Source: Candidatus Latescibacterota bacterium
GTDB taxonomy: Bacteria > Latescibacterota > UBA2968
Length of the DNA: 64,000 nucleotides
Direction: 5' to 3'
NCBI GenBank assembly: GCA_965204745.1
Contig: OZ242010.1
Location: 1,376,001 to 1,440,000, forward strand
Notes under the pieces: generated by a model
Told to the model about the DNA's origin: nothing
What the model saw: the letters and a program-made list of their open reading frames with translations, nothing else
Databases searched by the model: none
Made by a program: the position numbers and the translations under genes
In this document: piece by piece, positions 1 through 64,000 of the stretch
Layout: each line of letters opens with the position of its first letter
Position numbering within the stretch: position 1 is the first letter of the stretch

Positions 1-268
1 GTTTTTTCGGGGCGCGTTGCCGCGATTTCTGGGATTTGATCGCGCCCTCGCAAATATCGGCAGTTGGTCCACCGTATCGCAAGCCAGCGTTTGCAACGCC
101 GGTGCCCTCGCCGCGACGTTTCGGATGATCTGCGATTTTGCCGAAGATGCGCTCCACACCACCGTCGCAGGCGGCGCGTCCGACAGGCGTTTTTCCAAAT
201 ACTACGCATCGGGATTGGAGGCGTGGAAACGGGGCGAGTACGAGGTGTTAGAGCCATTTGAGATTTAG
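1..268 (+). CDS. 3' end of a gene entering from the left edge (unknown product)
   Basis: Frame of the 17..268 ORF is open back to position 2 and ends at TAG 266-268; no family recognised. Confidence 0.45.
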   Translation, partial: FFRGALPRFLGFDRALANIGSWSTVSQASVCNAGALAATFRMICDFAEDALHTTVAGGASDRRFSKYYASGLEAWKRGEYEVLEPFEI

Positions 269-308
269 CGGATGGGCACGCACAGGGGAGGACGGAAGGG
301 TGGGGCGG

Positions 309-343
309 ACTGACTACTGACCACTGACTACTGACTACTGACC
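309..343. repeat. Heptamer tandem repeat (ACTGACY)n, i.e. CAGTRGT family, overlapping the rlmN stop
   Basis: actgactactgaccactgactactgactactgacc; same family at 26289-26323, 29950-30004, 30632-30668, 50685-50713, 55341-55483. Confidence 0.85.
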
Positions 344-1380
344 ATTTCCTGATACAACTGTCCACACCCGGCCGCGATGTCGTCGCCTTTGCTGTAGCGG
401 ACGGTTGCGGTTAGTTGCGCTTGGGTCAAGATGGCGACGAATTGGTCTATCGCACGTTGCGGAGGGCGTTGATAGGGCGCATCGTCAATGGGATTCCAGG
501 GGATGACATTGATTTTGCACGGGATGTCGCGCACGAGGTCGATCAATCTGTGGGCGTCTTCGGGGGTATCGTTGAAGCCGTGTAGCAATACGTACTCAAA
601 CGTCACCCATCGCTTGATCTGATCGTAGTAGGCGCGCACGGCGGACAGGAGTTCGGCAATGGGCCACTTGCGGTTGATCGGCATAATTTGGGACCGTTGC
701 ACGTCGGTCGTCGCGTTGAGGGATACGGCGAGTCCGATTTTGAGTTTTTCGCGGGCGAGTTTTGCAATGCCCGGCACATGCCCCACGGTCGAGAGGGTGA
801 TGCGGCGGATGCCGATGGCCGCGCCATAGTCCAGATTGATCAAGCGGATGGCCCGAAGCACCTGATCGAAATTGAGCAGGGGTTCGCCCATGCCCATCAT
901 GACCACATGGGTCAATTCATCGCCTCGTTCGCGCAAAAATCGCTGCGCGTACAAAACTTGCTCGATGATCTCTGCCGCTGTCAAATTGCGGAGCAAGCCC
1001 ATGCGTGCGGTCGCGCAAAACTGGCAATCGAGCGGACAGCCCACTTGCGAGGACACGCACAGGGTTCGGCGTTTGCCATCCCGCATCAAAACGCTTTCCA
1101 CGCGCCGCTTGTCGGGCAACTCAAACAAGAACTTCTCGGTGTCTCGTGACGCGGATTCAATTTTTTCAACGCGGTTCAATGTCAAGAGTTTGAATTGGGC
1201 ATCCAACCGCGCACGCACGGCTTTGGACAAATTCGTCATGGACGTAAAATCCGTGACGCCCTTGTTGTAGAGCCAGTCGATCAGTTGCCGGGTTCTGTAC
1301 CTCTCCAAACCCATCTTGGACACATGTTGTGCCAATTCTTCGGGAAACAAGCCTTTGAGTTCAATTTTTTCAGCATCCAT
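328..1380 (-). CDS. rlmN: 23S rRNA/tRNA m2A methyltransferase RlmN (radical SAM)
   Basis: CVSSQVGCPLDCQFC radical-SAM motif, MGMGEP, SLNA, C-terminal DIAAGCGQL. Confidence 0.96.
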   Translation of the reverse strand: MDAEKIELKGLFPEELAQHVSKMGLERYRTRQLIDWLYNKGVTDFTSMTNLSKAVRARLDAQFKLLTLNRVEKIESASRDTEKFLFELPDKRRVESVLMRDGKRRTLCVSSQVGCPLDCQFCATARMGLLRNLTAAEIIEQVLYAQRFLRERGDELTHVVMMGMGEPLLNFDQVLRAIRLINLDYGAAIGIRRITLSTVGHVPGIAKLAREKLKIGLAVSLNATTDVQRSQIMPINRKWPIAELLSAVRAYYDQIKRWVTFEYVLLHGFNDTPEDAHRLIDLVRDIPCKINVIPWNPIDDAPYQRPPQRAIDQFVAILTQAQLTATVRYSKGDDIAAGCGQLYQEMVSSQ

Positions 1381-1450
1381 TTTCCGTCCTTTGTTCGGTT
1401 CGGATTACAACATATAGATATGCCCAACGCTGGAACCCTATATAATGCGG

Positions 1451-1479
1451 TTGACGTATCTGGCGATATGGTTTATTGT
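1451..1479 (+). promoter_or_regulatory. Putative sigma-70 promoter for the M23 peptidase-larC unit
   Basis: TTGACG-N17-TATTGT in the divergent intergenic region. Confidence 0.5.
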
Positions 1480-1535
1480 TTGGCGCACGTTCAGTCGGGA
1501 ATTGCGTCCATACTTTCACCGAGGGTCCCTCCCCC

Positions 1536-2957
1536 ATGTCGATTTACGATTACAGCCGTATCCCCTCATCCACTGAGCCGCGCAGGCAACGCAAGCAACG
1601 CAAACCGCGCAAACCGCGCAAACCGCGCCGGTGGTTCTTCCTCTTTTTGCTCATGGCGGTCAGCGCGATTTTTGGGCTTAACAACAATGCCGAAGAATAC
1701 GCATCGGCAAAAGCAAGTCCGGTCGGCGATGTCGCCGCAGAACTGCGCGCGGTCAAAGCGGCACTCGTCCCGCCGCCCGTTGTGCAAAATACCAAATTTT
1801 CGGGCTACATCGGCGCGAAAGAAAACCTCACGGAAGTATTGATGCGCGAAGGCATCTCGCGCGACGAGGTGCTCGAACTCGTCCGCGCATTTCGCAAAGG
1901 CGTGCCCCGCTCTGTATTCAACCCCAATGTGGTGCGGCGCGGCGACCACTACGAAGTGAGCATCGACGACGAGTATGCGATTCAGAATCTCAAATACATC
2001 AAGCACGGGGACCACGTAACCCGGGTCATCGCCAAGCGCGAAAATGGCGTGCTCAAGGCGTGGAAAGAAACCCTGCCCTTGCGCCGAGAGGTCGTGGTCG
2101 TATCGGGGCGGGTTCACGATTCGATATGGAACGCGCTTCAAAAAACAGGCGAAAATCCCGCGCTTTTGTGCGACAAGCTCGGATATATTTTTGAGTATTA
2201 TATCGACTTCTACAACGATTGTCAAAAAGGCGACCAGTTTTCTTTTGCCGTTGAAAAACTCTACGGCAAGTCCGGCGCCTTTGTGCGTTATGGCGATATT
2301 CTCGCGGCCGAGTACAAAGGCGGGAAGGAATCTTTTCAGGCATTTCGCTATGTGGATCCCACTGGCAATGACAATTATTACGACTCAAAAGGTCGGTCTT
2401 TGCAAGGGCTTTTCCTACGCAAGCCCCTAAATTTTACGCGCATCAGTTCCAAATTTGCCGCCCGCCGGTTTCACCCCATTTTGAAAAAGTACATCCCCCA
2501 TCACGGCGTGGATTATGCCGCGCCCCACGGCACGAAAATTTGGGCCATTGCCGATGGCACGGTTTCCTTTGTCGGCCGCAAAGGCGCGCTCGGCCACTAC
2601 GTGGAAATCAAGCACAACAATGGGTATAAAACCGGCTATGGGCACTTGAGCCGCTACGCGCGCGGCCTGAAACCGGGGCAGCGCGTAAAACAAAAACAGA
2701 CTATCGGGTATGTGGGTGCAACGGGCCGCGCGACCGGCCCGCACTTGCACTTCAATTTTTACGCGACGATCAATGGCAAATACAAACTGACCAATCCCAC
2801 GCGGACGATCAACCGGCCCACCGGCAGCCCGGTGCCCGCGAAGTACATGGCGCATTTCCGCCAGCAACGCGATCAGTACTTCGCGCTGTTAGACCGCACG
2901 GGCGGTTCGGTCGTCACTGCCATCTTGCCCCCGATCCCAACAGTCGCAGCCGAATGA
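1536..2957 (+). CDS. M23 family peptidoglycan DD-endopeptidase (MepM/Csd3-like), N-terminal membrane anchor
   Basis: HHGVDYAAP and TGPHLHF zinc motifs, basic stretch then TM helix; ATG 1536 chosen over upstream TTG. Confidence 0.9.
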   Translation: MSIYDYSRIPSSTEPRRQRKQRKPRKPRKPRRWFFLFLLMAVSAIFGLNNNAEEYASAKASPVGDVAAELRAVKAALVPPPVVQNTKFSGYIGAKENLTEVLMREGISRDEVLELVRAFRKGVPRSVFNPNVVRRGDHYEVSIDDEYAIQNLKYIKHGDHVTRVIAKRENGVLKAWKETLPLRREVVVVSGRVHDSIWNALQKTGENPALLCDKLGYIFEYYIDFYNDCQKGDQFSFAVEKLYGKSGAFVRYGDILAAEYKGGKESFQAFRYVDPTGNDNYYDSKGRSLQGLFLRKPLNFTRISSKFAARRFHPILKKYIPHHGVDYAAPHGTKIWAIADGTVSFVGRKGALGHYVEIKHNNGYKTGYGHLSRYARGLKPGQRVKQKQTIGYVGATGRATGPHLHFNFYATINGKYKLTNPTRTINRPTGSPVPAKYMAHFRQQRDQYFALLDRTGGSVVTAILPPIPTVAAE

Positions 2958-2994
2958 TTGCGCCGACCGGTTTTGTCGAAGAGGAATCGCGGTT

Positions 2995-4146
2995 ATGAAA
3001 GTGGCCTATTTCGACTGTTTTGCCGGCATCAGCGGCGACATGACCTTGGGCGCGCTCGTGGATGCGGGGCTTTCTTTTTCTGCCTTAAAATCCGAACTCG
3101 ACAAACTGGCTGTGCGCGAATTTGCCATTTCCCGGCGGCGCGTTGAAAAACACGGCATCGCTGGCACAAAAGTCGATGTCCACGCACGGGAAGGCCACGT
3201 TCACCGCCACTTGAAGCACGTCCTTGAAATCATCGACAGCAGTTCTATTTCTCCCTCGGCCAAAGAAAGCGCGGGCCGCGTTTTTCAGAAACTCGCCGAA
3301 GCCGAAGCCGAAGTTCACGGCACGACCATTGACGCGGTTCACTTTCACGAGGTGGGGGCGGTGGATGCCATCGTCGATGTCGTCGGCGCGGTTGTGGGCT
3401 TGGAATTGCTCGGCATCGAAGCGGTCTATGCCTCCAGATTCCGGTTTGGGTCGGGCCAAACCCGGGGCGCGCACGGCGCGATGCCTGTCCCGGTGCCCGC
3501 TGTCGTCGAAATGACAAAGGGCTTCCCCACCGAACGCACGGATATACCCCATGAACTCGTCACGCCCACGGGTGCCGCTCTCCTCACGGCACTCGCATCG
3601 GGCATTGGCGACGATATTCGGCTTCGCACGGAAAGTACGGGATACGGCGCGGGCGCGCGCGATGTCGAGCAAGTGCCCAATCTCCTGCGCGTGGAGATCG
3701 GCGAACTCGTTGCGGATTCGCGGACAGACGCTCCCATTTTGTTGGAGACGAATATCGACGATATGTCCCCGGAAATTTACGGATATCTCATCGACCGCTT
3801 GTTTGAAGCCGGCGCGCGCGACGCTTTTCTCACGCCCGTGATCATGAAAAAAGGCCGCCCAGGCATTCAACTCACGGTTCTGGTCGACCCAAACAAAGAA
3901 ACCGAACTCACGGAACTCATCTTTTTGGAAACCACCACCCTCGGCATTCGCCGCATGCCGGTTCAACGCCACCTGCTCGAGCGGCATTCAGACACCCTCC
4001 AAACGCCCTTTGGCCCTGTTCGCGTCAAAATCGCCACTATCGGCGGCAAACGGCGCGTCTCACCCGAATACGACGACTGTGCGCGCATTGCCCGCGAAAA
4101 ACACCTGCCCATCCTCGACGTGTACAAAGCCATCCACTCACCATAA
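2995..4146 (+). CDS. larC: Nickel pincer cofactor biosynthesis protein LarC
   Basis: YFDCFAGISGDM, HFHEVGAVDAIVD, ELVTPTGAA, ETNIDD, MKKGRPG, PEYDDC. Confidence 0.93.
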   Translation: MKVAYFDCFAGISGDMTLGALVDAGLSFSALKSELDKLAVREFAISRRRVEKHGIAGTKVDVHAREGHVHRHLKHVLEIIDSSSISPSAKESAGRVFQKLAEAEAEVHGTTIDAVHFHEVGAVDAIVDVVGAVVGLELLGIEAVYASRFRFGSGQTRGAHGAMPVPVPAVVEMTKGFPTERTDIPHELVTPTGAALLTALASGIGDDIRLRTESTGYGAGARDVEQVPNLLRVEIGELVADSRTDAPILLETNIDDMSPEIYGYLIDRLFEAGARDAFLTPVIMKKGRPGIQLTVLVDPNKETELTELIFLETTTLGIRRMPVQRHLLERHSDTLQTPFGPVRVKIATIGGKRRVSPEYDDCARIAREKHLPILDVYKAIHSP

Positions 4147-4326
4147 CGTGCGAACATCCCAAATATCAGCACCCAATGGGGAGACGATATCCACTTCCTC
4201 GAGGACTGTTCCTTTCAATGTCCCCGGTGTTGCTACCCCCTCTGAAACATTTGTCAGGATCACGGGTTCGCCTGTTTGAACGATCTGTTCCAAAATACCC
4301 TGTGTCCGAATTCCTTCACGCTCCAT
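4138..4326 (-). CDS. Small ORF resembling a degenerate Phd/YefM-type antitoxin
   Basis: ILEQIVQTGEPVILT...GTLKGTV...DIVSPL...WDV pattern; GGAG upstream; no adjacent toxin. Confidence 0.4.
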   Translation of the reverse strand: MEREGIRTQGILEQIVQTGEPVILTNVSEGVATPGTLKGTVLEEVDIVSPLGADIWDVRTLW

Positions 4327-4351
4327 ATCTCCATCACTCCCTCCATTCGTT

Positions 4352-4591
4352 TTACTCTTTTTCCATTCCTTCCAGCACGCACAGCAGATTTGCCAGCGAT
4401 ACGATTTCTCCTTTGGTTGCAATGGGTGCAACGTCTTCCTCTGCTGTGCCGAACACAAACCATTCAAACTCGCGCAAGAACGCCAAGCAATGCCATTGGC
4501 CCGTGCGCGCGTGGTCTTCGCTACACAATTCCCGGGGAATCGGGCATCCGTCGTACAAGCCGCGTGGGCAGGGTCTGCGCTTTTTGGGCAT
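4352..4591 (-). CDS. Small Cys/His-containing hypothetical protein (79 aa)
   Basis: ATG at 4591 just downstream of glnA on the same strand; five Cys; no family recognised. Confidence 0.35.
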   Translation of the reverse strand: MPKKRRPCPRGLYDGCPIPRELCSEDHARTGQWHCLAFLREFEWFVFGTAEEDVAPIATKGEIVSLANLLCVLEGMEKE

Positions 4592-4635
4592 GGCTGTGTC
4601 CGTTGGGAAAAGGCGAATATTCGCGGTGGAGAGGG

Positions 4636-5970
4636 CTACAGGATTTTGAGGTACTGATCCAGTTCGTAACCCGTTACCTGTGCCCTGTAATTCGCCCATT
4701 CGATCTTTTTGTTTGCGATGAATTTTTCAAAGACGTGATCGCCCAAGGCATTGCGGAGCAGATCGCTGTGCTCGGCGCGTTCAATGGCCTGTGAGAGATC
4801 CAGGGGCAGGGTTTGAATGCCCGCTTTTTCGCGCTCGGTGCTGGACATCTCGGCGACATTCTTTTCCATTTGCGGGGGCAATGGATAGCGGTTTTCAATG
4901 CCTTCTAACCCGGCGGCCAGCATCATGGCAAATGCCAGATAGGGATTGCAGGCCGGGTCGGGCGACCGGTATTCGACTCGCGTCGTGCTCGCTTTGCCCG
5001 GGGAGTAGGCGGGCACGCGCACCAGGTCCGAGCGGTTGACCGCGGACCAGGTGGTGTATAGCGGGGCTTCATACCCCGGCACCAGTCGCTTGTAGGAATT
5101 GACCCACTGATTGGTCACCAAGGTCATCTCGCAGGCATGGGCGAGGAGGCCGGCGATAAAGAATTGGGCGGTCTCCGACAGGTGATACGCATTGCGCTCG
5201 TCGTAAAACGCATTGGTTTCGCCTTGAAACAGGGACATGTTCGCGTGCATGCCATTGCCGTTGACGCCGAAGACCGGCTTGGGCATGAACGTGGCCCAAA
5301 CCCCGTGTTTTACGGCGATTTCTTTTACCACCAAGCGGTAGGTCATCGCATTGTCGGCCATGGTCAGCGCGTCCGTATAGAGCAAGTCGATTTCGTGCTG
5401 GCTGGGCGCGTCTTCGTGATGGCTGGACGCCACCTCAATGCCCATTTTCTCCAGGGTCAGCACGGTATCCCGGCGCAAATCGCTCGCCACGTCCAAAGGC
5501 GTCAGGTCGAAATATCCGCCTTCGTCCAAGCCCTTGAGCGGGGCTTCGGGTTTTTGAAAATAGAAAAACTCCATTTCTGGACTCACGTAAAACGCAAAGC
5601 CCAGATCGCCTGCGCGTTTGAGATTTTTTTTGAGCACCCAACGCGGGTCTCCCGGATAGGGGTTGCCGCCCGGCTGCCGAATGTCGCAAAACATCCGCGC
5701 CACCGTGCCTTCTTCCTGCGGGCGAAAGGGCAACACCTGAAAGGTATTGGGATCGGGCATGGCGATCATGTCGCTCTCGTCCATGCGCGCAAAGCCCTCT
5801 ACGGACGACCCGTCAAACCCAATGCCTTCGGTGAGTGCCTCGTGGAGTTGCTCGACGGGAATGGCCACGCTTTTTAAGAGTCCCAAAATGTCGGTGAACC
5901 AGAGTCGGATAAATTTGACCCGGTGTTCTGACGCGGCGTTCAACACGTATTCACGGCTTCCTGCATCCAT
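4636..5970 (-). CDS. glnA: Glutamine synthetase family protein (GSI-alpha/GlnA2-like)
   Basis: FIRLWFTDILG, GFDGSS, HHEDAPSQHEID, TFMPKP..GVNGNGMH, YKRLVPGYEAP, RVEYRSPDPACNPYL; alternative GTG start at 5979. Confidence 0.92.
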   Translation of the reverse strand: MDAGSREYVLNAASEHRVKFIRLWFTDILGLLKSVAIPVEQLHEALTEGIGFDGSSVEGFARMDESDMIAMPDPNTFQVLPFRPQEEGTVARMFCDIRQPGGNPYPGDPRWVLKKNLKRAGDLGFAFYVSPEMEFFYFQKPEAPLKGLDEGGYFDLTPLDVASDLRRDTVLTLEKMGIEVASSHHEDAPSQHEIDLLYTDALTMADNAMTYRLVVKEIAVKHGVWATFMPKPVFGVNGNGMHANMSLFQGETNAFYDERNAYHLSETAQFFIAGLLAHACEMTLVTNQWVNSYKRLVPGYEAPLYTTWSAVNRSDLVRVPAYSPGKASTTRVEYRSPDPACNPYLAFAMMLAAGLEGIENRYPLPPQMEKNVAEMSSTEREKAGIQTLPLDLSQAIERAEHSDLLRNALGDHVFEKFIANKKIEWANYRAQVTGYELDQYLKIL

Positions 5971-6043
5971 CGTTCTCACCTGTCTGTGGGGGTGAACAGC
6001 GCAACTATGACGGGCAAACGTACGCTTCTTATATTTCGGGCGG

Positions 6044-6061
6044 GTTTCACGGGTGTTTCAC
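6044..6061 (-). promoter_or_regulatory. Direct-repeat operator upstream of glnA (GTGAAAC-N4-GTGAAAC)
   Basis: Two identical 7-mers with 11-bp period about 75-90 bp upstream of the start. Confidence 0.45.
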
Positions 6062-6083
6062 CGAGATTAAGAATCGGCATGGT

Positions 6084-6108
6084 AAAAAAAAAACGCGGCA
6101 TCGCCGCG
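6084..6108 (-). terminator. Rho-independent terminator after the lipoprotein gene
   Basis: Minus strand CGCGGC-GAT-GCCGCG followed by T10. Confidence 0.75.
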
Positions 6109-6131
6109 CTCTTTTAATCGACATCCTATTC

Positions 6132-6638
6132 CTATTGAACCCGCGTCCACGTATCGACCCAGGCCCCGTTGTATGAGGTCGTTAGGGTATTGCCTTGAAA
6201 AACCCATTGCCGGTCGTCGTGTGCGATTTCGATTTTGTCGCCCTCAACCGTGATTTTGCCCTTTATTGTTTTGCCTTTGGGATAGATCGACATCGGGGCT
6301 TCGGCGGATGAGCGATACCCTTGGCGCACCAGCACGTAACGGGCCCGGGTAATGGCCGACGTGGAAATTTCATAGGTGCTGGCGGCATAGTTGAATCGCC
6401 GGGGCGTGCCGTCCTGCAAATCTTCGAGCAGATTGAGGGCGATGTGGGCTTTGCGGGAACTGATCGGCTCCCAAAAGAGCGCGCCTTTGATCTGCGGGTC
6501 GCGCAACACAGTGCCATCTTGCAACTGGCGATTTTGCAAGAGCCATGTGCCCGCCAACTGGGTTTGCATGTCCGACAAACGATCACTACATCCCTGCGTT
6601 GCGAACGCAAAAAAGAGGAATACCATCAGGCGTTTCAT
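6132..6638 (-). CDS. Putative lipoprotein, lipocalin-like beta-barrel
   Basis: Signal peptide with lipobox-like TQGC; LAGTWLL and C-terminal WTRV; GAGGT RBS. Confidence 0.7.
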   Translation of the reverse strand: MKRLMVFLFFAFATQGCSDRLSDMQTQLAGTWLLQNRQLQDGTVLRDPQIKGALFWEPISSRKAHIALNLLEDLQDGTPRRFNYAASTYEISTSAITRARYVLVRQGYRSSAEAPMSIYPKGKTIKGKITVEGDKIEIAHDDRQWVFQGNTLTTSYNGAWVDTWTRVQ

Positions 6639-6681
6639 CTCGACCTCCGTAGCAAGTTATCACCTCAAAACGAACGGATAC

Positions 6682-6710
6682 AGTATATTTTTGGATTTGC
6701 ACCCTGTCAA
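6682..6710 (-). promoter_or_regulatory. Near-consensus sigma-70 promoter for the lipoprotein gene
   Basis: TTGACA-N17-TATACT on the minus strand. Confidence 0.75.
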
Positions 6711-6713
6711 GCC

Positions 6714-6740
6714 AAAAAAAGAGCACCCGAAGGTGCTCTT
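6714..6740 (-). terminator. Rho-independent terminator after the sigma factor gene
   Basis: AAGAGCACC-TTCG-GGTGCTCTT hairpin (UUCG loop) with T7 tail. Confidence 0.85.
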
Positions 6741-6757
6741 CTTCAACGCTCAAAAAA

Positions 6758-7609
6758 TCAGGTCGTTTCCAACAAGGGCTCGAGTTGCGAGCGCCGGCGC
6801 GGATGGCGCAATCGGCGGAGTGCTTTCTCCTTGATTTGCCGCACGCGCTCTCGGGTCAAATTGAAGCGCACGCCGATCTCTTCCAGCGTGAGTGGCTCTT
6901 CGCCGCCCAGGCCGAAATACAGGCGCAACACTTTGATCTCGCGGTCATCCAAAGAGGTGAGCACGTCTCTGACTTGTTCGCGCACCGAGTTTTGCACGAC
7001 TTCCGCATCGGGTGCTTTCTGCGTTTCGTCGGGCAACACATGCAACAGGCTGTGGTCGTCTTCCTCGCGGAAAGACGCATCCAGAGAATAGACGTCGCGC
7101 GCGCGCAGGAGCGTATCTTTCACCATCTCGACTGACACGCCGAGTTCTTTGGCGACGGTTTCGGGTTCGGGTTCGGCCTCGCTCGCTTGCCGCAGTTCAC
7201 GCGACACTTTTGAAATGTTGTGCAACAAGTCGATGCGGTTGATGGGCAAGCGCACGACCCGCGCGTCCTGTGCCAAGCTCTGGTGAATCGCCTGACGGAT
7301 CCACCACACGGCATAGGAGATAAACTTAAAACCGCGCGTGCCATCAAATCGCTCGGCCGCCGTCATGAGGCCCATGTTTCCCGCGCTGATCAAATCGGCC
7401 AGGGGCACGCCGTGGTTTTGATATTCGCGGGCCACGCTCACCACAAAGCGGAGGTTGGCCGCCACCAGTTTATCTCGGGATCTCTGGCAACCTTTATGGA
7501 TTTTCTTTGCAAGTGCAATTTCCTCTGCGCTCGAAAGGGGTTCGGACGAGGCAATGTCTCGCAAATACAGGTCCAAAGACTCACTGTCTTGAATCATAAT
7601 TCTAGGCAA
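6758..7609 (-). CDS. RNA polymerase sigma-70 factor, RpoD/SigA family, short form lacking region 1.1
   Basis: LVAANLRFVVSVA, DLISAGNMGL, GFKFISYAVWWIRQ, TLEEIG...LTRERVRQIKEKAL; AGGAGG RBS before TTG. Confidence 0.93.
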   Translation of the reverse strand: MPRIMIQDSESLDLYLRDIASSEPLSSAEEIALAKKIHKGCQRSRDKLVAANLRFVVSVAREYQNHGVPLADLISAGNMGLMTAAERFDGTRGFKFISYAVWWIRQAIHQSLAQDARVVRLPINRIDLLHNISKVSRELRQASEAEPEPETVAKELGVSVEMVKDTLLRARDVYSLDASFREEDDHSLLHVLPDETQKAPDAEVVQNSVREQVRDVLTSLDDREIKVLRLYFGLGGEEPLTLEEIGVRFNLTRERVRQIKEKALRRLRHPRRRSQLEPLLETT

Positions 7610-7640
7610 GGGGAAACCTCCTAAAAGAGATGGGGAGATG

Positions 7641-8165
7641 CTAAACAGAATGGGGCGCAGACAGTTGCGCGAGGTGTTCGGTCATAAATTGGTACATGCT
7701 CATCGACGAGCGGCATGCCATCAACCCCGCGCGCACATCGGATTTTTTGAACAGCAGGGCCAAATTGCTCAACATCGACAAATAGGGCACGGGCACGGCG
7801 TCGGGGACTGCGACCATGCATATCACGTGAATGCGTGCTGCATCTGGGGGAAAAGCGACGCCCGTTTGCGAGATGCCCAATGCCACGCTGGGCTGTGCGA
7901 CGGACCGGCAACGCGCATGGGGCAGGGCGACGCCGCGGCCCAAAACCGTGCTGATCTGATCTTCGCGGTCCAAAATCGTTTGCAAGAAGCGCAGACTATC
8001 GACCACTTTGCGGCAACCGTAGAGCCGATCCACCAGTTCTTTGATGGCACCCATGCGGTCTGTGGATCGCAAATTGGGTACGAGGAGCGAAGCCTCGAGA
8101 TGAAAAACATCGTCTTCGAGTGTCGGAATCACATGGCCCCCATGCAAAAAACGCAGAATTTGCAC
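7641..8165 (-). CDS. PTS EIIA-domain protein (PtsN/EIIA-Ntr/fructose-type)
   Basis: ILDREDQISTVLGRGVALPHAR with the conserved phospho-accepting His. Confidence 0.85.
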   Translation of the reverse strand: MQILRFLHGGHVIPTLEDDVFHLEASLLVPNLRSTDRMGAIKELVDRLYGCRKVVDSLRFLQTILDREDQISTVLGRGVALPHARCRSVAQPSVALGISQTGVAFPPDAARIHVICMVAVPDAVPVPYLSMLSNLALLFKKSDVRAGLMACRSSMSMYQFMTEHLAQLSAPHSV

Positions 8166-8288
8166 CTTTAAGCCTCAAGACGCGGATTACACGGTGGCGG
8201 CTAACGCATTAACGTCTGGAAAAACAAGGGTTAAAACGAGGCGTCGCCAAAACACCGCCAAACCGCGATAAACGCAGGGCATCATAAA

Positions 8289-8305
8289 AGCAATACGAGT
8301 GCCAA
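8289..8305 (-). promoter_or_regulatory. Sigma-54 (-24/-12) promoter upstream of PTS IIA and sigma factor genes
   Basis: TTGGCAC-TCGTA-TTGCT, exact TGGCAC-N5-TTGC consensus. Confidence 0.85.
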
Positions 8306-8392
8306 GATGTGATGAACTGCCGTAACCGCTTGTTTAAGATACAAATAGGTCAGAGAAGTAAATTTACACCCCGATTTTTCCCGCTCCGTTGT

Positions 8393-8438
8393 ATGCAAAA
8401 ATTGCATCGCACGGATCGTCAAAATGCAAAAATTGCGT
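8393..8438. promoter_or_regulatory. Tandem palindromic upstream activator sites for a sigma-54 enhancer-binding protein
   Basis: ATGCAAAAATTGCAT (8393-8407) and ATGCAAAAATTGCGT (8424-8438), 31 bp apart, about 90-130 bp upstream of the -24 box. Confidence 0.7.
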
Positions 8439-8440
8439 TT

Positions 8441-8902
8441 TAGGTCGTGTTGACATTTTATTTTTTATTTCACGTTACGCATAGAGTAGCAAATGTGTTG
8501 CTTGCTCATTTAAGGCGTTTCCTTTGATGGCTTAGGTTGCTCTGATGGCGTTTTGCGAGGGGACCTATCCCCCGGCCCCTTTCCTACGAGGAAAGGGGAG
8601 TAAAGTTCCTTTGATGGCTTCTCGCTCTGGTTGCTCTGATGGCATTGACCGAGGGCATAAAGCGATTAAATATCCCTCATCAATACCCTCGCAAAACCGC
8701 TCACAGTTCCCCCTTCCTCCCAGGAAAAGGGGAGTAAAGCTCCTTTGATGGCTTCTCGCTCTGGTTGCTCTGATGGCGTTGACCGAGGGCATAAAGCGAT
8801 TAAATATCCCTCACGCTATATCCCCTCGCAAAACCGCTCACTATTCCCCCCTTCCTCGCAGGAAGGGGGGTTAGGGGGGTAGGTCCCGACAAGGAGCGAC
8901 TG
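8441..8902. mobile_element. Partial copy of hairpin-rich MITE-like element (one terminus present)
   Basis: Begins TAGGTCGTGTTGACATTT; reverse-complement homologue of about 33343-33635 with an internal duplication. Confidence 0.7.
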
Positions 8903-9082
8903 ATTGAAGGACGTCGGATTTTGTGGGATGTGCGGGATGACTTGCTACGTTGCGTTGTAGGCCACGCCTATTCGTCCATTCGACCAAGCACGGGGGGGGG
9001 CATCGCCTAAAAAGGTGAGAAGTGAGAGGCAAGAAGGCCACCCTTCTCCCCTCTTGCGTCTCCCCTCTTGCCTTTTGTGTTT

Positions 9083-10468
9083 TTATCCCTTTTGTGGCAA
9101 ATTCGCTTTTTGCATTTTTTCCGACAGATTGTACGCCTTGATCTTGTATTGCAACGCACGGACGCTGATCCCCAGCATCGCCGCGGCCGCTTTGCGATTT
9201 GCAGGCCCTTGGGCGAGCGTCTTTTCGATGAGGGCGCGTTCTGCGTCTGCGAGCGATGACCCGAGTTGAATCGCGATGGTATCTGTCTCGCCTTGGGCAT
9301 CGCGCACGCGAGAGGGCAGATGATCGACATCGACCTTGTGATCCGCGCAGGTTACGACCATGCGCTCGATAGTATTTTTCAACTCGCGCACATTGCCGGG
9401 CCATGAATAGGCCAGCACCTTGTCCATGGCTTCGGGCGTCAATTCCTTGCGCGGTTTGTGGTGCAACACGCAGAGGTTTTCGAAGAACACATCGATCAAG
9501 AGCGGAATGTCTTCAACGCGCGCTCGAAGCGGCGGCACGCGAATGGGCACGACATTGATGCGATAGTACAAGTCCTCTCTGAATCGCCCGTTCGCCACTT
9601 CATGCTCGAGATCGCGATTGGTGACAAAAATGGTTCGCACATCTGCGCTCACCGATTTGGTGCTGCCCACCGGGCGATAGGCTTTTTCTTCCAAGACGCG
9701 GAGGAGATCGACCTGATTGGACAAGGGGATTTCGCCCACTTCGTCAAAGAAAAGCGTGCCCCCTTCCGCGGCCGCAAAATGCCCGGCCTTGTCCGCTGTC
9801 GCGCCGGTGAACGCGCCTTTGACATATCCGAACAACTCGCTGCCAAAGAGCGTTTCGGCAAATGCCCCGCAGTTCATCGCCACCAAGGGGGCGTTTCGCC
9901 GCGCGCTGGCCTGGTGAATCGCCCGCGCCACGAGTTCTTTTCCGGTGCCGGTTTCCCCGGTGATCAGCACGGGCACGTCGGTCATGCCCGCTTGCGCGAT
10001 GGTGTCGCAGACGTGTTCCATGACCGCGCTTCGATGCACGATCTCGCCATTGCCCCCATTGGAATCCAGCCGCGCGCGCAAGGCGCGGTTTTCAGCGACC
10101 AGGGCTCGGTGGTCCAGCAATCGCGCTAAGGACAAGTGCAATCGCTTCAGGTCCACGGGCTTGGTCAAATAATCATAGGCCCCGCGCCGCATGGCTTCGA
10201 CAGCGGTTTCTACTTCGCCGTAAGCCGTGATTACGATGATGCCGATGTCGAGATTGGCTTCGCGCACCCATTTCAAAAGCGCGAGTCCGTCACGGCCCGG
10301 CATTTTGAGGTCGATGATCGCGGCGTCATATCCATGGGTTTCCATCAGGGTTTTCGCCTTGCGCCCGTCGTAGGCCACGTCGACGCGATAGCCGTTTTTG
10401 ACCATGGCCTCCCGCAATCCTTCGCAGATGTAGTACTCGTCGTCTGCAATTAAAATCCGAATGTCCAT
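9083..10468 (-). CDS. Sigma-54-dependent response regulator (NtrC/AtoC family; REC-AAA+-HTH)
   Basis: ILIADDE, DLKMPG, GETGTGKE, ELFGYVKGAFTGA, FREDLYYRINV, WPGNVREL, Fis-type HTH; real start MDIRIL. Confidence 0.95.
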   Translation of the reverse strand: MDIRILIADDEYYICEGLREAMVKNGYRVDVAYDGRKAKTLMETHGYDAAIIDLKMPGRDGLALLKWVREANLDIGIIVITAYGEVETAVEAMRRGAYDYLTKPVDLKRLHLSLARLLDHRALVAENRALRARLDSNGGNGEIVHRSAVMEHVCDTIAQAGMTDVPVLITGETGTGKELVARAIHQASARRNAPLVAMNCGAFAETLFGSELFGYVKGAFTGATADKAGHFAAAEGGTLFFDEVGEIPLSNQVDLLRVLEEKAYRPVGSTKSVSADVRTIFVTNRDLEHEVANGRFREDLYYRINVVPIRVPPLRARVEDIPLLIDVFFENLCVLHHKPRKELTPEAMDKVLAYSWPGNVRELKNTIERMVVTCADHKVDVDHLPSRVRDAQGETDTIAIQLGSSLADAERALIEKTLAQGPANRKAAAAMLGISVRALQYKIKAYNLSEKMQKANLPQKG

Positions 10469-10476
10469 AACTGGCC

Positions 10477-11547
10477 TCAAGGGGTGTTTGCGTCCCGTGC
10501 GTCTGGTATGGGCAAATAGATCCAAAAAGTCGTGCCGTGTCCTGGGGTGCTTTCCACGTCGATGTGCCCGCCGTGCTGGTAGATGATGCGCTGGGCAATG
10601 GACAACCCCAACCCGGTGCCTTCGTCTTTGGTCGTGTAATAAAACTCGAAAATGCGATCCACTTCTTCTTCGGGAATGCCGCATCCCGTGTCTGTGAGCA
10701 TCAGACAAACCTGCGCGTGTTCCGGTTGCGTTCGGACGATGAGGTCCCCGCCGTCTGCCATGGACTGAAAGGCATTGACCGCGATGTTGAGCACGGCTTG
10801 CCCGAGTTGATCCTCGTCTCCATTTATTACGGGCAGGGCGTTGGAAAGTTCCAAACGCAATGCGACATCGCGCTCGCGTGCTTCGGGCGCGACCAATTCA
10901 AACACATGGCGGACAATGTCGTTGACCGACACATGGCGCAGGTGGAGTTTGGGGGTGCGCGAGAACCGCAGAAAGTTGTGTACGATGCGGTCGAGGCGTT
11001 TCATCTCGGTTTGGGCGATGTTGAGCCGCTGCAAGAGACGCGCTTTGGAGGAGCTCGTCAATGCGCCGAGGTCGTCTGCTAGCAGTTGTAGCTGAATGTC
11101 AATCGCCCCCAGTGGGTTGCGAACTTCATGGGCGACCGACGCGGCCAGCCTGCCCAGCGCGGTCATTTTTTCCACTTGAAAAATTTCCCATTCCATCCGC
11201 TTTAGTTGCGAGACGTCGCGCACGGACAGCACCAGCCCTGCCCGGGTTTCGGCGTCCAAAAACGACGTGCTCACGCGCAGGTGTTGCAACCCCCCGTCGG
11301 CATTGTGATCCACCAAGTCCGCGTCTGATGCCAATTCTTTTTGTCTCAATCCCCGATGCAAAATCCGCAGGAGTTCGGGCCGCTGGACAAACAATTGCTC
11401 TGGGGATGCCCCGTAAACGGTTTGCTCGGCCCAGCCCATCAAGGTGGTCAGATGCACGTTGACCATCACGGCCCGATGCGTTTTGTCAAAGGCTATGATG
11501 CCCTCGCCCAAGCCCTGCAAAATCGAGGCGCTATAATCCGTGTCCAT
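10477..11547 (-). CDS. Cytoplasmic PAS-domain sensor histidine kinase (NtrB/AtoS-like)
   Basis: PAS-like N-terminus, VAHEVRNPL H-box, DTGCGI, TTKDEGTGLGL; GAGG RBS before ATG 11547. Confidence 0.92.
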   Translation of the reverse strand: MDTDYSASILQGLGEGIIAFDKTHRAVMVNVHLTTLMGWAEQTVYGASPEQLFVQRPELLRILHRGLRQKELASDADLVDHNADGGLQHLRVSTSFLDAETRAGLVLSVRDVSQLKRMEWEIFQVEKMTALGRLAASVAHEVRNPLGAIDIQLQLLADDLGALTSSSKARLLQRLNIAQTEMKRLDRIVHNFLRFSRTPKLHLRHVSVNDIVRHVFELVAPEARERDVALRLELSNALPVINGDEDQLGQAVLNIAVNAFQSMADGGDLIVRTQPEHAQVCLMLTDTGCGIPEEEVDRIFEFYYTTKDEGTGLGLSIAQRIIYQHGGHIDVESTPGHGTTFWIYLPIPDARDANTP

Positions 11548-11696
11548 GCGCGTTCCCTCGTCTGTTCTGTGCGTGCAATGCGTTCGCGGGCAATTTTCCA
11601 CATTTCCACCCCAAACGCAAGCCCAAACTGGTTGACACATGATCGCGGATTGAGCAGATTGGCAAGAGGGGAGAGGTAAGATACTCTCTTAAAAGG

Positions 11697-12704
11697 TCAA
11701 GGGGTTTTCGGGGTGATTCGATAGAATTTTTCGCCCTCAAAATCTTGGTCATGGCGCAACATGCCCCAGATCGAATGGAGCAACTTTCGCATCACCGCAA
11801 CGATAGCCTGCAAAGGTTTCTTGCCGCGGGCGATGAGTTGGTCATAGAAGGCTTTGACATGGCCTTCGTGTCTGATGGCCACCCAGGCAGGCATATAGAG
11901 GGCATGGCGGAGGTACTTATTCCCGGTTTTCGAGATGCGTCTTTGTGGATTGGCGGTTCCGGATTGTTTGGGTTTGGGATCCAGGCCTGCATGTGCGACC
12001 CACTGGGGCGGTTGCATCTCCTCTGGCAAAAGGGTCAACTCGGCCAAGAGCCGCAAGGCACTCGTTTGCGCGATGCCAGGCGTCGAGCAGAGGCGTTGGT
12101 AGGCACGCTTGAGGGGCTCATCGTGCAAAACGAGATCGAGGGCTTGGCTTTCCAAGTATGCAATCCGGCGTTTGAAGTGTCGAATATTCACCTGAATATC
12201 GCGTGCGATGAGACGTGTGCTGCGGATGTGGTAGCTCTGCGCGTGGTTGCGGCTCTGTTCGCGGATGATCTCCTGCTTGAGTTGGTCAATGCGTCTGGTG
12301 AGGGCTTGCAGTTGAAGCCGTTGCTCGCTCGGCGCTTGCCAAGGCACAAAAGGCATGCGCTCGGCATAGTCGAGGATCAACAACGCATCCTTCGCATCCG
12401 TCTTCGCCCGTTGCATGCAGGCTTGGGCGTACTTGCTCATCGCTTTGGGATTGACGACCATGACCTTTGTGTGGCGATGCCGATGCAAGGCCAAGGCCAC
12501 CCCCAAACTGTAAAGCCCGGTCGCTTCGAGGCACACAGAGACCATGTGCCCGCCCTTCGTGAGCCACTTCAGCAACCGCTTATGCGCTTGGGGATCATTG
12601 GCAAAGGTCGCTTGCATGACAGCTTGTCCGGGTCTGGACAGGGCAACGGACAACGTGCGGGCACTGACATCAATGCCGGCAAAAGCGGGGTGAGATTTCG
12701 ACAT
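11697..12704 (-). CDS. IS110 DEDD recombinase/transposase
   Basis: GIDVS, CLEATG, KTDAKDA (DEDD) and GLDP..KQSG (catalytic Ser region); GGAGG RBS before MSKSH. Confidence 0.95.
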   Translation of the reverse strand: MSKSHPAFAGIDVSARTLSVALSRPGQAVMQATFANDPQAHKRLLKWLTKGGHMVSVCLEATGLYSLGVALALHRHRHTKVMVVNPKAMSKYAQACMQRAKTDAKDALLILDYAERMPFVPWQAPSEQRLQLQALTRRIDQLKQEIIREQSRNHAQSYHIRSTRLIARDIQVNIRHFKRRIAYLESQALDLVLHDEPLKRAYQRLCSTPGIAQTSALRLLAELTLLPEEMQPPQWVAHAGLDPKPKQSGTANPQRRISKTGNKYLRHALYMPAWVAIRHEGHVKAFYDQLIARGKKPLQAIVAVMRKLLHSIWGMLRHDQDFEGEKFYRITPKTP

Positions 12705-12772
12705 GGGGGCCTCCTGTGATGAGGGGGTTGTAAGGGATCTGGTGCGCGCTCGGGGTCGCGTCCCGACCATTG

Positions 12773-12955
12773 ACGCCAAGTCTACCGGTCTTGTATATGC
12801 AGCCTCAAGGGGCTTAGATACTCTTCGGCATAGACCCGGCGGTCGGGGGGCCTATCTTACCTACAAGGTCATCGCCTTCAAGAGGGGCCGGCCTTCCCCG
12901 AGCCGGGCATCAAGATGGCTTATCTCGATACGAGGGCGCAACTCCTAATTAACCC
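12773..12955 (-). ncRNA. Predicted bridge RNA of IS110 copy 1 (ends approximate)
   Basis: Same sequence as 49130-49312; target- and donor-binding internal loops match the flanks. Confidence 0.8.
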
Positions 12956-13107
12956 TTACTTCCAAGATACAAGAGGGGAGACGCAAGACGTAAGAGGCAA
13001 GAGGCAAGAGGGGTGGCCTTCTCATGTCTTGCCTCTCACCTTTCACCTTTTTGGGCGATGCGTGGTGCTCGCCCGAAGATACAAGCGTCTGGACTGGGGA
13101 GTATCAA

Positions 13108-16100
13108 ATGCAGAGGGACAAACACATCTTGGACAATCGCCGCGCTACGGTTGTGGGTTATCTGCGCGAACAGTTGCGTGCCGCAGAGGTATTCCGGCTG
13201 GTATCGGCGTATTTTACGATTTACGGGTATGGCGCACTGCAAAGCGAATTGCGCGGCATTGGGGATGTGCGTTTTCTCTTTGGGGATCCGGCATCGGTGG
13301 GCGAGGTGGATCCCGGTGGAAAGCAGGAACAATCCTTTGCGTTGACCGAAGGCGGTCTGTCGCCGAATCTCGCATTGTCACAAAAATGGCTTGCGCGGCA
13401 ATGCGCGGACTGGGTGCGTCGCAAAGGAGTCAAAATCCGCTCGGTCGGCAAATCCAATTTTCTGCACGGCAAAATGTACCTCGCCGAATCTGCCCAGGGC
13501 CGCGCGGCAGTGGTCGGCAGTTCCAACTTTACCCGCAATGGCTTGGGCGGCGGGACGAGTGCAAATGTGGAAATCAACTTGGCGACCCGAGATGCTGGTG
13601 TGTGCGCGGAACTGCGGGCGTGGTTCGACGACCTGTGGGCGGACGAGGCGTTGACTGTGGATGTGAAACGAGACGTGTTGGCGGCCCTGAACCGCATCGG
13701 CGAGGATCACGCGCCGGAGTTTATTTATTTTAAGACGCTGTACGAGTTGTTCCGCGCAGATATCGAGGAGAGACAGGACGGGGAAACCCAACTGGCAGAG
13801 ACGCATCTTTACGATACTGAAATTTGGAATGCCCTGTACGGTTTTCAGAAGGACGGGGCCAAAAGCGCGATTGCCCGCTTGTTGCGGCACAACGGGTGCA
13901 TTTTGGCCGATAGCGTGGGCTTGGGCAAGACCTACACCGCGCTGGCCGCGATCAAGTTCTTCGAGTTGCGAAACGAGCGCGTGCTGGTCTTGTGCCCGAA
14001 AAAACTGCGCGAAAACTGGGCCTTGTATCCGGTGGCGAACGCCCATGTTCACAATCCCTTTCCCGCGGATCGCTTTGGGTACACCCTGCTCTCGCATACG
14101 GACTTGTCCCGCAACAGCGGGCGCGCAGGCGATATTGATTTGGCGCATTTCAACTGGCGCAATTTCGATCTGGTGGTCATTGACGAGTCGCACAATTTTC
14201 GCAACGACACCAAGCCGCGCACGGGCGACGACGGCGAGATTCGCCACAGCCGGTACTCGCGGCTGTTGGAAGAGGTGATTGAGGAAGGCACGAAAACAAA
14301 GGTGCTGATGCTTTCGGCAACGCCGGTCAACACCTCGCTGATCGACCTTCGCAACCAGATCTATTTGATGACCGAAAAGCGCGAGGATGTGTTCCGAGAC
14401 AGCTTGGGCATCGGGGATATCGGCGCGTTGCTCGCGCAGGCTCAACGGGCGTTTAAGGCTTGGGAGACCAAGGCGGATTCCAAAAGAGATAAGTCCGAGT
14501 TGGCGGCGATGCTCGGCGCGGATTTTTTTGGGTTGCTCGGCGGGGTTTCCATTGCCCGGTCGCGGCGGCAGATCGAAATGTTTTACGCCGAGGAAATGGA
14601 CCGAATCGGAAAATTCCCCGCGCATCAAAAGCCGGAAAATGCCTATCCGAAAACCGATCTCTGCGGCGACTTGTCCTATCAAAAGTTGTCCGATCAAATT
14701 GGGCAATTCGCCTTGTCCATCTATCGCCCATCCAGCTATGTGACCGGCGAAGAAGCGAAGAAACGCTTGGCAAAAGAAAAAAAAGACCTGCACTTCAATC
14801 AGGCGGACCGCGAGCGGTTTCTCATCGGCATGATGCGGACGAACTTTCTCAAGCGTTTGGAGAGTTCCGCGCATTCGCTTGCGAAAACCCTCGGGCGCAC
14901 CGTTGGCAAAATCGACGATATGGTTGCAAAAATAGACCGCTACGCGCAACGGACCGCGCAGGACGCCCGAGCCGATATTTTGCCGGACGATGACGAAGAC
15001 GACGAGGAGTTTCTCGTCAATCGGGCGCGCACGCCCTACCACCTGCGCGAGTTGGACTTGGATGCGTGGAAAAGGGATTTGCAGAGAGACCGCGCAATTC
15101 TCACCTCGGTGTGGGAAAGGGTCAAAGCCATCGACCCGCAACGGGATGGCAAGCTCAGGGCGATTGCGGAACGCATTCGAAACAAGGCGCGCAATCCGAC
15201 GCGTAACCGCGATGGCAAGCCCAACCGCAAGATGCTGGTGTTCACCACGTTCAAAGACACGGCGCGCTATTTGTACGACAACCTGACCGGTCTGGCCCGC
15301 GAACTGAATATCGACATTGCGATGGTCTCTGGCGACGAAACGCACACCTCGGTTGGCGACAACGATTTCAACGCCATCCTCACCGACTTCGCCCCTGTCG
15401 CACGCAACCGCGGGGCAACAGATGACACCGCTGAAATCGACCTGCTGATCGCCACGGACTGCATTTCAGAAGGGCAGAATTTGCAGGACTGCGACACCGT
15501 GCTCAACTACGATATTCACTGGAACCCGGTGCGCCTCATCCAGCGACTCGGGCGCGTTGACCGCATTGGCAGTCGCAACCCCTTTGTGCAGATGATCAAC
15601 TATTGGCCCACGCGGGATATGGATGTTTATTTGCGCCTGCAACACCGGGTTGAAGCCCGCATGGCCTTGGCCGATGCAGCGGCCAGCGGGGACGACGATC
15701 CGTTGCGCGAAGACGCCGCACAGACGGAGATCAATTTCCGAGACGAACAACTGAAGAAATTGCGCGAAGAGGTGGTGGATTTTGACGCCTTATCCGATGG
15801 CGTCGTGATGAGCGATTTTACGTTCGATTACTTTTTTGCGCAGTTGTTGCGGTATTTGGAGAAAAACAAGGCCGCGCTGGAAGCAATGCCCAATGGGGTT
15901 TATGCCATCACCCGTGGGCATGGCGATACCGCACGCCCGGGCGCGATATTTTTCTTTCGCCAGCGAGACGCGAGCGCGGACAGACGAGAAAAAGCCGCCA
16001 GCCCGGTGCATCCCTACTACGCGGTGTATGTGCGCGACAGCGGCGATATTCGCTACGGTTGTGCCCATGCCAGACAGGTGTTGGAATTGTTTGAATCGGT

Positions 16101-16356
16101 CGCCGTTGGAAAAACCGAACCCCTGCAAAAACTCTGCGACCAGTTTGACCACGAAACCCAAAACGGTCGAGACATGACCCGTTACAACCGACTTTTGGAC
16201 GCGGTGATGGCCCACATCAGCGGGGCGAATAAGACGACTTACATCCAACACCTGGGCCTCCGCGGCCCACGCGATTTCAAGCTACCGGCAAAAACCAAAG
16301 CCCAAAATGCCACCTTGGATTTTGAACTGGTAACGTGGCTGGTGATAACTGTCTGA
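13108..16356 (+). CDS. PLD-nuclease / SNF2-type helicase fusion (restriction or defence associated)
   Basis: FLHGKMY...VVGSSNFT (PLD), LADSVGLGKT, VIDESHNFRN, LSATP, ISEGQNLQ, QRLGRVDRIG; GGGGAG RBS before ATG 13108. Confidence 0.9.
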   Translation: MQRDKHILDNRRATVVGYLREQLRAAEVFRLVSAYFTIYGYGALQSELRGIGDVRFLFGDPASVGEVDPGGKQEQSFALTEGGLSPNLALSQKWLARQCADWVRRKGVKIRSVGKSNFLHGKMYLAESAQGRAAVVGSSNFTRNGLGGGTSANVEINLATRDAGVCAELRAWFDDLWADEALTVDVKRDVLAALNRIGEDHAPEFIYFKTLYELFRADIEERQDGETQLAETHLYDTEIWNALYGFQKDGAKSAIARLLRHNGCILADSVGLGKTYTALAAIKFFELRNERVLVLCPKKLRENWALYPVANAHVHNPFPADRFGYTLLSHTDLSRNSGRAGDIDLAHFNWRNFDLVVIDESHNFRNDTKPRTGDDGEIRHSRYSRLLEEVIEEGTKTKVLMLSATPVNTSLIDLRNQIYLMTEKREDVFRDSLGIGDIGALLAQAQRAFKAWETKADSKRDKSELAAMLGADFFGLLGGVSIARSRRQIEMFYAEEMDRIGKFPAHQKPENAYPKTDLCGDLSYQKLSDQIGQFALSIYRPSSYVTGEEAKKRLAKEKKDLHFNQADRERFLIGMMRTNFLKRLESSAHSLAKTLGRTVGKIDDMVAKIDRYAQRTAQDARADILPDDDEDDEEFLVNRARTPYHLRELDLDAWKRDLQRDRAILTSVWERVKAIDPQRDGKLRAIAERIRNKARNPTRNRDGKPNRKMLVFTTFKDTARYLYDNLTGLARELNIDIAMVSGDETHTSVGDNDFNAILTDFAPVARNRGATDDTAEIDLLIATDCISEGQNLQDCDTVLNYDIHWNPVRLIQRLGRVDRIGSRNPFVQMINYWPTRDMDVYLRLQHRVEARMALADAAASGDDDPLREDAAQTEINFRDEQLKKLREEVVDFDALSDGVVMSDFTFDYFFAQLLRYLEKNKAALEAMPNGVYAITRGHGDTARPGAIFFFRQRDASADRREKAASPVHPYYAVYVRDSGDIRYGCAHARQVLELFESVAVGKTEPLQKLCDQFDHETQNGRDMTRYNRLLDAVMAHISGANKTTYIQHLGLRGPRDFKLPAKTKAQNATLDFELVTWLVITV

Positions 16357-16722
16357 ATCGCGGATTACGCGGATTACGCGGATGAACGCGGATTGGGTTG
16401 GCAGGTAGGGCGGAGGCGCAGAAAATACAAACGCCGCAAGTGGGGTAAAGGAAGGACGCGGATTGGGGAGCGCAGATAGGGCGGAGGGCGCAGATGATAC
16501 AGACGCCGCAAGTGGGCAGAGGAAGCGGATGAAAAGCGAAAGGCACAGCATTCAGCCCTCGTCACTCCGGCGGAAGCCGCTTTTGTTTTTTGTTCGTCCA
16601 AAGATAAGCGGAGGATGTAGCGGGTGCGAAGGTCGTAGGTGGTGCGGAGGACGCAGTAGGTGCGGGGTTGGTGCGGGGTAATCCGTGCAATCCCCTAATC
16701 CGCGTAATCCGCGATTCAGACA
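16350..16722. repeat. Palindromic intergenic element 1 with perfect 27-bp terminal inverted repeats
   Basis: TGTCTGAATCGCGGATTACGCGGATTA (16350-16376) and its reverse complement (16696-16722). Confidence 0.85.
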
Positions 16723-16734
16723 AATGGACCATCC

Positions 16735-19700
16735 ATGAATAACAACATCAGAGAACAAATCGGGCATGCCTTGGGCGCGCTGGCGGATGGGGATTTTGTG
16801 GTGGGGGCGCGAGACATGCTCGCGGTGCTCGGCTATGAAAGCACGCGCACCTTAGACATCTCGGGCAGGGTGAATGATTTTATCTCTCAATTCCCCGCGC
16901 CAAACGAGAACACGCAGACCGAGCAAGTGTTCCGTGAGAACGCCCAATCCGTGCGGATTCTCTTTCAGGTGACGGATACTGAAATCGCGGCGCAGAATAC
17001 GCTGTTTGACACGGACGATTTTGACCGTGGCAATGCGCGGAGTTTTCTCTTTGTCGCTGTGGCGGTGAACGGCGCGTCCTATTCGCGCGGGCAATACGCC
17101 ACATTTACTCGCGAGATCAACAAGCGAATCAACGTGCCGACTGTGGTGCTGTTCAAGACCGCAACCGATCTGTTGACCCTATCCTTTGTTCACCGCCGCG
17201 AACACAAGCGCGATTCCAACCGCGATGTGCTCGGCCATGTGTCGCTGATCCGAGAGATCGATCCCATCACTCCGCATCGCGCTCACTTAGATATTTTGTC
17301 CGATTTGTCGCTACCGCAACGCTTGGCGTGGATGAACGCCTACGACAAGCCGCACAATTTTGACGGCCTGTTGACCGCTTGGCTCAACGCGCTGGATACC
17401 GAGGTGCTGAACAGGCGGTTTTACGGGGATTTGTTCGGCTGGTTTGAACGCGCCATCCGAGAAGCCACATTCCCGTCTTCTCGTCAGAAGCGGACGTTGC
17501 CGCCTGAAGAACATATCATCCGCTTGATCACTCGGTTGATGTTCGTTTGGTTCATCAAAGAGAAAAGACTGATCGCAACGGATCTGTTCATCGAGGAGCG
17601 GATCGCCAGTTTGCTGAAGAATTACGACCGCGACGCGGGCGATTCGTATTATCGCGCTGTGTTGCAAAATCTGTTTTTCGCTACGCTCAACACCAAGAAA
17701 AACAGCCGCGGTTTTAGCCAGGGGAGCAACGCCACGCACCGCGATTTCTCCCGCTATCGGTACGAGAATGAAATCGCTACTCCCGACCAGTTGCTCGGCC
17801 TGTTCAAGCAAACGCCGTTCATCAATGGCGGCCTGTTTGATTGCCTCGACAGCGAGGCGGGCACCCGCGCTGGCGGCTATCGCATCGACTGTTTTACCGA
17901 CAACCCTGCCCAACGCCGCGATTATTCTATCCCCAATCGCCTGTTCTTCGACGATGATGGGCTGATTCCCCTGTTCAACCGCTACAAGTTCACGGTGGAG
18001 GAGAACACGCCTGTCGAGCAAGAAGTCGCGCTTGACCCCGAGCTTCTCGGCAAGGTGTTCGAGAATCTCCTCGCCGCGTACAACCCCGAAACCCGCGACA
18101 CCGCACGCAAGCAGACAGGCTCGTACTACACGCCGCGCCCTGTGGTGGATTATATGGTGGATGAGGCATTGGTGGCAACACTGGCTCAAGCGTGTTCGCC
18201 AAGCGATAGCGACACAGATTTTTGGCAAGATCGATTGCGCTATTTGCTGGACTACGAGGATGCGTTCAACGACGCCCATGAACTGTTTGAGGAAGGGGAA
18301 ACCGCGGGCATTGTGCGGGCGATTTCCGAGATTAAAGTGCTCGATCCGGCGGTCGGTTCCGGCGCATTCCCAATGGGCATGTTGCACAAGATGGCTATGG
18401 CCTTGCGTCGTCTTGATCCGGACAACCAACGCTGGGCAACCTTGCAAAAAGAACGCGCTCGCACAAAGGCAGACGCGGCGTTTGATACGAAAAATCAGCG
18501 AGAACGCGATGCCGAGTTGTTGGCGATCAGCGAGACCTTCGAGCGGTATTCGGGCGACTTTGGGCGCAAGTTGTATCTGATTCAGAACAGCATTTTCGGC
18601 GTGGATATTCAGCCTATCGCCACGCAGATCGCCAAGCTGCGATTTTTCATCTCCCTCGCTATCGAGCAAGAGCCAAACGAGGACGCGGACAACTTCGGCA
18701 TCAAACCCTTGCCCAATTTGGAAACGCGCTTTATCGCCGCGGATACGCTGATGCAACTCAAAGCCGCGGATCAACTGGACTTGTTCCGCCAACAGATTGA
18801 TGCCCTGCAAACAAAACTGACGGAAAACCGCGAGCGACATTTTCACGCGACCACGCGCCCGAAAAAACTCGCGTGCAGAGATGCGGACAACCAGTTGCGT
18901 CGCGCATTGGCAGGCGAACTCAACTCTGCCGGCCTTCCCGAAGATGATGCGAAGAAAATCACGCATTGGGATCCCTACGATCAAAACGCCAAAGCCGACT
19001 GGTTCGATCCCGAGTATATGTTCGGCATCGCGGACGGGTTCAACATCGTGATCGGCAATCCGCCGTATGTGCGTCAGGAAAATATCGGCCCGCACAAGTC
19101 CTCCATCCTCGCCCTCTATTCTAATGCCGCGACTGCCCGTTCTGACCTGTACTGCTACTTTTACGCACGCGGCCTGCAACTGTTGCGCGATGGTGGAATG
19201 CATGTTTTCGTCTGTTCTAATAGCTGGCTGGACGTGGGCTACGGGGCGAAACTCCAAGACCTTCTGTTGAAAAACGCCCATATACAAGCCATCTACGAAA
19301 GTGCTGTCGAGCGGCAGTTTTCCACAGCGGACATCAACACCATCATCAGCGTCATTCGCAAGACAACCGCCAATGACGACGATGCCACCCGGTTCGTACA
19401 TCTGCTGGAATCCTTTGAAGCCGCCGTTGCCGAAGGCGGCAAGCGTCGAGAAATCGTCAAAAGCCGGGAGGAACTCATCGCGGCGGCGACCAACCCACAA
19501 AGCAAAAAATTCATCGGCGACAAGTGGGGCGGCAAATACCTGCGTGCGCCGAACATCTATCATGCCATTCTGAACAAGTGCGCCGACAAGTTGGTTCGCT
19601 TGGGCGATATCGCGAAAGTGCGACGCGGGATAACTACCGGGGCTAACGACTTCTTTTACCTGACCCGCGACCGGATTGCCGGGTTTGGCATTGAGCCAGA

Positions 19701-20364
19701 TTTTTGCCATCCGGTGATGACCAGTCCACAAGAATCCCGCCGTATCGCCATCGACCCGGCAGAACTGCCGCGGCGGTTGTTTATGTGCCATGAGAACAAG
19801 GCGACACTGGTTGGCACGGGAGCATTGGCGTATATCGAATGGGGCGAGGCACAGGGGTATCACCAGCGGCGGAGCGTCGCCTCGCGGCGACGGTGGTATG
19901 ACTTGGGCAATAACCTTGATACGAAGCTGGCTTTGGGTTGCCGGGTGGACACGACAAGCCGTACAATGCTAGCAGTCGACGGTCTATGCTTTGACAAGGC
20001 ATTTTACAAGATAGATAGTGGAAAGTTACCGACTGTGCAGATGTGCGCGGTGCTAAACTCGACAATGACCCAACTTATGATTAACATAGAAGGGCGGGCA
20101 AATTTCGGTGGGGGCCTGCTAGAAATTGTGGTTTATGAAACGGCGCACTTGGCTGTTTTGAACCCGTCGCTACTGCCTGCGTTGGATGCGGAGCTATTCG
20201 CCTCCTCAGATTGGGATGTGCTGACGCCATCGCCGGAGCGTCGGCACATTGACGACGCCGTGTTCGATGCGTTGGCGTTGACAGCGGGCGAGCGCGAGGC
20301 GGTATATGCCGGCGTTGCCGAGTTGGTGAACAACCGGAAGCAACGGGCGCGGGTAACTGTCTGA
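16735..20364 (+). CDS. Eco57I/type IIG-like N6-adenine DNA methyltransferase with C-terminal target-recognition region
   Basis: LLGKVFENLL, TGSYYTP, LDPAVGSGAFP (motif I), GVDIQ, IGNPPY (motif IV), DLYCYF. Confidence 0.9.
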   Translation: MNNNIREQIGHALGALADGDFVVGARDMLAVLGYESTRTLDISGRVNDFISQFPAPNENTQTEQVFRENAQSVRILFQVTDTEIAAQNTLFDTDDFDRGNARSFLFVAVAVNGASYSRGQYATFTREINKRINVPTVVLFKTATDLLTLSFVHRREHKRDSNRDVLGHVSLIREIDPITPHRAHLDILSDLSLPQRLAWMNAYDKPHNFDGLLTAWLNALDTEVLNRRFYGDLFGWFERAIREATFPSSRQKRTLPPEEHIIRLITRLMFVWFIKEKRLIATDLFIEERIASLLKNYDRDAGDSYYRAVLQNLFFATLNTKKNSRGFSQGSNATHRDFSRYRYENEIATPDQLLGLFKQTPFINGGLFDCLDSEAGTRAGGYRIDCFTDNPAQRRDYSIPNRLFFDDDGLIPLFNRYKFTVEENTPVEQEVALDPELLGKVFENLLAAYNPETRDTARKQTGSYYTPRPVVDYMVDEALVATLAQACSPSDSDTDFWQDRLRYLLDYEDAFNDAHELFEEGETAGIVRAISEIKVLDPAVGSGAFPMGMLHKMAMALRRLDPDNQRWATLQKERARTKADAAFDTKNQRERDAELLAISETFERYSGDFGRKLYLIQNSIFGVDIQPIATQIAKLRFFISLAIEQEPNEDADNFGIKPLPNLETRFIAADTLMQLKAADQLDLFRQQIDALQTKLTENRERHFHATTRPKKLACRDADNQLRRALAGELNSAGLPEDDAKKITHWDPYDQNAKADWFDPEYMFGIADGFNIVIGNPPYVRQENIGPHKSSILALYSNAATARSDLYCYFYARGLQLLRDGGMHVFVCSNSWLDVGYGAKLQDLLLKNAHIQAIYESAVERQFSTADINTIISVIRKTTANDDDATRFVHLLESFEAAVAEGGKRREIVKSREELIAAATNPQSKKFIGDKWGGKYLRAPNIYHAILNKCADKLVRLGDIAKVRRGITTGANDFFYLTRDRIAGFGIEPDFCHPVMTSPQESRRIAIDPAELPRRLFMCHENKATLVGTGALAYIEWGEAQGYHQRRSVASRRRWYDLGNNLDTKLALGCRVDTTSRTMLAVDGLCFDKAFYKIDSGKLPTVQMCAVLNSTMTQLMINIEGRANFGGGLLEIVVYETAHLAVLNPSLLPALDAELFASSDWDVLTPSPERRHIDDAVFDALALTAGEREAVYAGVAELVNNRKQRARVTV

Positions 20365-20549
20365 ATCGCGGATTAAACGGATTACGCGGATGAACGCGGA
20401 TTGGGTTAGCAGGTAGGGCGGAGGGCGCAGATGGCATAGACGCCGCAAGTGGGGCAAAGGGCGCAGGTGGTGCGAAAGACACAGCGGGGGCAGGGGGTAG
20501 CGGGGTAATCCGTGCAATCCCCAAATCCGCGTAATCCGCGATTCAGACA
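20358..20549. repeat. Palindromic intergenic element 2
   Basis: TGTCTGAATCGCGGATT...AATCCGCGATTCAGACA; interior homologous to element 1. Confidence 0.85.
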
Positions 20550-20562
20550 AGAGGAGGACAAC

Positions 20563-22395
20563 ATGAGCGAACCACTTAAAATTTTCATTACCTATGCACA
20601 TAGGAATACATCAGAAAAAGAAGAATTGAAAACACGCCTTACTTTCATGGAGCAACAAGACGAGATAACGATCTGGCACGACAACGAAATTCTTCCGGGC
20701 GACAGATGGCGGGAAGCAATTTCCAATAATCTCGCTGAATCGGACATTTTGCTTTACCTCGTCTCCGCTGATAGCCTTGTCTCCGAGAACTGCAACAAGG
20801 AATTGTCCGAAGCTATAAAAAATACGGACAAAAATATAATCATCCCTATCATACTTGAGGATTGCGATTGGCAACAACATCAACTTAGCAATTTTCAAGC
20901 CCTTCCTGACAGAGGCAAGCCGATTAACGAATGGCAACCTGAGAGCACAGGTTGGCAACGTGTCGTAAAGGGGATCCGAAAAGTTGTAAAAAATATTGTT
21001 GATTCCCGGGGAAAAGTCACCTCCGATCAACAAGATGCAAAAGAACAGTTGGCGGGTTTAGGCCGACAACATCTACTATCCATGGGCAACTTTAGGATGA
21101 TGTTGGGGCAAGTGGAAGTAGCCGTAGAAACCTATTCGTATGCAATCAAACTGCAACCGAATTTTGCTGAAGCCTATAACAACCGCGGCGTTGCTTATAG
21201 CGACAAAGGCAAACTTGACCAAGCGATACAAGACTTCAATGAGGCCATAAAACTGAAACCAGATTATGCCGATGCCTATTACAATCGCGGCATTGCTTAC
21301 GTCAAAAAAGATGACTTAGCCCAGGCGATACAAGACTTCAATGAAGCCATAAAACTGAAACCAGATTTTGCCGATGCCTATAACAACCGCGGCTTTGCTT
21401 ACGCCAAAAAAGGCAACTTTGAACAGGCGATACAAGACTACAATGAGGCGATAGAACTGGAGCCAAACTATGCTGAAGCCTATTTCAATCGGGGCATTGC
21501 TTACAGGATCAAAGGCAACTTTGAACAGGCGATACAAGACTTTAATGAGGCGATAGAACTGGAGCCAGATTTTGCCGATGCCTATAACAATCGCGGCATT
21601 TCTTACAGCAACAAAGGCGAATTTGACCAAGCGATACAAGACTACAACAAAGCCGTAGAACTCAATCCGAATGATGCTGAAGCCTATAACAACCGCGGCG
21701 ATGCTTACAGCAACAAAGGCGAATTTGACCAAGCGATACAAGACTTTAATGAGGCGATAGAACTGGAGTCAGATTTTGCCGAAGCCTATTACAATCGCGG
21801 CATTGCTTACAGCAACAAAGGCGAATTTGACCAAGCGATACAAGACTACAGCAAGGCCATAGAACTGGAGTCAGATTTTGCTGAAGCCTATTACAATCGT
21901 GGCGTTGCTTACGGCAACAAAGGCGAATTTGACCAAGCGATACAAGATTACAACAAAGCCGTGGAACTCCATCCGAATGATGCTGAAGCCTATTACAACC
22001 GCGGCGATGCTTACAGGATCAAAGGCAACTTTGAACAGGCGATACAAGACTACACCAAAGCGATAGAACTCAACCCGAATGATGCCTATGCCTATAACAA
22101 CCGCGGCAATGCTTACAGGATCAAAGGCAAACTTGATCAAGCGATACAAGACTTTAATGAGGCCATAGAATTGAAGCCAGATTTTGCTGGAGCCTATTTC
22201 AATCGGGGCTACACTTGGTTACATTTGGGCGAATGGGAAAAGGCCAGAGCAGACTTGACCACCGCCAAGAATATGGGTATGGACATTGCCGATTTCTTTC
22301 GTGCCGACCACAAGAGCGTTGCGGACTTTGAGCGGAAATACGACCTTGAGTTGCCGGAAGACATCGCGGACATGTTGACGGGGGAAACTGTCTGA
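20563..22395 (+). CDS. TIR-domain protein with about 11-12 TPR repeats
   Basis: KIFITYAH...IWHD.EILPGD.W...LVSADSL.SENC.KEL (TIR_2) then 34-aa AYxNRG repeats; GAGGAG RBS before ATG 20563. Confidence 0.9.
   Translation: MSEPLKIFITYAHRNTSEKEELKTRLTFMEQQDEITIWHDNEILPGDRWREAISNNLAESDILLYLVSADSLVSENCNKELSEAIKNTDKNIIIPIILEDCDWQQHQLSNFQALPDRGKPINEWQPESTGWQRVVKGIRKVVKNIVDSRGKVTSDQQDAKEQLAGLGRQHLLSMGNFRMMLGQVEVAVETYSYAIKLQPNFAEAYNNRGVAYSDKGKLDQAIQDFNEAIKLKPDYADAYYNRGIAYVKKDDLAQAIQDFNEAIKLKPDFADAYNNRGFAYAKKGNFEQAIQDYNEAIELEPNYAEAYFNRGIAYRIKGNFEQAIQDFNEAIELEPDFADAYNNRGISYSNKGEFDQAIQDYNKAVELNPNDAEAYNNRGDAYSNKGEFDQAIQDFNEAIELESDFAEAYYNRGIAYSNKGEFDQAIQDYSKAIELESDFAEAYYNRGVAYGNKGEFDQAIQDYNKAVELHPNDAEAYYNRGDAYRIKGNFEQAIQDYTKAIELNPNDAYAYNNRGNAYRIKGKLDQAIQDFNEAIELKPDFAGAYFNRGYTWLHLGEWEKARADLTTAKNMGMDIADFFRADHKSVADFERKYDLELPEDIADMLTGETV
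21163..22260 (+). repeat. 102-bp tandem DNA repeats encoding TPR units
   Basis: Recurrent gcctat.acaa.cgcggc / gcgatacaagac at 102-bp period. Confidence 0.85.
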
Positions 22396-22613
22396 AGCGC
22401 GGATTAAACGGATTACGCGGATGAACGCGGATTGGGTTGGCAGACAGAGCAGAGGGCGCAGATGACACAGACGCCGTAAGTGGGGCAGAGGACGCGGATT
22501 GGGGAAGCGCAGGTAGGGCAAAGGTCGCAGGTGACACGAAAGACACAGCGGGGGCAGGGGGTAGCGGGGTAATCCGCGAAATCCTTAAATCCGCGTAATC
22601 CGCGATTCAGACA
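22389..22613. repeat. Palindromic intergenic element 3
   Basis: TGTCTGAAGCGCGGATT...AATCCGCGATTCAGACA. Confidence 0.85.
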
Positions 22614-22624
22614 AGGAAAATAAA

Positions 22625-22858
22625 ATGCGGAACATCAAAGCCAAATTTTTTGAAGGCGTGCTCATACCGCAGGAGAGGCTCGACCTCAAAGAAGGCGCGG
22701 ATGTGGTTATAGCTATCACAGGCCCGCCGCCGGATCGCACCCTTGAGACGCTGCGAGCAACAGCGGGGGCGTGGAAGGGAACACATGATCCAGAAGCATT
22801 GAAACAGGCCATCTACACTGGCCGGCGCACCCTCTCTCGGCCTCAACCAAAGTTGTAA
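22625..22858 (+). CDS. Antitoxin, AF2212/DUF104-like
   Basis: IKAKFFEGVLIPQERLDLKEG.VVI pattern; directly upstream of a PIN toxin. Confidence 0.75.
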   Translation: MRNIKAKFFEGVLIPQERLDLKEGADVVIAITGPPPDRTLETLRATAGAWKGTHDPEALKQAIYTGRRTLSRPQPKL

Positions 22859-22861
22859 TGT

Positions 22862-23247
22862 ATGCAATATCTCGTAGATACAGATTGGGTCATTGACCAC
22901 CTACACGGCCGCGAGCGAGTGGTCAGACAGCTCGAGGAACTCGAACCGGAAGGTATCGGCTTAAGCGTCGTGTCGCTAGCCGAACTTTACGAGGGCGTGT
23001 TCTATTCTACGACGCCTCAAGACAACGAAAAGGCACTTCAGGATTTCCTATACGGCGTTGAGGTCTTGACACTAAATGACGACATCTGCCGGATATTTGC
23101 CCAGGAAAGAGGCAGGTTGAGGACCGCCGGCCTTCTCATCGGCGACTTTGACCTTCTGCTACTGCGATATGCTATGGCCTCACGTTGCTCACCAATAATC
23201 GCCGACACTTTGAACGCTTGGATGGATTGTCCATCATTTCTGTTTAG
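22862..23247 (+). pseudogene. vapC: VapC/PIN toxin, frameshifted near 23156
   Basis: YLVDTD...SLAELYEG...IGDFDLL, then the expected tail ATAICYGLTLLTNNRRHFERLDGLSIISV* lies in another frame ending TAG 23245-23247. Confidence 0.8.
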
Positions 23248-23271
23248 GCAAGGTGTGAAGGGTGGTGGGTT

Positions 23272-23494
23272 TAATCCGCGTAATCCCCAAATCCGTGAAA
23301 ATCCGCGATCCAGACAAGGGGGCAGAGGACGCAGATTGGACAGCGCAGGTGGTGCGAAGGACATAGCGGCGATGTAGGGCGGTGGGCCGGTCTCGCCTCT
23401 TACCTCTTGCCTCTTACTCGGGGATAGGGCTTGCGGTAGGGCGGCGGGGTAATCCGCGTAATCCCCAAATCCGCGTAATCCGCGATCCAGACAA
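23272..23494. repeat. Two right-hand halves of the palindromic element (AATCCGCGATCCAGACAA) before glnD
   Basis: Motif at about 23300-23317 and 23477-23494. Confidence 0.75.
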
Positions 23495-23508
23495 ATAAGG
23501 ATGATTCA

Positions 23509-26211
23509 ATGACCAAACAAACAGCCGCAAACCGGGCGGAGATGGCCGCGTCTGAGACTTTGAACCGCGAATTGATCGCGGCGAGAAAAACGTGTTTATC
23601 GGGCGCGTGGGCAGGAGAACGCCTGTCGCGGTTGCGCGCGTACCTCGATACCACTTGGGAACGCATTTACGCGGATCACCGCCGCGGGGCATCGGGCGGC
23701 GAGGTGGTTGCCGCGTTGACGCAGCGCGTGGATGTTCTCATCGGCGCGCTCTATGCAGAAGCGGTTGCGGAACACGGCGCGCAAGCCGGGTTTGCGGTTC
23801 TCGCCCAAGGGGGCTATGGCCGGGGCGCGCTCAATCCCTGGTCGGACATCGACCTGTTGTTTCTCTTTCGCAGAAAAGTCAATGAAAAGGACCCCATCAC
23901 GCGGGCCATTCTCCACACCTTGTGGGATTTGCGCTTTGAAGTGGGGTACAGCACGCGCACCCTGTCCGATTGCATCATCGCGGCGCAAGGCGATACGGAC
24001 TCGCTCACCGCCATGCTCGAAACGCGCCATCTCGTGGGCGATGCGGCATTGGAATGCCAACTGCGAGACGCGCTCGCACGTCGATTCTTTGGCAGGCGCG
24101 CGCGCGGTTTTGTCACGCAAAAAATGCGGGAACGGACGCAGCGACACAGCCGATCCAAGTTCTCCACGCAACTCCTCGAACCCAATGTCAAAGAAAGCCC
24201 GGGCGGGTTGCGCGATGTTCACACCGCGGGTTGGTTCTCGATGGCGAGACGCGGCCTTCGCGCGCCCGAGGGGTTGCGCGAAAGCCATGTGCTCACGCGC
24301 AGAAATTATCGCCTGTACATGGATGCGTTTGATTTTCTGCTGCGCGTTCGCAATGAATTGCACTTTCACACGGGCAAATACTTCGACGTGCTCGAGCACG
24401 ACCTCCAACCGGCGATTGCAAAAAACCTGGGGTACGAAGACCGGGGCAATGAATTGGGGGTCGAACACTTTATGCGCTCCTACTACGCGCATGCGCGGGT
24501 TGTGAAACACCTGTGCGACCTGATCTGCGAACGCCTCAAAGGTCAATCCTCCGCAGGTCGGGCCGTGGGCCTGCTCGTGCGTAGGCAACTCGACGACGGC
24601 TCTGTATTGCACCACACGCACATTGCCTTGCCCAAAAAGAGACGCGGTTTTTTCCAGGACGCGCCCCATCGCCTCCTCTCGCTTTTTCTCAATGCACAGC
24701 GGTTTGGCGTTCCCCTCAATGAAGCGGCCAAACAAGCGGTCAAAGACCACCTCGACCTCATCGACGACGCGTTTCGGTCGTCCGAGCGCGCGCGCTGTGT
24801 TTTTCTCGACATCTTGCACGCGCCCGGGGGCATTGGCGCGACTTGGCGCGCCATGCACGAACTCGATATTTTGGGTACTTACGTGCCCGAGTTTGGCAGC
24901 CTGACCTGCCTGGTGCAGTACAACCGCTATCACATCTACACCGCCGACGAACACACCTTGGTCGCGGTGGAGCATCTCGATCACCTCGCGCGGTCGCCGG
25001 CTTTGCCCGACAGCGTGCAGCATCTCAGGCGCGTGTACAATGAAATTTCGAGAAAGGAACTCCTCTATCTCGCGATGTTGATGCACGATGTGGGGAAATC
25101 CGTGCGCGGCGAGGATCACAGCGTTGTGGGGGCAGAGATGACCCGGCGTTTTCTCGACCGCCTGCGCTTGCCGGATGAGCATGTCAAAACCGTCGTTTTT
25201 CTCGTGCGCGAGCACCTCACGATGGCGAGCATTTCGCAGCGGCGCGACTTGGCTGACCAGCGCATGATCCGCGAATTTGCCAGCAGATTTTCCCATCCCG
25301 ACGTGTTGCGGATGCTCTACGTGCTGACCTACGCGGACTTGTCTGCGGCCACGCACACCGCTTGGACCTCGTGGAAGAGCCACCTCTTGCGCGAACTGTA
25401 CGAAAAGACCTTTGCGACCCTCACGCAGAGCGCGTCTGCGGACTTGGAGCGGCCGGAAGAACGAGAGATTTGGGAAATCCTCACCGCACTGGAAACGCGC
25501 ATCCCCCGCCAGACCTTGGTCGAGCACCTCAACAACATGCCGCCGCGCTACCCCGAGCAAAATGGCCCGGAGGAAATCGCACGGCACTTGCACCTCATCA
25601 ACGCGATGGGGGCGTCGCTAGTCGCGGTCAGCGTCCAACCGAGCGGAACATTTTCGGAAATCGCGGTTTGCACGCGCGACCACCCCTTTCGCCTGTCCGA
25701 GATTTGCGGGGTGTTGGCAACGCGGGACATCGACATTTTTAACGCGCACGCGTACACGCGCAGAGATGGCACGGTGATCGACATTTTCCAAGTCACCCGG
25801 AGGGACGATTCAGAGGATCACCTCGCACTCCAAGCGCGCATTCAGCAAACCCTCACGGATGTTTTTCAACAAAAAGTGCGCGTATCCGATTTGTTCGACC
25901 ACCACACCCGGCGGTGGGCACTGCGGCGGCGGCCCGCCATTCCCATCGCCCCGAAGATCGCATTTGAGAATGCCGTGTCGGCGCGTTATACCGTCATCGA
26001 CATCAGCGCGCGAGACGCCACCGGGTTGCTGTACACCATCACGCGGACCTTGTCCGAACTCGGCTTGGATATTTACACGGCGCGCATTGGCACGCAAGGC
26101 GACCGCGCTGTCGATGCTTTTTACGTGCGGAAAAATGGCACTAAGATCACGGACGCCGCGGAGATTGAACACATCACTCGATCTCTGATTCGGGCGATTG
26201 GGAAGTTGTGA
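23509..26211 (+). CDS. glnD: [Protein-PII] uridylyltransferase GlnD
   Basis: AQGGYGRG.L.PWSDIDLL, EPNVKESPGGLRD, YHIYTADEHT, MHDVGK (HD), two C-terminal ACT domains. Confidence 0.95.
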   Translation: MTKQTAANRAEMAASETLNRELIAARKTCLSGAWAGERLSRLRAYLDTTWERIYADHRRGASGGEVVAALTQRVDVLIGALYAEAVAEHGAQAGFAVLAQGGYGRGALNPWSDIDLLFLFRRKVNEKDPITRAILHTLWDLRFEVGYSTRTLSDCIIAAQGDTDSLTAMLETRHLVGDAALECQLRDALARRFFGRRARGFVTQKMRERTQRHSRSKFSTQLLEPNVKESPGGLRDVHTAGWFSMARRGLRAPEGLRESHVLTRRNYRLYMDAFDFLLRVRNELHFHTGKYFDVLEHDLQPAIAKNLGYEDRGNELGVEHFMRSYYAHARVVKHLCDLICERLKGQSSAGRAVGLLVRRQLDDGSVLHHTHIALPKKRRGFFQDAPHRLLSLFLNAQRFGVPLNEAAKQAVKDHLDLIDDAFRSSERARCVFLDILHAPGGIGATWRAMHELDILGTYVPEFGSLTCLVQYNRYHIYTADEHTLVAVEHLDHLARSPALPDSVQHLRRVYNEISRKELLYLAMLMHDVGKSVRGEDHSVVGAEMTRRFLDRLRLPDEHVKTVVFLVREHLTMASISQRRDLADQRMIREFASRFSHPDVLRMLYVLTYADLSAATHTAWTSWKSHLLRELYEKTFATLTQSASADLERPEEREIWEILTALETRIPRQTLVEHLNNMPPRYPEQNGPEEIARHLHLINAMGASLVAVSVQPSGTFSEIAVCTRDHPFRLSEICGVLATRDIDIFNAHAYTRRDGTVIDIFQVTRRDDSEDHLALQARIQQTLTDVFQQKVRVSDLFDHHTRRWALRRRPAIPIAPKIAFENAVSARYTVIDISARDATGLLYTITRTLSELGLDIYTARIGTQGDRAVDAFYVRKNGTKITDAAEIEHITRSLIRAIGKL

Positions 26212-26329
26212 AAAGAATTGTAGGCTACGCCTACGAGGAAGGGAAAGATCCGGAGGGGGACATCCATCGCTTTGGGCGGACGGGTGGGGACTGACCACTG
26301 ACCACTGACTACTGACCACTGACGCACGG

Positions 26330-27067
26330 TCAAATCGGCCTTCGCGCCAAGCTAAATGTCTGCGCTGTCGGGCCGCCATCTAATTGGGTGGCTAGAAAGA
26401 GCGCGAGAGGGACCACATCTTCTGGGGCCTTGATCACTTCGCTCGGCGCGAAAGGCGGGGGGCCGCCCACCTGCATGCGGTCCTGCGTGAGATGCGTGGC
26501 AACCGGGCCGGGGATGAGTTCGTTGACCGTGATATTGTGTTCCCACACTTCTTCTGCCAAGCACTGGGTCAGCATCCACATGCCGGCCTTGCCGACGTGA
26601 TAGGCCGAGCTGTTCGGCGTGGGACGGTGGCCCATGCCCGAACCCATGTTGATCACGCGGCCCCCGCCCGCGTCGATCATCAGCGGCAACAGGGCACGAG
26701 AGACCAGGTACGCGCTGATGCAATTCACCGTGACATCCGCGATCCAAAGCTCCGGATCGCTGTCGAGAATGCGGGCGCGCTCAATGCCTCCGCCCGCGTT
26801 GTTGACGAGGATATCGAGGCGACCGTATTCCGTGCGGACAGTTTCGGCCAGCGCATCCACGCTTGCGCGATCCGTGACATCGGTTTGCGCGGTCAAGGCG
26901 CGACAGCCAAGGGCGCGAATCTCTGCGGCGACCGCATCGAGTTGTTCGGCCGTCCGTGCGGCGAGCACGAGGTTCGCGCCTTCTCGGGCAAAGGCAATGG
27001 CGATGGCCCGACCAATCCCGCGCCCACTGCCCGTCACCAAAGCGATTTTCCCAGCGAGTTTTGACAT
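26330..27067 (-). CDS. Short-chain dehydrogenase/reductase
   Basis: TGSGRGIG, LVNNAG, YHVGK (YxxxK). Confidence 0.92.
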   Translation of the reverse strand: MSKLAGKIALVTGSGRGIGRAIAIAFAREGANLVLAARTAEQLDAVAAEIRALGCRALTAQTDVTDRASVDALAETVRTEYGRLDILVNNAGGGIERARILDSDPELWIADVTVNCISAYLVSRALLPLMIDAGGGRVINMGSGMGHRPTPNSSAYHVGKAGMWMLTQCLAEEVWEHNITVNELIPGPVATHLTQDRMQVGGPPPFAPSEVIKAPEDVVPLALFLATQLDGGPTAQTFSLARRPI

Positions 27068-27088
27068 AAGCGATCTCCTTGTGCTGTT

Positions 27089-28210
27089 TTACCAATCGAT
27101 CACGGACCCGTCGTCCGGGTGATAGGATTTTCGATTGGTCCAGTCGTGGTCGATTTTGTCTTCCATTTTGTCGTCGTCGAGTTCGATCCCCAAGCCCGGG
27201 CCTTTGGGCAGGGCCACGTACCCATCCGCAAATTGAAACGGTTCTTTGAGATAATCCTCGCCAAACATGGTGTGTTCTTGCGCGAGGAAATTGGGGATGC
27301 TCGCGTCGAGTTGGATGCAGGCGGCCAATGAAATCGGACCGAGCGGGCAATGCGGGGCAACGGCTGCGTAATAGGATTCGGCCATGCCCGCGATAAGGCG
27401 CGTCTCAAAAATGCCGCCCGCGTGCGACAAGTCGGGTTGCACGATGGAACACGCGCGTTTTTCCAACAAATCGCGGAACCCCCACTTGGTAAAAACGCGC
27501 TCGCCCGTCGCAATGGGCAAATGGGTCTTGCGGGCGAGTTCGGCCATCCCCTCCACATCTTGGCACTGAATCGGCTCTTCGACAAACATCGGCTGGTACG
27601 GCTCGAGGGCCTTGATGAGCACCGCCGCAGTTTGCGGGGAAACCGCGCCGTGAAAGTCGATGGCAATGTCGAAATCCGCGCCCCCGGCTTCGCGCATCGC
27701 AGCAAAGGTCTTGACCGCGTGGTCGATAAAGGCCGGATTTTCGACAATGCGCGGCGGCCGGATTTTGGCCGGCCCGGTCTTGATGGCAATAAACCCCTGT
27801 GCCTTGCGCTCTTTGACCGCGGCCGCGGCCTGTTCGGGTGTGCTCGCGCCCGTGCCCTTGTACATCTTGATGCGGTCGCGCAAAGGCCCGCCGAGCATCT
27901 CGTAAACCGGCATGCCCGCTGCTTTGCCCGCGAGATCCCACAGGGCTTGCTCCACGCCGGACAGGGCACTGGTGAGAATGGGCCCGCCGCGATAAAATGC
28001 GTGGCGATACATGGCCTGCCAGTGATGCACCACGCGCCGCGGGTCTTTGCCGATGAGATAGGGCGCGAGTTCGGCCACGGCTTGCGCGCATGTGCGGGCG
28101 CGGCCTTCGAGGATGGGCTCTCCCAGGCCGACGAGGCCCTCGTCCGTGTGCATCTTCAAAAACAACCAGCGCGGCTTGACGAGAAAGGTTTCGAGTTTTG
28201 TGATTTTCAT
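27089..28210 (-). CDS. dgoD: Galactonate dehydratase (mandelate racemase family)
   Basis: PRWLFLK, HAFYRGGPILTSALSG, DFHG, FVEEP, ATGER, QPDLSHAGG, APHCPLGPI. Confidence 0.88.
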   Translation of the reverse strand: MKITKLETFLVKPRWLFLKMHTDEGLVGLGEPILEGRARTCAQAVAELAPYLIGKDPRRVVHHWQAMYRHAFYRGGPILTSALSGVEQALWDLAGKAAGMPVYEMLGGPLRDRIKMYKGTGASTPEQAAAAVKERKAQGFIAIKTGPAKIRPPRIVENPAFIDHAVKTFAAMREAGGADFDIAIDFHGAVSPQTAAVLIKALEPYQPMFVEEPIQCQDVEGMAELARKTHLPIATGERVFTKWGFRDLLEKRACSIVQPDLSHAGGIFETRLIAGMAESYYAAVAPHCPLGPISLAACIQLDASIPNFLAQEHTMFGEDYLKEPFQFADGYVALPKGPGLGIELDDDKMEDKIDHDWTNRKSYHPDDGSVIDW

Positions 28211-28320
28211 GATAGCTCCTTGAAGCGGTCAGCGGTCAGCAATGCGTCAATATAAAAATGTAGGGTATAGCGTGCAACCACTGATTAACGCTACAACTGC
28301 CTCATCATCGCCTCTCCCCT

Positions 28321-28467
28321 CTTGTATCTTTGGGCGAGCACGGGGACATCGCCCAAAAAGGTGAGAGGTGAGAGGCAAGACGGGAGAAGACCTACACTCA
28401 CTGCTCGCCTTTGAACAGGCTGTCGCCAGTTGTACCCCGCTCGTGCCTTTTGCGGCTAACCCCCTCT
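28321..28467 (+). repeat. Dispersed REP-containing unit starting CT-TGTATCTT
   Basis: Homologues at 45855-45963, 50501-50636, 33636-33735 (inverted), partial 13040-13085 (inverted) and about 58167-58200. Confidence 0.75.
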
Positions 28468-28555
28468 TACGTCTTGCCTCTTACGTCTTGCCTCTTACGT
28501 CTTGCCTCTTACGTCTTGCCTCTCACCTCTTGCCTCTTACGTCTTACGTCTCACC
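28464..28555. repeat. Degenerate heptamer tandem (CTTGCCT/CTTACGT)n overlapping the folB stop
   Basis: ctcttacgtcttgcctcttacgtcttgcctc...; same family flanks IS110 copies 1-3. Confidence 0.85.
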
Positions 28556-28890
28556 TCCACTTCAACGCCATCGAAGTTGACGGGTACTGGTGGGTTGGGT
28601 TTTCGCACGCGCACCAGCAGGTTTATCAAGCCCAATTCCGATTGCAAGACGTCGGCGATGCGGTCCGCCAAGGCTTCGATCAGGCCGAATCGCTCGCCTG
28701 TCACCACTTGCTCAACCAGCGTGCAAACGTGCGGGTAATCCACGGTTTGCGGGGGATTGCCGCGGGCGAATCCGCTAAAGTCGCCATAGACCTCGACATC
28801 GACCTCAAATTTCTGGCCGAGTTTGGCTTCTTCTTCAAACAAGCCGTGGTGCGCGTAAAAGGCCATGTTTTTGATTCTGAGAATGTCCAT
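28537..28890 (-). CDS. folB: Dihydroneopterin aldolase
   Basis: FYAHHG..EE..LGQKFEVD, TVDY, LIEALA, VRKPNPP. Confidence 0.92.
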   Translation of the reverse strand: MDILRIKNMAFYAHHGLFEEEAKLGQKFEVDVEVYGDFSGFARGNPPQTVDYPHVCTLVEQVVTGERFGLIEALADRIADVLQSELGLINLLVRVRKPNPPVPVNFDGVEVEVRRKT

Positions 28891-28902
28891 TATGCGTCCC
28901 TT

Positions 28903-29877
28903 TCACGTTTGCACAAAGGGCAATGCGACCACTTCGGCTTGGGCATTGTCCGAGAGCAACACCCGTTGCCCTGCCTCGTGATACCCTCGGCGCATAATGG
29001 CGAGCGCGATGATGCGATTGAGGCCGAGTGAGTTCACGCACGTCGTGATGCGGCCAACGGGTTTGCCATTGACCGTCACATCGCCGCTCGTTGCGTGATT
29101 CAGCAACAGGCCGGTTAGGTAGCGGCGAGGGCGCCCGCGAAAGTGCATTTTGGCGATCACCTCTTGCCCGATGTAGCATCCCTTGTCAAAATCCACCGCG
29201 CCGTACAAGCCCGCCTCGAGGGGCGCGACCGACTCGTCGATCTCCGCGCCGTATCGGGGAATCCCGGCTTCAACCCGAAGGATTTCCGCGACCTGTTGCC
29301 CTATCGGCGTCCCCCCGGCTGAGACGAGGGCCTGCCACAGGGAATCGGCACGATCTCGCGCAATGTGGAGGTCGCATCCCGGTTCGCCGGTAAATGACCG
29401 CGCCGTGACCCAAACCGGGACACCCTCAAAATCCCGCACAAGCGTATGGTGTTCGGGCAAATCAGGGGACACGTTGCCGACGACTTGACCGAGCACGGCT
29501 CGGGCTTCCGGCCCCTGCACCCCAAAAATTGCCCACGCATCGGATTCGTCTGACAGCGCGACATCGTCCGCGATCAAATACCGATCCAGCGTGTCGATGA
29601 GTTTTGCAACAAGCCCGGCCTCTGTTTCCAGCCAAACGCCGTTTTCCAAGCGGTGGACCCAAACATCCAACAGGGTTTGTCCCCGTGCGGACACGACTGT
29701 TGCGTAATTGCCTTGGTTTTCAGCCAGGGATTCAACAGCGTTGGTGACCATGCCGTGCAAGAATCGCAGACAATCCGCCCCGGTTGCACGCACTTTGCCC
29801 CGGTTGCTACGGTTGAACACCCCCGCGCCTTCCCGAACAGCGCGATACTGCGTTTCCACATCTCGAAGCAATGTCAT
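28903..29877 (-). CDS. YgfZ/GcvT-like folate-binding aminomethyltransferase family protein
   Basis: FLHGMVTN, LRVEAGIP, KGCYIGQE signature. Confidence 0.9.
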   Translation of the reverse strand: MTLLRDVETQYRAVREGAGVFNRSNRGKVRATGADCLRFLHGMVTNAVESLAENQGNYATVVSARGQTLLDVWVHRLENGVWLETEAGLVAKLIDTLDRYLIADDVALSDESDAWAIFGVQGPEARAVLGQVVGNVSPDLPEHHTLVRDFEGVPVWVTARSFTGEPGCDLHIARDRADSLWQALVSAGGTPIGQQVAEILRVEAGIPRYGAEIDESVAPLEAGLYGAVDFDKGCYIGQEVIAKMHFRGRPRRYLTGLLLNHATSGDVTVNGKPVGRITTCVNSLGLNRIIALAIMRRGYHEAGQRVLLSDNAQAEVVALPFVQT

Positions 29878-29949
29878 AGATGCTCCTTTCTTTTGTGGAT
29901 GCCATTATCATTCTGTTGCCTAATCCGCGCAATGTCTATATAATAAGCG

Positions 29950-30004
29950 GTCAGTTGTCAGTTGTCAGTTGTCAGTTGTCAGTTGTCAGTTGTCAGTTGT
30001 CAGT
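29950..30004. repeat. (CAGTTGT)n heptamer array, continuing as (CAGTGGT)n after the IS at 30632-30668
   Basis: About 8 units seen directly. Confidence 0.9.
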
Positions 30005-30631
30005 GGCGTTGTTGCATAAATGTTGTCGTGGCTAAGTTCGTCCCTTTCCCGCTAGATTTAAGCCCCTCTTTCTATGGGATAGGACACGGGTTTCGCGCTC
30101 ATCATCAGGCGATTGAGCACCGCACATCCTAACCGCGCTTCCACATTCAAATCGCCCTGTCGCCGGCAGAGGGTCGTATGATCGGGCACGCGCAAAGCCA
30201 CCCCCATCAACGCCAGGATGGACGTGAGAAACCCCTCGGTTTGACGCAGGGGCAAGGCAGAGACCAAGCGCACCATCAACGCCGTTTGAATAGCCAAATC
30301 TGAAAAGGTGTTTTGCCTCCCCCGTTGCGTTGGCCCTTGATGGTACCACCCCCGAAGAGCTTGCGGCGTGATCCAAAACGTCAGACTGCCCCGCTGCTTG
30401 AGACCGGCCTCGTAGGCCGCCCAGTTCCGAACCCGATAGACAGGCTCACAGCGCGGGCGACGAAGGCGACGAGGGGCCTTGACGGCGGTCTTGGAAGCGG
30501 TTATCTTGGGCATGACAGGTTCCTGGTGAGAAAGGGTGAGTGGTTTCGGTGCTCCATATGCCCAATCTACGAAGGAGCCTGTCTTTTTGCAATCCCAACT
30601 CGCAGGCAATAGCGATTTATGCAACAACGCC
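30005..30631 (-). mobile_element. Internally deleted IS5-family (IS903-group) element, 627 bp
   Basis: Perfect 17-bp TIR GGCGTTGTTGCATAAAT; 9-bp direct repeat GTTGTCAGT on both sides. Confidence 0.9.
30058..30513 (-). pseudogene. IS903-type transposase lacking its DDE core
   Basis: YRVRNWAAYEAGLKQRGSLTFW...LPLRQTEGF...PDHTTLCRR joined in frame to the C-terminal EARLGCAVLNRL. Confidence 0.85.
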
Positions 30632-30713
30632 GTTGTCAGTGGTCAGTGGTCAGTGGTCAGTGGTCAGTCCTCTCAACCCCCAGTCCCGCTCGTGGCTAAA
30701 CCATCTACGTCTT

Positions 30714-31892
30714 ATGGAATCCGAACGCAATATTCTCGATCACCTTTCCGTTCTCGCACGTTGGCGGCGGATGATTTTTTTTTGTGTTTTTGCGGTCACG
30801 CTGGTCACGGCCGGGATTTCCCTGATCTTGCCCAAAGCGTACCGTGCGTATGCCACGGTCTATCCCCCGCAGGAAACCGGCAGTGGCCTTGGCGGGTTGT
30901 CTGCCCTGTTGCAAGAACTGCCCATCAACCTGATGGGCTTGGGCGGCGCGGCCATATCCGCGATGGAATTTGTACCTGTGGTGGAAAGCGAAAGCGTGCG
31001 TTTGGCCGTTGCCAAGCGGTTTGACTTGGGCGCGCACTACGAGGCCAGTCACCAGAGCGAGTTGCTCGACATGATCGCCCAACGCCTGATCATCGACCTC
31101 TCGCGCGAGCAATTTCTCACCATTTCCTACGAAGCCGACACCCCTGAACGCGCGGCGATGTTGACCAATGCCTTTGTCGAGGAACTCGAAAACGCCCTCC
31201 AGCAGCGCAACCAGCAACAGACGCGCACGTACCTCGCCTATCTCACAGAACGGCTCAAAGAAGCGGAACGAGACATGCTCGATGCCGAGCGACGGTATCG
31301 GGATTTTCAGAACGAGCACATGGTCTTAAACGTAGAGGCCCAAGCCACGACCCAGTTGGAAATCGCGTCCACGCTCATCAGCCCGCTCGCAGAGTTGATC
31401 GTCAAGCGCGACGTGCAAGCGCAACTGATGACCGCAGACAATCCCAAACTCAAAGCCCTCGACCTCGAAATCCAAACCACGCGCCAAGTGCTCGACGATT
31501 TGCTCATGGGACAATTCCCGGACACCCTGAACACCGCGGACCCCTCGGCGCAACTGCCACCGGTTTTCAAACCCTTTCGGCACCTGCCCGACTTGGGCCT
31601 GACCGCGTTGCAACACCTCCGGGAGATTCAAATCCAAAACGCCATCTATCAATTCGTCAAACAAGAGTACGAAAAGACCCGGTTTGAAGATGAAAAAGGC
31701 AGCCATCTCGTCATCGTCTTAGACCACGCCCGACCTCCGGACACGCGCAGCTATCCCCGCCGCACCCTCATGGTCGGCCTCGCCGGCGGGCTTAGTCTGA
31801 CATTGAGTTGCGTGCTGGCCTTTGTCTTTGAAGCGATGCGGAACTTGACTCCGGACAACCGGGCGAAACTCGAGGCCATTGGAAAAAGGTAA
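30714..31892 (+). CDS. Wzz/GumC-type polysaccharide chain-length determinant
   Basis: N-terminal TM plus PKAYRA, coiled-coil periplasmic region, VLDHARPP..RSYPRR plus C-terminal TM; stop abuts IS110 copy 2. Confidence 0.85.
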   Translation: MESERNILDHLSVLARWRRMIFFCVFAVTLVTAGISLILPKAYRAYATVYPPQETGSGLGGLSALLQELPINLMGLGGAAISAMEFVPVVESESVRLAVAKRFDLGAHYEASHQSELLDMIAQRLIIDLSREQFLTISYEADTPERAAMLTNAFVEELENALQQRNQQQTRTYLAYLTERLKEAERDMLDAERRYRDFQNEHMVLNVEAQATTQLEIASTLISPLAELIVKRDVQAQLMTADNPKLKALDLEIQTTRQVLDDLLMGQFPDTLNTADPSAQLPPVFKPFRHLPDLGLTALQHLREIQIQNAIYQFVKQEYEKTRFEDEKGSHLVIVLDHARPPDTRSYPRRTLMVGLAGGLSLTLSCVLAFVFEAMRNLTPDNRAKLEAIGKR

Positions 31893-31909
31893 GATACTCT
31901 CTTAAAAGG

Positions 31910-32917
31910 TCAAGGGGTTTTCGGGGTGATTCGATAGAATTTTTCGCCCTCAAAATCTTGGTCATGGCGCAACATGCCCCAGATCGAATGGAGCAACTTT
32001 CGCATCACCGCAACGATAGCCTGCAAAGGTTTCTTGCCGCGGGCGATGAGTTGGTCATAGAAGGCTTTGACATGGCCTTCGTGTCTGATGGCCACCCAGG
32101 CAGGCATATAGAGGGCATGGCGGAGGTACTTATTCCCGGTTTTCGAGATGCGTCTTTGTGGATTGGCGGTTCCGGATTGTTTGGGTTTGGGATCCAGGCC
32201 TGCATGTGCGACCCACTGGGGCGGTTGCATCTCCTCTGGCAAAAGGGTCAACTCGGCCAAGAGCCGCAAGGCACTCGTTTGCGCGATGCCAGGCGTCGAG
32301 CAGAGGCGTTGGTAGGCACGCTTGAGGGGCTCATCGTGCAAAACGAGATCGAGGGCTTGGCTTTCCAAGTATGCAATCCGGCGTTTGAAGTGTCGAATAT
32401 TCACCTGAATATCGCGTGCGATGAGACGTGTGCTGCGGATGTGGTAGCTCTGCGCGTGGTTGCGGCTCTGTTCGCGGATGATCTCCTGCTTGAGTTGGTC
32501 AATGCGTCTGGTGAGGGCTTGCAGTTGAAGCCGTTGCTCGCTCGGCGCTTGCCAAGGCACAAAAGGCATGCGCTCGGCATAGTCGAGGATCAACAACGCA
32601 TCCTTCGCATCCGTCTTCGCCCGTTGCATGCAGGCTTGGGCGTACTTGCTCATCGCTTTGGGATTGACGACCATGACCTTTGTGTGGCGATGCCGATGCA
32701 AGGCCAAGGCCACCCCCAAACTGTAAAGCCCGGTCGCTTCGAGGCACACAGAGACCATGTGCCCGCCCTTCGTGAGCCACTTCAGCAACCGCTTATGCGC
32801 TTGGGGATCATTGGCAAAGGTCGCTTGCATGACAGCTTGTCCGGGTCTGGACAGGGCAACGGACAACGTGCGGGCACTGACATCAATGCCGGCAAAAGCG
32901 GGGTGAGATTTCGACAT
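31910..32917 (-). CDS. IS110 DEDD recombinase/transposase
   Basis: Translation identical to copy 1. Confidence 0.95.
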   Translation of the reverse strand: MSKSHPAFAGIDVSARTLSVALSRPGQAVMQATFANDPQAHKRLLKWLTKGGHMVSVCLEATGLYSLGVALALHRHRHTKVMVVNPKAMSKYAQACMQRAKTDAKDALLILDYAERMPFVPWQAPSEQRLQLQALTRRIDQLKQEIIREQSRNHAQSYHIRSTRLIARDIQVNIRHFKRRIAYLESQALDLVLHDEPLKRAYQRLCSTPGIAQTSALRLLAELTLLPEEMQPPQWVAHAGLDPKPKQSGTANPQRRISKTGNKYLRHALYMPAWVAIRHEGHVKAFYDQLIARGKKPLQAIVAVMRKLLHSIWGMLRHDQDFEGEKFYRITPKTP

Positions 32918-32985
32918 GGGGGCCTCCTGTGATGAGGGGGTTGTAAGGGATCTGGTGCGCGCTCGGGGTCGCGTCCCGACCATTG

Positions 32986-33168
32986 ACGCCAAGTCTACCG
33001 GTCTTGTATATGCAGCCTCAAGGGGCTTAGATACTCTTCGGCATAGACCCGGCGGTCGGGGGGCCTATCTTACCTACAAGGTCATCGCCTTCAAGAGGGG
33101 CCGGCCTTCCCCGAGCCGGGCATCAAGATGGCTTATCTCGATACGAGGGCGCAACTCCTAATTAACCC
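32986..33168 (-). ncRNA. Predicted bridge RNA of IS110 copy 2 (ends approximate)
   Basis: Same sequence as 49130-49312. Confidence 0.8.
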
Positions 33169-33240
33169 TTACTTCCAAGATACAAGAGGGGAGAGGCAAG
33201 AGGCAAGAGGCAAGAGGGGAGAAGTGAGATGGGAGTTTAT

Positions 33241-33635
33241 TAGGTTCTGTTGACATTTAGGAGCAAAGCAACTGGCTTGAGCGGTTTATCGAGAAAATCA
33301 CGCTCTATCGCAGAATAGGCTCTCGGTTTGAGAAACTGGAATAGTCGCTCCTTATCGGGACCTACCCCCCTAACCCCCCTTCCTGCGAGGAAGGGGGAAC
33401 TGTGAGCGGTTTTGCGAGGGTATTGATGAGGGATTTTTAATCGCTTTATGCCCTCACGCAACACCATCAGAGCAACTAGAGCGAGAAGCCATTAAAGGCA
33501 CTTTACTCCCCTTTCCTCGTAGGAAAGGGGCCGGGGGATAGGTCCCCTCGGTCAACGCCATCAGAAAATGAGCAAGAAGCAACACAGTTGCTACTCTGTG
33601 CGTAACGTGAAAAAATGAAATGTTAACACAACCTA
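33241..33635. mobile_element. Complete MITE-like element with imperfect TIRs flanked by TA
   Basis: TA-GGTTCTGTTGACATTT ... AAATGTTAACACAACC-TA; non-coding interior with three hairpins shared with 8441-8902, 56559-57006, 57900-58024. Confidence 0.75.
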
Positions 33636-33817
33636 GCCACAAAAGCCACGAGCGGGGTACAACTGGCGACAGCCAGTTCAAAGGTGAGCGATACATGGAG
33701 GGGCGATGCCTCCGTGCTCGCCCAAAGCTACAAGAGACAAATCGCACTGAACGGGAATGTGAAACGCACATGGCGGAGAGGGGACGAGGAAGGGATCGCA
33801 CTTAACGAGGAATTTCC

Positions 33818-34876
33818 ATGTCTGATGAAAAACCGAATGCCGTGCGCGACTTGCGTTGCGAATCACCCATTCTCACCACGACTGTGGGATCGTATCCCCT
33901 GCCCGATTGGCTCTTGGGTGCGGCTGGGGAGACCGCGGTTGTCGATGCCACGTGCGTGATTTTTGACACGCAACGACAGGCCGGCATCGACCTGCCCACG
34001 GATGGCGAGTTGTACCGATTTGACGTCAACCATCCCGAAACCAATGGCATGATCGAATATTTTGTGCGCCCGATGGGCGGCACGCGCGAAGATCTTGGTC
34101 GGTCAGAAGTCGAGGCATTTCGCCGGCAACACGCGATGGATTTTCGCGCCAAGCCCGCTGCGGTTGTCGAGAGCGAACTCGCCGAGGGCACGCTCGATCT
34201 GTTGTCCGATTGCACACGCGCGGCAACGGTGGCGGGTGGCCCGTTCAAATTCACCTTGACCAGCCCGTACATGCTCGCCCGCACGTTGCTCGACAAGTAC
34301 TACGGCGATTTTGAGGCCCTGCTCATGGGCGTGGCGAATGTGCTGGCCGATCAGGTGCGCGGCCTGCCCTGTGCCTGTGTGCAGATCGACGAAGCCAATA
34401 TCCCAGGCAATCCCGAAGACGCGCCTATCGCGGCCCGCGCGATCAATGCGGTGCTCGACGCGGTCGATCCCGGCACGGAAAAAGCCGTTCACTTTTGTTT
34501 TGGCAACTACGGCGGGCAGACGATCCAACGCGGCACCTGGCGAGACCTCATCGCATTTCTCAACGCCCTGCACACCGATCACCTCGTGCTCGAACTCGCC
34601 CATCGCCCAGACGACGATTTGATCGCCCTCAAGGAAATCGATCCGCGCATCCAACTCGGCATTGGAGTGGTGGATATCAAAATCAACCACATCGAAACCG
34701 CCGAACAAATCGCCCGCCGCCTCGACCATGCAGAACGAGAACTCGGCCCGGGGCGCGTCGCCTTCATCCATCCCGACTGCGGGTTCTGGATGCTCAAACG
34801 CTCTGTCACGGACCGCAAAATCGCGGCCCTCGCACAGGGCAGAGATCTGTATTTGGGGAAGGGAATCGCGGATTAA
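33818..34876 (+). CDS. Cobalamin-independent methionine synthase II family protein (catalytic domain only)
   Basis: TTTVGSYP, TDGE, VQIDEA, Zn ligands HFC...E...PDCG; 352 aa, no N-terminal MetE half. Confidence 0.85.
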   Translation: MSDEKPNAVRDLRCESPILTTTVGSYPLPDWLLGAAGETAVVDATCVIFDTQRQAGIDLPTDGELYRFDVNHPETNGMIEYFVRPMGGTREDLGRSEVEAFRRQHAMDFRAKPAAVVESELAEGTLDLLSDCTRAATVAGGPFKFTLTSPYMLARTLLDKYYGDFEALLMGVANVLADQVRGLPCACVQIDEANIPGNPEDAPIAARAINAVLDAVDPGTEKAVHFCFGNYGGQTIQRGTWRDLIAFLNALHTDHLVLELAHRPDDDLIALKEIDPRIQLGIGVVDIKINHIETAEQIARRLDHAERELGPGRVAFIHPDCGFWMLKRSVTDRKIAALAQGRDLYLGKGIAD

Positions 34877-35062
34877 GCGGATGAAAGGGATTATAAAGAG
34901 CGATGGCACGCTTAGAAGCCGGCTCAAAATTATTGGGACCTACCCCCCGTTATTCGCATCGCTCATCGTAGGATAACGCCTGTGCCTACGAGGTAGGGGC
35001 ATCGTTCGTTTTAAGACAGTTTCTGAGACACTTGTCCAAATGTCCAAAAAAAAGGAGAACAA

Positions 35063-36286
35063 ATGGTTAAGGCGCGTAAAAAAAAGTCGGGAAAACGTTC
35101 CCGCCGGGCACAATCCTCAAACTGCAAAGGTATCCGTTCAGAACGTGCCCTTCGGAAGTCTCTGCTCGCTGTTGGCATTCTCTTGGCGATCATGGTCCGC
35201 TATCTACTGCTACCTTTTGAGTCGAATGATTATCGTGTCATTATGCTGTGGTACGACTTTATCGTTCAGCACGGTCACTTTGCCGCGCTGAAGTACGATT
35301 TTGCCCCCTACAATGTCTTGTATTTTTATTTTTGGGCGACGGCTGCGTATTTTTTTCCCGATCTCCACTCATTTCTCGCCATCAAGATCATCTCCATAAT
35401 TTTCGATTTTGTCCTCGCCTTTTTCGTCTATCGATGCGTGCGCCTCAAATACCGCGAACCGAACGAGGGGGCCATACCGATTCTGGCCGCGCTGACCGCG
35501 TTGTTGGCACCCACGGTGGTTCTCAATAGCGCGGGGCAAGTGGACGCGACCTATACCTCCTTTTTGGTCGCATGTCTGTATTACTTGCTCGCCGGACGCC
35601 AAGCCGCGGCGTTCATCGCCTTTGGGGTGGCGTTCACCTTCAAATTGCAATCTGTTTTTCTCGCCCCGTTGTTACTGTGGTTGTTGGTAAAAAAGGAAGT
35701 GAATTGGCGTTATGTTTGGTTGAGTCCCGCGGTGTACTTGGTCTTCATCTTGCCCGCTTGGTTTATCGGCAGACCCTTCGCGGATCTGCTCATGATCTAC
35801 TTTGGGCAAGCAGACGAGTTTCGGTATCTCAACATGAACGCGCCCAATTTGTATCAATGGATTCCCAACGCCTATTACGATTTCTATCCGGTCGGCATGG
35901 CGTTCACCGCGATGGTCGCCTTGGGCATCGCCTATTTTGTCTATAAGAGCCGGGTGAAGATCACCGCGGATCGCCTCGTTTTCCTGGCGACCTTCTCTGT
36001 CCTTGTCATGCCCTACTTTTTGCCCAAGATGCACGAACGGTACTTCTTCCCGGCTGACGTCATCGCCATCATTTTGGCTTTCTACTGCCCGCGTTACTGG
36101 TATGTGCCGGTGGTCATCGGCTCCGTGTCGTTCCTTGCGTACAGGTCCTTTGTGCACATGCCCTTTCTGTTCAACATAGCCATTCTCCCGCAGTGGCTAC
36201 CGGCTGTGCTGTTGCTCCTCATCGCGGTTTTGGGGCGACAATTTCTGCTGATGTTTTCGAATAAATCATCAACTCATGAAAGGTGA
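35063..36286 (+). CDS. Polytopic GT-C glycosyltransferase, paralogue A1 (mannosyltransferase-like)
   Basis: DY..WY, KIISIIFD, PTVVLNS.GQ.D, KLQ, PKMHERYFF; multiple TM helices. Confidence 0.75.
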   Translation: MVKARKKKSGKRSRRAQSSNCKGIRSERALRKSLLAVGILLAIMVRYLLLPFESNDYRVIMLWYDFIVQHGHFAALKYDFAPYNVLYFYFWATAAYFFPDLHSFLAIKIISIIFDFVLAFFVYRCVRLKYREPNEGAIPILAALTALLAPTVVLNSAGQVDATYTSFLVACLYYLLAGRQAAAFIAFGVAFTFKLQSVFLAPLLLWLLVKKEVNWRYVWLSPAVYLVFILPAWFIGRPFADLLMIYFGQADEFRYLNMNAPNLYQWIPNAYYDFYPVGMAFTAMVALGIAYFVYKSRVKITADRLVFLATFSVLVMPYFLPKMHERYFFPADVIAIILAFYCPRYWYVPVVIGSVSFLAYRSFVHMPFLFNIAILPQWLPAVLLLLIAVLGRQFLLMFSNKSSTHER

Positions 36287-36289
36287 GAC

Positions 36290-38008
36290 ATGAACGCGCC
36301 CAACCCCCATGTCGGCAAGTTCTACGCCCTGGCCACCGCAGGCGTGTTCCTGATCGCCGCGTACCTGTGTTTGGTCAATCTCGACTATGTCGCGCTGTGG
36401 CACGACGAAGGCCCCGCCGCTGTTCAAGGCAAAATTTTGCTACAACAAGGCGACATCATCGGGTGGGATGGGCGCAATTTGGTTGAGCACACCATGCTCA
36501 ACGAGGACTTGCGTAGCGTATTGCCGCCGTTGATGTACGCGCTCAACGCGGTGGGGTTCGCCATCTTTGGGGTTAATGAAACCGGCGCACGCATCGTCCA
36601 CGCATGCATCGGCATTGCCGCACTCGGGGTCTTCTATTTGTTGTTGCGCCAGCACCTTCGATGCCACCCGCGCTTGGTGTTCTTCATCTTTGTATTCGTC
36701 GCTTGGTCCGCGCAGTTGTTGCTCTACTTCCGCCAGTCGCGCTACTTTTCGATGATGGTGCTCGCGCTACTACTGATCTTTTATCTGTACGAACGCTACT
36801 GGCAAAGCAAAAATCCGGTGTATCTCCCAATCGCTATGATAGTGGCCGCGCTGGCGTTTTTCAATCATTACGCCGGTGGCGCGGCGACGATGCTGTCGGT
36901 GGTCGCCTATCATATCTTTTTTCGCGGACGGGCGACATCGCGGCGGGAGTGGGCACTGTTCGCGCTCTGCGGCGCGGGGGTCGTCGCTATGGGCGCGTGC
37001 TACTTGGCTTGGCTCGGCGTCCTCGGCGGCGAGCGCAGTGGCTTTCTGGATTTTGCCCCCCAAGAGATCGAGCCGTACCGGGGATCCCTCTCGCCCCTCG
37101 TCCTTTTTCTTGTGAAAATAGGTGTCTATACCCGGGAATTGTTCACCGCGGACTGGATTTCATGGCCGGTGTGCCTGTGGTTCGCGGGGGTCATGGTACA
37201 CGCTTGGAGGAGCAGAGACAAACCTGCGCGGCGACGAGATCGCCGGCGGCGTTCTTCGTCCCAACCACCGGACGACAATTTTCCACTAACCGCAGTGGGG
37301 AAAATCATCCTGATGGGCACGCTGTTCGCGCTGTTTTCGGCGATGCTATCCGGGCAACCGATATGGGAGCATTTTGCCGCGGACCTGCGCTATTACGTCG
37401 GCGCGTTGCCCCTGCTGTTGGCGATGAAAGGGCTGTTCGTAGAATGGGTTTGGCGCAAGCATGTCGTCGCAGGCGCGGCAGTGCTTTGCGTACTGCTGTT
37501 CTCCAGCATCGGCTCGATGCCGTTCAACCTCAAACATGCGTTCACCTACAAAACCACCCTCGGCATGCACTTGTTCCAATTCGTCCGCGAGATACATCGC
37601 CCGTACCGCGATCCCATCACCGCGGCTTCCGACTACCTGCTACAAAACGCCGCAAAGGACGACTTGGTGTACGTGCCGCGTTACGCGGATCGCGACGTGC
37701 TGACGTTCTACGCAGGCGACCATGTGCGGTTCTGCTGTTTCTTGGATGAGAACGCGCCGCTACCAAGGGAAAAGATAGCGGCGTTGCAAGCCCCACTCTA
37801 TCTTAAAGAGAACGCGCCGGACTGGATCATCGGCTTTGGCTTCTTGGCAAAGGCATGGTTGGAACAGTTCGCGGCGCGCTATGAGGTCGTTGCCAAGTTG
37901 GATGTTTTCGCCTATCCCACGCAACGGCCAGAGTTAAACGCACACGCCTTTTCTCCGTTAGATGCCGGGCAAAGCGGCGTGATTATCATGAGACGCTTGG
38001 ACGAGTAG
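36290..38008 (+). CDS. Polytopic GT-C glycosyltransferase, paralogue B1 (ArnT/PMT-like)
   Basis: LWHDE after TM1, PPLMY, E.GAR, RQSRYF. Confidence 0.75.
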   Translation: MNAPNPHVGKFYALATAGVFLIAAYLCLVNLDYVALWHDEGPAAVQGKILLQQGDIIGWDGRNLVEHTMLNEDLRSVLPPLMYALNAVGFAIFGVNETGARIVHACIGIAALGVFYLLLRQHLRCHPRLVFFIFVFVAWSAQLLLYFRQSRYFSMMVLALLLIFYLYERYWQSKNPVYLPIAMIVAALAFFNHYAGGAATMLSVVAYHIFFRGRATSRREWALFALCGAGVVAMGACYLAWLGVLGGERSGFLDFAPQEIEPYRGSLSPLVLFLVKIGVYTRELFTADWISWPVCLWFAGVMVHAWRSRDKPARRRDRRRRSSSQPPDDNFPLTAVGKIILMGTLFALFSAMLSGQPIWEHFAADLRYYVGALPLLLAMKGLFVEWVWRKHVVAGAAVLCVLLFSSIGSMPFNLKHAFTYKTTLGMHLFQFVREIHRPYRDPITAASDYLLQNAAKDDLVYVPRYADRDVLTFYAGDHVRFCCFLDENAPLPREKIAALQAPLYLKENAPDWIIGFGFLAKAWLEQFAARYEVVAKLDVFAYPTQRPELNAHAFSPLDAGQSGVIIMRRLDE

Positions 38009-38019
38009 AGACGACGAGT

Positions 38020-39678
38020 ATGAAATCCTCAAAGCGCCGAAAAAAGGGAGCTCCCGGGAAGCGTCCCGACCGAATGGACGCCGCGCTAGATGTGTTGCTC
38101 CATCCGCAAACGCCCGCCGTGCCCGTGTGGAAGTATCTGGGGCCAGTGCTCGCGCTGGCGTTTGCGATGCGTGCGATCGTCGCCCTGTCCGGCGATTTCA
38201 CGCTACACCCCGATGAGATCATGCAATACTTGGAACCGGCGCATCGCTTGGCCTTCGGCAATGGCGTCGTCTATTGGGAGTTCTACTACGGCGTGCGTTC
38301 GTGGCTAACGCCCGGACTGGTCGCCGGGCTATTGACGCTATTCAACGCCTTTGGCCTCGGCGAACCGATCTGGTACGTGGGGGGTGTCAAACTGATGTTC
38401 TGCGCGTGCTCGCTGGCGATTCCGGCCGGGATGTATTTTTTTGCACGCCGGCACTTTGGGGAATCCGAGGCACGGGTCGCACTGCTGGCCGGCACTTTCT
38501 GGTACGAACTGGTCGGTTTTGCCCACAAGCCGATGACCGAGTTCACGGCCACCGCCATCTTGATGGCATTGCTCGCGCTGTGTATGAGACCATCCCCAGA
38601 CAGACCGAGAGTCGTCTCTCTGGTCGCCTTTCTGGCGGTGCTGGCGGCGGCGGTGCGGATCCAGTACGCCCCGATCTCGCTCGCGCTGTTCGGCCTGTTC
38701 TTTCTGCGTGCAGGGAAAGGCGCCAAGGTGCAACTCGTACTGGTTGCGACCGTGGTTTTCCTCGCGGTTGGCGTCTTCGACGCGATCTCTTGGAACTCCG
38801 AGTTGTTTCACTCGTTCCGCACCTATCTGCGTTTCAATTTTCTCGTCGACCGCACGGCTGAAGCAAGGCCGATGTACGATTATCTGTGGTGGTTGCTGGT
38901 CACCGGCGGGGGGTTGAGTGCCTCGTGCATCGCAATGGCGTTGCGCGATCTCCGCCGCTATGGATTTCTGCTCTTGCTTCTGGCCCTGGTCCTGATCACG
39001 CATTCCGCGAATGCACACAAGGACTACCGCTATGTCTTCGTTTTCATGCCTTTCTGGCTCCTGGTCGCGGCTGGCGTCGTGACGCGGCTCGCCGCAGGCA
39101 TGGGCAAGCCAATTCGAGCGTACGGATTGGCCGGGGCCGCGTTCTCTGCGGTTTCTCTCTCCGGAATCCTAAATGCGTTGCCATACCAGGCCGAGGTGTA
39201 CGCTTCAACCTGGGCATTTACCCTCCGATTCATCCATAAGCAGGACCCCGTCTTCAGCGCGTACCGCTATCTCGCCAATGTGCCAGGCGTTGTTGCAGTG
39301 TGGCATATTGACCGTTATTATCACGATACCCCCGGCTACTATTATCTCCACCGCGAGATACCATTCTACGACGCGCGTACCGGGCCTGCCCACAACCTGC
39401 ACGAGGACATGAAAACGCTCCGTGCCTCGGTCAGCCACCTCGTAACTGGATCCCCGAACCTCGTCGTTCCCGGCTACATGGTGGAGAGGGAATTCGGCGG
39501 CATCCGAATCCTGCGCCGCAAAGAAAACGAATCTCAGGTCCGCGGGTGGCAAAACTTCATCCCGACCGTTGCCGATAATTTTTATCCGCAATTCCTGCGC
39601 CGCATCTACGCCGACACGCCGCCCCCGCCGGCCAATTTCGGCATCCGCTTCGCAACATCTGAAGATGGACAAAATTAA
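38020..39678 (+). CDS. Alg9/PIG-B-like (GT22-like) membrane mannosyltransferase, type D
   Basis: HPDEIMQYLEPAHRLAFG...WEFYYGVRSW, HKDYRY. Confidence 0.8.
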   Translation: MKSSKRRKKGAPGKRPDRMDAALDVLLHPQTPAVPVWKYLGPVLALAFAMRAIVALSGDFTLHPDEIMQYLEPAHRLAFGNGVVYWEFYYGVRSWLTPGLVAGLLTLFNAFGLGEPIWYVGGVKLMFCACSLAIPAGMYFFARRHFGESEARVALLAGTFWYELVGFAHKPMTEFTATAILMALLALCMRPSPDRPRVVSLVAFLAVLAAAVRIQYAPISLALFGLFFLRAGKGAKVQLVLVATVVFLAVGVFDAISWNSELFHSFRTYLRFNFLVDRTAEARPMYDYLWWLLVTGGGLSASCIAMALRDLRRYGFLLLLLALVLITHSANAHKDYRYVFVFMPFWLLVAAGVVTRLAAGMGKPIRAYGLAGAAFSAVSLSGILNALPYQAEVYASTWAFTLRFIHKQDPVFSAYRYLANVPGVVAVWHIDRYYHDTPGYYYLHREIPFYDARTGPAHNLHEDMKTLRASVSHLVTGSPNLVVPGYMVEREFGGIRILRRKENESQVRGWQNFIPTVADNFYPQFLRRIYADTPPPPANFGIRFATSEDGQN

Positions 39679-39799
39679 AAAGCAATGACCGACAACACAG
39701 CGTAGCGAGTAAGAGACGGATCGGGATACAACGGACCGTTTTTTAACCTGAGACGCCTGGACGAGTAGGGGCAACAATTGGTGAATCAAAGAGGAAGCA

Positions 39800-41026
39800 A
39801 TGGGTAAGAAGAAAAAAAAGTCCGGAAAACGTTCCCGCCGGGCACAGTCCTCAAACCGCAAAGGTCTCCGTTCAGAACGCGCCCTTCGGAAGTCTCTGCT
39901 CGCTGGTGGCATTCTCTTGGCGATCATGGTCCGCTACCCCCTGTTGCCTTTTGAGTCGGGTGATTATCAATTCCACCTTAAGCCGTGGTACGACTTTATC
40001 GTTCAGCACGATCACTTTGCCGCGCTGAAGTACGATTTTGCCAACTACAATGTCCCGTATCTCTATCTCTTGGCGACGGTTGCGTATTTTCTTCCTGCTC
40101 TCCACTCACTTCTCGCCATCAAGAGCATCTCCATAATTTTCGATTTTGTCCTCGCCTTTTTCGTCTATCGATGCGTGCGTCTCAAATACCGCGACGAGGG
40201 GGCCATACCGATTCTGGCCGCGCTGACCGTACTATTGGCCCCCACGGTGGTCATCAATAGCGCGCTGTGGGGACAAGCGGACGCGATACATACCGCCTTC
40301 TTGGTCGCATGTCTGTATTACTTGCTCGCCGGACGCCAAGCCGCGGCGTTCATCGCCTTTGGGGTGGCGTTCAGTTTCAAGGCACAATCCGTTTTTTTTG
40401 GTCCGTTTTTACTGTGGTTGTCGGTAAAAAAGGAAGTGAATTGGCGTTGTATTTGGTTGATTCCCGCGGTGTACTTGGTCTCCATCTCGCCCGCTTGGTT
40501 TATCGGCAGACCCCTCGCTGATTTGCTCATGATCTACTTCGATCAAGCAATCTACTTCGATCAAGCAGGCGAGGTTCCGTTGCTCAGCAGGAACGCGCCC
40601 AATTTGTATCAATGGATTCCCAACGCCTATTACGACTTCTATCCGGTCGGCATCGCGTTCACCGCGATGGTCGCCTTGGGCATCGCCTATTTTGTCTCTA
40701 AGAGCCGGGTGAAGATCACCGCGGATCGCCTCGTTTTCCTGGCGAGCTTCTCTGTCCTGATCATGCCCTACCTTTTGCCCAAGATGCACGACCGGTACTT
40801 CTTCCCGGCTGACGTCATCGCCATCATTTTGGCTTTCTACTGCCCGCGTTACTGGTATGTGCCGGTGGTCATCGGCTCCGTGTCGGTCCTTGCGTACATG
40901 CCCTTTCTGTTCTACATAGCCATTCTCCCGCAGTGGCTACCGGCTGTGCTGTTGCTCCTCATCGCGGTTTTGGGGCGACAATTTCTGCTGATGTTTTCGG
41001 ACAAATCATCAACTCGTCACAGGTGA
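39800..41026 (+). CDS. GT-C glycosyltransferase paralogue A2
   Basis: Close paralogue of A1; 18-bp tandem duplication at 40532-40567 (IYFDQA x2). Confidence 0.8.
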   Translation: MGKKKKKSGKRSRRAQSSNRKGLRSERALRKSLLAGGILLAIMVRYPLLPFESGDYQFHLKPWYDFIVQHDHFAALKYDFANYNVPYLYLLATVAYFLPALHSLLAIKSISIIFDFVLAFFVYRCVRLKYRDEGAIPILAALTVLLAPTVVINSALWGQADAIHTAFLVACLYYLLAGRQAAAFIAFGVAFSFKAQSVFFGPFLLWLSVKKEVNWRCIWLIPAVYLVSISPAWFIGRPLADLLMIYFDQAIYFDQAGEVPLLSRNAPNLYQWIPNAYYDFYPVGIAFTAMVALGIAYFVSKSRVKITADRLVFLASFSVLIMPYLLPKMHDRYFFPADVIAIILAFYCPRYWYVPVVIGSVSVLAYMPFLFYIAILPQWLPAVLLLLIAVLGRQFLLMFSDKSSTRHR

Positions 41027-41036
41027 GATACAAGAC

Positions 41037-42734
41037 ATGAACGCGCCCAACCCCCATGTCGCCAAGTTCTACGCCCTGGCCACCGCAGGTGTGTTCCTGA
41101 TCGCCGCGTACCTGTGCTTGGTCAATCTCGACTATGTCGCGCTGTGGCACGACGAGGGGCATACGGCTATGCGCGCGAAAATTTTGTTGCAACAGGGCGA
41201 CATCATCGGGTGGGATGGGCGCAATTTGGTTGAGCACACCATGCTCAATGAGGACCTGCGGGGGGTATGGCCGCCGTTGATGTACGCGCTGACTGCGGTG
41301 GGGTTCGCCATCTTTGGGATTGACGAAATCGGCGCACGCATCGTCCACGCGCTCATCGGCATCGCCGCACTCGGGGTCTTCTATTTGTTGTTGCGCCAGC
41401 ACTTGCCGAATCACCCGCGCTCGGTGTTCTTCATCTTTGTATTCGCCGCTTGGTCCGCGCAGTTGCTGCTCTACTTCCGCCAGTCGCGCTACTTTTCGAT
41501 GAAGGTGCTCGCGCTACTACTGATCTTTTATCTGTACGAACGCTACTGGCAAAGCAAAAATCCGGCGTATCTCCCAATCGCTATGATAGTGGCCGCGCTA
41601 TCGTTTTTTAACCATTACGCCGGTGGCGCGGCGACGATGCTATCGGTGGCCGCATATCATATCCTCTCTCGCGGGCGTGCGACATCGCGGCGGGAGTGGG
41701 CACTGTTCGCGCTCTGTGGTGCGGGGGTCGTTGCAATGGGCATGGGCTACTTGGCGTGGCTCGGCGTCCTTGGGGGCGAGCGCAGCGGCTTTATGGATTT
41801 CGCGACCCAAGCCGCGCCGTATCGCGGAGACCTCTCGGCTCTTGCCCTGTTTCTTTGGAAGATGGGGGTGTATATCCGAGAGTTGTTCACCGCGGACTGG
41901 ATTTCATGGCCGGTGTGCCTGTGGTTCGCGGGGGTGATGTTGTTCGGGCGGGTGCGTAAAGGCAGATCGGCGCAGAGACCGAATCGACGCAGGCGCTCTC
42001 CTGCCCAGATGGCTGACGACGATTTTCCACGGGGCCCAGTGGGGAAGATCATCCTGATGGGCGCGTTGTTCGCGTTGTTTTCGGCGATGCTGTCCGGGCA
42101 ACCGATGTGGTTGAATCCGGTCGCGGACCTGCGCTATTACGTCGGCGCGTTGCCCTTGCTGTTGGCGATGAAGGGGTTGTTCGTAGAATGGGTTTGGCGC
42201 AAGCATGTCGTCGCAGGCGCGGCGGTGCTCTGCGCGTTGCTATTCTCCAGCATCGGCGCGGCGCCGTTCAACCTCAAAAATATTTTCACCGGCAAAGCCA
42301 CCCTCGGCATGCACTTGTTCCAATTCGTCCGCGAAGTGCATCGTCCGTACCGCGATCCCATCGCCGCGGTTTCCGACTACATGTTGCAGAACGCCGCAAA
42401 GGACGACTTGGTGTACGTGCCGAGTTACGCGGATCGCGAAGTGCTGATGTTCTACACAGGTGACCATGTGCAGTTCTGTTGCTACTTGGATGAGAATACG
42501 CCGCTACCAAGGGCAAAGATAGCGGCGTTGCAAGCCCCCTATCTTAAAGAGAACACGCCGGACTGGATCATCGGCGGGGTGGAATTGGAGCAGTTCGCTG
42601 CCCGCTATGAGGTCGTTGCCGAGTTGGATGTTTTCCCCTATCCCACGCAACGGCCGGAGTTAGGCATACACGCCTTTTCTCCGTTAGATGCCGGGCAAAG
42701 CGGCGCGGTTATCATGAGACGCTTGGACGAGTAG
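41037..42734 (+). CDS. GT-C glycosyltransferase paralogue B2
   Basis: Close paralogue of B1. Confidence 0.8.
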   Translation: MNAPNPHVAKFYALATAGVFLIAAYLCLVNLDYVALWHDEGHTAMRAKILLQQGDIIGWDGRNLVEHTMLNEDLRGVWPPLMYALTAVGFAIFGIDEIGARIVHALIGIAALGVFYLLLRQHLPNHPRSVFFIFVFAAWSAQLLLYFRQSRYFSMKVLALLLIFYLYERYWQSKNPAYLPIAMIVAALSFFNHYAGGAATMLSVAAYHILSRGRATSRREWALFALCGAGVVAMGMGYLAWLGVLGGERSGFMDFATQAAPYRGDLSALALFLWKMGVYIRELFTADWISWPVCLWFAGVMLFGRVRKGRSAQRPNRRRRSPAQMADDDFPRGPVGKIILMGALFALFSAMLSGQPMWLNPVADLRYYVGALPLLLAMKGLFVEWVWRKHVVAGAAVLCALLFSSIGAAPFNLKNIFTGKATLGMHLFQFVREVHRPYRDPIAAVSDYMLQNAAKDDLVYVPSYADREVLMFYTGDHVQFCCYLDENTPLPRAKIAALQAPYLKENTPDWIIGGVELEQFAARYEVVAELDVFPYPTQRPELGIHAFSPLDAGQSGAVIMRRLDE

Positions 42735-42765
42735 GGGCAACAATTGGTGAATCAAAGAGGAAGCG

Positions 42766-44031
42766 ATGGGTAAGAAACAAAAAAAGTCCGGAAAACGTTC
42801 CCGCCGGGCACAGTCCTCAAATCGCAAAGGTCTCCGTTTAAGGCGAGACTATCGAAAGGCCCTGCTCGCTGTTGGCATTCTCTTGGCGATCATGGTCCGC
42901 TACCCACTGTTGCCTTTTAAGTCGTATGATTATATAGTCGCCCTGCGTCCGTGGTACGAGTTCATCGCCTCTAATGGCAACTTTGCCGCGCTGAAGTACG
43001 ATTTTTCCCACTACAATGTCCCGTATCTCTATCTCTTGGCGACGGTTGCGTATTTTTTTTTCGATCTCCACTCACTTCTCGCCATCAAGATCACCTCCAT
43101 AATTTTCGATTTTGTCCTCGCCTTTTTCGTCTATCGATGCGTGCGTCTCAAATACCGCCAACCGAACGAGGACGCCATACCGATTCTGGCCGCGCTGGTC
43201 GCGCTGTCGATGCCCACGGTGGTCATCAATAGCGCGCTGTGGGGACAAGCGGACGCGATATATACCGCCTTCTTGGTCGCATGTCTGTATTACTTGCTCG
43301 CCGGACGCCAAGCCGCGGCGTTCATCGCCTTTGGGGTGGCGTTCAGTTTCAAGGCACAATCCTTTTTTTTTGCTCCGTTTTTACTGTGGTTGTCGGTAAA
43401 AAAGAAAGTGAATTGGCGTTGTGTTTTGTCCCCAATGGTATACTTGATCTCCATCCTGCCCGCATGGTTCATCGGTAGACCCCTATACGATTTGCTCATG
43501 ATCTATCCCAATCAAATGGCTCATTACGAATATAAGAGACGCCTCAGTCTGAATGCACCCAATTTGTATCAATGGATTCCCAACGCCTATTACGACTTCT
43601 ATCCGGTCGGCATGGCGTTCACCGCGATAGTCGCCTTGGGCATCGCCTATTTCGTCTTTAAGAGCCGGGTGGAGATCACCGCGGATCGCCTCGTTTTCCT
43701 GGCGACCTTCTCTGTCCTGATCATGCCCTACCTTTTGCCCAAGATGCACGACCGGTACTTCTTCCCGGCTGACGTCATTGCCATCATTTTGGCTTTCTAC
43801 TGCCCGCGCTATTGGTATGTGCCGGTGGTCATCGGCTCCGTGTCGGCCCTTGCGTACATGCCCTATCTGTTCTACATATTCATTCTCCCGCAGTGGCTAC
43901 CGGCTGTGCTGTTGCTCCTCATCGCGGTTTTGGGGCGGCAATTTCTGCTGATGTTTCGGACAAACACCCACTGCGCGGACAGGCACGGGGGCATGGCCCC
44001 TACGACTGATGGAGGTAGGCGGAATGGCTGA
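42766..44031 (+). CDS. GT-C glycosyltransferase paralogue A3
   Basis: Close paralogue of A1/A2; C-terminus reads through a REP-like hairpin. Confidence 0.8.
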   Translation: MGKKQKKSGKRSRRAQSSNRKGLRLRRDYRKALLAVGILLAIMVRYPLLPFKSYDYIVALRPWYEFIASNGNFAALKYDFSHYNVPYLYLLATVAYFFFDLHSLLAIKITSIIFDFVLAFFVYRCVRLKYRQPNEDAIPILAALVALSMPTVVINSALWGQADAIYTAFLVACLYYLLAGRQAAAFIAFGVAFSFKAQSFFFAPFLLWLSVKKKVNWRCVLSPMVYLISILPAWFIGRPLYDLLMIYPNQMAHYEYKRRLSLNAPNLYQWIPNAYYDFYPVGMAFTAIVALGIAYFVFKSRVEITADRLVFLATFSVLIMPYLLPKMHDRYFFPADVIAIILAFYCPRYWYVPVVIGSVSALAYMPYLFYIFILPQWLPAVLLLLIAVLGRQFLLMFRTNTHCADRHGGMAPTTDGGRRNG

Positions 44032-45670
44032 GTATGGTGGTCCCACTGCGGAGGCGGTGACGAGAAGCCGCTCTGTTCAGAGTTGGCTGAAGCGTCTATT
44101 CCTGCCCGGCGATACCCACACCGAGAACGCGATTTTCCTCGGCCTGATACTCATTGGCACTGCGGTTCGCCTGACCTTGCTAGGCGACATCCCCGCGGGG
44201 TTACACCAAGACGAGGCCAGCACGGGCTACAACGCCTACGCGGTATTGGAATACGGCATCAGTCGGCACGGCTATCGCAACCCGGTTCATTTTATTGCTT
44301 GGGGAAGCGGACAGGACGCCCTATACGCGTATTTCTCGATGCCGTTCATCAAGGCTATGGGCTTGAACATCGTGTCCATCCGTCTCGCGCAGGCCCTGTT
44401 GGGCGTCGTCTCTCTGTTCGTAATGTACGCCATTGGTCGGCGTCTCGCAGATGGGCGATTCGCCCTGTTCGCTCTGTTTGTGCTGACCATCTCGCCATGG
44501 CATGTCATGATGAGCCGGTGGGGTTTGGAATGTAACTTGTTGCCGGCGATGTTACTGCTGAGCTTCGCCTTGTTGCTTCGGGGATTAGAGCACCCACGCT
44601 ACATAATCCCCTCGTTCTTCCTATTGTCGCTTTCTCTATACGCTTATGCCACGGCTTACTTCTTTGTGCCGTTGTTTACACTCGGGGTTCTCCTTATGGC
44701 GGTTAAGTGCCGTCTGGTGGACTTCAGGTACTATGGGATCGGTTTGGTCGTGATGGTTGTAACCGCGATTCCCATTGGTTTGGTCGTGGCGATCAATTTG
44801 TTCGACGCTCCGACCATAGAAACGCCGCTGTTTTCCATGCCGCGCTACACCGGCGGGGCGAGGTATCCCGGGCAAGCGGGGTTCAAGACGTATGTTTTCG
44901 AAGATATTTGGCGCAATGCCAAAGAACTTTTTTTTCTTTTTGTAGTACGGGGTCATGGCAGGTATGTTTACAATGCCCTGCCCGAGTTCGGATATTTCTA
45001 CCGCTGGGGCGGCTTTCTCGTCTCTCTGGTCGGTGCCTGTTTTCTGGTACGCGATACTGCAAAGGATCGCCGCCCCGAGAACCTGCTCGTGCTCCTGTGG
45101 CTGGTGGTCGCGCTCCTGACCTCAATGGCTGTGTATCCGAACATCAATCGATCTAACTGCATATTTCTTTCGCTACTCTTGTGCGCCGCCTACGGATTGT
45201 ACACCGCGCTTGGCGACGGGTACGGGTCAATGGCGAAAATCTTGGGCGTCATCGCGCTGGCGTATCTGACAATTTCATTTGCGGGCTTCACCAAGGCGTA
45301 CTTCGGCGACTACCGCTATCAAAAGATACCCTTTTTCGCTCCTTCTTATGGCGAGGCATTTGCACACATCGCACGCCATGCCGACGAGCGCGAAACCATC
45401 TACCTGACGGACCAAGAACGCCATACATTCGCGTTGTTCTATGCCCGCCCGGATCCCCGCGTGTATATGGAGACAGCGGATATTCCGAATCGAACAGCGC
45501 TATTTCAATTCCCCAAATCCTTTGACCGATACGTATTCGGCATTGACGCAGAGGCGCGGAAGAAGGGCGACGTATTCCTCATCGCCAACCGGAAATTGCA
45601 ATTTTTTTCCCCATCCGACTTCATCATCGTCAGGTTTCACCATTATAGCGCGGCGTACCGCCGTCGATAA
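44024..45670 (+). CDS. ArnT/GT39-like glycosyltransferase paralogue C1
   Basis: IPAGLHQDEA..GY, ISPWHVMMSRWGLE, LSLYAY; GGAGG RBS before ATG 44024. Confidence 0.8.
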   Translation: MAEYGGPTAEAVTRSRSVQSWLKRLFLPGDTHTENAIFLGLILIGTAVRLTLLGDIPAGLHQDEASTGYNAYAVLEYGISRHGYRNPVHFIAWGSGQDALYAYFSMPFIKAMGLNIVSIRLAQALLGVVSLFVMYAIGRRLADGRFALFALFVLTISPWHVMMSRWGLECNLLPAMLLLSFALLLRGLEHPRYIIPSFFLLSLSLYAYATAYFFVPLFTLGVLLMAVKCRLVDFRYYGIGLVVMVVTAIPIGLVVAINLFDAPTIETPLFSMPRYTGGARYPGQAGFKTYVFEDIWRNAKELFFLFVVRGHGRYVYNALPEFGYFYRWGGFLVSLVGACFLVRDTAKDRRPENLLVLLWLVVALLTSMAVYPNINRSNCIFLSLLLCAAYGLYTALGDGYGSMAKILGVIALAYLTISFAGFTKAYFGDYRYQKIPFFAPSYGEAFAHIARHADERETIYLTDQERHTFALFYARPDPRVYMETADIPNRTALFQFPKSFDRYVFGIDAEARKKGDVFLIANRKLQFFSPSDFIIVRFHHYSAAYRRR

Positions 45671-45675
45671 TACAT

Positions 45676-45701
45676 GGACAGGCACAGGGGCCTGTTCCTA
45701 C
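45676..45701 (-). repeat. GTAG-type REP-like hairpin (also about 43976-44003, 45866-45892, 49029-49054, 50512-50538)
   Basis: Minus strand GTAG followed by an imperfect GC-rich palindrome just after stop codons. Confidence 0.65.
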
Positions 45702-46000
45702 GACTGATAGGGGAAACCCCTGACCCCTTGAGAAGGATAGCGCGACCACCTTCTCCCCTCTTGCCTCTCCCGTCTCCCCTCTCACCGAAGGGGGGTTGGG
45801 CGGGGCGGACTGACCACTGCCCCCTTAAGAAGGATAGCGCGGTTGCCTTCTCCTCTTGTATCTTTGGGCGAGCACAGGGGCATCGCCCCTACACATATCG
45901 CTCACCTTTGAACTGGCTGTCGCTCAGTTGTACCCCGCTCGTGCCTTTTGTGGCCTCCCCTCTTGCCTCTCCCGTCTCCCCTCTCACCAAAGGGGGGTTG

Positions 46001-46071
46001 GGCGGGGTGGAATTGGAGCAGTTAGATGCCGGGCAAAGCGGCGCGGTTATCATGAGACGCTTGGACGAGTA
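46001..46071 (+). pseudogene. 3' remnant of a type-B glycosyltransferase gene
   Basis: GGVELEQ|LDAGQSGAVIMRRLDE* matches the B2 tail with an internal deletion. Confidence 0.75.
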
Positions 46072-46103
46072 GGGGCAACAATTGGTGAATCAAAGAGGAA
46101 GCG

Positions 46104-47321
46104 ATGGGTAAGAAGCAAAAAAAGTCCGGAAAACGTTCCCGCCGGGCACAACCCTCAAATCGCAAGGGTATCCGTTCAAGGCGAGACTATCGAAAGGCCC
46201 TGCTCGCTGTTGGCGTTCTCTTGGCGATCATGGTCCGCTACCCCCTGTTGCCTGTTGAGACGCATGATTATCAAGTCCACTTGAAGCCGTGGTACGACTT
46301 TATCGTTCAGCACGATCACTTTGCCGCGCTGAAGTACGATTTTGCCAACTACAATGTCCCGTATCTCTATCTCTTGGCGACGGTTGCGTATTTTTTTTCC
46401 GATCTCCACTCACTTCTCGCCATCAAGATCACCTCCATAATTTTCGATTTTGTCCTCGCCTTTTTCGTCTATCGATGCGTGCGTCTCAAATACCGCCAAC
46501 CGAACGAGGGGGCCATACCGATTCTAGCCGCGCTGACCGTGTTGTTGGCCCCCACGGTGGTTCTCAATAGCGCGCTGTGGGGACAAGCGGACGCGATACA
46601 TACCGCCTTCTTGGTCGCATGTCTGTATTACTTGCTCGCCGGACGCCAAGCCGCGGCGTTCATCGCCTTTGGGATGGCGTTCACCTTCAAATTGCAATCT
46701 GTTTTTTTTGGCCCGTTTTTACTGTGGTTGTTGGTGAAAAAGGAAGTGAATTGGCGTTATGTTTGGTTGAGTCCCGCGGTGTACGTGGTCTCCAGCTTGC
46801 CCGCTTGGTTTATCGGCAGACCCTTCGCGGATCTGCTCATGATCTACTTCGGTCAAGCAGACGTATTTCGGGATCTCTGTAGAAACGCGCCCAATTTGTA
46901 TCAATGGATTCCCAACGCCTATTACGATTTCTATCCGGTCGGTATGGCGTTCACCGCGATGGTCGCCTTGGGCATCGCCTATTTTGTCTCTAAGAGCCGG
47001 GTGAAGATCACCGCGGATCACCTCGTTTTCCTGGCGACCTTCTCTGTCCTGATCATGCCCTATTTTTTGCCCAAGATGCACGACAGGTACTTCTTCCCGG
47101 CTGACATCATCGCCATCATTTTGGCTTTCTACTGCCCGCGTTACTGGTATGTGCCGGTGGTCATAAGCTCCGTGTCGGTCCTTGCGTACATGCCCTATCT
47201 GTTCAACATATTCATTCTCCCGCAGTGGCAACCGGCTGTGCTGTTGCTCCTCATCGCGGTTTTGGGGCGGCAATTCCTGCTGATGTTTTCGGACGAACAT
47301 CGACTTGGACGCAGGGGGTGA
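46104..47321 (+). CDS. GT-C glycosyltransferase paralogue A4
   Basis: Close paralogue of A1-A3. Confidence 0.8.
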   Translation: MGKKQKKSGKRSRRAQPSNRKGIRSRRDYRKALLAVGVLLAIMVRYPLLPVETHDYQVHLKPWYDFIVQHDHFAALKYDFANYNVPYLYLLATVAYFFSDLHSLLAIKITSIIFDFVLAFFVYRCVRLKYRQPNEGAIPILAALTVLLAPTVVLNSALWGQADAIHTAFLVACLYYLLAGRQAAAFIAFGMAFTFKLQSVFFGPFLLWLLVKKEVNWRYVWLSPAVYVVSSLPAWFIGRPFADLLMIYFGQADVFRDLCRNAPNLYQWIPNAYYDFYPVGMAFTAMVALGIAYFVSKSRVKITADHLVFLATFSVLIMPYFLPKMHDRYFFPADIIAIILAFYCPRYWYVPVVISSVSVLAYMPYLFNIFILPQWQPAVLLLLIAVLGRQFLLMFSDEHRLGRRG

Positions 47322-47326
47322 CTGGC

Positions 47327-49023
47327 ATGACAAAAAAACAAAAAAATCGGCGGACGAGGAACCGTCAGGGGCGTGCCAACACCGCCAAACCGCAGACCCC
47401 GGTGCAGGTAGCGGCGAGCGATCACCCTGTTAAGCGTTGGCTGAAGCGGTTGTTCCTGCCCGGGGATAATGCTGTTGAGAACGCGATCTTCCTCGCTCTG
47501 ATACTGGTCGGTGCCGCAGTTCGCCTGATTTTGCTCGGCGACATTCCCGCAGGGTTGAACCAAGACGAGGCCGCTCTGGGCTACGACGCCTGGGCCTTGT
47601 TGGAATACGGCATTGACCGGCACGGTTATCACAACCCGGTGCATTTTGTGTCTTGGGGAAGCGGGCAGAACGCCCTGTACGGCTATTTCTCGATGCCGTT
47701 CATCAAGGCGATGGGCTTGAACATCGTGTCCATCCGTCTCGCGCAGGCCCTGTTGGGCGTCGTCTCCTTGTTCGCAATGTACGCCATTGGTCGGCGTCTC
47801 GCAGATGGGCGATTCGCCCTGTTCGCCTTGTTTGTGTTGACCATCTCGCCGTGGCACGTCATGATGAGCCGATGGGGGTTGGAGTCCAACTTATTGCCGC
47901 CATTGTTGCTGTTCAGTTTCTCCTTTTTGCTTCGGGGATTGATCACCTCGCGCTACATCATCCCCGCGTTCTTCCTGCTGTCCCTTTCCCTGTACGCGTA
48001 TGGCACGGCTTACTTCTTTGTGCCGATCTTTACACTCGGGGTTCTCGTCTATGGGATGAAGCACCGCCAGATCGACGTCCGGCACTGGGGAGGCGGCTTG
48101 GTCGTGATGATCGTGACCGCGATTCCCATTGGCTTGTTCTTGGCGGTCAATTTGTTCGAATGGGAGGCCATAGAAACGCCGCTGTTCTCCATGCCGCGCT
48201 ACACTGGCGTGCCGAGGTATGCCACAACTGCCGCGTTCTTCAGTGCGGATTTTTTTTTCAAATTTGGCAGAACGGCCTGCACTTAGGGCCACTGATAGCG
48301 ACTGGACACGGCGAACCTATTTACAATGCCCTGCCCGAGTTCGGATATTTCTACCGCTGGGGCGGTTTTCTCGTCTCTGTGGTCGGCACGGGCTTTCTCG
48401 TGCGCGATGGCGTGCGGGGGCGCCGCCCCGAAAACCTGCTCGTGCTCCTGTGGCTGGTGGTCGCGCTTTTGACGTCAATAACGGTGAAGCCGAACATCAA
48501 TCGGATCAACGTCATATTCTTTCCGCTACTTCTGTGCACTGCGTACGGGCTGTACACCGCGCTTGGCGAGCAGTACAGGTCCATAGTGAAAATCGCGGGT
48601 GTCGTCGCGCTGGCGTATCTGATCTTTTCATTTGCGGCTTTCACCAAGACGTACTTCAGCGACTACCGCTGGCAACAAGTGCAATATTTCGCTCCTTCTT
48701 ATGGCGAGGCATTTGCACACATCGCACGCCATGCCAACGAGCGCGAAACCATCTATCTGACGGGCTACCAACTCCATACATTTGCGTTGTTCTACGCCCG
48801 CCCGGATCCCCGCGTGTATATGGAGACAGCGGATATTCCGAATCCAACAGCGGAATTTCAATACGTCAAATCCTTTGACCGATACGTATTCGGCATTGAC
48901 GCAGAGGCGCGGAAGAAGGGCAACGTATTCCTCATCGACAACCGGGAATTGCAATTTTTTTCCCCATCCGACTTCATCATCGTCAGGTTTCACCATTATA
49001 GCGCGGCGTACCGCCGTCGATAA
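47327..49023 (+). pseudogene. Glycosyltransferase paralogue C2, frameshifted at a T9 tract (48250-48258)
   Basis: N-half in ORF 47225..48286 and C-half in ORF 47653..49023, both colinear with C1; switch falls at GATTTTTTTTTCAA. Confidence 0.8.
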
Positions 49024-49129
49024 TACATGGACAGGCCCCTGTGCCTGTCCCTACGACTGATAGGGGAAACCACTGACCCTTGAGAAGGATAGCGCGGTTG
49101 CCTTCTCCCCTCTTGTATCTTGGAAGTAA

Positions 49130-49312
49130 GGGTTAATTAGGAGTTGCGCCCTCGTATCGAGATAAGCCATCTTGATGCCCGGCTCGGGGAAGGCCGGCCC
49201 CTCTTGAAGGCGATGACCTTGTAGGTAAGATAGGCCCCCCGACCGCCGGGTCTATGCCGAAGAGTATCTAAGCCCCTTGAGGCTGCATATACAAGACCGG
49301 TAGACTTGGCGT
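49130..49312 (+). ncRNA. Predicted bridge RNA of IS110 copy 3 (ends approximate)
   Basis: Target loop: LTG CCCCTCT 49198-49204, inner hairpin AAGG/CCTT, RTG AGGTAAG 49223-49229. Donor loop: LDG AGAGTATCT 49261-49269, inner hairpin AGCC/GGCT, RDG ATACAAG 49289-49295, closed by GCCGGGTCTA/TAGACTTGGC. Confidence 0.85.
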
Positions 49313-49380
49313 CAATGGTCGGGACGCGACCCCGAGCGCGCACCAGATCCCTTACAACCCCCTCATCACAGGAGGCCCCC

Positions 49381-50388
49381 ATGTCGAAATCTCACCCCGC
49401 TTTTGCCGGCATTGATGTCAGTGCCCGCACGTTGTCCGTTGCCCTGTCCAGACCCGGACAAGCTGTCATGCAAGCGACCTTTGCCAATGATCCCCAAGCG
49501 CATAAGCGGTTGCTGAAGTGGCTCACGAAGGGCGGGCACATGGTCTCTGTGTGCCTCGAAGCGACCGGGCTTTACAGTTTGGGGGTGGCCTTGGCCTTGC
49601 ATCGGCATCGCCACACAAAGGTCATGGTCGTCAATCCCAAAGCGATGAGCAAGTACGCCCAAGCCTGCATGCAACGGGCGAAGACGGATGCGAAGGATGC
49701 GTTGTTGATCCTCGACTATGCCGAGCGCATGCCTTTTGTGCCTTGGCAAGCGCCGAGCGAGCAACGGCTTCAACTGCAAGCCCTCACCAGACGCATTGAC
49801 CAACTCAAGCAGGAGATCATCCGCGAACAGAGCCGCAACCACGCGCAGAGCTACCACATCCGCAGCACACGTCTCATCGCACGCGATATTCAGGTGAATA
49901 TTCGACACTTCAAACGCCGGATTGCATACTTGGAAAGCCAAGCCCTCGATCTCGTTTTGCACGATGAGCCCCTCAAGCGTGCCTACCAACGCCTCTGCTC
50001 GACGCCTGGCATCGCGCAAACGAGTGCCTTGCGGCTCTTGGCCGAGTTGACCCTTTTGCCAGAGGAGATGCAACCGCCCCAGTGGGTCGCACATGCAGGC
50101 CTGGATCCCAAACCCAAACAATCCGGAACCGCCAATCCACAAAGACGCATCTCGAAAACCGGGAATAAGTACCTCCGCCATGCCCTCTATATGCCTGCCT
50201 GGGTGGCCATCAGACACGAAGGCCATGTCAAAGCCTTCTATGACCAACTCATCGCCCGCGGCAAGAAACCTTTGCAGGCTATCGTTGCGGTGATGCGAAA
50301 GTTGCTCCATTCGATCTGGGGCATGTTGCGCCATGACCAAGATTTTGAGGGCGAAAAATTCTATCGAATCACCCCGAAAACCCCTTGA
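49381..50388 (+). CDS. IS110 DEDD recombinase/transposase
   Basis: Translation identical to copies 1 and 2. Confidence 0.95.
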   Translation: MSKSHPAFAGIDVSARTLSVALSRPGQAVMQATFANDPQAHKRLLKWLTKGGHMVSVCLEATGLYSLGVALALHRHRHTKVMVVNPKAMSKYAQACMQRAKTDAKDALLILDYAERMPFVPWQAPSEQRLQLQALTRRIDQLKQEIIREQSRNHAQSYHIRSTRLIARDIQVNIRHFKRRIAYLESQALDLVLHDEPLKRAYQRLCSTPGIAQTSALRLLAELTLLPEEMQPPQWVAHAGLDPKPKQSGTANPQRRISKTGNKYLRHALYMPAWVAIRHEGHVKAFYDQLIARGKKPLQAIVAVMRKLLHSIWGMLRHDQDFEGEKFYRITPKTP

Positions 50389-50717
50389 CCTTTTAAGAGA
50401 GTATCTTGCCTCTCCCGTCTCCCCTCTCACCAAAGGGGGATTGGGCAGGGCGGACTGACCACTGACCCCTTGAGAAGGATAGCGCGGTTGCCTTCTCCTT
50501 CTTGTATCTTTGGGCGAGCACAGGGGCATCGCCCCTACACATATCGCTCACCTTTGAACTGGCTATCGCCTTTTGTGCCTTTGAACTGGCTGTCGCTCAG
50601 TTGTACCCCGCTCGTGCCTTTTGTGGCCTCCCCTCTTGCCTCTCCCGTCTCCCCTCTCACCAAAGGGGGATTGGGCGGGGCGGACTGACCACTGACCACT
50701 GACTACTGACTACTCCC

Positions 50718-53700
50718 ATGCGCTATATCCACACCATCTACATCGTCTTGATTCTCGCGACGTGCGTCTTCGCCCAAGCCTCTATCGTCACTATCGCAGG
50801 GGGTGGGTTGGAAGATGGCGACAATGTGCGGGCAACGGATGTGATGCTCAACCAGCCGCGGGGCATTGCCTTAGATGCGCGGGGCAACCTCTACATCGCG
50901 GATACGGACCACCATCGCATTCGGCGGGTCGATGCGGCGACGGGCATCATCACCACTGTCGCGGGCACGGGCGAACCCGGGTTCTCAGGCGATAGCGGGC
51001 CGGCAACACGCGCCATGCTCAACGCGCCGCAAGGCATTGCGGTTGACAGCGCGGGCAATATCTATCTCAGTAGCGGAGGCGCGAATGACGCGCAAAATCG
51101 CCGGGTTCGGCGCGTCGATCCCGCGGGCATTATCACCACTGTCGCGGGCACGGGCGAAGGGGGGTTCAACGATGGCGTGCCCGCCCTGGAAGCCACGTTC
51201 TACGACATTGTCGCGCTGGCGATGTTGGGCGACGCCGCGCTGTTGATTTCCGATGCCGGGGATCAAACCGGGCAAGGCAACAACCGAGTGCGACAACTCA
51301 ATTTGACGCGCAATACCGTCGGCACCGTGGCCGGCAATGGCAACGCCCGGGCGTCCAATATCCAAGATGGGGGGCTGGCGCACCGCGCGGGATTAACCCC
51401 TGGGCAACTCGCCATCGCGGACGATGGAGACCTGCTGATTGCAGACGTTGCCAATGGGCGCGTCCGCCGGGTCAGCCGGGCCATGCAAGACACGACCGTT
51501 GTCGTCGTCATCACCACCGTGGCCGGGCGAGAGGCGAGTCCTGAAGAAATGCTTTACAAGGGCGATGGGGGGGCCGCGACGAGTGCGTTGTTCTCCAACC
51601 CGTCGGGCGTTGCGATAGACCAGCGCGGCAATATTTATATCGCGGACACGGGCAACCACCGCATCCGCATCGTGGAAGCGGAAACCGGCGTCGTCTTGCC
51701 CCTGGCGGGCACCGGCACCGAGGGCGTGGGGGCCGAAGGCGCGTTGGGCCTGTTGTCCGATTTGCAAGGCCCCGCGCACATGATGATCGACGGCGATGGC
51801 GATCTCCTCTTTATCGACAACGACCGCATCCGAAAATTGCGCGACCCAGGGTTTCGCATGCCCCTCTTCAACGCGCCTGCCGAGGACATCGACTTTGGCA
51901 CGGTCAGCATCGGAGATCCCGCCGTGCGCGGCCTGGCCGTTGAAAACCGCGGCAACCTGCCCGTCCGCATCGACACCGTCGTTTCCGACAATGCTGGGTT
52001 CCGCATCTTATCCGCCTTGCCCTTTGATTTGGGCGTGGCGCAACTGGCAGAGATCGAACTGGCGTTTGACCCCATCCGCGAAGGGCGAGCGCAGGGGATC
52101 GTCACCCTGACCACAGACGACCCGCGCACGCCTTCTGCCACAGTCCGCGTCCAAGGCACAGCAGAATCCGCAGCTATCGGCTTGTTCCCGCCGGACGTCT
52201 TGGTTTTTGACCCCACGGCTATCGGGCAAGCGCAATCCTCGTCCGTCCGCATTTCCAACTTGGGCGCGGGCGTGCTGGTCGTTTCCCATGCCGCGACGAC
52301 CGACTCGCAATTCGTCGTGGCACAAACCGACACCTTGCGAATCGCCTCTGGGCAAAGCCAATCCCTCCGAATCGCATTTCACCCGACGGCCGAAAACGCG
52401 CAACGCGCAACGCTCACCATTTTTAGCAACGCGCCCGCAACCCCGGCGGCCACGCTCCGGTTGCAGGGCTTGGGACAACGCGCCCGGGCAGATGGATTCG
52501 TCGATGAGGCGGCCAACGCGGGCCTAGGCGACCTCGGCGCGGGATTTGGCGCGGCCTGGGCGGATTACGACCGCGACGGGGATCTCGACCTGTCCGTCGT
52601 CCGCAGCAACGAACCCAACCGCTTGTACCGCAACGATGGCGACCGGTTTACCGACGTCGCCCCAACACTGGGCATCGCCGATCCCGGCGACGGCAGCGCG
52701 GGAATCTGGGGCGATGTGGACCGCGACGGGGACTTGGATCTCTACGTCACCAATTTCGGCGAACCCAACCGCTTGTTTCGCAATGATGGCGACCGGTTTA
52801 CCGACGTCGCCCCGGCCCTGGGCATCGCCGATCCCGGCGACGGATACGGCGCGGCTTGGGCGGATTACGACCGCGACGGGGATTTGGATCTCTACGTCGC
52901 GAATTTTGGCGCGAACCGGTTTTACCAAAACGATGGCGACGGCTTTGTCGAGCGTGCCGATTCTTTGGGCCTCGCGGACGCGGAAAGCGGGATTCAGCCG
53001 GCTTGGGGCGATTTTGACAACGATGGGGATCCGGATCTCTTTTTGGCAAACAGCGGCCCCAACCGCTTGTTTCGCAATGACGGCGACCGGTTCACAGCGA
53101 TTGAAAACAGCTTCAGCCCGACCGATGCCGGGCCGAGTTTTGGCGCGGCTTGGGGCGATTTTGACAATGATGGGGATCTCGATTTGTTCATCCCCTACTT
53201 TGGCGCGCCCAACCGATTGTACGTCAATGACGGCGGCAGGTTCACGGATCGCGCGCCGGCCCTTGGCCTCGACCACGATGGGCGCGGCAGAGGCGCGGCT
53301 TGGGGCGATTTTGACAACGATGGATTTCTCGATCTCTACGTCACCAACAGGGAGCAGCCGAATTTGTATTACAAAAATCGAGATGGGCAGGAGTTCATCG
53401 AATTGGCCGATACCTTGGGCCTCGCGCTCGATGCGAACAGCAGGGGCCTCGCGCTCGCGGATTACGACTCGGATGGCAAGTTGGATCTGTACGTCGCGGT
53501 GCAAAATGGGGCCGATGCCCTGTATCGCAACCGCGAAGCCGCTGGCAACTGGCTCGGCATTCGCCTGCGCGGCACGCAAAGTAGCGCGGACGCGATAGGC
53601 ACGCGCGTTGAAATTGTCTATGGCGACGACCGCCGCGCCATCCGCGAGATTTCCGGGGGGGCGTCCTTCTTATCTCAAGACGCGCCCATCGCTCGGTTCG

Positions 53701-55358
53701 GCATAGGCGACGCCGAGCGCGTCTCGGTGCTTTCCCTGCGCTGGCCGAGTGGCATCGTGCAGCAAAGGGATACGGATGAGTTATCGGTCAATCGCATCAT
53801 CGCCATCACCGAGCAGGCGCCGCGCCCGGCAGCGCGGGTGCGCTTAACCGCAGACGCGACCCACTTATTGAGCAATGGGGTCTCGGAAGCCGAACTCACG
53901 GCGCGAATCGTCACCCGCGAGAACACGCCCGTCGTCGCCAGCGGGCGCGCCGTGCGATTCCTCATTGAAACCGGGAGCGGCCTGATCATCCCGTCGCGGA
54001 CCTCAGAGCAAGTGGGCGAAGATGAGATAGCGGTGAGCGATGGGGTCGCGACCTCGCGTTATCGCGCAGGCCAAGACCCGGGCCGCGTGGTCATCATCGC
54101 GGAAAGCCAAGGGCTCGCGCCCGGCCGCGTCGAAATCGAACTCGTCCAACCCTTCGCAGAAGACGCCCTGACCATCCGCACTATCGCGGGTTCGGGGGAT
54201 GAGACCGGCGGATTTGCCGGCGATAGCAGCGCGGCAACAGACGCGCTCCTCCAAAATCCGCAGGGCATCACAACGGATTCCCGCGGCAATATTTACATCG
54301 CGGACGCGGGCAACAATCGCGTTCGCCAAGTCGAAACGGGCATCATCCAAACCCTCGCGGCAACCGCAGAGGGGGAACTCGCCACGCCGTCCGCCTTGGT
54401 CTTCAAGGGCAACGCGCTGATCATCAGCGAACCCCAAGCCCATGTGGTGCGGCAGGTACGCAATGGCGCGCTGGCCTCGTTTGCAGGCACGGGCATCGGG
54501 CAATTTGGCGGGGACGGGGGCCGCGCATCCAACGCCAACCTCAGACGCCCCACCGGTCTCGCTATCGATCAAACTGGCAATGTGTATATCGCGGATACGG
54601 ACAACCACCGCGTTCGCAAAGTCGATCCCACGGGCATCATCACCACCTTTGCCGGCAGTGGCAATCCAGATGAGGGGGCTTATGCCGGCGACAACGGCGC
54701 AGCCACACGCGCCCGCCTCAACCGGCCCCATGCCCTTGCCATTGACGCACAGAACAATGTGTATATCGCGGATACGGACAACCACCGCGTTCGCAAGGTC
54801 GATCCCACGGGCATCATCACCACCCTTGCGGGAACCAGCACCCCCGGATTTTCCGGAGATGGGAACCTGGGCACGCGCGCCCAACTCAACCGGCCACAGG
54901 GCATTGCCGTCGATGATCGCGGGCATCTTTTCATCGCGGATACGGACAACCACCGCATTCGCCTGCTCGACCTGACCACCGGCCTGATCCAAAGCATCGG
55001 CGGCACCGGTTCCGGACGCCTCGATCTCGAAACCGGCGGCGGCCTCGCGGTGAGCCTCAACACCCCTCGCGGCTTGGGGATCAGCCCCACAGGCACCCTG
55101 CTCATCGCAGACGCGGGCAATCACCGCATCCGCGAACTCTCCATTGCATTCCCCTCGGCGATCACAATGCCCACGAGCAATAAAAAGCCCCTCGACTTCA
55201 ACGCCGATGGCCGCGTAGATCTCCGCGACTTCCGCCTGTTCACCGCTGCCTTCGCCACCACCGACCCACACTTCGACCTCACCGCCGACGGCCACGTAGC
55301 CTTCGCCGACTTCCTGCGCTTTGCCAAAATTTACGAGGAAGTAGTCAGTAGTCAGTAG
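50718..55358 (+). CDS. Large secreted repeat protein: NHL propeller, two Ig-like domains, FG-GAP/VCBS repeats plus ASPIC/UnbV, invasin-like Ig, second NHL propeller, dockerin/EF-hand-like tail
   Basis: Signal peptide; GNLYIADT.NHRIR repeats; AWGDFDNDGDLDL repeats; GASFLSQD...LRWPSG; DFNADGRVDLRDF...DLTADGHVAFADF. Confidence 0.85.
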   Translation: MRYIHTIYIVLILATCVFAQASIVTIAGGGLEDGDNVRATDVMLNQPRGIALDARGNLYIADTDHHRIRRVDAATGIITTVAGTGEPGFSGDSGPATRAMLNAPQGIAVDSAGNIYLSSGGANDAQNRRVRRVDPAGIITTVAGTGEGGFNDGVPALEATFYDIVALAMLGDAALLISDAGDQTGQGNNRVRQLNLTRNTVGTVAGNGNARASNIQDGGLAHRAGLTPGQLAIADDGDLLIADVANGRVRRVSRAMQDTTVVVVITTVAGREASPEEMLYKGDGGAATSALFSNPSGVAIDQRGNIYIADTGNHRIRIVEAETGVVLPLAGTGTEGVGAEGALGLLSDLQGPAHMMIDGDGDLLFIDNDRIRKLRDPGFRMPLFNAPAEDIDFGTVSIGDPAVRGLAVENRGNLPVRIDTVVSDNAGFRILSALPFDLGVAQLAEIELAFDPIREGRAQGIVTLTTDDPRTPSATVRVQGTAESAAIGLFPPDVLVFDPTAIGQAQSSSVRISNLGAGVLVVSHAATTDSQFVVAQTDTLRIASGQSQSLRIAFHPTAENAQRATLTIFSNAPATPAATLRLQGLGQRARADGFVDEAANAGLGDLGAGFGAAWADYDRDGDLDLSVVRSNEPNRLYRNDGDRFTDVAPTLGIADPGDGSAGIWGDVDRDGDLDLYVTNFGEPNRLFRNDGDRFTDVAPALGIADPGDGYGAAWADYDRDGDLDLYVANFGANRFYQNDGDGFVERADSLGLADAESGIQPAWGDFDNDGDPDLFLANSGPNRLFRNDGDRFTAIENSFSPTDAGPSFGAAWGDFDNDGDLDLFIPYFGAPNRLYVNDGGRFTDRAPALGLDHDGRGRGAAWGDFDNDGFLDLYVTNREQPNLYYKNRDGQEFIELADTLGLALDANSRGLALADYDSDGKLDLYVAVQNGADALYRNREAAGNWLGIRLRGTQSSADAIGTRVEIVYGDDRRAIREISGGASFLSQDAPIARFGIGDAERVSVLSLRWPSGIVQQRDTDELSVNRIIAITEQAPRPAARVRLTADATHLLSNGVSEAELTARIVTRENTPVVASGRAVRFLIETGSGLIIPSRTSEQVGEDEIAVSDGVATSRYRAGQDPGRVVIIAESQGLAPGRVEIELVQPFAEDALTIRTIAGSGDETGGFAGDSSAATDALLQNPQGITTDSRGNIYIADAGNNRVRQVETGIIQTLAATAEGELATPSALVFKGNALIISEPQAHVVRQVRNGALASFAGTGIGQFGGDGGRASNANLRRPTGLAIDQTGNVYIADTDNHRVRKVDPTGIITTFAGSGNPDEGAYAGDNGAATRARLNRPHALAIDAQNNVYIADTDNHRVRKVDPTGIITTLAGTSTPGFSGDGNLGTRAQLNRPQGIAVDDRGHLFIADTDNHRIRLLDLTTGLIQSIGGTGSGRLDLETGGGLAVSLNTPRGLGISPTGTLLIADAGNHRIRELSIAFPSAITMPTSNKKPLDFNADGRVDLRDFRLFTAAFATTDPHFDLTADGHVAFADFLRFAKIYEEVVSSQ

Positions 55359-55483
55359 TCAGTAGTCAGTAGTCAGTAGTCAGTAGTCAGTAGTCAGTAG
55401 TCAGTAGTCAGTAGTCAGTAGTCAGTAGTCAGTAGTCAGTAGTCAGTAGTCAGTAGTCAGTAGTCAGTAGTCAGTAGTCAGTA
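55341..55483. repeat. (GTAGTCA)n VNTR, about 20 units, interrupted by IS982
   Basis: Seen directly; resumes as cagtagtcagt at 56468. Confidence 0.95.
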
Positions 55484-56467
55484 ATGCGAATTAAGAGTTG
55501 AATCCATCGCGTACTTGTCTTTTCTTGAGGGCTCAGTCATTTCACCCTTAAAGGAAGGAGCACGCGATGGATTGGCAAGATAAACTCATTCACTTGTATG
55601 TCTATATTTGTCAGCAGTATGACCAAAAGCATCTGTGGTTTTATACACAACGCATGAGCAATAACGATACGCCGACCTTCACAGATGAAGAAGTGCTGAC
55701 GATCTATTTGTTTGGGATCATGCAACAGCACACGCAGATCAAGGCGATTTATACCTATACCAAGGATCATCTTTCCGACTGGTTTCCCCATCTGCCCACT
55801 TATGCAGGCTATATCCAGCGGTTGAACCGCTTGTGTGTGGTCTTCGCGCCATTGATTGAACAAATCCAAAAGGACAGTCCCGCAACCGATCTCTCTGAAC
55901 ACACCTACTTGGTGGATTCCATGCCGATTGTCATGGCACAATCGGCACGCAGCGGTCAGGCGTGTGTGGCCGAAGAACAACTGGCCAACAAAGGCCGCTG
56001 CGCTTCCAAAAAGATGTGGTATTACGGCACCAAACTGCACATTGTCGCACAAGACCGTGAGAACGGCCTCCCGAAAGCAGAGTACATCGGCTTGACAGGT
56101 GCAGCAGAGCATGACCTGACCGCTTTGCGACAAGTCTTACCCGTTTTGCGTGATGGACACCTCTACGGCGATAAAATCTACGCCGATCAGCCCTTAAAAG
56201 ACACGCTTAGCAAACAGCAGAACCTGATCTTCGAGACGCCGGTGAAGCGCAAGAAGGGACAAGAAAGCCTGACCGAAGCCGAAAAAGACTATTCTCGGGC
56301 GGTTTCGAGCATACGACAGCCGATTGAGGCCTTGTTCAGTTGGATTGAACGAAAGACGAACATCTCGATGGCGTCTCGGGTACGATCCTATGAGGGCTTA
56401 CTCGTTCATGTCTTTGGGCGATTGACCGCGGCTTGCTTCTTACTCGCTTTCTACTCTTAATTCGCAT
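55484..56467 (+). mobile_element. IS982-family insertion sequence (984 bp)
   Basis: 15-bp TIR ATGCGAATTAAGAGT / ACTCTTAATTCGCAT; CAGTA on both sides (TSD length ambiguous inside the VNTR). Confidence 0.9.
55567..56460 (+). CDS. IS982 DDE transposase
   Basis: FTDEEVLTIYLFG, LVDSMP, YYGTKLH, LYGDKIY, IRQPIEALFSW. Confidence 0.92.
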   Translation: MDWQDKLIHLYVYICQQYDQKHLWFYTQRMSNNDTPTFTDEEVLTIYLFGIMQQHTQIKAIYTYTKDHLSDWFPHLPTYAGYIQRLNRLCVVFAPLIEQIQKDSPATDLSEHTYLVDSMPIVMAQSARSGQACVAEEQLANKGRCASKKMWYYGTKLHIVAQDRENGLPKAEYIGLTGAAEHDLTALRQVLPVLRDGHLYGDKIYADQPLKDTLSKQQNLIFETPVKRKKGQESLTEAEKDYSRAVSSIRQPIEALFSWIERKTNISMASRVRSYEGLLVHVFGRLTAACFLLAFYS

Positions 56468-56558
56468 CAGTAGTCAGTCCCCGCTCCGCCCTACCGCCAC
56501 TCGTCCATTCCAGCGCACGCGCAACGTCAGTAATCCAGTAACTTTCCGGCGGCGGGGC

Positions 56559-57006
56559 GAGGGGACCTATCCCCCGGCCCCGTTATTCGCTTCGCTCATT
56601 GTAGGCTACGCCTGTGCCTACGAGGAAAGGGGAGTAAAGTTCCTTGATGGCTTCTAAGCTCTGGTTGCTCTGATGGCGTTTTGCGAGGGGACCTATCCCC
56701 CGGCCCCGTTATTCGCTTCGCTCATTGTAGGCTACGCCTGTGCCTACGAGGAAAGGGGAGTAAAGCACCTTTGATGGCTTCTCGCTCTGGTTTCTCTGAT
56801 GGCGTTGCGCGAGGGGACCTATCCCCCGGCCCCTTTCCTACAAGGAAAGGGGAGTAAAGTGCCTTTGATGGCTTATATCTCTAGTTGCTCTGATGGCGTT
56901 GCGCGAGGGCATAAAGCGATTAAATATCCCTCACACCATCCCCCCGCAAAACCCATCCGCGTTCCCCCCTTCCTTGCAGGAAGGGGGGTTAGGGGGGTAG
57001 GTCCCG
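56559..57006. repeat. Cluster of MITE hairpin modules, about 126-bp tandem units
   Basis: gaggggacctatcccccggcccc at about 56559, 56685, 56811; same modules as 8441-8902; fragment also at about 34936-34998. Confidence 0.8.
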
Positions 57007-57015
57007 CCATTCCCC

Positions 57016-57880
57016 CTTGTATCTTGGAAGTAAGGGTTAATTAGGAGTTGCGCCCTCGTATCGAGACGAGACATCTTGATGCCCGGCTCGGGGAAGGCCG
57101 GCCCCCCTTGAAGGCGATGACCTTGTCAGGAAGAGAGGCCCCCCGACCGCCGAGTCTATGCCGAAGCGTATCTAAGTCCATTGAGGCTGCATAGACAAGA
57201 CCGGTAGACTTGGCGTGAAAAGGTCGGGACTCGAGCGCACATCAGACCCCCTTAGACCCCTCATCACAGGAGGCCCCCATGTCGAACTCTCAACCCGCTT
57301 TTGCCGGCATTGATGTCAGTGCCCGCAACTTGTCCGTTGCCCTGTCCCTGCCTGGACAAGGTGTCATGCAAACGACCTTTGACAATGATTCCCGGGCGCA
57401 CAAGCGGTTGCTGAAGTGGCTCACCAAGGGCGGGCACATGGTCTCTGTCTGCCTCGAAATGACCGGATTTTATAGCCTGGAGGTGGCCTTGGCCTTGCAT
57501 CGGCATCGCCGCACGCAGGTCATGGTCATCAATCCCAAGGCGATGAGCAAGTACGCCCAAGCGTGCATGCAAGGGACAAAGACGGATGCGAAGGATGCGT
57601 TGTTGATCCTCGATTATGCCGAGCACATGCCCTTTGTGCCTTGGCAACCGCCGAGCGAGCACCTGCTCCAACTGCAAGCCCTGACCACACGGATTAACCA
57701 ACTCAAGCAGGAGATCAGCCGCGAACAGAGCCACAGCCACGCGCAGGGCTACCACACCCGGAGCACACGTCTCATCGCACGCGATATTCAGGTGAATATT
57801 CGATACCTCAAACGCCGGATTGCATACTTGGAAGGCCAAGCCCTCGATCTCGTTTTGCAGGACGAGACCCAAAAGCGTAG
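57016..57880 (+). mobile_element. Divergent, 3'-truncated IS110 (copy 4)
   Basis: Left end CT-TGTATCTTGGAAGTAAGGG identical to copies 1-3; scattered substitutions; homology lost near 57880. Confidence 0.92.
57034..57216 (+). ncRNA. Predicted variant bridge RNA with altered guides (ends approximate)
   Basis: LTG CCCCCCT 57102-57108, RTG CAGGAAG 57127-57133, LDG AGCGTATCT 57165-57173, RDG AGACAAG 57193-57199; stems conserved. Confidence 0.8.
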
Positions 57881-57899
57881 CCTACAACGAAGCGAGTAA
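57279..57899 (+). pseudogene. Truncated IS110 recombinase (RuvC-like DEDD and coiled coil only)
   Basis: 206 aa, colinear with the first ~200 aa of the intact copies; Ser-bearing C-terminal domain missing. Confidence 0.9.
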
Positions 57900-58395
57900 C
57901 GGGGGTTAGGGTCCCGATAATGTAGCGTTCCTTTGATGGCTTATAGCTATGGCTACTCTAATGGCGTTGCGCGAGGGCATAAAGCGATTAAATATCCCTC
58001 ATCAATACCCTCGCAAAACCGCTCCGATCAAGCCATCACGCACAGCGCGCAAGTCCGTCTCGCAACCAACATCCATCTTGCAACCCACCTTGCAGGCTGA
58101 CGCCTATCGTTCTGTTACAAAAGCGTTTTGCGCTGTGCAAGCCTCTCGGCGTTTGAGAGCGGCATTTTTGAACTGCTGGGGCAGTTGTACCCCGCTCGCC
58201 TACTTTTTTTTGCTGTTGAAAAAAAGTAGGTCGCCGAAGGCATCGGAGGCAACCAACGAGGCTATAAGGCCAAACGTTTTAGACCAGCATCGCATGATCC
58301 CTACGGAACGTCTATTCCTCATTCATTCCTGATGTGAGGCAGGATGCGGACAAGATAAAATCAAATTGGTATTACTTCTCACCACTGGAATCCCC

Positions 58396-58830
58396 ATGTC
58401 ACACGCACAAATTGGCGACCGCGTATCGGTCTATTACAAAGGCATTTTGGACGACGGCACCATTGCCGAAGGCACGGCTGAGGGCGATCCGTACGAATTT
58501 ACCGTCGGCGATGAGGCGGTGAAACGCATCTTTACGCGCCTCGTGCTCGGCATGGCAGAAGGCGAGTCGCGCACGGTCGTCCTGTCTCCGGAAGAGGCGT
58601 TTGGCCCGTACAATCCGGATTTTGTGATCGAGGTTGCGCGGTCCAAATTTCCACCGGACGCGCCGCTCGAAAAGGGCGTGCGGATGGAGGTGCGCGCCGA
58701 GCCGGATGGCACGCCTGTCGAGGTGTCCGTCCTCAACGTGACGCCCGAAACCGTAACCTTAGACGGCAACCACCCGCTGGCCGGGCGCGAAGTGACCATG
58801 ACGATGCAGTTGCTGGAGATCGCGGGCTAA
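58396..58830 (+). CDS. FKBP-type peptidyl-prolyl isomerase (SlyD/FkpB-like)
   Basis: GDRVSVYYKG.LDDG, LSPEEAFG, VTLDGNHPLAG. Confidence 0.9.
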   Translation: MSHAQIGDRVSVYYKGILDDGTIAEGTAEGDPYEFTVGDEAVKRIFTRLVLGMAEGESRTVVLSPEEAFGPYNPDFVIEVARSKFPPDAPLEKGVRMEVRAEPDGTPVEVSVLNVTPETVTLDGNHPLAGREVTMTMQLLEIAG

Positions 58831-58852
58831 CCGCGCTTCCAAAGGGGATGAG

Positions 58853-59362
58853 ATGGGGCGTCAACTGGGCATGATCGCGTTTTGTCTCGCGCTGTTCGCG
58901 TGCGGCCCCGATGTCCAAATCGTAGAGGACGGGCACGAGAAATACCACGTGTATTGGGATGACGGGCACGAGCGGTATTTCAGGCACGGGGCTTACCAGT
59001 CGTTTTACGAAAGTGGCCGCGTGCGGTCGGCAGGCGAGTACGAGCACGACGTCAAAGTTGGGGTTTGGACGCACTGGTACGAGAACGGGCAAAAACAAGG
59101 AGAGATGGACTGGGTCGACGGCAAACCCGAAGGCGTGGTCGAGGAATGGTACGAAAATGGACAACTCAAGAACGCGGGCACCTGGAAAAATGGCGGGCGG
59201 CACGGGCTTTCGACTTGGTGGTACGCGCATGGCGTCAAACAAAAGGAAGTGACCTACGTCAATGGCGAACCCGATGGCATCTGGACGTACTGGGATTCAA
59301 CCGGCGCAGTCACAAAAAAACAATTCTGGAATCGCGGCGCATTCCTGCGCGTCGAAGAATGA
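58853..59362 (+). CDS. MORN-variant repeat lipoprotein (YwqK-like)
   Basis: Lipobox LFAC; repeated G.W..WYENGQ units. Confidence 0.8.
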   Translation: MGRQLGMIAFCLALFACGPDVQIVEDGHEKYHVYWDDGHERYFRHGAYQSFYESGRVRSAGEYEHDVKVGVWTHWYENGQKQGEMDWVDGKPEGVVEEWYENGQLKNAGTWKNGGRHGLSTWWYAHGVKQKEVTYVNGEPDGIWTYWDSTGAVTKKQFWNRGAFLRVEE

Positions 59363-59388
59363 CGCCGCCAAAAATTCAAGGAGTGAAC

Positions 59389-62157
59389 ATGTTGGATAAC
59401 ACCCTGTATTTGTTGGATGGGATGGCGTTGGTGTATCGGGGGCATTTTGCGATGATCCGCAATCCGCGCATGACGGCGAAAGGGATGAACACTTCGGCGT
59501 TATTTGTTTTTGCAAACACCCTGTTGGACATTTTGGACAACGTGCAACCCTCGCATTTGGCCGTGGTTTTCGACACGCCAGAGCCTACGCATCGGCACGA
59601 AATGTACGGAGCGTACAAGGCGCAACGAGAAGCCATGCCCGAGGATTTGAGCGTCGCGCTACCCTATATCGATCAGATGTGCGACGGGTTCAACGTGCCG
59701 GTGATTCGCAAGCCGGGGTACGAGGCCGACGACGTGATCGGCACGCTGGCCAAGGCCGCCGAGCAGGCCGGGTTCACCACGTACATGGTCACGCCGGACA
59801 AGGACTTTGCCCAACTCGTATCGGAAAAAACCCGGATCAGCAAGCCCGGGCGCATCGGGTATGGCGCGGAGATTTTGGGCGTGGCAGAGGTGTTGGCGCA
59901 ATGGGAAATCGAGCGCGTGGATCAAGTGGTCGATATGCTCGGCCTGATGGGCGATTCGAGCGACAATGTGCCGGGGGTGCCGGGCATTGGGCCAAAAACC
60001 GCGCAAAAACTGATCGCGCAATACGGCAGTGTGGAGGGCCTGCTCGATCATATTGACGATTTGAAGGGCAAGCAAAAAGAGAATGTGGAGACGCATCGCG
60101 ACCAGGCATTGCTGTCAAAGGAATTGGTCACCATCCACCGCGACGTGCCGGTGGATTGCGGGTTGGATGACCTGCTGGTCAAGCCGCGAGACGACGCGAA
60201 GTTGAAGCCCCTGTTTGCCGAGTTGGAGTTCCACACCCTGGGCAAGCGGCTGTTTGGCAGTGAGTTTGACGTGGATCGACAACAGCCATCCCTGTTCGGC
60301 GATGCGGCAACTGAGCCGCCGGGCGAATCGCAGTACAAAACCCTCGCGGATGTCGAACACGAGTATCACCTGATAGACACGCGGGAAAAGCGCGCGGCAC
60401 TGATCGAAGACTTGGCGCGGCAAAAGGCATTTTGCTTTGACACGGAAACGACGGGCCTGAATCCGAGAACGTGCGACTTGCTCGGCTTGGCCTTTGCGTT
60501 TCAACCGCACGCGGGGTATTACGTGCCCATGCCGGAAGACGCGGCTGAACGCAATGCCGCGTTGGAAGAATTTCGGGCCGTGTTGGAAAATCCCGAGACA
60601 GAAAAGATCGGCCACCACCTCAAATTCGACCTGGCCGTGTTGCTGTGGCAGGGCATTGACGTGCGCGGGCCGATGTTCGACACCATGCTGGCCGCGTACG
60701 TCATCGCCCCGGAATCGCGGCGCGGCATGGACTTTTTGGCACAAACCGTGTTGGGCTACGAACCCATTGCACTTGAGTCTTTGATCGGAAAAAAGAAAAA
60801 GGGCATCAAACAAAAAACCCTGCGCGACGTTCCGCTGGCCCGGGTGGCGGAATACGCGGCAGAGGATGCGGACATCACCTTGCAACTGGCCGACGCATTG
60901 CGGCCGAAAATCGAGGAGAAGGGACAGACGCGCGTGTTTGAAGCCATCGAATGCCCGCTGATCCCGGTGCTCGCGGGCATGGAGTACGAGGGCATCCGCA
61001 TGGACGTGCCGGTGATCGAGGTGTTGTCGGACGACTTGCAAGACGAACTCGCGGCCATTCACAAGCGCATCTACGAGTTGGCAGGCGAGGAGTTCAACCT
61101 CAACTCCCCCAAGCAACTGGGCGAGATCTTGTTCGACAAGCTGAAACTCGACCCCCATGCGCGGCGCACCACCAAGACCAAGCAGTATCAAACCGGGGAA
61201 TCCATTTTGCAGCGGCTGGCGCACAAACACGAGATCGTCGAACAAATTTTGATGTACCGCACGTACTCGAAGTTGAAATCCACGTACTTGGACATGTTGC
61301 CGGGCACGGTCTTTGCCAAGACCGGGCGCGTGCATACGCATTACGAACAAGCCGTGACCGTGACCGGACGCCTGCAATCGCACGAACCGAATTTGCAAAA
61401 TATCCCCATTCGCACGAAAAAGGGCCGCGAGATTCGCAAAGCCTTTGTGCCGCGCAACGCGCACTACGCGCTGTTGTCCGCAGATTATTCGCAGATCGAA
61501 TTGCGCGTGGTCGCAGAACTGAGCGCCGATGCCGAGATGGGCAGGGCCTTTCGGGATGGGCTGGATATTCACGCGGCGACCGCGATGAAAATTTACGGCT
61601 TGGACGAAGGCGATGTGACCGCCGAGATGCGCCGTCAGGCCAAAACCGTGAACTTCGGCATTATTTACGGGATTTCGGCATTTGGCTTGGCACAGCGGTT
61701 GGACATTCCGCGGTCGGAGGCCGGGCGGTTGATCGATCAGTATTTCGACCAGTTTCCGGGGGCGAAAAAGTACATGGACGAAACCATTGCTTTTGCGCGC
61801 GACCACGGGTACGTGGAGACGATGACGGGCCGCAGGCGGTACTTGCGGGATATCCACTCGCGCAACGCCACTACGCGCAAGCGCGCAGAGCGCAATGCGA
61901 TCAATTCGCGGATCCAGGGCACGGCGGCGGACATGATCAAAATTGCGATGCGCCTGATTCAAGACGCGCTGCAAGAACGCGCATTAAAAACGCGCATGTT
62001 GCTCCAAGTCCACGACGAACTCGTTTTTGACATGCACAAAGACGAGGCCGAGGTGGCGATGCCACTCATCGAAGAGGCGATGAAAAACGCCCTGCCGATG
62101 TCCGTGCCGATTGTGGTGGAAATGGGCATGGGAAGCAACTGGCTGGAAGCGCATTGA
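59389..62157 (+). CDS. polA: DNA polymerase I
   Basis: LLDGMAL.YR, YEADD, GDSSDNVPGVPGIGPKTA, FDTETTG (3'-5' exo), DYSQIELR, AKTVNFGIIYG, LQVHDELVF; AGGAG RBS before ATG 59389. Confidence 0.97.
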   Translation: MLDNTLYLLDGMALVYRGHFAMIRNPRMTAKGMNTSALFVFANTLLDILDNVQPSHLAVVFDTPEPTHRHEMYGAYKAQREAMPEDLSVALPYIDQMCDGFNVPVIRKPGYEADDVIGTLAKAAEQAGFTTYMVTPDKDFAQLVSEKTRISKPGRIGYGAEILGVAEVLAQWEIERVDQVVDMLGLMGDSSDNVPGVPGIGPKTAQKLIAQYGSVEGLLDHIDDLKGKQKENVETHRDQALLSKELVTIHRDVPVDCGLDDLLVKPRDDAKLKPLFAELEFHTLGKRLFGSEFDVDRQQPSLFGDAATEPPGESQYKTLADVEHEYHLIDTREKRAALIEDLARQKAFCFDTETTGLNPRTCDLLGLAFAFQPHAGYYVPMPEDAAERNAALEEFRAVLENPETEKIGHHLKFDLAVLLWQGIDVRGPMFDTMLAAYVIAPESRRGMDFLAQTVLGYEPIALESLIGKKKKGIKQKTLRDVPLARVAEYAAEDADITLQLADALRPKIEEKGQTRVFEAIECPLIPVLAGMEYEGIRMDVPVIEVLSDDLQDELAAIHKRIYELAGEEFNLNSPKQLGEILFDKLKLDPHARRTTKTKQYQTGESILQRLAHKHEIVEQILMYRTYSKLKSTYLDMLPGTVFAKTGRVHTHYEQAVTVTGRLQSHEPNLQNIPIRTKKGREIRKAFVPRNAHYALLSADYSQIELRVVAELSADAEMGRAFRDGLDIHAATAMKIYGLDEGDVTAEMRRQAKTVNFGIIYGISAFGLAQRLDIPRSEAGRLIDQYFDQFPGAKKYMDETIAFARDHGYVETMTGRRRYLRDIHSRNATTRKRAERNAINSRIQGTAADMIKIAMRLIQDALQERALKTRMLLQVHDELVFDMHKDEAEVAMPLIEEAMKNALPMSVPIVVEMGMGSNWLEAH

Positions 62158-62168
62158 GGAGGGGAGGG

Positions 62169-62765
62169 ATGTTCCACTGGATAAAAAAATTGTTCGCGCC
62201 GCCTGTCGAACGCCTGCCGCAACTCGAAATGTTCCGCGATCACCTCTGCGACCTGCCCGAGATCGAGAAGGTGAGCGCGTACGCGGTTCGCACCTATTGT
62301 CCGGGTGACGAAGCCGCGTGGTGTCGCATCATGGAAGGGAATGTGGGCAGCAACTGGACCGTGCAGAAATGCCGAGAGAATTTAATTTGGGATTCCCGGT
62401 TTCAAGCCGAGAACCTCTTTTTTCTCACCCACGAGGGCGACCCCATTGCCAGCGCTTGTGCGTGGCGCGCGGATGACCAATCGCCAGCCATCGGCGAGAT
62501 TCACATGGTCGCCGTGCTGTCCGACCATCGCGGCAAGGGGCTCGGGCATTTGCTCAACGCGCTCGTCCTGCATCGCCTCAAAGCACTGGGCTATCAAAAA
62601 GCCCATCTCAAAACCGACGACTGGCGTTTGCCTGCGATCAAGACCTACCTGACCGCGGGCTTCCAACCCCTCAATACGCACGAGAGCCACCCCGAGCGAT
62701 GGGAAGCGATAGTTGCGAAGTTGGAAGGAGGGCCGGGCCACTCCCTGCCCAACCGCCTTCGGTAA
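62169..62765 (+). CDS. GNAT family N-acetyltransferase
   Basis: VAVLSDHRGKGLG acetyl-CoA motif; AIKTYL.AGF. Confidence 0.85.
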   Translation: MFHWIKKLFAPPVERLPQLEMFRDHLCDLPEIEKVSAYAVRTYCPGDEAAWCRIMEGNVGSNWTVQKCRENLIWDSRFQAENLFFLTHEGDPIASACAWRADDQSPAIGEIHMVAVLSDHRGKGLGHLLNALVLHRLKALGYQKAHLKTDDWRLPAIKTYLTAGFQPLNTHESHPERWEAIVAKLEGGPGHSLPNRLR

Positions 62766-62804
62766 GAGGTGAGACGGGAGATGGGAGAGGGTGCTGCGCT
62801 CCAG

Positions 62805-64000
62805 TCAAAACAACGACAACTGCTCCGTGGATTTGGTGCGGGTTTTGGGGCGTAGCTCGACGCGGTCGATCACATCTTCGGGAATATCATCTACAAAGCG
62901 CGACACCTCGGGCCGAATGCGTTCGCCAAATCGCGTGCGGCTTCGGGCGTGCGTGAGGATCACCTCGTCTTGCCCGCGCGTGATGCCCACGAAAAACAGG
63001 CGACGTTCCTCTGCGACATCCGCATCCGAATACGGCAACAATCCCTCCTCTGTGCCGCAGATAAAGACCACCGGAAACTCCAGCCCCTTGGACGCATGCA
63101 AGGTCATCAGGGTCACGGCTTCGGGGCGGATAACCCGGCCGTGGCGCACGAAATCGCCATCTTGCCCCAGTGTGACCACGTCCAATAATTCCGCGATGGT
63201 ATCCACGCCTTCGGCCAACAATCCCAAGCGCGCGATGTCCACATCCTCGGACGATGCAAATTCATCTGCCCACGCCGCGATGAGTTCCGCGGGCGATAGC
63301 CCGGGCAATGCCTCGCGGAAGCGATCCGCAGCCTCGCGCACCGCATCCCATTTCTCTTGCACGGCGTCTGGCAATGCGTCGGGCAAACCGCCCTTGCGAA
63401 TGCCCTTTCGGAGGGCCGCACGCGCCTCGCGCCCGGGGTCGAATTTCGGAAGGGTCAAGACGTCGATCAATGCGTGGGCGTCGCCGCGCAGGACGTACTT
63501 GAAAAATCCGAGGGCCTGCTGTGTGGAGGGCGCGTCCAAATACCCCTTTTGCCCGATGACGCGATAGGGAATGCCCGCCTCCAAAAAACGCGATTCCAGC
63601 GCGTCTGCCTGCCGCCCGGTGCGGAACAAAACCGCAAAATCCCCCAACCCGCGCTTGCCCTCTTCATTGGCGTTTAGCAAATCCGCGCCGCCGACCCGCT
63701 CCACAATCGCATCCACTATCGCAATGCCCTCGGCCAGTTCCCCCGGCGCGGATAATAATTTCAGATTCGCGCCGCGCCCTCGCACCGCGACAAGGGATCG
63801 CCCGGCGATGCGCGCGCCCGCGGCCACGATTTGGGGCGTTGAGCGAAACGTGCGTTGCAACACCACCTCGCGCGCCTTGGGGAAATCCGCTTTCAGTTGG
63901 GCAAAATACGCCGCGCTCGCCCCGCGAAATCCGTAGATCGCCTGATCCGGATCCCCGATGACAAACAGCCCATCGCCGTTCCCGGCCAATTTTTGAACCA
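62805..64000 (-). CDS. UvrD/PcrA-like helicase, C-terminal part (5' end beyond window)
   Basis: VIGDPDQAIYGFRGA, FRSTPQI, AVLFRT, LMTLHASKGLEF, EERRLFFVGITR. Confidence 0.9.
   Translation of the reverse strand, partial: VQKLAGNGDGLFVIGDPDQAIYGFRGASAAYFAQLKADFPKAREVVLQRTFRSTPQIVAAGARIAGRSLVAVRGRGANLKLLSAPGELAEGIAIVDAIVERVGGADLLNANEEGKRGLGDFAVLFRTGRQADALESRFLEAGIPYRVIGQKGYLDAPSTQQALGFFKYVLRGDAHALIDVLTLPKFDPGREARAALRKGIRKGGLPDALPDAVQEKWDAVREAADRFREALPGLSPAELIAAWADEFASSEDVDIARLGLLAEGVDTIAELLDVVTLGQDGDFVRHGRVIRPEAVTLMTLHASKGLEFPVVFICGTEEGLLPYSDADVAEERRLFFVGITRGQDEVILTHARSRTRFGERIRPEVSRFVDDIPEDVIDRVELRPKTRTKSTEQLSLF

Follow-up and report, generated by a model that had tools for sequence, protein, structure and literature searches.

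An IS110-family insertion sequence in a Latescibacterota genome and the match between its predicted bridge-RNA guides and its insertion sites in heptamer repeats

The locus at 49112-50406 raises the question of how an insertion sequence present in several identical copies selects its sites, and whether its long non-coding left end specifies them. The locus lies in the window, which is the whole 64,000-nt stretch of DNA that was analysed, and the genome to which it belongs measures 5.48 Mb. We consider it highly probable that the element is an IS110-family insertion sequence (IS110 subgroup, IS621-like) that moves by bridge-RNA-guided recombination. It is a well-documented natural case, in the little-studied phylum Latescibacterota, of a mechanism described in 2024, and it represents a clear further example and not a new mechanism; NCBI's pipeline already names the family RNA-guided.

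Element copies, borders and recombinase

Blastn of the element against the window detected three 1295-bp copies with 100% identity, as stated in the preliminary description, and a fourth, truncated copy that was missing from its list. The flanks were as claimed there, namely TCTCCCCT-CT...CT-TACCT for both minus-strand copies and TCTCCCCT-CT...CT-TGCCT for the copy at 49112-50406. Apart from the shared target, the copy-to-copy identity ended at the 1295-bp borders. The features of the copies and the gene are as follows.

49112-50406, + strand: whole IS110-family element, whose 1295 bp include the CT core copies at either end (49112-49113 and 50405-50406)
11679-12973, - strand: second identical copy, site TCTCCCCT-CT-TACCT, between a sigma-54 response-regulator gene and an SNF2/PLD helicase gene
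31892-33186, - strand: third identical copy, site TCTCCCCT-CT-TACCT, at the point where a Wzz-like ORF (30540-31892) ends
57016-57889, + strand: truncated diverged copy, 89.8% identity over element positions 1-880 (blastn), with a different target loop
49107-49111, + strand: left target (LT), CCCCT
50407-50411, + strand: right target (RT), TGCCT, which can pair with the right target guide only through one rU.dG wobble (TACCT in the other two window copies)
50398-50404, + strand: left donor (LD), AGAGTAT, located in the element's right end
49381-50388, + strand: recombinase gene of 335 codons and a stop codon, preceded by the Shine-Dalgarno sequence AGGAGG at 49370-49375

The left end comprised 269 nt up to the ATG at 49381, and the right end comprised 18 nt after the stop codon, plus the core. 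The element ends, CTTGTATC and GAGTATCT, were not inverted copies of one another when compared by eye. All 52 full-length copies in the genome had CT...CT borders, with a 2-nt core and without a long target duplication. Since target and donor both carry TCTT around the core, this genome considered alone leaves an ambiguity of up to 2 nt in the borders and in the core position within TCTT. Two related genomes share TCT and CTT, and intersecting the border ambiguities of the three genomes fixed the core as CT.

The assignment of the gene product to the IS110 family was borne out by matches to PF01548 (1.2e-24, residues 9-154), PF02371, the C-terminal Tnp domain (4.8e-20, residues 203-287), and the NCBIfam model for the "IS110 family RNA-guided transposase", NF033542, whose cutoff of 140 bits was exceeded with a score of 213.8. 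The best match among solved structures was the ISCro4 chain 9t56 (E 7.6e-40, 140.4 bits, residues 7-326), and the IS621 chain 8wt6 was matched with E 5.8e-36, a moderate similarity of 127.6 bits that spans about 320 residues. In both alignments, the DEDD and Ser-Gly residues coincided with their counterparts; counted on the alignment with IS621, D12, E60, D103, D106, and S248-G249 lay opposite D11, E60, D102, D105, and S241-G242 of IS621, respectively, whose DEDD and Ser residues have roles described in PMC11208158. D12, E60, D103, S248, and G249 were invariant in 20 homologues with 55-87% identity, and D106 was at least 90% conserved. The predicted catalytic residues D12, E60, D103, D106, and S248-G249 were all kept.

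Among the 52 full-length copies in the genome, 30 were 100% identical across all 1295 bp and were located at distinct loci with unrelated distal flanks, and the 335-codon frame was open in 51. About 20 fragments and decayed copies were also present, and sub-families at 96% and 89% identity remained distinct. Because no distal flank was common to any two of the 52 copies, they represent separate insertions. One copy, g6, was a mosaic, indicating that sequence exchange between copies does occur. Megablast against the plasmid collection gave no match to the element, and a DNA search of 20 relatives' genomes gave none either; a protein search found relatives in 2 of the 20 same-genus genomes, where the elements were 79-84% identical. 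Among 5,426 E. coli genomes searched with blastn, none had DNA similarity to the element, and the comparison with IS621 rests on papers and on the alignment of PDB proteins. A search of the literature for Latescibacter together with IS110 found no paper; the supplementary orthologue tables of Durrant might already list the element or its relatives.

Left-end structure and the four guides

The preliminary description had placed two domains, each with a stem, an internal loop, and a hairpin, in the left non-coding end. The stems and hairpins were found at the claimed places with support from covariation. An Rfam search gave a best score of 19.5 bits against a cutoff of 91, and because the Rfam version used seemingly contains no bridge-RNA family, we built our own covariance model, R1, from 16 close sequences. 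R1 matched 49150-49332 in the element and 57054-57237 in the truncated copy (213.8 bits), and among 55 more distant loci it found 51 at E <= 3e-8, the match lying directly in front of the gene; of the other four, two matched weakly and two not at all.

In the alignment of 47 distinct relatives from several phyla, 89.4% of the cells in the six helices were paired, compared with 29-51% when the partners were slid. Having been fitted to the structure of the model, the alignment is biased in favour of that structure. Both sides changed in 23 of the 31 pairs, a number reached by 0 of 500 shuffles. Helices 1-3, in the target domain, were 81-98% paired with changes on both sides in 8 of 14 pairs, and helices 4-6, in the donor domain, were 84-99% paired with such changes in 15 of 17. 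Both domains were reproduced by the MFE fold, and since its energy was ordinary (z = -1.39), the structure is supported by covariation and not by thermodynamics. A small hairpin, CTCG-TAT-CGAG, which is a candidate for an IS621-like 5' stem-loop, was not conserved in one relative. The domains and the guides within them are as follows.

49184-49242, + strand: target-binding domain, with the outer stem TCGGGG-AA-GGCC / GGCC-CCCCGA, an internal loop, and the inner hairpin AAGG-CGATGA-CCTT (49207-49220)
49198-49205, + strand: left target guide (LTG), CCCCTCTT (RNA CCCCUCUU), the sense of LT (5 nt), the core CT, and the first RT base
49223-49229, + strand: right target guide (RTG), AGGTAAG (RNA AGGUAAG), the reverse complement of CT plus TACCT, followed by AUA to 49232
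49245-49310, + strand: donor-binding domain, with the stems GCCGGGUCU/AGACUUGGC and GCCG/CGGU, an internal loop, and the hairpin AGCC-CCUUGA-GGCU (49271-49284)
49261-49269, + strand: left donor guide (LDG), AGAGTATCT (RNA AGAGUAUCU), identical to the final 9 nt of the element (7 nt of LD plus the core)
49289-49295, + strand: right donor guide (RDG), ATACAAG (RNA AUACAAG), the reverse complement of CT plus TGTAT, followed by AC to 49297

Loop 1 had been proposed to correspond to the target and loop 2 to the circle junction AGAGTAT-CT-TGTAT, and all four guides were indeed found at the positions that this implies. The guide geometry was 5+2+1 for the LTG and 2+5 for the RTG, which gives 12 specified bp. 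In the main sub-family, the LDG and the RDG matched at 9/9 and 7/7 positions, respectively; in the truncated copy and in both related genomes, the RDG matched at 6/7. The 5' and 3' strands of the target loop in the truncated copy were GGCCCCCCTTG and GTCAGGAAGAGA, respectively.

Matches between loops and sites might arise by chance with the help of low-complexity pyrimidine repeats, given that the target is of low complexity and present in hundreds of arrays and that the TCTT common to target and donor blurs the borders. However, each guide string occurred once in the left end at its structurally expected place, and not one mononucleotide shuffle out of 200,000 contained all four (multiplying the single frequencies gives about 1.4e-9). 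Moreover, the guide changes described below were tracked by site changes in four guide classes of this genome and in two other genomes, and the CT core was fixed by the three-genome intersection. Coincidence is therefore an explanation that we hold to be next to impossible.

The guide strings exist in the DNA too, and they could in principle work there, with the recombinase or a host factor reading sub-terminal motifs and the hairpins being irrelevant. In the alignment, 63 G.U pairs were counted against 40 A.C cells, an excess so modest that covariation alone does not prove the RNA strand. On the other hand, the compensatory changes hold the helices together across the 47 relatives while the loop strings vary freely, and the protein is a clear homologue of the IS621 recombinase, which was found by experiment and cryo-EM to bind the same scaffold as RNA (PMC11208160 and PMC11208158). 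Reading at the level of DNA appears very improbable on these grounds, and the guides are treated below as parts of a putative bridge RNA.

The AUA that follows the RTG was complementary to the donor TAT (positions 5-7), and it appears to occupy the place of the handshake guide of IS621 as given in PMC11208158, where A81/U82 correspond to the AU found here. At the putative donor-loop handshake position, AC was present here and GU in the two related genomes, the latter agreeing with G166/U167 of IS621 in the same source. The first of these bases was A with a target T7 here and G with a target C7 in one related genome, which is the co-variation pattern published in PMC11208158; the A also pairs with T7 of its own element. 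The second base pairs with neither target nor element.

Insertion sites and natural changes of the guides

The sites were located within tandem repeats with a 7-nt unit, in which TCTCCCC precedes TCTTACC or TCTTGCC; hundreds of such arrays were present in the genome. When the 52 full-length copies were compared with their own guides, 23 matched at 12/12 positions, 20 had one wobble (rG.dT or rU.dG), and 9 had hard mismatches. As to whether other copies are inserted at guide-unrelated sites, a possibility that had been named as evidence against guided insertion, 43 of the 52 had no hard mismatch to their own guides. The remaining nine consisted of four with LT TACCT, two with RT CCCGT, g6 with three positions off, and two with a single mismatch. 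The TACCT and CCCGT flanks could be half-matched insertions, which are reported in 10.64898/2026.08.31.748434, or could reflect the loss of one adjoining 7-nt unit after insertion.

The 52 separate insertions make the genome a natural specificity experiment that reveals tolerated mismatches. Perfect sites, CCCCTCTTACCT, were occupied in 20 of 25 cases (80%), and sites with one rU.dG wobble, CCCCTCTTGCCT, in 17 of 82 (21%; Fisher p = 1.2e-7). This difference between TACCT and TGCCT agrees with the earlier suggestion that a U.G wobble explains TGCCT. One rU.dG at the second RT base was tolerated in nature at about one quarter of the perfect-site occupancy, and mismatches at the two outermost LT bases were tolerated as well. 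As a gauge of intergenic preference, the open frame across reconstructed empty sites had a median of 221 codons compared with 457 at random places, a comparison that is blurred by the lack of stop codons in pyrimidine arrays. No strand or replication bias of the heptamer arrays and element copies was evident. The idea that the element created the arrays, whose 7-nt period equals core plus RT, was dropped after neither a mechanism nor evidence was found for it.

Close relatives revealed how few guide changes shift the element to a new repeat variant. In sub-family g5, three guide changes (C>U, U>C, and A>G) were accompanied by the site TCCCT-CT-CACCT, which is a perfect match, and g7-g9 carried the guides CGCCU... 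and AAGUAAG with sites of the CGCCT-CT-TACTT type. The 79-84% identical elements of the two same-genus genomes had other guides and correspondingly different sites. The split of the roughly 12 specified bases between left and right guides also varied, being 5+2+1 / 2+5 here and 7+2 / 2+3 in the 79%-identical relative. In a gammaproteobacterial set of six copies, whose protein was 52% identical, the model placed the loops at GTTTAAACCTG and TTT-CT-AAATTAC (reverse complement), and the flanks that they read were ..TTAAAC-CT in 3/6 copies and CT-AAATT in 4/6.

Over 77 copies, own guides matched at 665 of 770 non-core positions, whereas shuffled labels gave 537.7 +/- 10.6; in this genome alone, the corresponding values were 480 of 520 and 459.7 +/- 2.8. 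The observed value was reached by 0 of 10,000 shuffles in each case, and these figures overstate the significance because the copies are related and thus not independent.

At least five co-resident target programmes, which would belong to a single bridge-RNA lineage, were present in the genome: CCCCT-CT-TACCT, TCCCT-CT-CACCT, CGCCT-CT-TACTT, TGCCT-CT-TACTT, and, in a decayed lineage, CCCCC-CT-TCCTG. The guides of the decayed sub-family fitted a REP-like palindrome. Of the 21 genus genomes searched, only 2 contained both heptamer arrays and heptamer-directed elements. We offer as a tentative and rather doubtful reading that each of the five programmes is tuned to a variant of the host repeat, that exhaustion of targets drives the retargeting of guides, and that element and microsatellite-like arrays co-evolve while copies swap guides, as in g6.

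Circle junction, mobility and known systems

By analogy with IS621, we infer that the element produces the RNA and a circle with a promoter at its junction, that strand exchange follows the IS621 chemistry, and that the element is active at present. On exit, its right end would be joined to its left end at a single CT core, forming the circle. This junction would bring together two promoter-like motifs.

50385-50390, + strand: -35-like TTGACC, overlapping the stop codon (50386-50388)
49116-49121, + strand: -10-like TATCTT, which meets TTGACC only across the circular junction with an 18-nt spacer (consensus match only)

As a consensus match only, TTGACC-18-TATCTT agreed at 9/12 positions across the junction, and no such match was found at the three integrated left junctions. 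The related genomes had TTGACC or TTGAAC as the -35 box and a 17-nt spacer. This arrangement fits the statement in PMC11208160 that a promoter is reconstituted by the circle. Transcription from the junction into the left end would yield an approximately 190-nt bridge RNA, and the mRNA of the recombinase would probably be produced as well. The donor loop would then grip the junction, with AGAGUAUCU reading the bottom strand of AGAGTAT-CT and AUACAAG reading the top strand of CT-TGTAT. Likewise, the target loop would grip the 12-bp chromosomal site, with CCCCUCUU reading the bottom strand of CCCCT-CT-T and AGGUAAG reading the top strand of CT-TACCT. A DEDD/Ser recombinase tetramer would finally swap the strands at the CT core by means of D12, E60, D103, D106, and S248.

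Present-day activity is suggested by the 30 copies that are identical over 1295 bp at distinct loci and by the 51 intact frames among 52. The same copies might be the remains of a past burst of a genuine bridge-RNA element that is immobile now, or might have been homogenised by gene conversion or assembly polishing. Such a reading is favoured by the fragments and decayed copies, by the exchange of sequence seen in the g6 mosaic, and by the donor-loop handshake A, whose equivalent in IS621, G166A, strongly lowered recombination (PMC11208158), as well as by the circle junction, which gave 0 matches in the assembly. The contigs of four runs, compared with 48600-50900, contained no empty-site or circle joint; these contigs break at repeat borders and have no bearing on activity. 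The sole contig joint across the element (49063 to 50443) fused two copies of the flanking repeat and was not an empty site. Immobility is opposed, however, by the unrelated distal flanks of the 30 identical copies, the open frames, and the near saturation of the perfect sites, and blanket homogenisation by the persistence of the 96% and 89% sub-families. We judge an element that no longer moves to be unlikely, and prefer one that is probably active.

IS621 of E. coli, an IS110-subgroup element and the founding bridge-RNA recombinase, shares with the present element both protein domains, the catalytic DEDD/Ser-Gly residues, and the CT core. In both, the guide RNA (predicted here) is encoded in a long left end and has first a target loop and then a donor loop, each formed by a stem, an internal loop, and a hairpin; the left guides carry the top-strand sequence and the right guides its reverse complement, in each case with the core included. 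Both also use repeats as targets, and the candidate promoter motifs here would be split between the right and left ends as is the promoter of IS621. The IS621 donor, given in the preliminary description as differing by one base, is ACAGTAT-CT-TGTAT compared with AGAGTAT-CT-TGTAT here, and its string ACAGTATCTTGTAT is contained in a dDNA oligo in the methods of PMC13396178. The IS621-type architecture with a CT core was borne out. The guides differ in length from those in IS621, being 5+2+1 / 2+5 compared with 7+2 / 2+2. IS621 has a nine-base LTG, a four-base RTG, and the 11-bp target ATCAGGCCTAC according to PMC11208160, whereas 12 bp are specified here. The target of IS621 is a REP hairpin, and that of the present element is a tandem heptamer array.

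The element was also compared with ISCro4, which we take to be the orthologue engineered as IS622. ISCro4 (PDB 9t56) has the same domains but a different host and a distant sequence. For tool builders, the element adds a further orthologue whose RTG is long; there is no indication that it would perform better than those already screened, and its use in genome engineering is a hope and not a result.

ISPpu10 and ISPpu9 of Pseudomonas putida are IS110 elements whose copies reportedly all lie in one intergenic repeat family, and the target of the decayed sub-family here is likewise REP-like. ISPpu10 reportedly needs a hairpin in the target DNA besides base pairing, whereas the main heptamer targets here have no evident hairpin. 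The IS1111 subgroup with its seekRNA belongs to the same recombinase family and likewise has an RNA that reads target and donor. Its long non-coding end and its RNA are at the right end (PMC11208160), whereas the 269-nt end of the present element is on the left and only 18 nt plus the core are on the right.

Copies of the element and its recombinase

Three full copies and one truncated copy of the IS110-family element were located in the window, and the copy at 49112–50406 was analyzed together with its recombinase gene.

49112–50406 (+), full copy, 1295 bp
11679–12973 (−), full copy, 1295 bp
31892–33186 (−), full copy, 1295 bp
57016–57889, truncated copy ending after element position 880, 89.8% identity
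49381–50388, recombinase frame of 335 codons, with AGGAGG seven bases upstream

The three full copies, described in the preliminary description as apparently identical, were indeed the same at every base. Full copies start with CTTGTATC and end with GAGTATCT; those in the window were flanked by TCTCCCCT on the left and by TACCT (two copies) or TGCCT on the right. The genome, a single contig of 5,482,115 bp with 56.5% G+C, contained 52 full-length copies and about 20 fragments. Among the full copies, 30 were 100% identical, 7 were 99.1–99.9%, 8 were 96.1%, 1 was 95.8%, 1 was 94.8%, and 5 were 88.5–89.1% identical. No two of the 52 shared the sequence lying 60–160 nt from the element, indicating that they arose by separate insertions and not as parts of duplicated segments.

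Two of the three window copies were plainly intergenic, and the third abutted the end of a frame with a weak match to Wzz, a chain-length determinant (450 codons, 30540–31892, +). The last base of its stop codon is the first base of the copy at 31892–33186, and without the element the frame would continue through a heptamer array; the 3′ end of this gene may have been clipped by the insertion. An antisense open frame of 387 codons (49366–50529, −), which spans the whole recombinase gene, is probably a by-product of composition.

The recombinase contained the domains PF01548 (1.2e-24) and PF02371 (4.8e-20) and scored 213.8 bits (cutoff 140) with the NCBI curated model "IS110 family RNA-guided transposase"; the protein model is already named RNA-guided. 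Residues 7–326 matched the solved structures of the ISCro4 transposase (9t56, E 7.6e-40) and the IS621 transposase (8wt6, 5.8e-36). When correspondence was counted along the alignment, with correction for two extra N-terminal residues in the PDB chain, D12, E60, D103, D106, and S248-G249 aligned with D11, E60, D102, D105, and S241-G242 of IS621, which, according to PMC11208158, form a composite active site whose mutants lose recombination. In an alignment with 19 homologues (55–87% identity), D12, E60, D103, S248, and G249 were invariant and D106 was conserved in at least 90%. The frame was open in 51 of the 52 full copies, with a frameshift in the other.

Guides and target sites

Four guide strings were located in the non-coding left end.

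49198–49205, 5′ strand of the target loop, CCCCUCUU, equal in top-strand sense to the left target CCCCT, the core CT, and the first right-target base
49223–49229, 3′ strand of the target loop, AGGUAAG, reverse complement of CT-TACCT
49261–49269, 5′ strand of the donor loop, AGAGUAUCU, equal to the last nine element bases
49289–49295, 3′ strand of the donor loop, AUACAAG, reverse complement of CT-TGTAT, the first element bases

Each string occurred once in the left end, and none of 200,000 shuffles of the left end held all four; the earlier reading that the four guides match target and donor is upheld. According to PMC11208160, the bottom strand is read by the left guides of IS621 and the top strand by its right guides, with the core included in all four; the main sub-family follows the same published base-pairing scheme. 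The AUA after the right target guide is complementary to donor positions 5–7, and corresponds in place and sense to the IS621 handshake guide A81/U82. This genome by itself leaves TC, CT, and TT as possible cores, because TCTT is common to target and donor. In two other genomes of the same genus, TCT and CTT are common with the donor, and the core is therefore CT.

The sites of the element lay within tandem 7-nt repeats. The genome contained 656 arrays of at least three tandem units TCT[TC]NYB, with a maximum of 48 units (for example, window 50407–50440), and the main site extends across a TCTCCCC unit and the next unit, TCTTACC or TCTTGCC. Pyrimidine arrays were observed in the flanks of all three window copies. 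The perfect 12-mer CCCCTCTTACCT was unoccupied at 5 and occupied at 20 places, whereas the wobble site CCCCTCTTGCCT was unoccupied at 65 and occupied at 17 (80% versus 21% occupancy, Fisher p = 1.2e-7). The element favours the Watson-Crick site and has almost exhausted it, and given this difference the explanation of TGCCT by a U·G wobble is reasonable. A stricter three-unit pattern occurred 610 times here, 263 times in one same-genus genome, and 0–5 times in the other 19. Heptamer-directed elements were confined to the two array-rich genomes, two related genomes being too few for a test; a third genome, which has a related element, was almost free of such arrays, and the guides there read another site.

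The guides of each full copy were compared with its own flanks (n = 52). All 12 positions matched in 23 copies, a single G·T or U·G wobble was found in 20 (TGCCT for TACCT in 17 of these), and hard mismatches were found in 9 (one in two copies, two in four, and three in three). Minority sub-families with altered guides are the most telling cases, and had correspondingly altered sites. The g5 class differed from the main type by three guide changes, namely C to U at the first base of the left target guide, U to C at the post-core base, and A to G at one base of the right target guide, and its site TCCCT-CT-CACCT fitted these changes perfectly. Classes g7 and g9 carried the left guide CGCCU and the right guide AAGUAAG at sites CGCCT-CT-TACTT (two perfect fits, one wobble, and one single mismatch), and g8 carried UGCCU at TACCT-CT-TACTT, with one wobble.

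The related elements of the two same-genus genomes were 79–84% identical in DNA. One genome had guides UCC[U/C]C-CU and AGAAAAG with sites ending in CC[T/C]C-CT-TTTCT; the other had CUCGCCU-CU and GGGAG with 18 sites [CT]CT[CT][GA]CCT-CT-CCC. A matrix of guide class against site class had clear maxima on or beside the diagonal. Own guides fitted 665 of 770 non-core positions in 77 copies, against 537.7 ± 10.6 with shuffled labels, and 480 of 520 against 459.7 ± 2.8 in this genome alone (0 of 10,000 shuffles reaching the observed value in either case), figures that are descriptive and not probabilities because the copies are related.

Along with three or more other decayed copies, the truncated copy in the window lay at ..CATTCCCC-CT or ..AGTTCCCC-CT. 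The guides of the truncated copy predict CCCCC-CT-TCCTG, and all 94 occurrences of this 12-mer belonged to a REP-like palindrome family, CCCCCCTTCCTGCGAGGAAGGGGGG, with about 130 genomic copies, conserved flanks (GGGACCTACCCCCCT.. and ..AACGGTGAGCGG), and a variant at window 56960–56990. An older branch of the family thus seems to have had another repeat as its target.

Next to the pyrimidine arrays there was often a second tandem heptamer family, with ACTGACC or ACTGACA units (window 50446–50470 and 49078–49090), as well as G-rich blocks such as GAAGGGGGTTGGGCGGGG, and the intergenic regions look as if assembled from a few short repeat modules. Just downstream of the element, at window 50460–50512, lay a second copy of its left-flanking repeat (ACTGACCCCTTGAGAAGGATAGCGCGGTTGCCTTCTCC), followed by CTTGTATCTTTGG, which resembles a 13-nt left-end stub of another sub-family.

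Structure of the left end and comparison with IS621

The predicted fold of the 269-nt left end consisted of two consecutive domains, each with an outer stem, a large internal loop, and a small hairpin; it reproduced both domains of the preliminary description, and comparative covariation agreed. Since the folding energy was unremarkable (z = −1.39), the structure was tested by comparison of relatives. A covariance model, with the previously described structure, to which a 4-bp stem was added in the donor domain, was seeded with 16 close sequences from the sub-families of this genome and the two same-genus genomes. It was searched in 55 loci encoding relatives with 44–64% protein identity, with record titles including Latescibacterota, Poribacteria, beta-, gamma-, and deltaproteobacteria, Myxococcota, Gemmatimonadota, Acidobacteriota, and others. 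In 51 of the 55, the model matched immediately upstream of the gene (E ≤ 3e-8); two of the remaining four had weak partial matches, and two had no match to the model. Among 47 distinct rows, standard pairs filled 89.4% of cells, against 29–51% when partners were slid by 1–3 columns; two-sided changes affected 23 of 31 pairs, against 14.9 ± 1.9 in shuffles (0 of 500 reaching 23); and the covariation score was 0.305 against 0.124. This alignment was fitted to the model and is biased towards the structure, but the margin is nonetheless large. In the close alignment, differences were concentrated in the loop strands and the scaffold was nearly invariant.

In a distant, independent set of six copies from one gammaproteobacterial record (52% protein identity), the loops that the model placed, GTTTAAACCTG and TTT-CT-AAATTAC (reverse complement), read the flanks, which were GTTAAAC-CT in three copies and CT-AAATT in four.

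The left guide here covers five target bases, the core, and one further base, and the right guide covers the core and five bases (12 specified bp), whereas PMC11208160 gives IS621 a left guide of nine bases, a right guide of four, and a target of 11 bp, with longer right guides in some orthologues. A 79%-identical relative uses 7+2 and 2+3, its core shifted by one base with the length of the 5′ loop strand unchanged, indicating that the guide split is labile. Unlike IS621, the present element has T at positions 7 and 10 in both target and donor, TCTT being shared, and its targets are tandem heptamers instead of REP hairpins. The donor-loop handshake bases are AC in all sub-families here, GU in the two relatives, and G166/U167 in IS621. 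Pairing of this A with T7 of the element itself is possible; according to PMC11208158, the corresponding IS621 change G166A lowered activity, yet the present lineage has 52 copies. Target T7 here suits the A, and target C7 in one relative suits the G, a co-variation already published.

Both the mechanism and the architecture have already been published, as has guide/target co-variation on a large scale among natural IS110 elements. No paper joining Latescibacteria with IS110 was found, supplementary orthologue tables aside. The element offers useful natural history, with many copies, several guide programmes in one genome, a gradient of site occupancy, and a labile guide register.

Probable mechanism and mismatched copies

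By homology with IS621, the element would be copied or cut out as a circle, whose junction would set TTGACC (50385–50390), which overlaps the stop codon, and TATCTT (49116–49121) 18 nt apart. A pair of this type was not found at the three integrated left junctions; the −35 box was kept in relatives, with a spacer of 17 nt. The RNA would then bridge junction and site, and a recombinase tetramer would exchange the top and then the bottom strands at the core, as PMC11208158 describes for IS621. Later work reports weak RNA expression from integrated copies and excision less efficient than insertion (PMC13626964) and the possibility of copy-and-paste transposition (10.64898/2026.08.31.748434). The many identical copies would fit copy-and-paste transposition; for the present element this whole scheme is an inference.

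Among the mismatched copies, four had the left target TACCT for CCCCT and two had the right target CCCGT. One of the four stands second in a tandem pair (genome 1121591–1124182) with only TACCT between the members. The pair belongs to different sub-families (100% and 96.1% types), lies head to tail, and occupies two successive cores of a single array. Copy g6 (genome 602780–604074) had three guide/site misses and a site of the g5 type; it is a mosaic, nearer g7/g8 in its first 100 nt and nearer g4/g5 at positions 101–1000. This points to exchange between copies or to the action of another copy's RNA; probably the target loop was replaced after insertion, or g6 was placed by the RNA of another copy. 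The mismatches outside g6 may have arisen when just one half of the target loop guided insertion, as the 2026 preprint 10.64898/2026.08.31.748434 reports for IS621, or when one 7-nt unit next to the element was lost.

In two of three copies from a record titled Candidatus Latescibacterota (loci L076–L078, 54% protein identity), the left border was ..GCGC-AT-TGTATCT, the right border was GTAT-CT-AACGT, and the 5′ loop strand contained ..GCGCAUG. The left guide and left junction of these copies seem to carry AT, against CT on the right side.

Follow-up and report, generated by a model that had tools for sequence, protein, structure and literature searches.

A truncated IS110-type element whose predicted bridge-RNA guides differ from those of its abundant relatives in one chromosome

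The window, the whole 64-kb stretch of DNA analyzed here, belongs to a 5.48 Mb genome (G000; two related genomes are designated G016 and G018) and carries three intact copies of one insertion sequence. One lies on the plus strand at 49114–50406 (1293 nt, right core CT included; recombinase ORF, 49381–50388), and sequence comparison places two more of 1293 nt on the minus strand at 31892–33184 and 11679–12971. All three are of the majority type described below and near-identical; they start with TGTATCTTGG directly after a CT dinucleotide, finish with AGAGTAT-CT, and are flanked by CCCCT-CT on the left and CT-TACCT or CT-TGCCT on the right. The intact ORF contains DEDD_Tnp_IS110 (PF01548, 1.2e-24) and Transposase_20 (PF02371, 4.8e-20) domains, and a phmmer search of PDB chains found it homologous to the recombinases of ISCro4 (7.6e-40) and IS621 (5.8e-36). 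The ISCro4 transposase (PDB 9t56) is the best solved-structure relative, matched over residues 7–326 on the basis of sequence similarity only. A fourth, 3′-truncated copy (copy 4) occupies 57018–57889 on the plus strand and matches the intact copies with 89.6% identity over 878 nt.

The ends of the family, TGTATC... and ...AGAGTAT plus CT, lack terminal inverted repeats. An element-free paralogous segment of the window (45248–46011) preserves an empty site that reads CCCCTCTTGCCT across the insertion point (45755–45766), indicating insertion at a shared CT without duplication beyond the core. When the right and left ends are joined, a candidate −35 (TTGACC) and −10 (TATCTT) separated by an 18-nt spacer lie across the core with 9/12 consensus positions, a promoter predicted at the consensus level only. 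In the published description of IS621 (PMC11208160), as in this family, an RNA upstream of the gene, two internal loops, a CT core, and a promoter across the joined ends accompany a homologous DEDD recombinase (5.8e-36). Judged by sequence, the family comprises IS110-type bridge-RNA elements with IS621-type anatomy. Its RNA, encoded in the left end, would fold into a pair of stem-loops, both interrupted by an internal loop. The first loop would repeat, on its 5′ side, the five bases left of the CT core plus the core and be complementary, on its 3′ side, to the core plus five bases at the right; the second loop would match the element's own joined ends. The target guides of the intact window copies read CCCCT+CT and AGGTA+AG. 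Across the IS110 family, target guides are reported to span eight or nine bases on the 5′ side and four to seven on the 3′ side (PMC11208160), whereas the guides of the family examined here span five bases to the left and five to the right of the core; the flanks show no match to the two bases just 5′ of the left guide. Rfam returned no match at the gathering score in the 64-kb window and, at E values up to 1, chance-level matches only (E 0.68–0.98) in 56950–57300.

Copy 4 begins with TGTATCTTGG at 57018, directly after the core CT (57016–57017, plus strand), which is common to target and element and is CT in 74/74 tabulated copies. Its left target flank is TCCCC (57011–57015, plus strand). 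A truncated recombinase ORF of 206 aa follows on the same strand (57279–57899); the domain search identified the N-terminal DEDD/RuvC-like domain (PF01548, 3.9e-24) and did not find the C-terminal Transposase_20 domain (PF02371), the ORF stopping at the deletion joint. Copy 4 is thus an incomplete fragment of an IS110-group member. At the joint (57875–57889, plus strand), the element-internal stretch GCGT..GCCTAC..AACG merges with a look-alike stretch of the flanking hairpin-variant repeat. A deletion between these short look-alike stretches of element and repeat would have removed the 3′ third of copy 4 together with ~15 bp of its right flank. The joint enters, ~15 nt past the core, the repeat variant that is usual after such sites, and from this we infer that the lost right flank was that repeat. 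Relative to an intact copy, the ORF has a dN/dS of 0.45 over 200 codons without a stop or frameshift, and the covariance model scores the copy 4 RNA at 187.5 bits versus 190.5 for the best copy. Taken together, these values indicate that copy 4 diverged while it was a working element and was cut afterwards. The closest other match to copy 4 in its own genome by BLAST is 90.1% identical and carries the majority guides.

The 130-nt bridge RNA core of copy 4 (57085–57214, plus strand; left-end positions 68–197) is predicted to form two stem-loops, each with a large internal loop. The same two-stem-loop fold was obtained for an intact copy and for a 15-sequence consensus, with weak single-fold z-scores (−1.9 and −1.4). 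Among the 34 pairs of the consensus structure, one is compensatory; structural covariation is weak because the scaffold is nearly invariant, copy 4 differing from the majority at 3/85 scaffold positions. Two stem changes were originally predicted to preserve pairing, and both do so as one-sided changes: columns 90/147 are G.U in 8 sequences and A-U in 5, and columns 114/123 are U.G in 14 and C-G in 1. On the plus strand, the 5′ side of the target-binding loop, GGCCCCCCTTG (57100–57110), holds the left target guide CCCCC+CT at 57102–57108, and the 3′ side, GTCAGGAAGAGA (57125–57136), holds CAGGA+AG at 57127–57133, which predicts CT-TCCTG. The loop of copy 4 accordingly reads CCCCC-CT / CT-TCCTG, compared with CCCCT-CT / CT-TACCT in the intact copies. 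Every base on which the original prediction of a retained scaffold and altered target guides relied is present where it was placed. The match of the changed guide to the element's own left flank, TCCCC-CT, also withstood inspection, with 4/5 bases plus the core fitting the copy 4 guide versus 3/5 bases for the majority guide CCCCT.

The donor-binding loop is a different matter. Its two sides in copy 4 are AGCGTATCTA (57165–57174, plus strand) and GCATAGACAAGA (57189–57200, plus strand), where majority copies carry AGAGTATCTA, identical to their right end, and GCATATACAAGA. In majority copies, the loop sequence AGAGTATCT recurs as the final 9 nt of the right end, and ATACAAG complements CT + TGTAT of the left end. 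The left-end side of the copy 4 loop pairs over CT + TGT with one mismatch beyond; the right end of this copy is lost. These differences had been interpreted as a shift of the donor guides, but they are no reprogramming: AGACAAG is present in 17/17 full-length G016 and G018 relatives read, and their left end is the same TGTATC. Nor is the AGCGTAT right end once predicted for the variant necessary, since the full-length copy at G000 1297036 combines the loop AGCGTATCT with the right end AGAGTAT. One orphan right-end remnant with AGCGTAT exists at about 5323510 of G000, in a different flank.

We then considered the whole family. G000 contains 52 full-length copies and 59 strong bridge-RNA loci. 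Thirty-seven full-length copies are 99–100% alike, 8 are ~96% identical to those 37, one each is at 95.4% and 94.7%, and 5 are at ~88%; the remaining loci are fragments. The family is present in 2/40 related genomes, G016 (~83% identity) and G018 (~78%). Guides and flanks change together across these groups. The majority guides, CCCCT / TACCT (45 copies), accompany left flanks of CCCCT (41) or TACCT (4) and right flanks of TACCT (24), TGCCT (16), or other sequence (4). The 88% type, with guides CGCCT / TACTT (4 copies), has CGCCT on the left in 3/4 and TACTT on the right in 3/4, and the 95% copy, with guides TCCCT / CACCT, is flanked by exactly those sequences. In G016, guides TCCTC or TCCCC / TTTCT occur with a TTTCT right flank in 6/7 cases, while in G018, guides CGCCT / CCCTA occur with CGCCT, TGCCT, or CACCT on the left and mostly CCCGT on the right. 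Over 74 copies, the left guide matches the left flank at 5/5 positions in 51 and at 4/5 in 16; for the right guide and right flank, compared in 68 copies, agreement is 5/5 in 34 and 4/5 in 19. The copy at G000 5200252 was left out of this count, as a 1-nt insertion breaks its anchor.

For the eight guide sets from the three related genomes, 71/80 positions agree with the flanks, relative to a permuted mean of 49.6 (sd 5.6), and 4 of 40,320 permutations reached 71 matches. The permutation test used majority flanks and hand-set G018 guides and treated related lineages as independent, so that its result overstates independence; guides and targets are moreover all pyrimidine-rich, which raises chance agreement. 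The in-genome covariation of guide and flank that had been proposed for two variants is present and extends to at least eight guide sets. Among 12 lineage representatives, variable columns are concentrated in the target loop (19/25) relative to the scaffold (22/86; Fisher p about 9e-6), with 3/22 variable in the donor loop. The comparison of copy 4 with the majority alone gives 5/23 differences in the target loop and 19/192 elsewhere (p = 0.15), with 11 of those 19 confined to an 18-nt tail that is misaligned. What we observe directly is the sequence, the fold, the domains, the flanks, and the covariation; that the bridge RNA is made and guides these insertions is what we infer from the DNA.

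A (C/T)CCCC-CT loop together with a TCCCC-CT flank occurs in three left ends of G000, at 1433018 (copy 4), 921772, and 1263487. In each case the element sits at the CT of the left repeat arm in the palindrome CCCCC(C)TTCCT-NNN-AGGAAGGGGG(G). The 10-mer that surrounds the core has 479 occurrences in the genome, counting both strands together, and the predicted 12-mer target, CCCCCCTTCCTG, has 94 perfect occurrences. Two of these had been expected in hairpin repeats of the window, at 33374–33385 (plus strand) and 8859–8870 (minus strand), and sequence matching confirmed both. A third (56977–56988, minus strand), 30 nt upstream of copy 4, is carried on the minus strand of an unoccupied hairpin repeat, CCCCCCTTCCT-TGC-AGGAAGGGGGG (56964–56988). 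At up to one mismatch, the window contains 5 matches to the 12-mer versus 0.29 expected by chance. Copy 4 was described as lying within a cluster of such hairpins; the one at 56964–56988 does adjoin it, but the hairpins of neighboring units are related rather than the same.

The elements at 921772 and 1263487 are 95.6% identical, their 162-nt flanks are 67.7% identical, and the distal parts are non-homologous, which identifies them as independent insertions at one site type. Copy 4 is 88–89% identical to these two and 88–90% identical to the majority type; the variant lineage is accordingly defined by its guides, without a supported clade. A fourth fragment, at G000 845538, has CCCCC in its loop and an unrelated flank, ATCGT. 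Immediately left of the core (position −1), guide and flank both have C in the three hairpin-site variant left ends and in 7/7 G016 elements; the other tabulated copies have T in both, the one exception being the fragment at 845538 (guide C, flank T).

The right flank has been lost in 3/3 variant copies, and the fit of the right guide there is a prediction. It also comes with a puzzle of strand. The 442 TTCCCC(C)-CT sites continue with TCCTC in 251 cases and with the element's own TGTAT in 24. All three variant insertions lie on the TCCTC-continuing strand, yet TCCTG or TCCTA is what their right guides call for, a continuation found on the other strand of the same hairpins (TCCTG in 205, TCCTA in 59). 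Of the 94 perfect sites, no more than 6 lie on the strand that these insertions used. At G000 5088573, an orphan right-end remnant runs into CT-TCCTC and then into the repeat found at the joint of copy 4. Insertion of IS110-family elements into palindromic repeats has a precedent in ISPpu9 and ISPpu10 of Pseudomonas putida, described as inserting into repetitive extragenic palindromes (PMC12288879). For ISPpu10, a target-DNA hairpin was reported as a second requirement (10.64898/2026.03.19.712850), and the strand puzzle may bear on a hairpin requirement of this kind.

We searched for an intact variant copy at several levels. None was found in G000 by BLAST or by the covariance model, which returned the 59 known strong loci and one weak match (E 0.0036), and none was found among the 40 related genomes, where G016 (83%) and G018 (78%) carry other guides. 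A protein-pattern scan of public genome contigs matched 168 stretches, none of which was confirmed, and exact target-loop patterns gave 0 exact matches in genome and metagenome contig collections of species representatives. The proposal that two co-resident variants partition target niches could at best describe the past, as the variant type survives in G000 only as three or four truncated fragments.

Considering the locus and the census together, copy 4 is probably a dead remnant left by a sister lineage of an insertion sequence of the IS110 group, one that moves through recombination guided by a bridge RNA. The abundant lineage, with the loop CCCCT-CT-TACCT, would have placed its copies in tandem heptamer arrays, and copy 4 and two further fragments, with (C/T)CCCC-CT-TCCT(G/A), would have inserted at the CT in the left arm of the abundant palindromic hairpin repeat. 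Because loops and site types differ, related lineages in one genome appear to have been aimed at different repeat families through target-loop changes. The idea of a reprogrammed bridge RNA thus stands insofar as the target loop differs at guide positions; the hairpin-type guides may be the older ones. It is quite conceivable, if somewhat doubtful, that the abundant heptamer-targeting lineage was itself retargeted and then expanded, leaving copy 4 as a relic of the ancestral specificity. When rooted on the G018 copies, a tree of the first 390 nt places copy 4 and the 921772/1263487 pair outside a clade of the majority, 96%, 95%, 94%, and 88% types, but branch supports are only 0.71–0.80 and rooting by one relative is arbitrary. 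The G016 elements, with C next to the core in guide and flank (7/7) and right flanks that start with TTTCT or TTCTT and then run into hairpin-like sequence, argue for the same polarity. The rooting G018 elements argue against it, as they have CGCCT-CT, the T-type state, in heptamer-like sequence. The variant copies, all decayed, and the majority copies, 99–100% alike as after a recent burst, also fit an older hairpin type.

Retargeting of a working element, in whichever direction, would be superfluous if the guide differences of copy 4 reflected random decay and its hairpin fit were a coincidence in C/T-rich sequence. Copy 4 is indeed truncated and unique in its genome, one base of its left guide fails to match its own flank, and its contrast with the majority alone is not significant (p = 0.15). 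We nevertheless regard decay as very unlikely, given a scaffold altered at 3/85 positions, an RNA scoring 187.5 of the best 190.5 bits, and an ORF (dN/dS 0.45) open over 200 codons. Two more independently inserted fragments have similar guides at the same site type, and the base at −1 is C in guide and flank at the three hairpin-site variants and in 7/7 G016 elements while being T elsewhere, 845538 excepted. The intact scaffold and donor loop raise a different prospect, in which copy 4 would be a working orphan guide gene whose read-through RNA, with intact recombinase, sends circles into hairpin repeats. In this respect copy 4 is as compatible with majority-type ends as the full-length relatives are. 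Bridge RNA acts in trans in assays (PMC11208160), a report on genomic IS621 loci of E. coli describes low read-through bridge RNA and leaves room for trans action (PMC13626964), a transposase gene lies upstream on the same strand (55567–56460), and a 7-bp piece of the element end is present at 17 hairpin-type cores. Such a role for copy 4 nonetheless strikes us as scarcely credible. None of the 45 majority-guide copies sits in a TCCCC-CT flank, no promoter-like site was found in 56800–57400, a strong hairpin separates the upstream gene from the RNA, and the 7-bp insertions are not assignable to any lineage. The junction-supplied −35 is likewise absent at copy 4 (only 1–2/6 matches); the −35 of the family lies in the right end and is therefore missing in the integrated state, in agreement with the published promoter logic (PMC11208160). 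The suggestion that the truncated copy could supply its RNA in trans consequently finds no support in the 45 copies or in the upstream sequence, although read-through may still express it.

Natural retargeting of bridge RNA is a known phenomenon (Durrant 2024, PMC11208160; Siddiquee 2024, PMC11187229), and the observation confirmed here leaves the published mechanism unchanged; the earlier interpretation is partly supported. Durrant et al. grouped natural elements according to target guide and described concordant target motifs with 0–2 mismatches (PMC11208160). As in the present family, the target-detecting portion of the guide RNA was described as differing between ISEc11 and ISXne4, two elements presented as relatively close relatives that insert at different sites, a case of "natural re-direction" (Siddiquee 2024, PMC11187229). 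That comparison concerns two named insertion sequences (PMC11187229), whereas at least five guide variants of one family share a single chromosome here, with between 1 and 45 copies per variant and one of the variant types extinct. Unlike IS621 as described in PMC11208160, the element is known from sequence alone, and its targets are heptamer arrays and a hairpin repeat.

What the locus adds is several guide variants side by side in one chromosome. With 59 loci, at least five guide variants, and readable flanks, the family provides a compact natural data set on the evolution of bridge-RNA specificity, to which the two sister genomes contribute further guide variants. The data show which loop positions vary with the target (five to either side of the core) and which stay constant (the donor loop), as well as which mismatches persist in full-length copies. 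They may be useful in deriving rules for guide design and in understanding how such elements colonize short repeats.

Traces of the element ends are also scattered through the repeats of the genome. CT followed by the first eight bases of the element occurs 212 times: 55 are true left ends, 97 are heads of a repeat module (...YGGGCGAGCAC...), 17 are hairpin-type sites with 7 bp, TGTATCT, exactly at the CT core, 5 are heptamer-type sites with the same 7 bp, and 38 are other. The repeat module numbers 101 in G000, 138 in G016, and 22 in G018, compared with 0–1 in 18 other genomes of the genus. We set aside this co-distribution of module and element as evidence of mobilization, since the three genomes form a subclade (polA 91% and 88% versus ≤81%) and the link is not independent. 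A reading of the CT+TGTATCTT...GGGCGAGC modules as simple hairpin-target insertions was likewise rejected, with no matching right arm within 1.5 kb in 8/8 hairpin-arm cases. TGTATCT corresponds to left-end positions 1–7, and positions 2–7 (GTATCT) recur as the final six bases of the right end taken together with its core; with GTATCT thus repeated at both ends, recombination at the inner CT would leave exactly the 7 bp. Recombination at half-matched sites has been reported (10.64898/2026.08.31.748434), which makes a recombinase origin of the traces worth testing. We consider it unlikely that the bridge recombinase shaped the intergenic repeat mosaic through half-site matches and orphan guide RNAs like that of copy 4. 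Possible traces of such shaping are the 7-bp TGTATCT at 17 hairpin and 5 heptamer cores and the ~100 modules.

In the genome containing the window (G000, contig C1), 17 otherwise ordinary hairpin-type target sites carry a 7-bp sequence, TGTATCT, exactly at the CT core, reading CT-TGTAT-CT (for example, G000:C1 415939, 1079907, 3668574, 2981522(−), and 2420798(−)). The same 7 bp is found at the core of five further sites, all in heptamer arrays (e.g., G000:C1 3273737 and 4397649(−)). TGTATCT corresponds to the first seven bases of the IS110-type element, and its bases 2–7 recapitulate the final six bases of the right end with the core included. The 7-bp sequence may be an excision scar, arising via recombination at the inner CT. 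Given that 11 of the 17 hairpin-type sites share one flank family, the separate events perhaps number six or more. Tandem heptamer arrays are where the majority-type element lands, and a long example within the window (55337–55482) directly follows a gene encoding a 1546-aa repeat protein (50718–55358).

The 5′ terminus of the element also heads a repeat module, in which the first eight bases of the element lie directly 3′ of CT and are followed by YGGGCGAGCACGGGGGCATCGCCCCTAC... and then by variable sub-repeats. The module occurs at about 100 sites genome-wide in G000, with copies in the window at 13066–13085(−), 28321–28340, 45855–45874, and 50501–50520. Its left flanks are varied yet C/T-rich, the most frequent being CCCCT (17/104). 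The three genomes bearing the element contain 101, 138, and 22 modules, while 18 others of the genus contain 0–1, a co-occurrence to be read with the caveat that the three form a subclade. At eight G000:C1 sites (339665, 405654, and six others), the module is joined to the left hairpin-repeat arm, which extends as far as its CT core. No matching right arm was found within 1.5 kb beyond the fusion in any of the eight. These fusions resemble target-left/donor-right junctions for which the reciprocal product is missing.

At G000:C1:1121584–1124187, an element of the 99.9% type and one of the 96% type form a head-to-tail pair, separated solely by TACCT-CT; the second entered a target regenerated at the right junction of the first. 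The variant fragment at G000:C1:1263487–1264388 lacks an internal stretch (query 612 to 1018) and is truncated by another copy, whose left end lies inverted at that point. At G000:C1:845540–845760, a fourth fragment with CCCCC in its loop adjoins a 30-nt direct repeat, CTTTTAATCGAACCACTATGGAATTGAAAC, present in three copies about 36 nt apart; the arrangement resembles the end of a CRISPR array.

Between G000 and the related genomes G016 and G018, identity of the element is 83% and 78%, respectively, whereas that of polA is 88% and 91%; this reversed order indicates that the history of the element does not simply follow that of its host. Within the window, a DDE transposase ORF of another insertion sequence (DDE_Tnp_1, 297 aa; 55567–56460, +) lies 560 nt upstream of the truncated copy 4, on the same strand, and read-through transcription could conceivably originate there. 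Copy 4 is bordered on both sides by a composite repeat family (56540–56920 and 57890–58010) composed of tandem units of about 125 nt (GCGAGGGGACCTATCCCCCGGCCCC...GGAAAGGGGAGTAAAG...GATGGCGTTGCGCGAGGG), certain of which contain a 40-nt insert within their hairpin.
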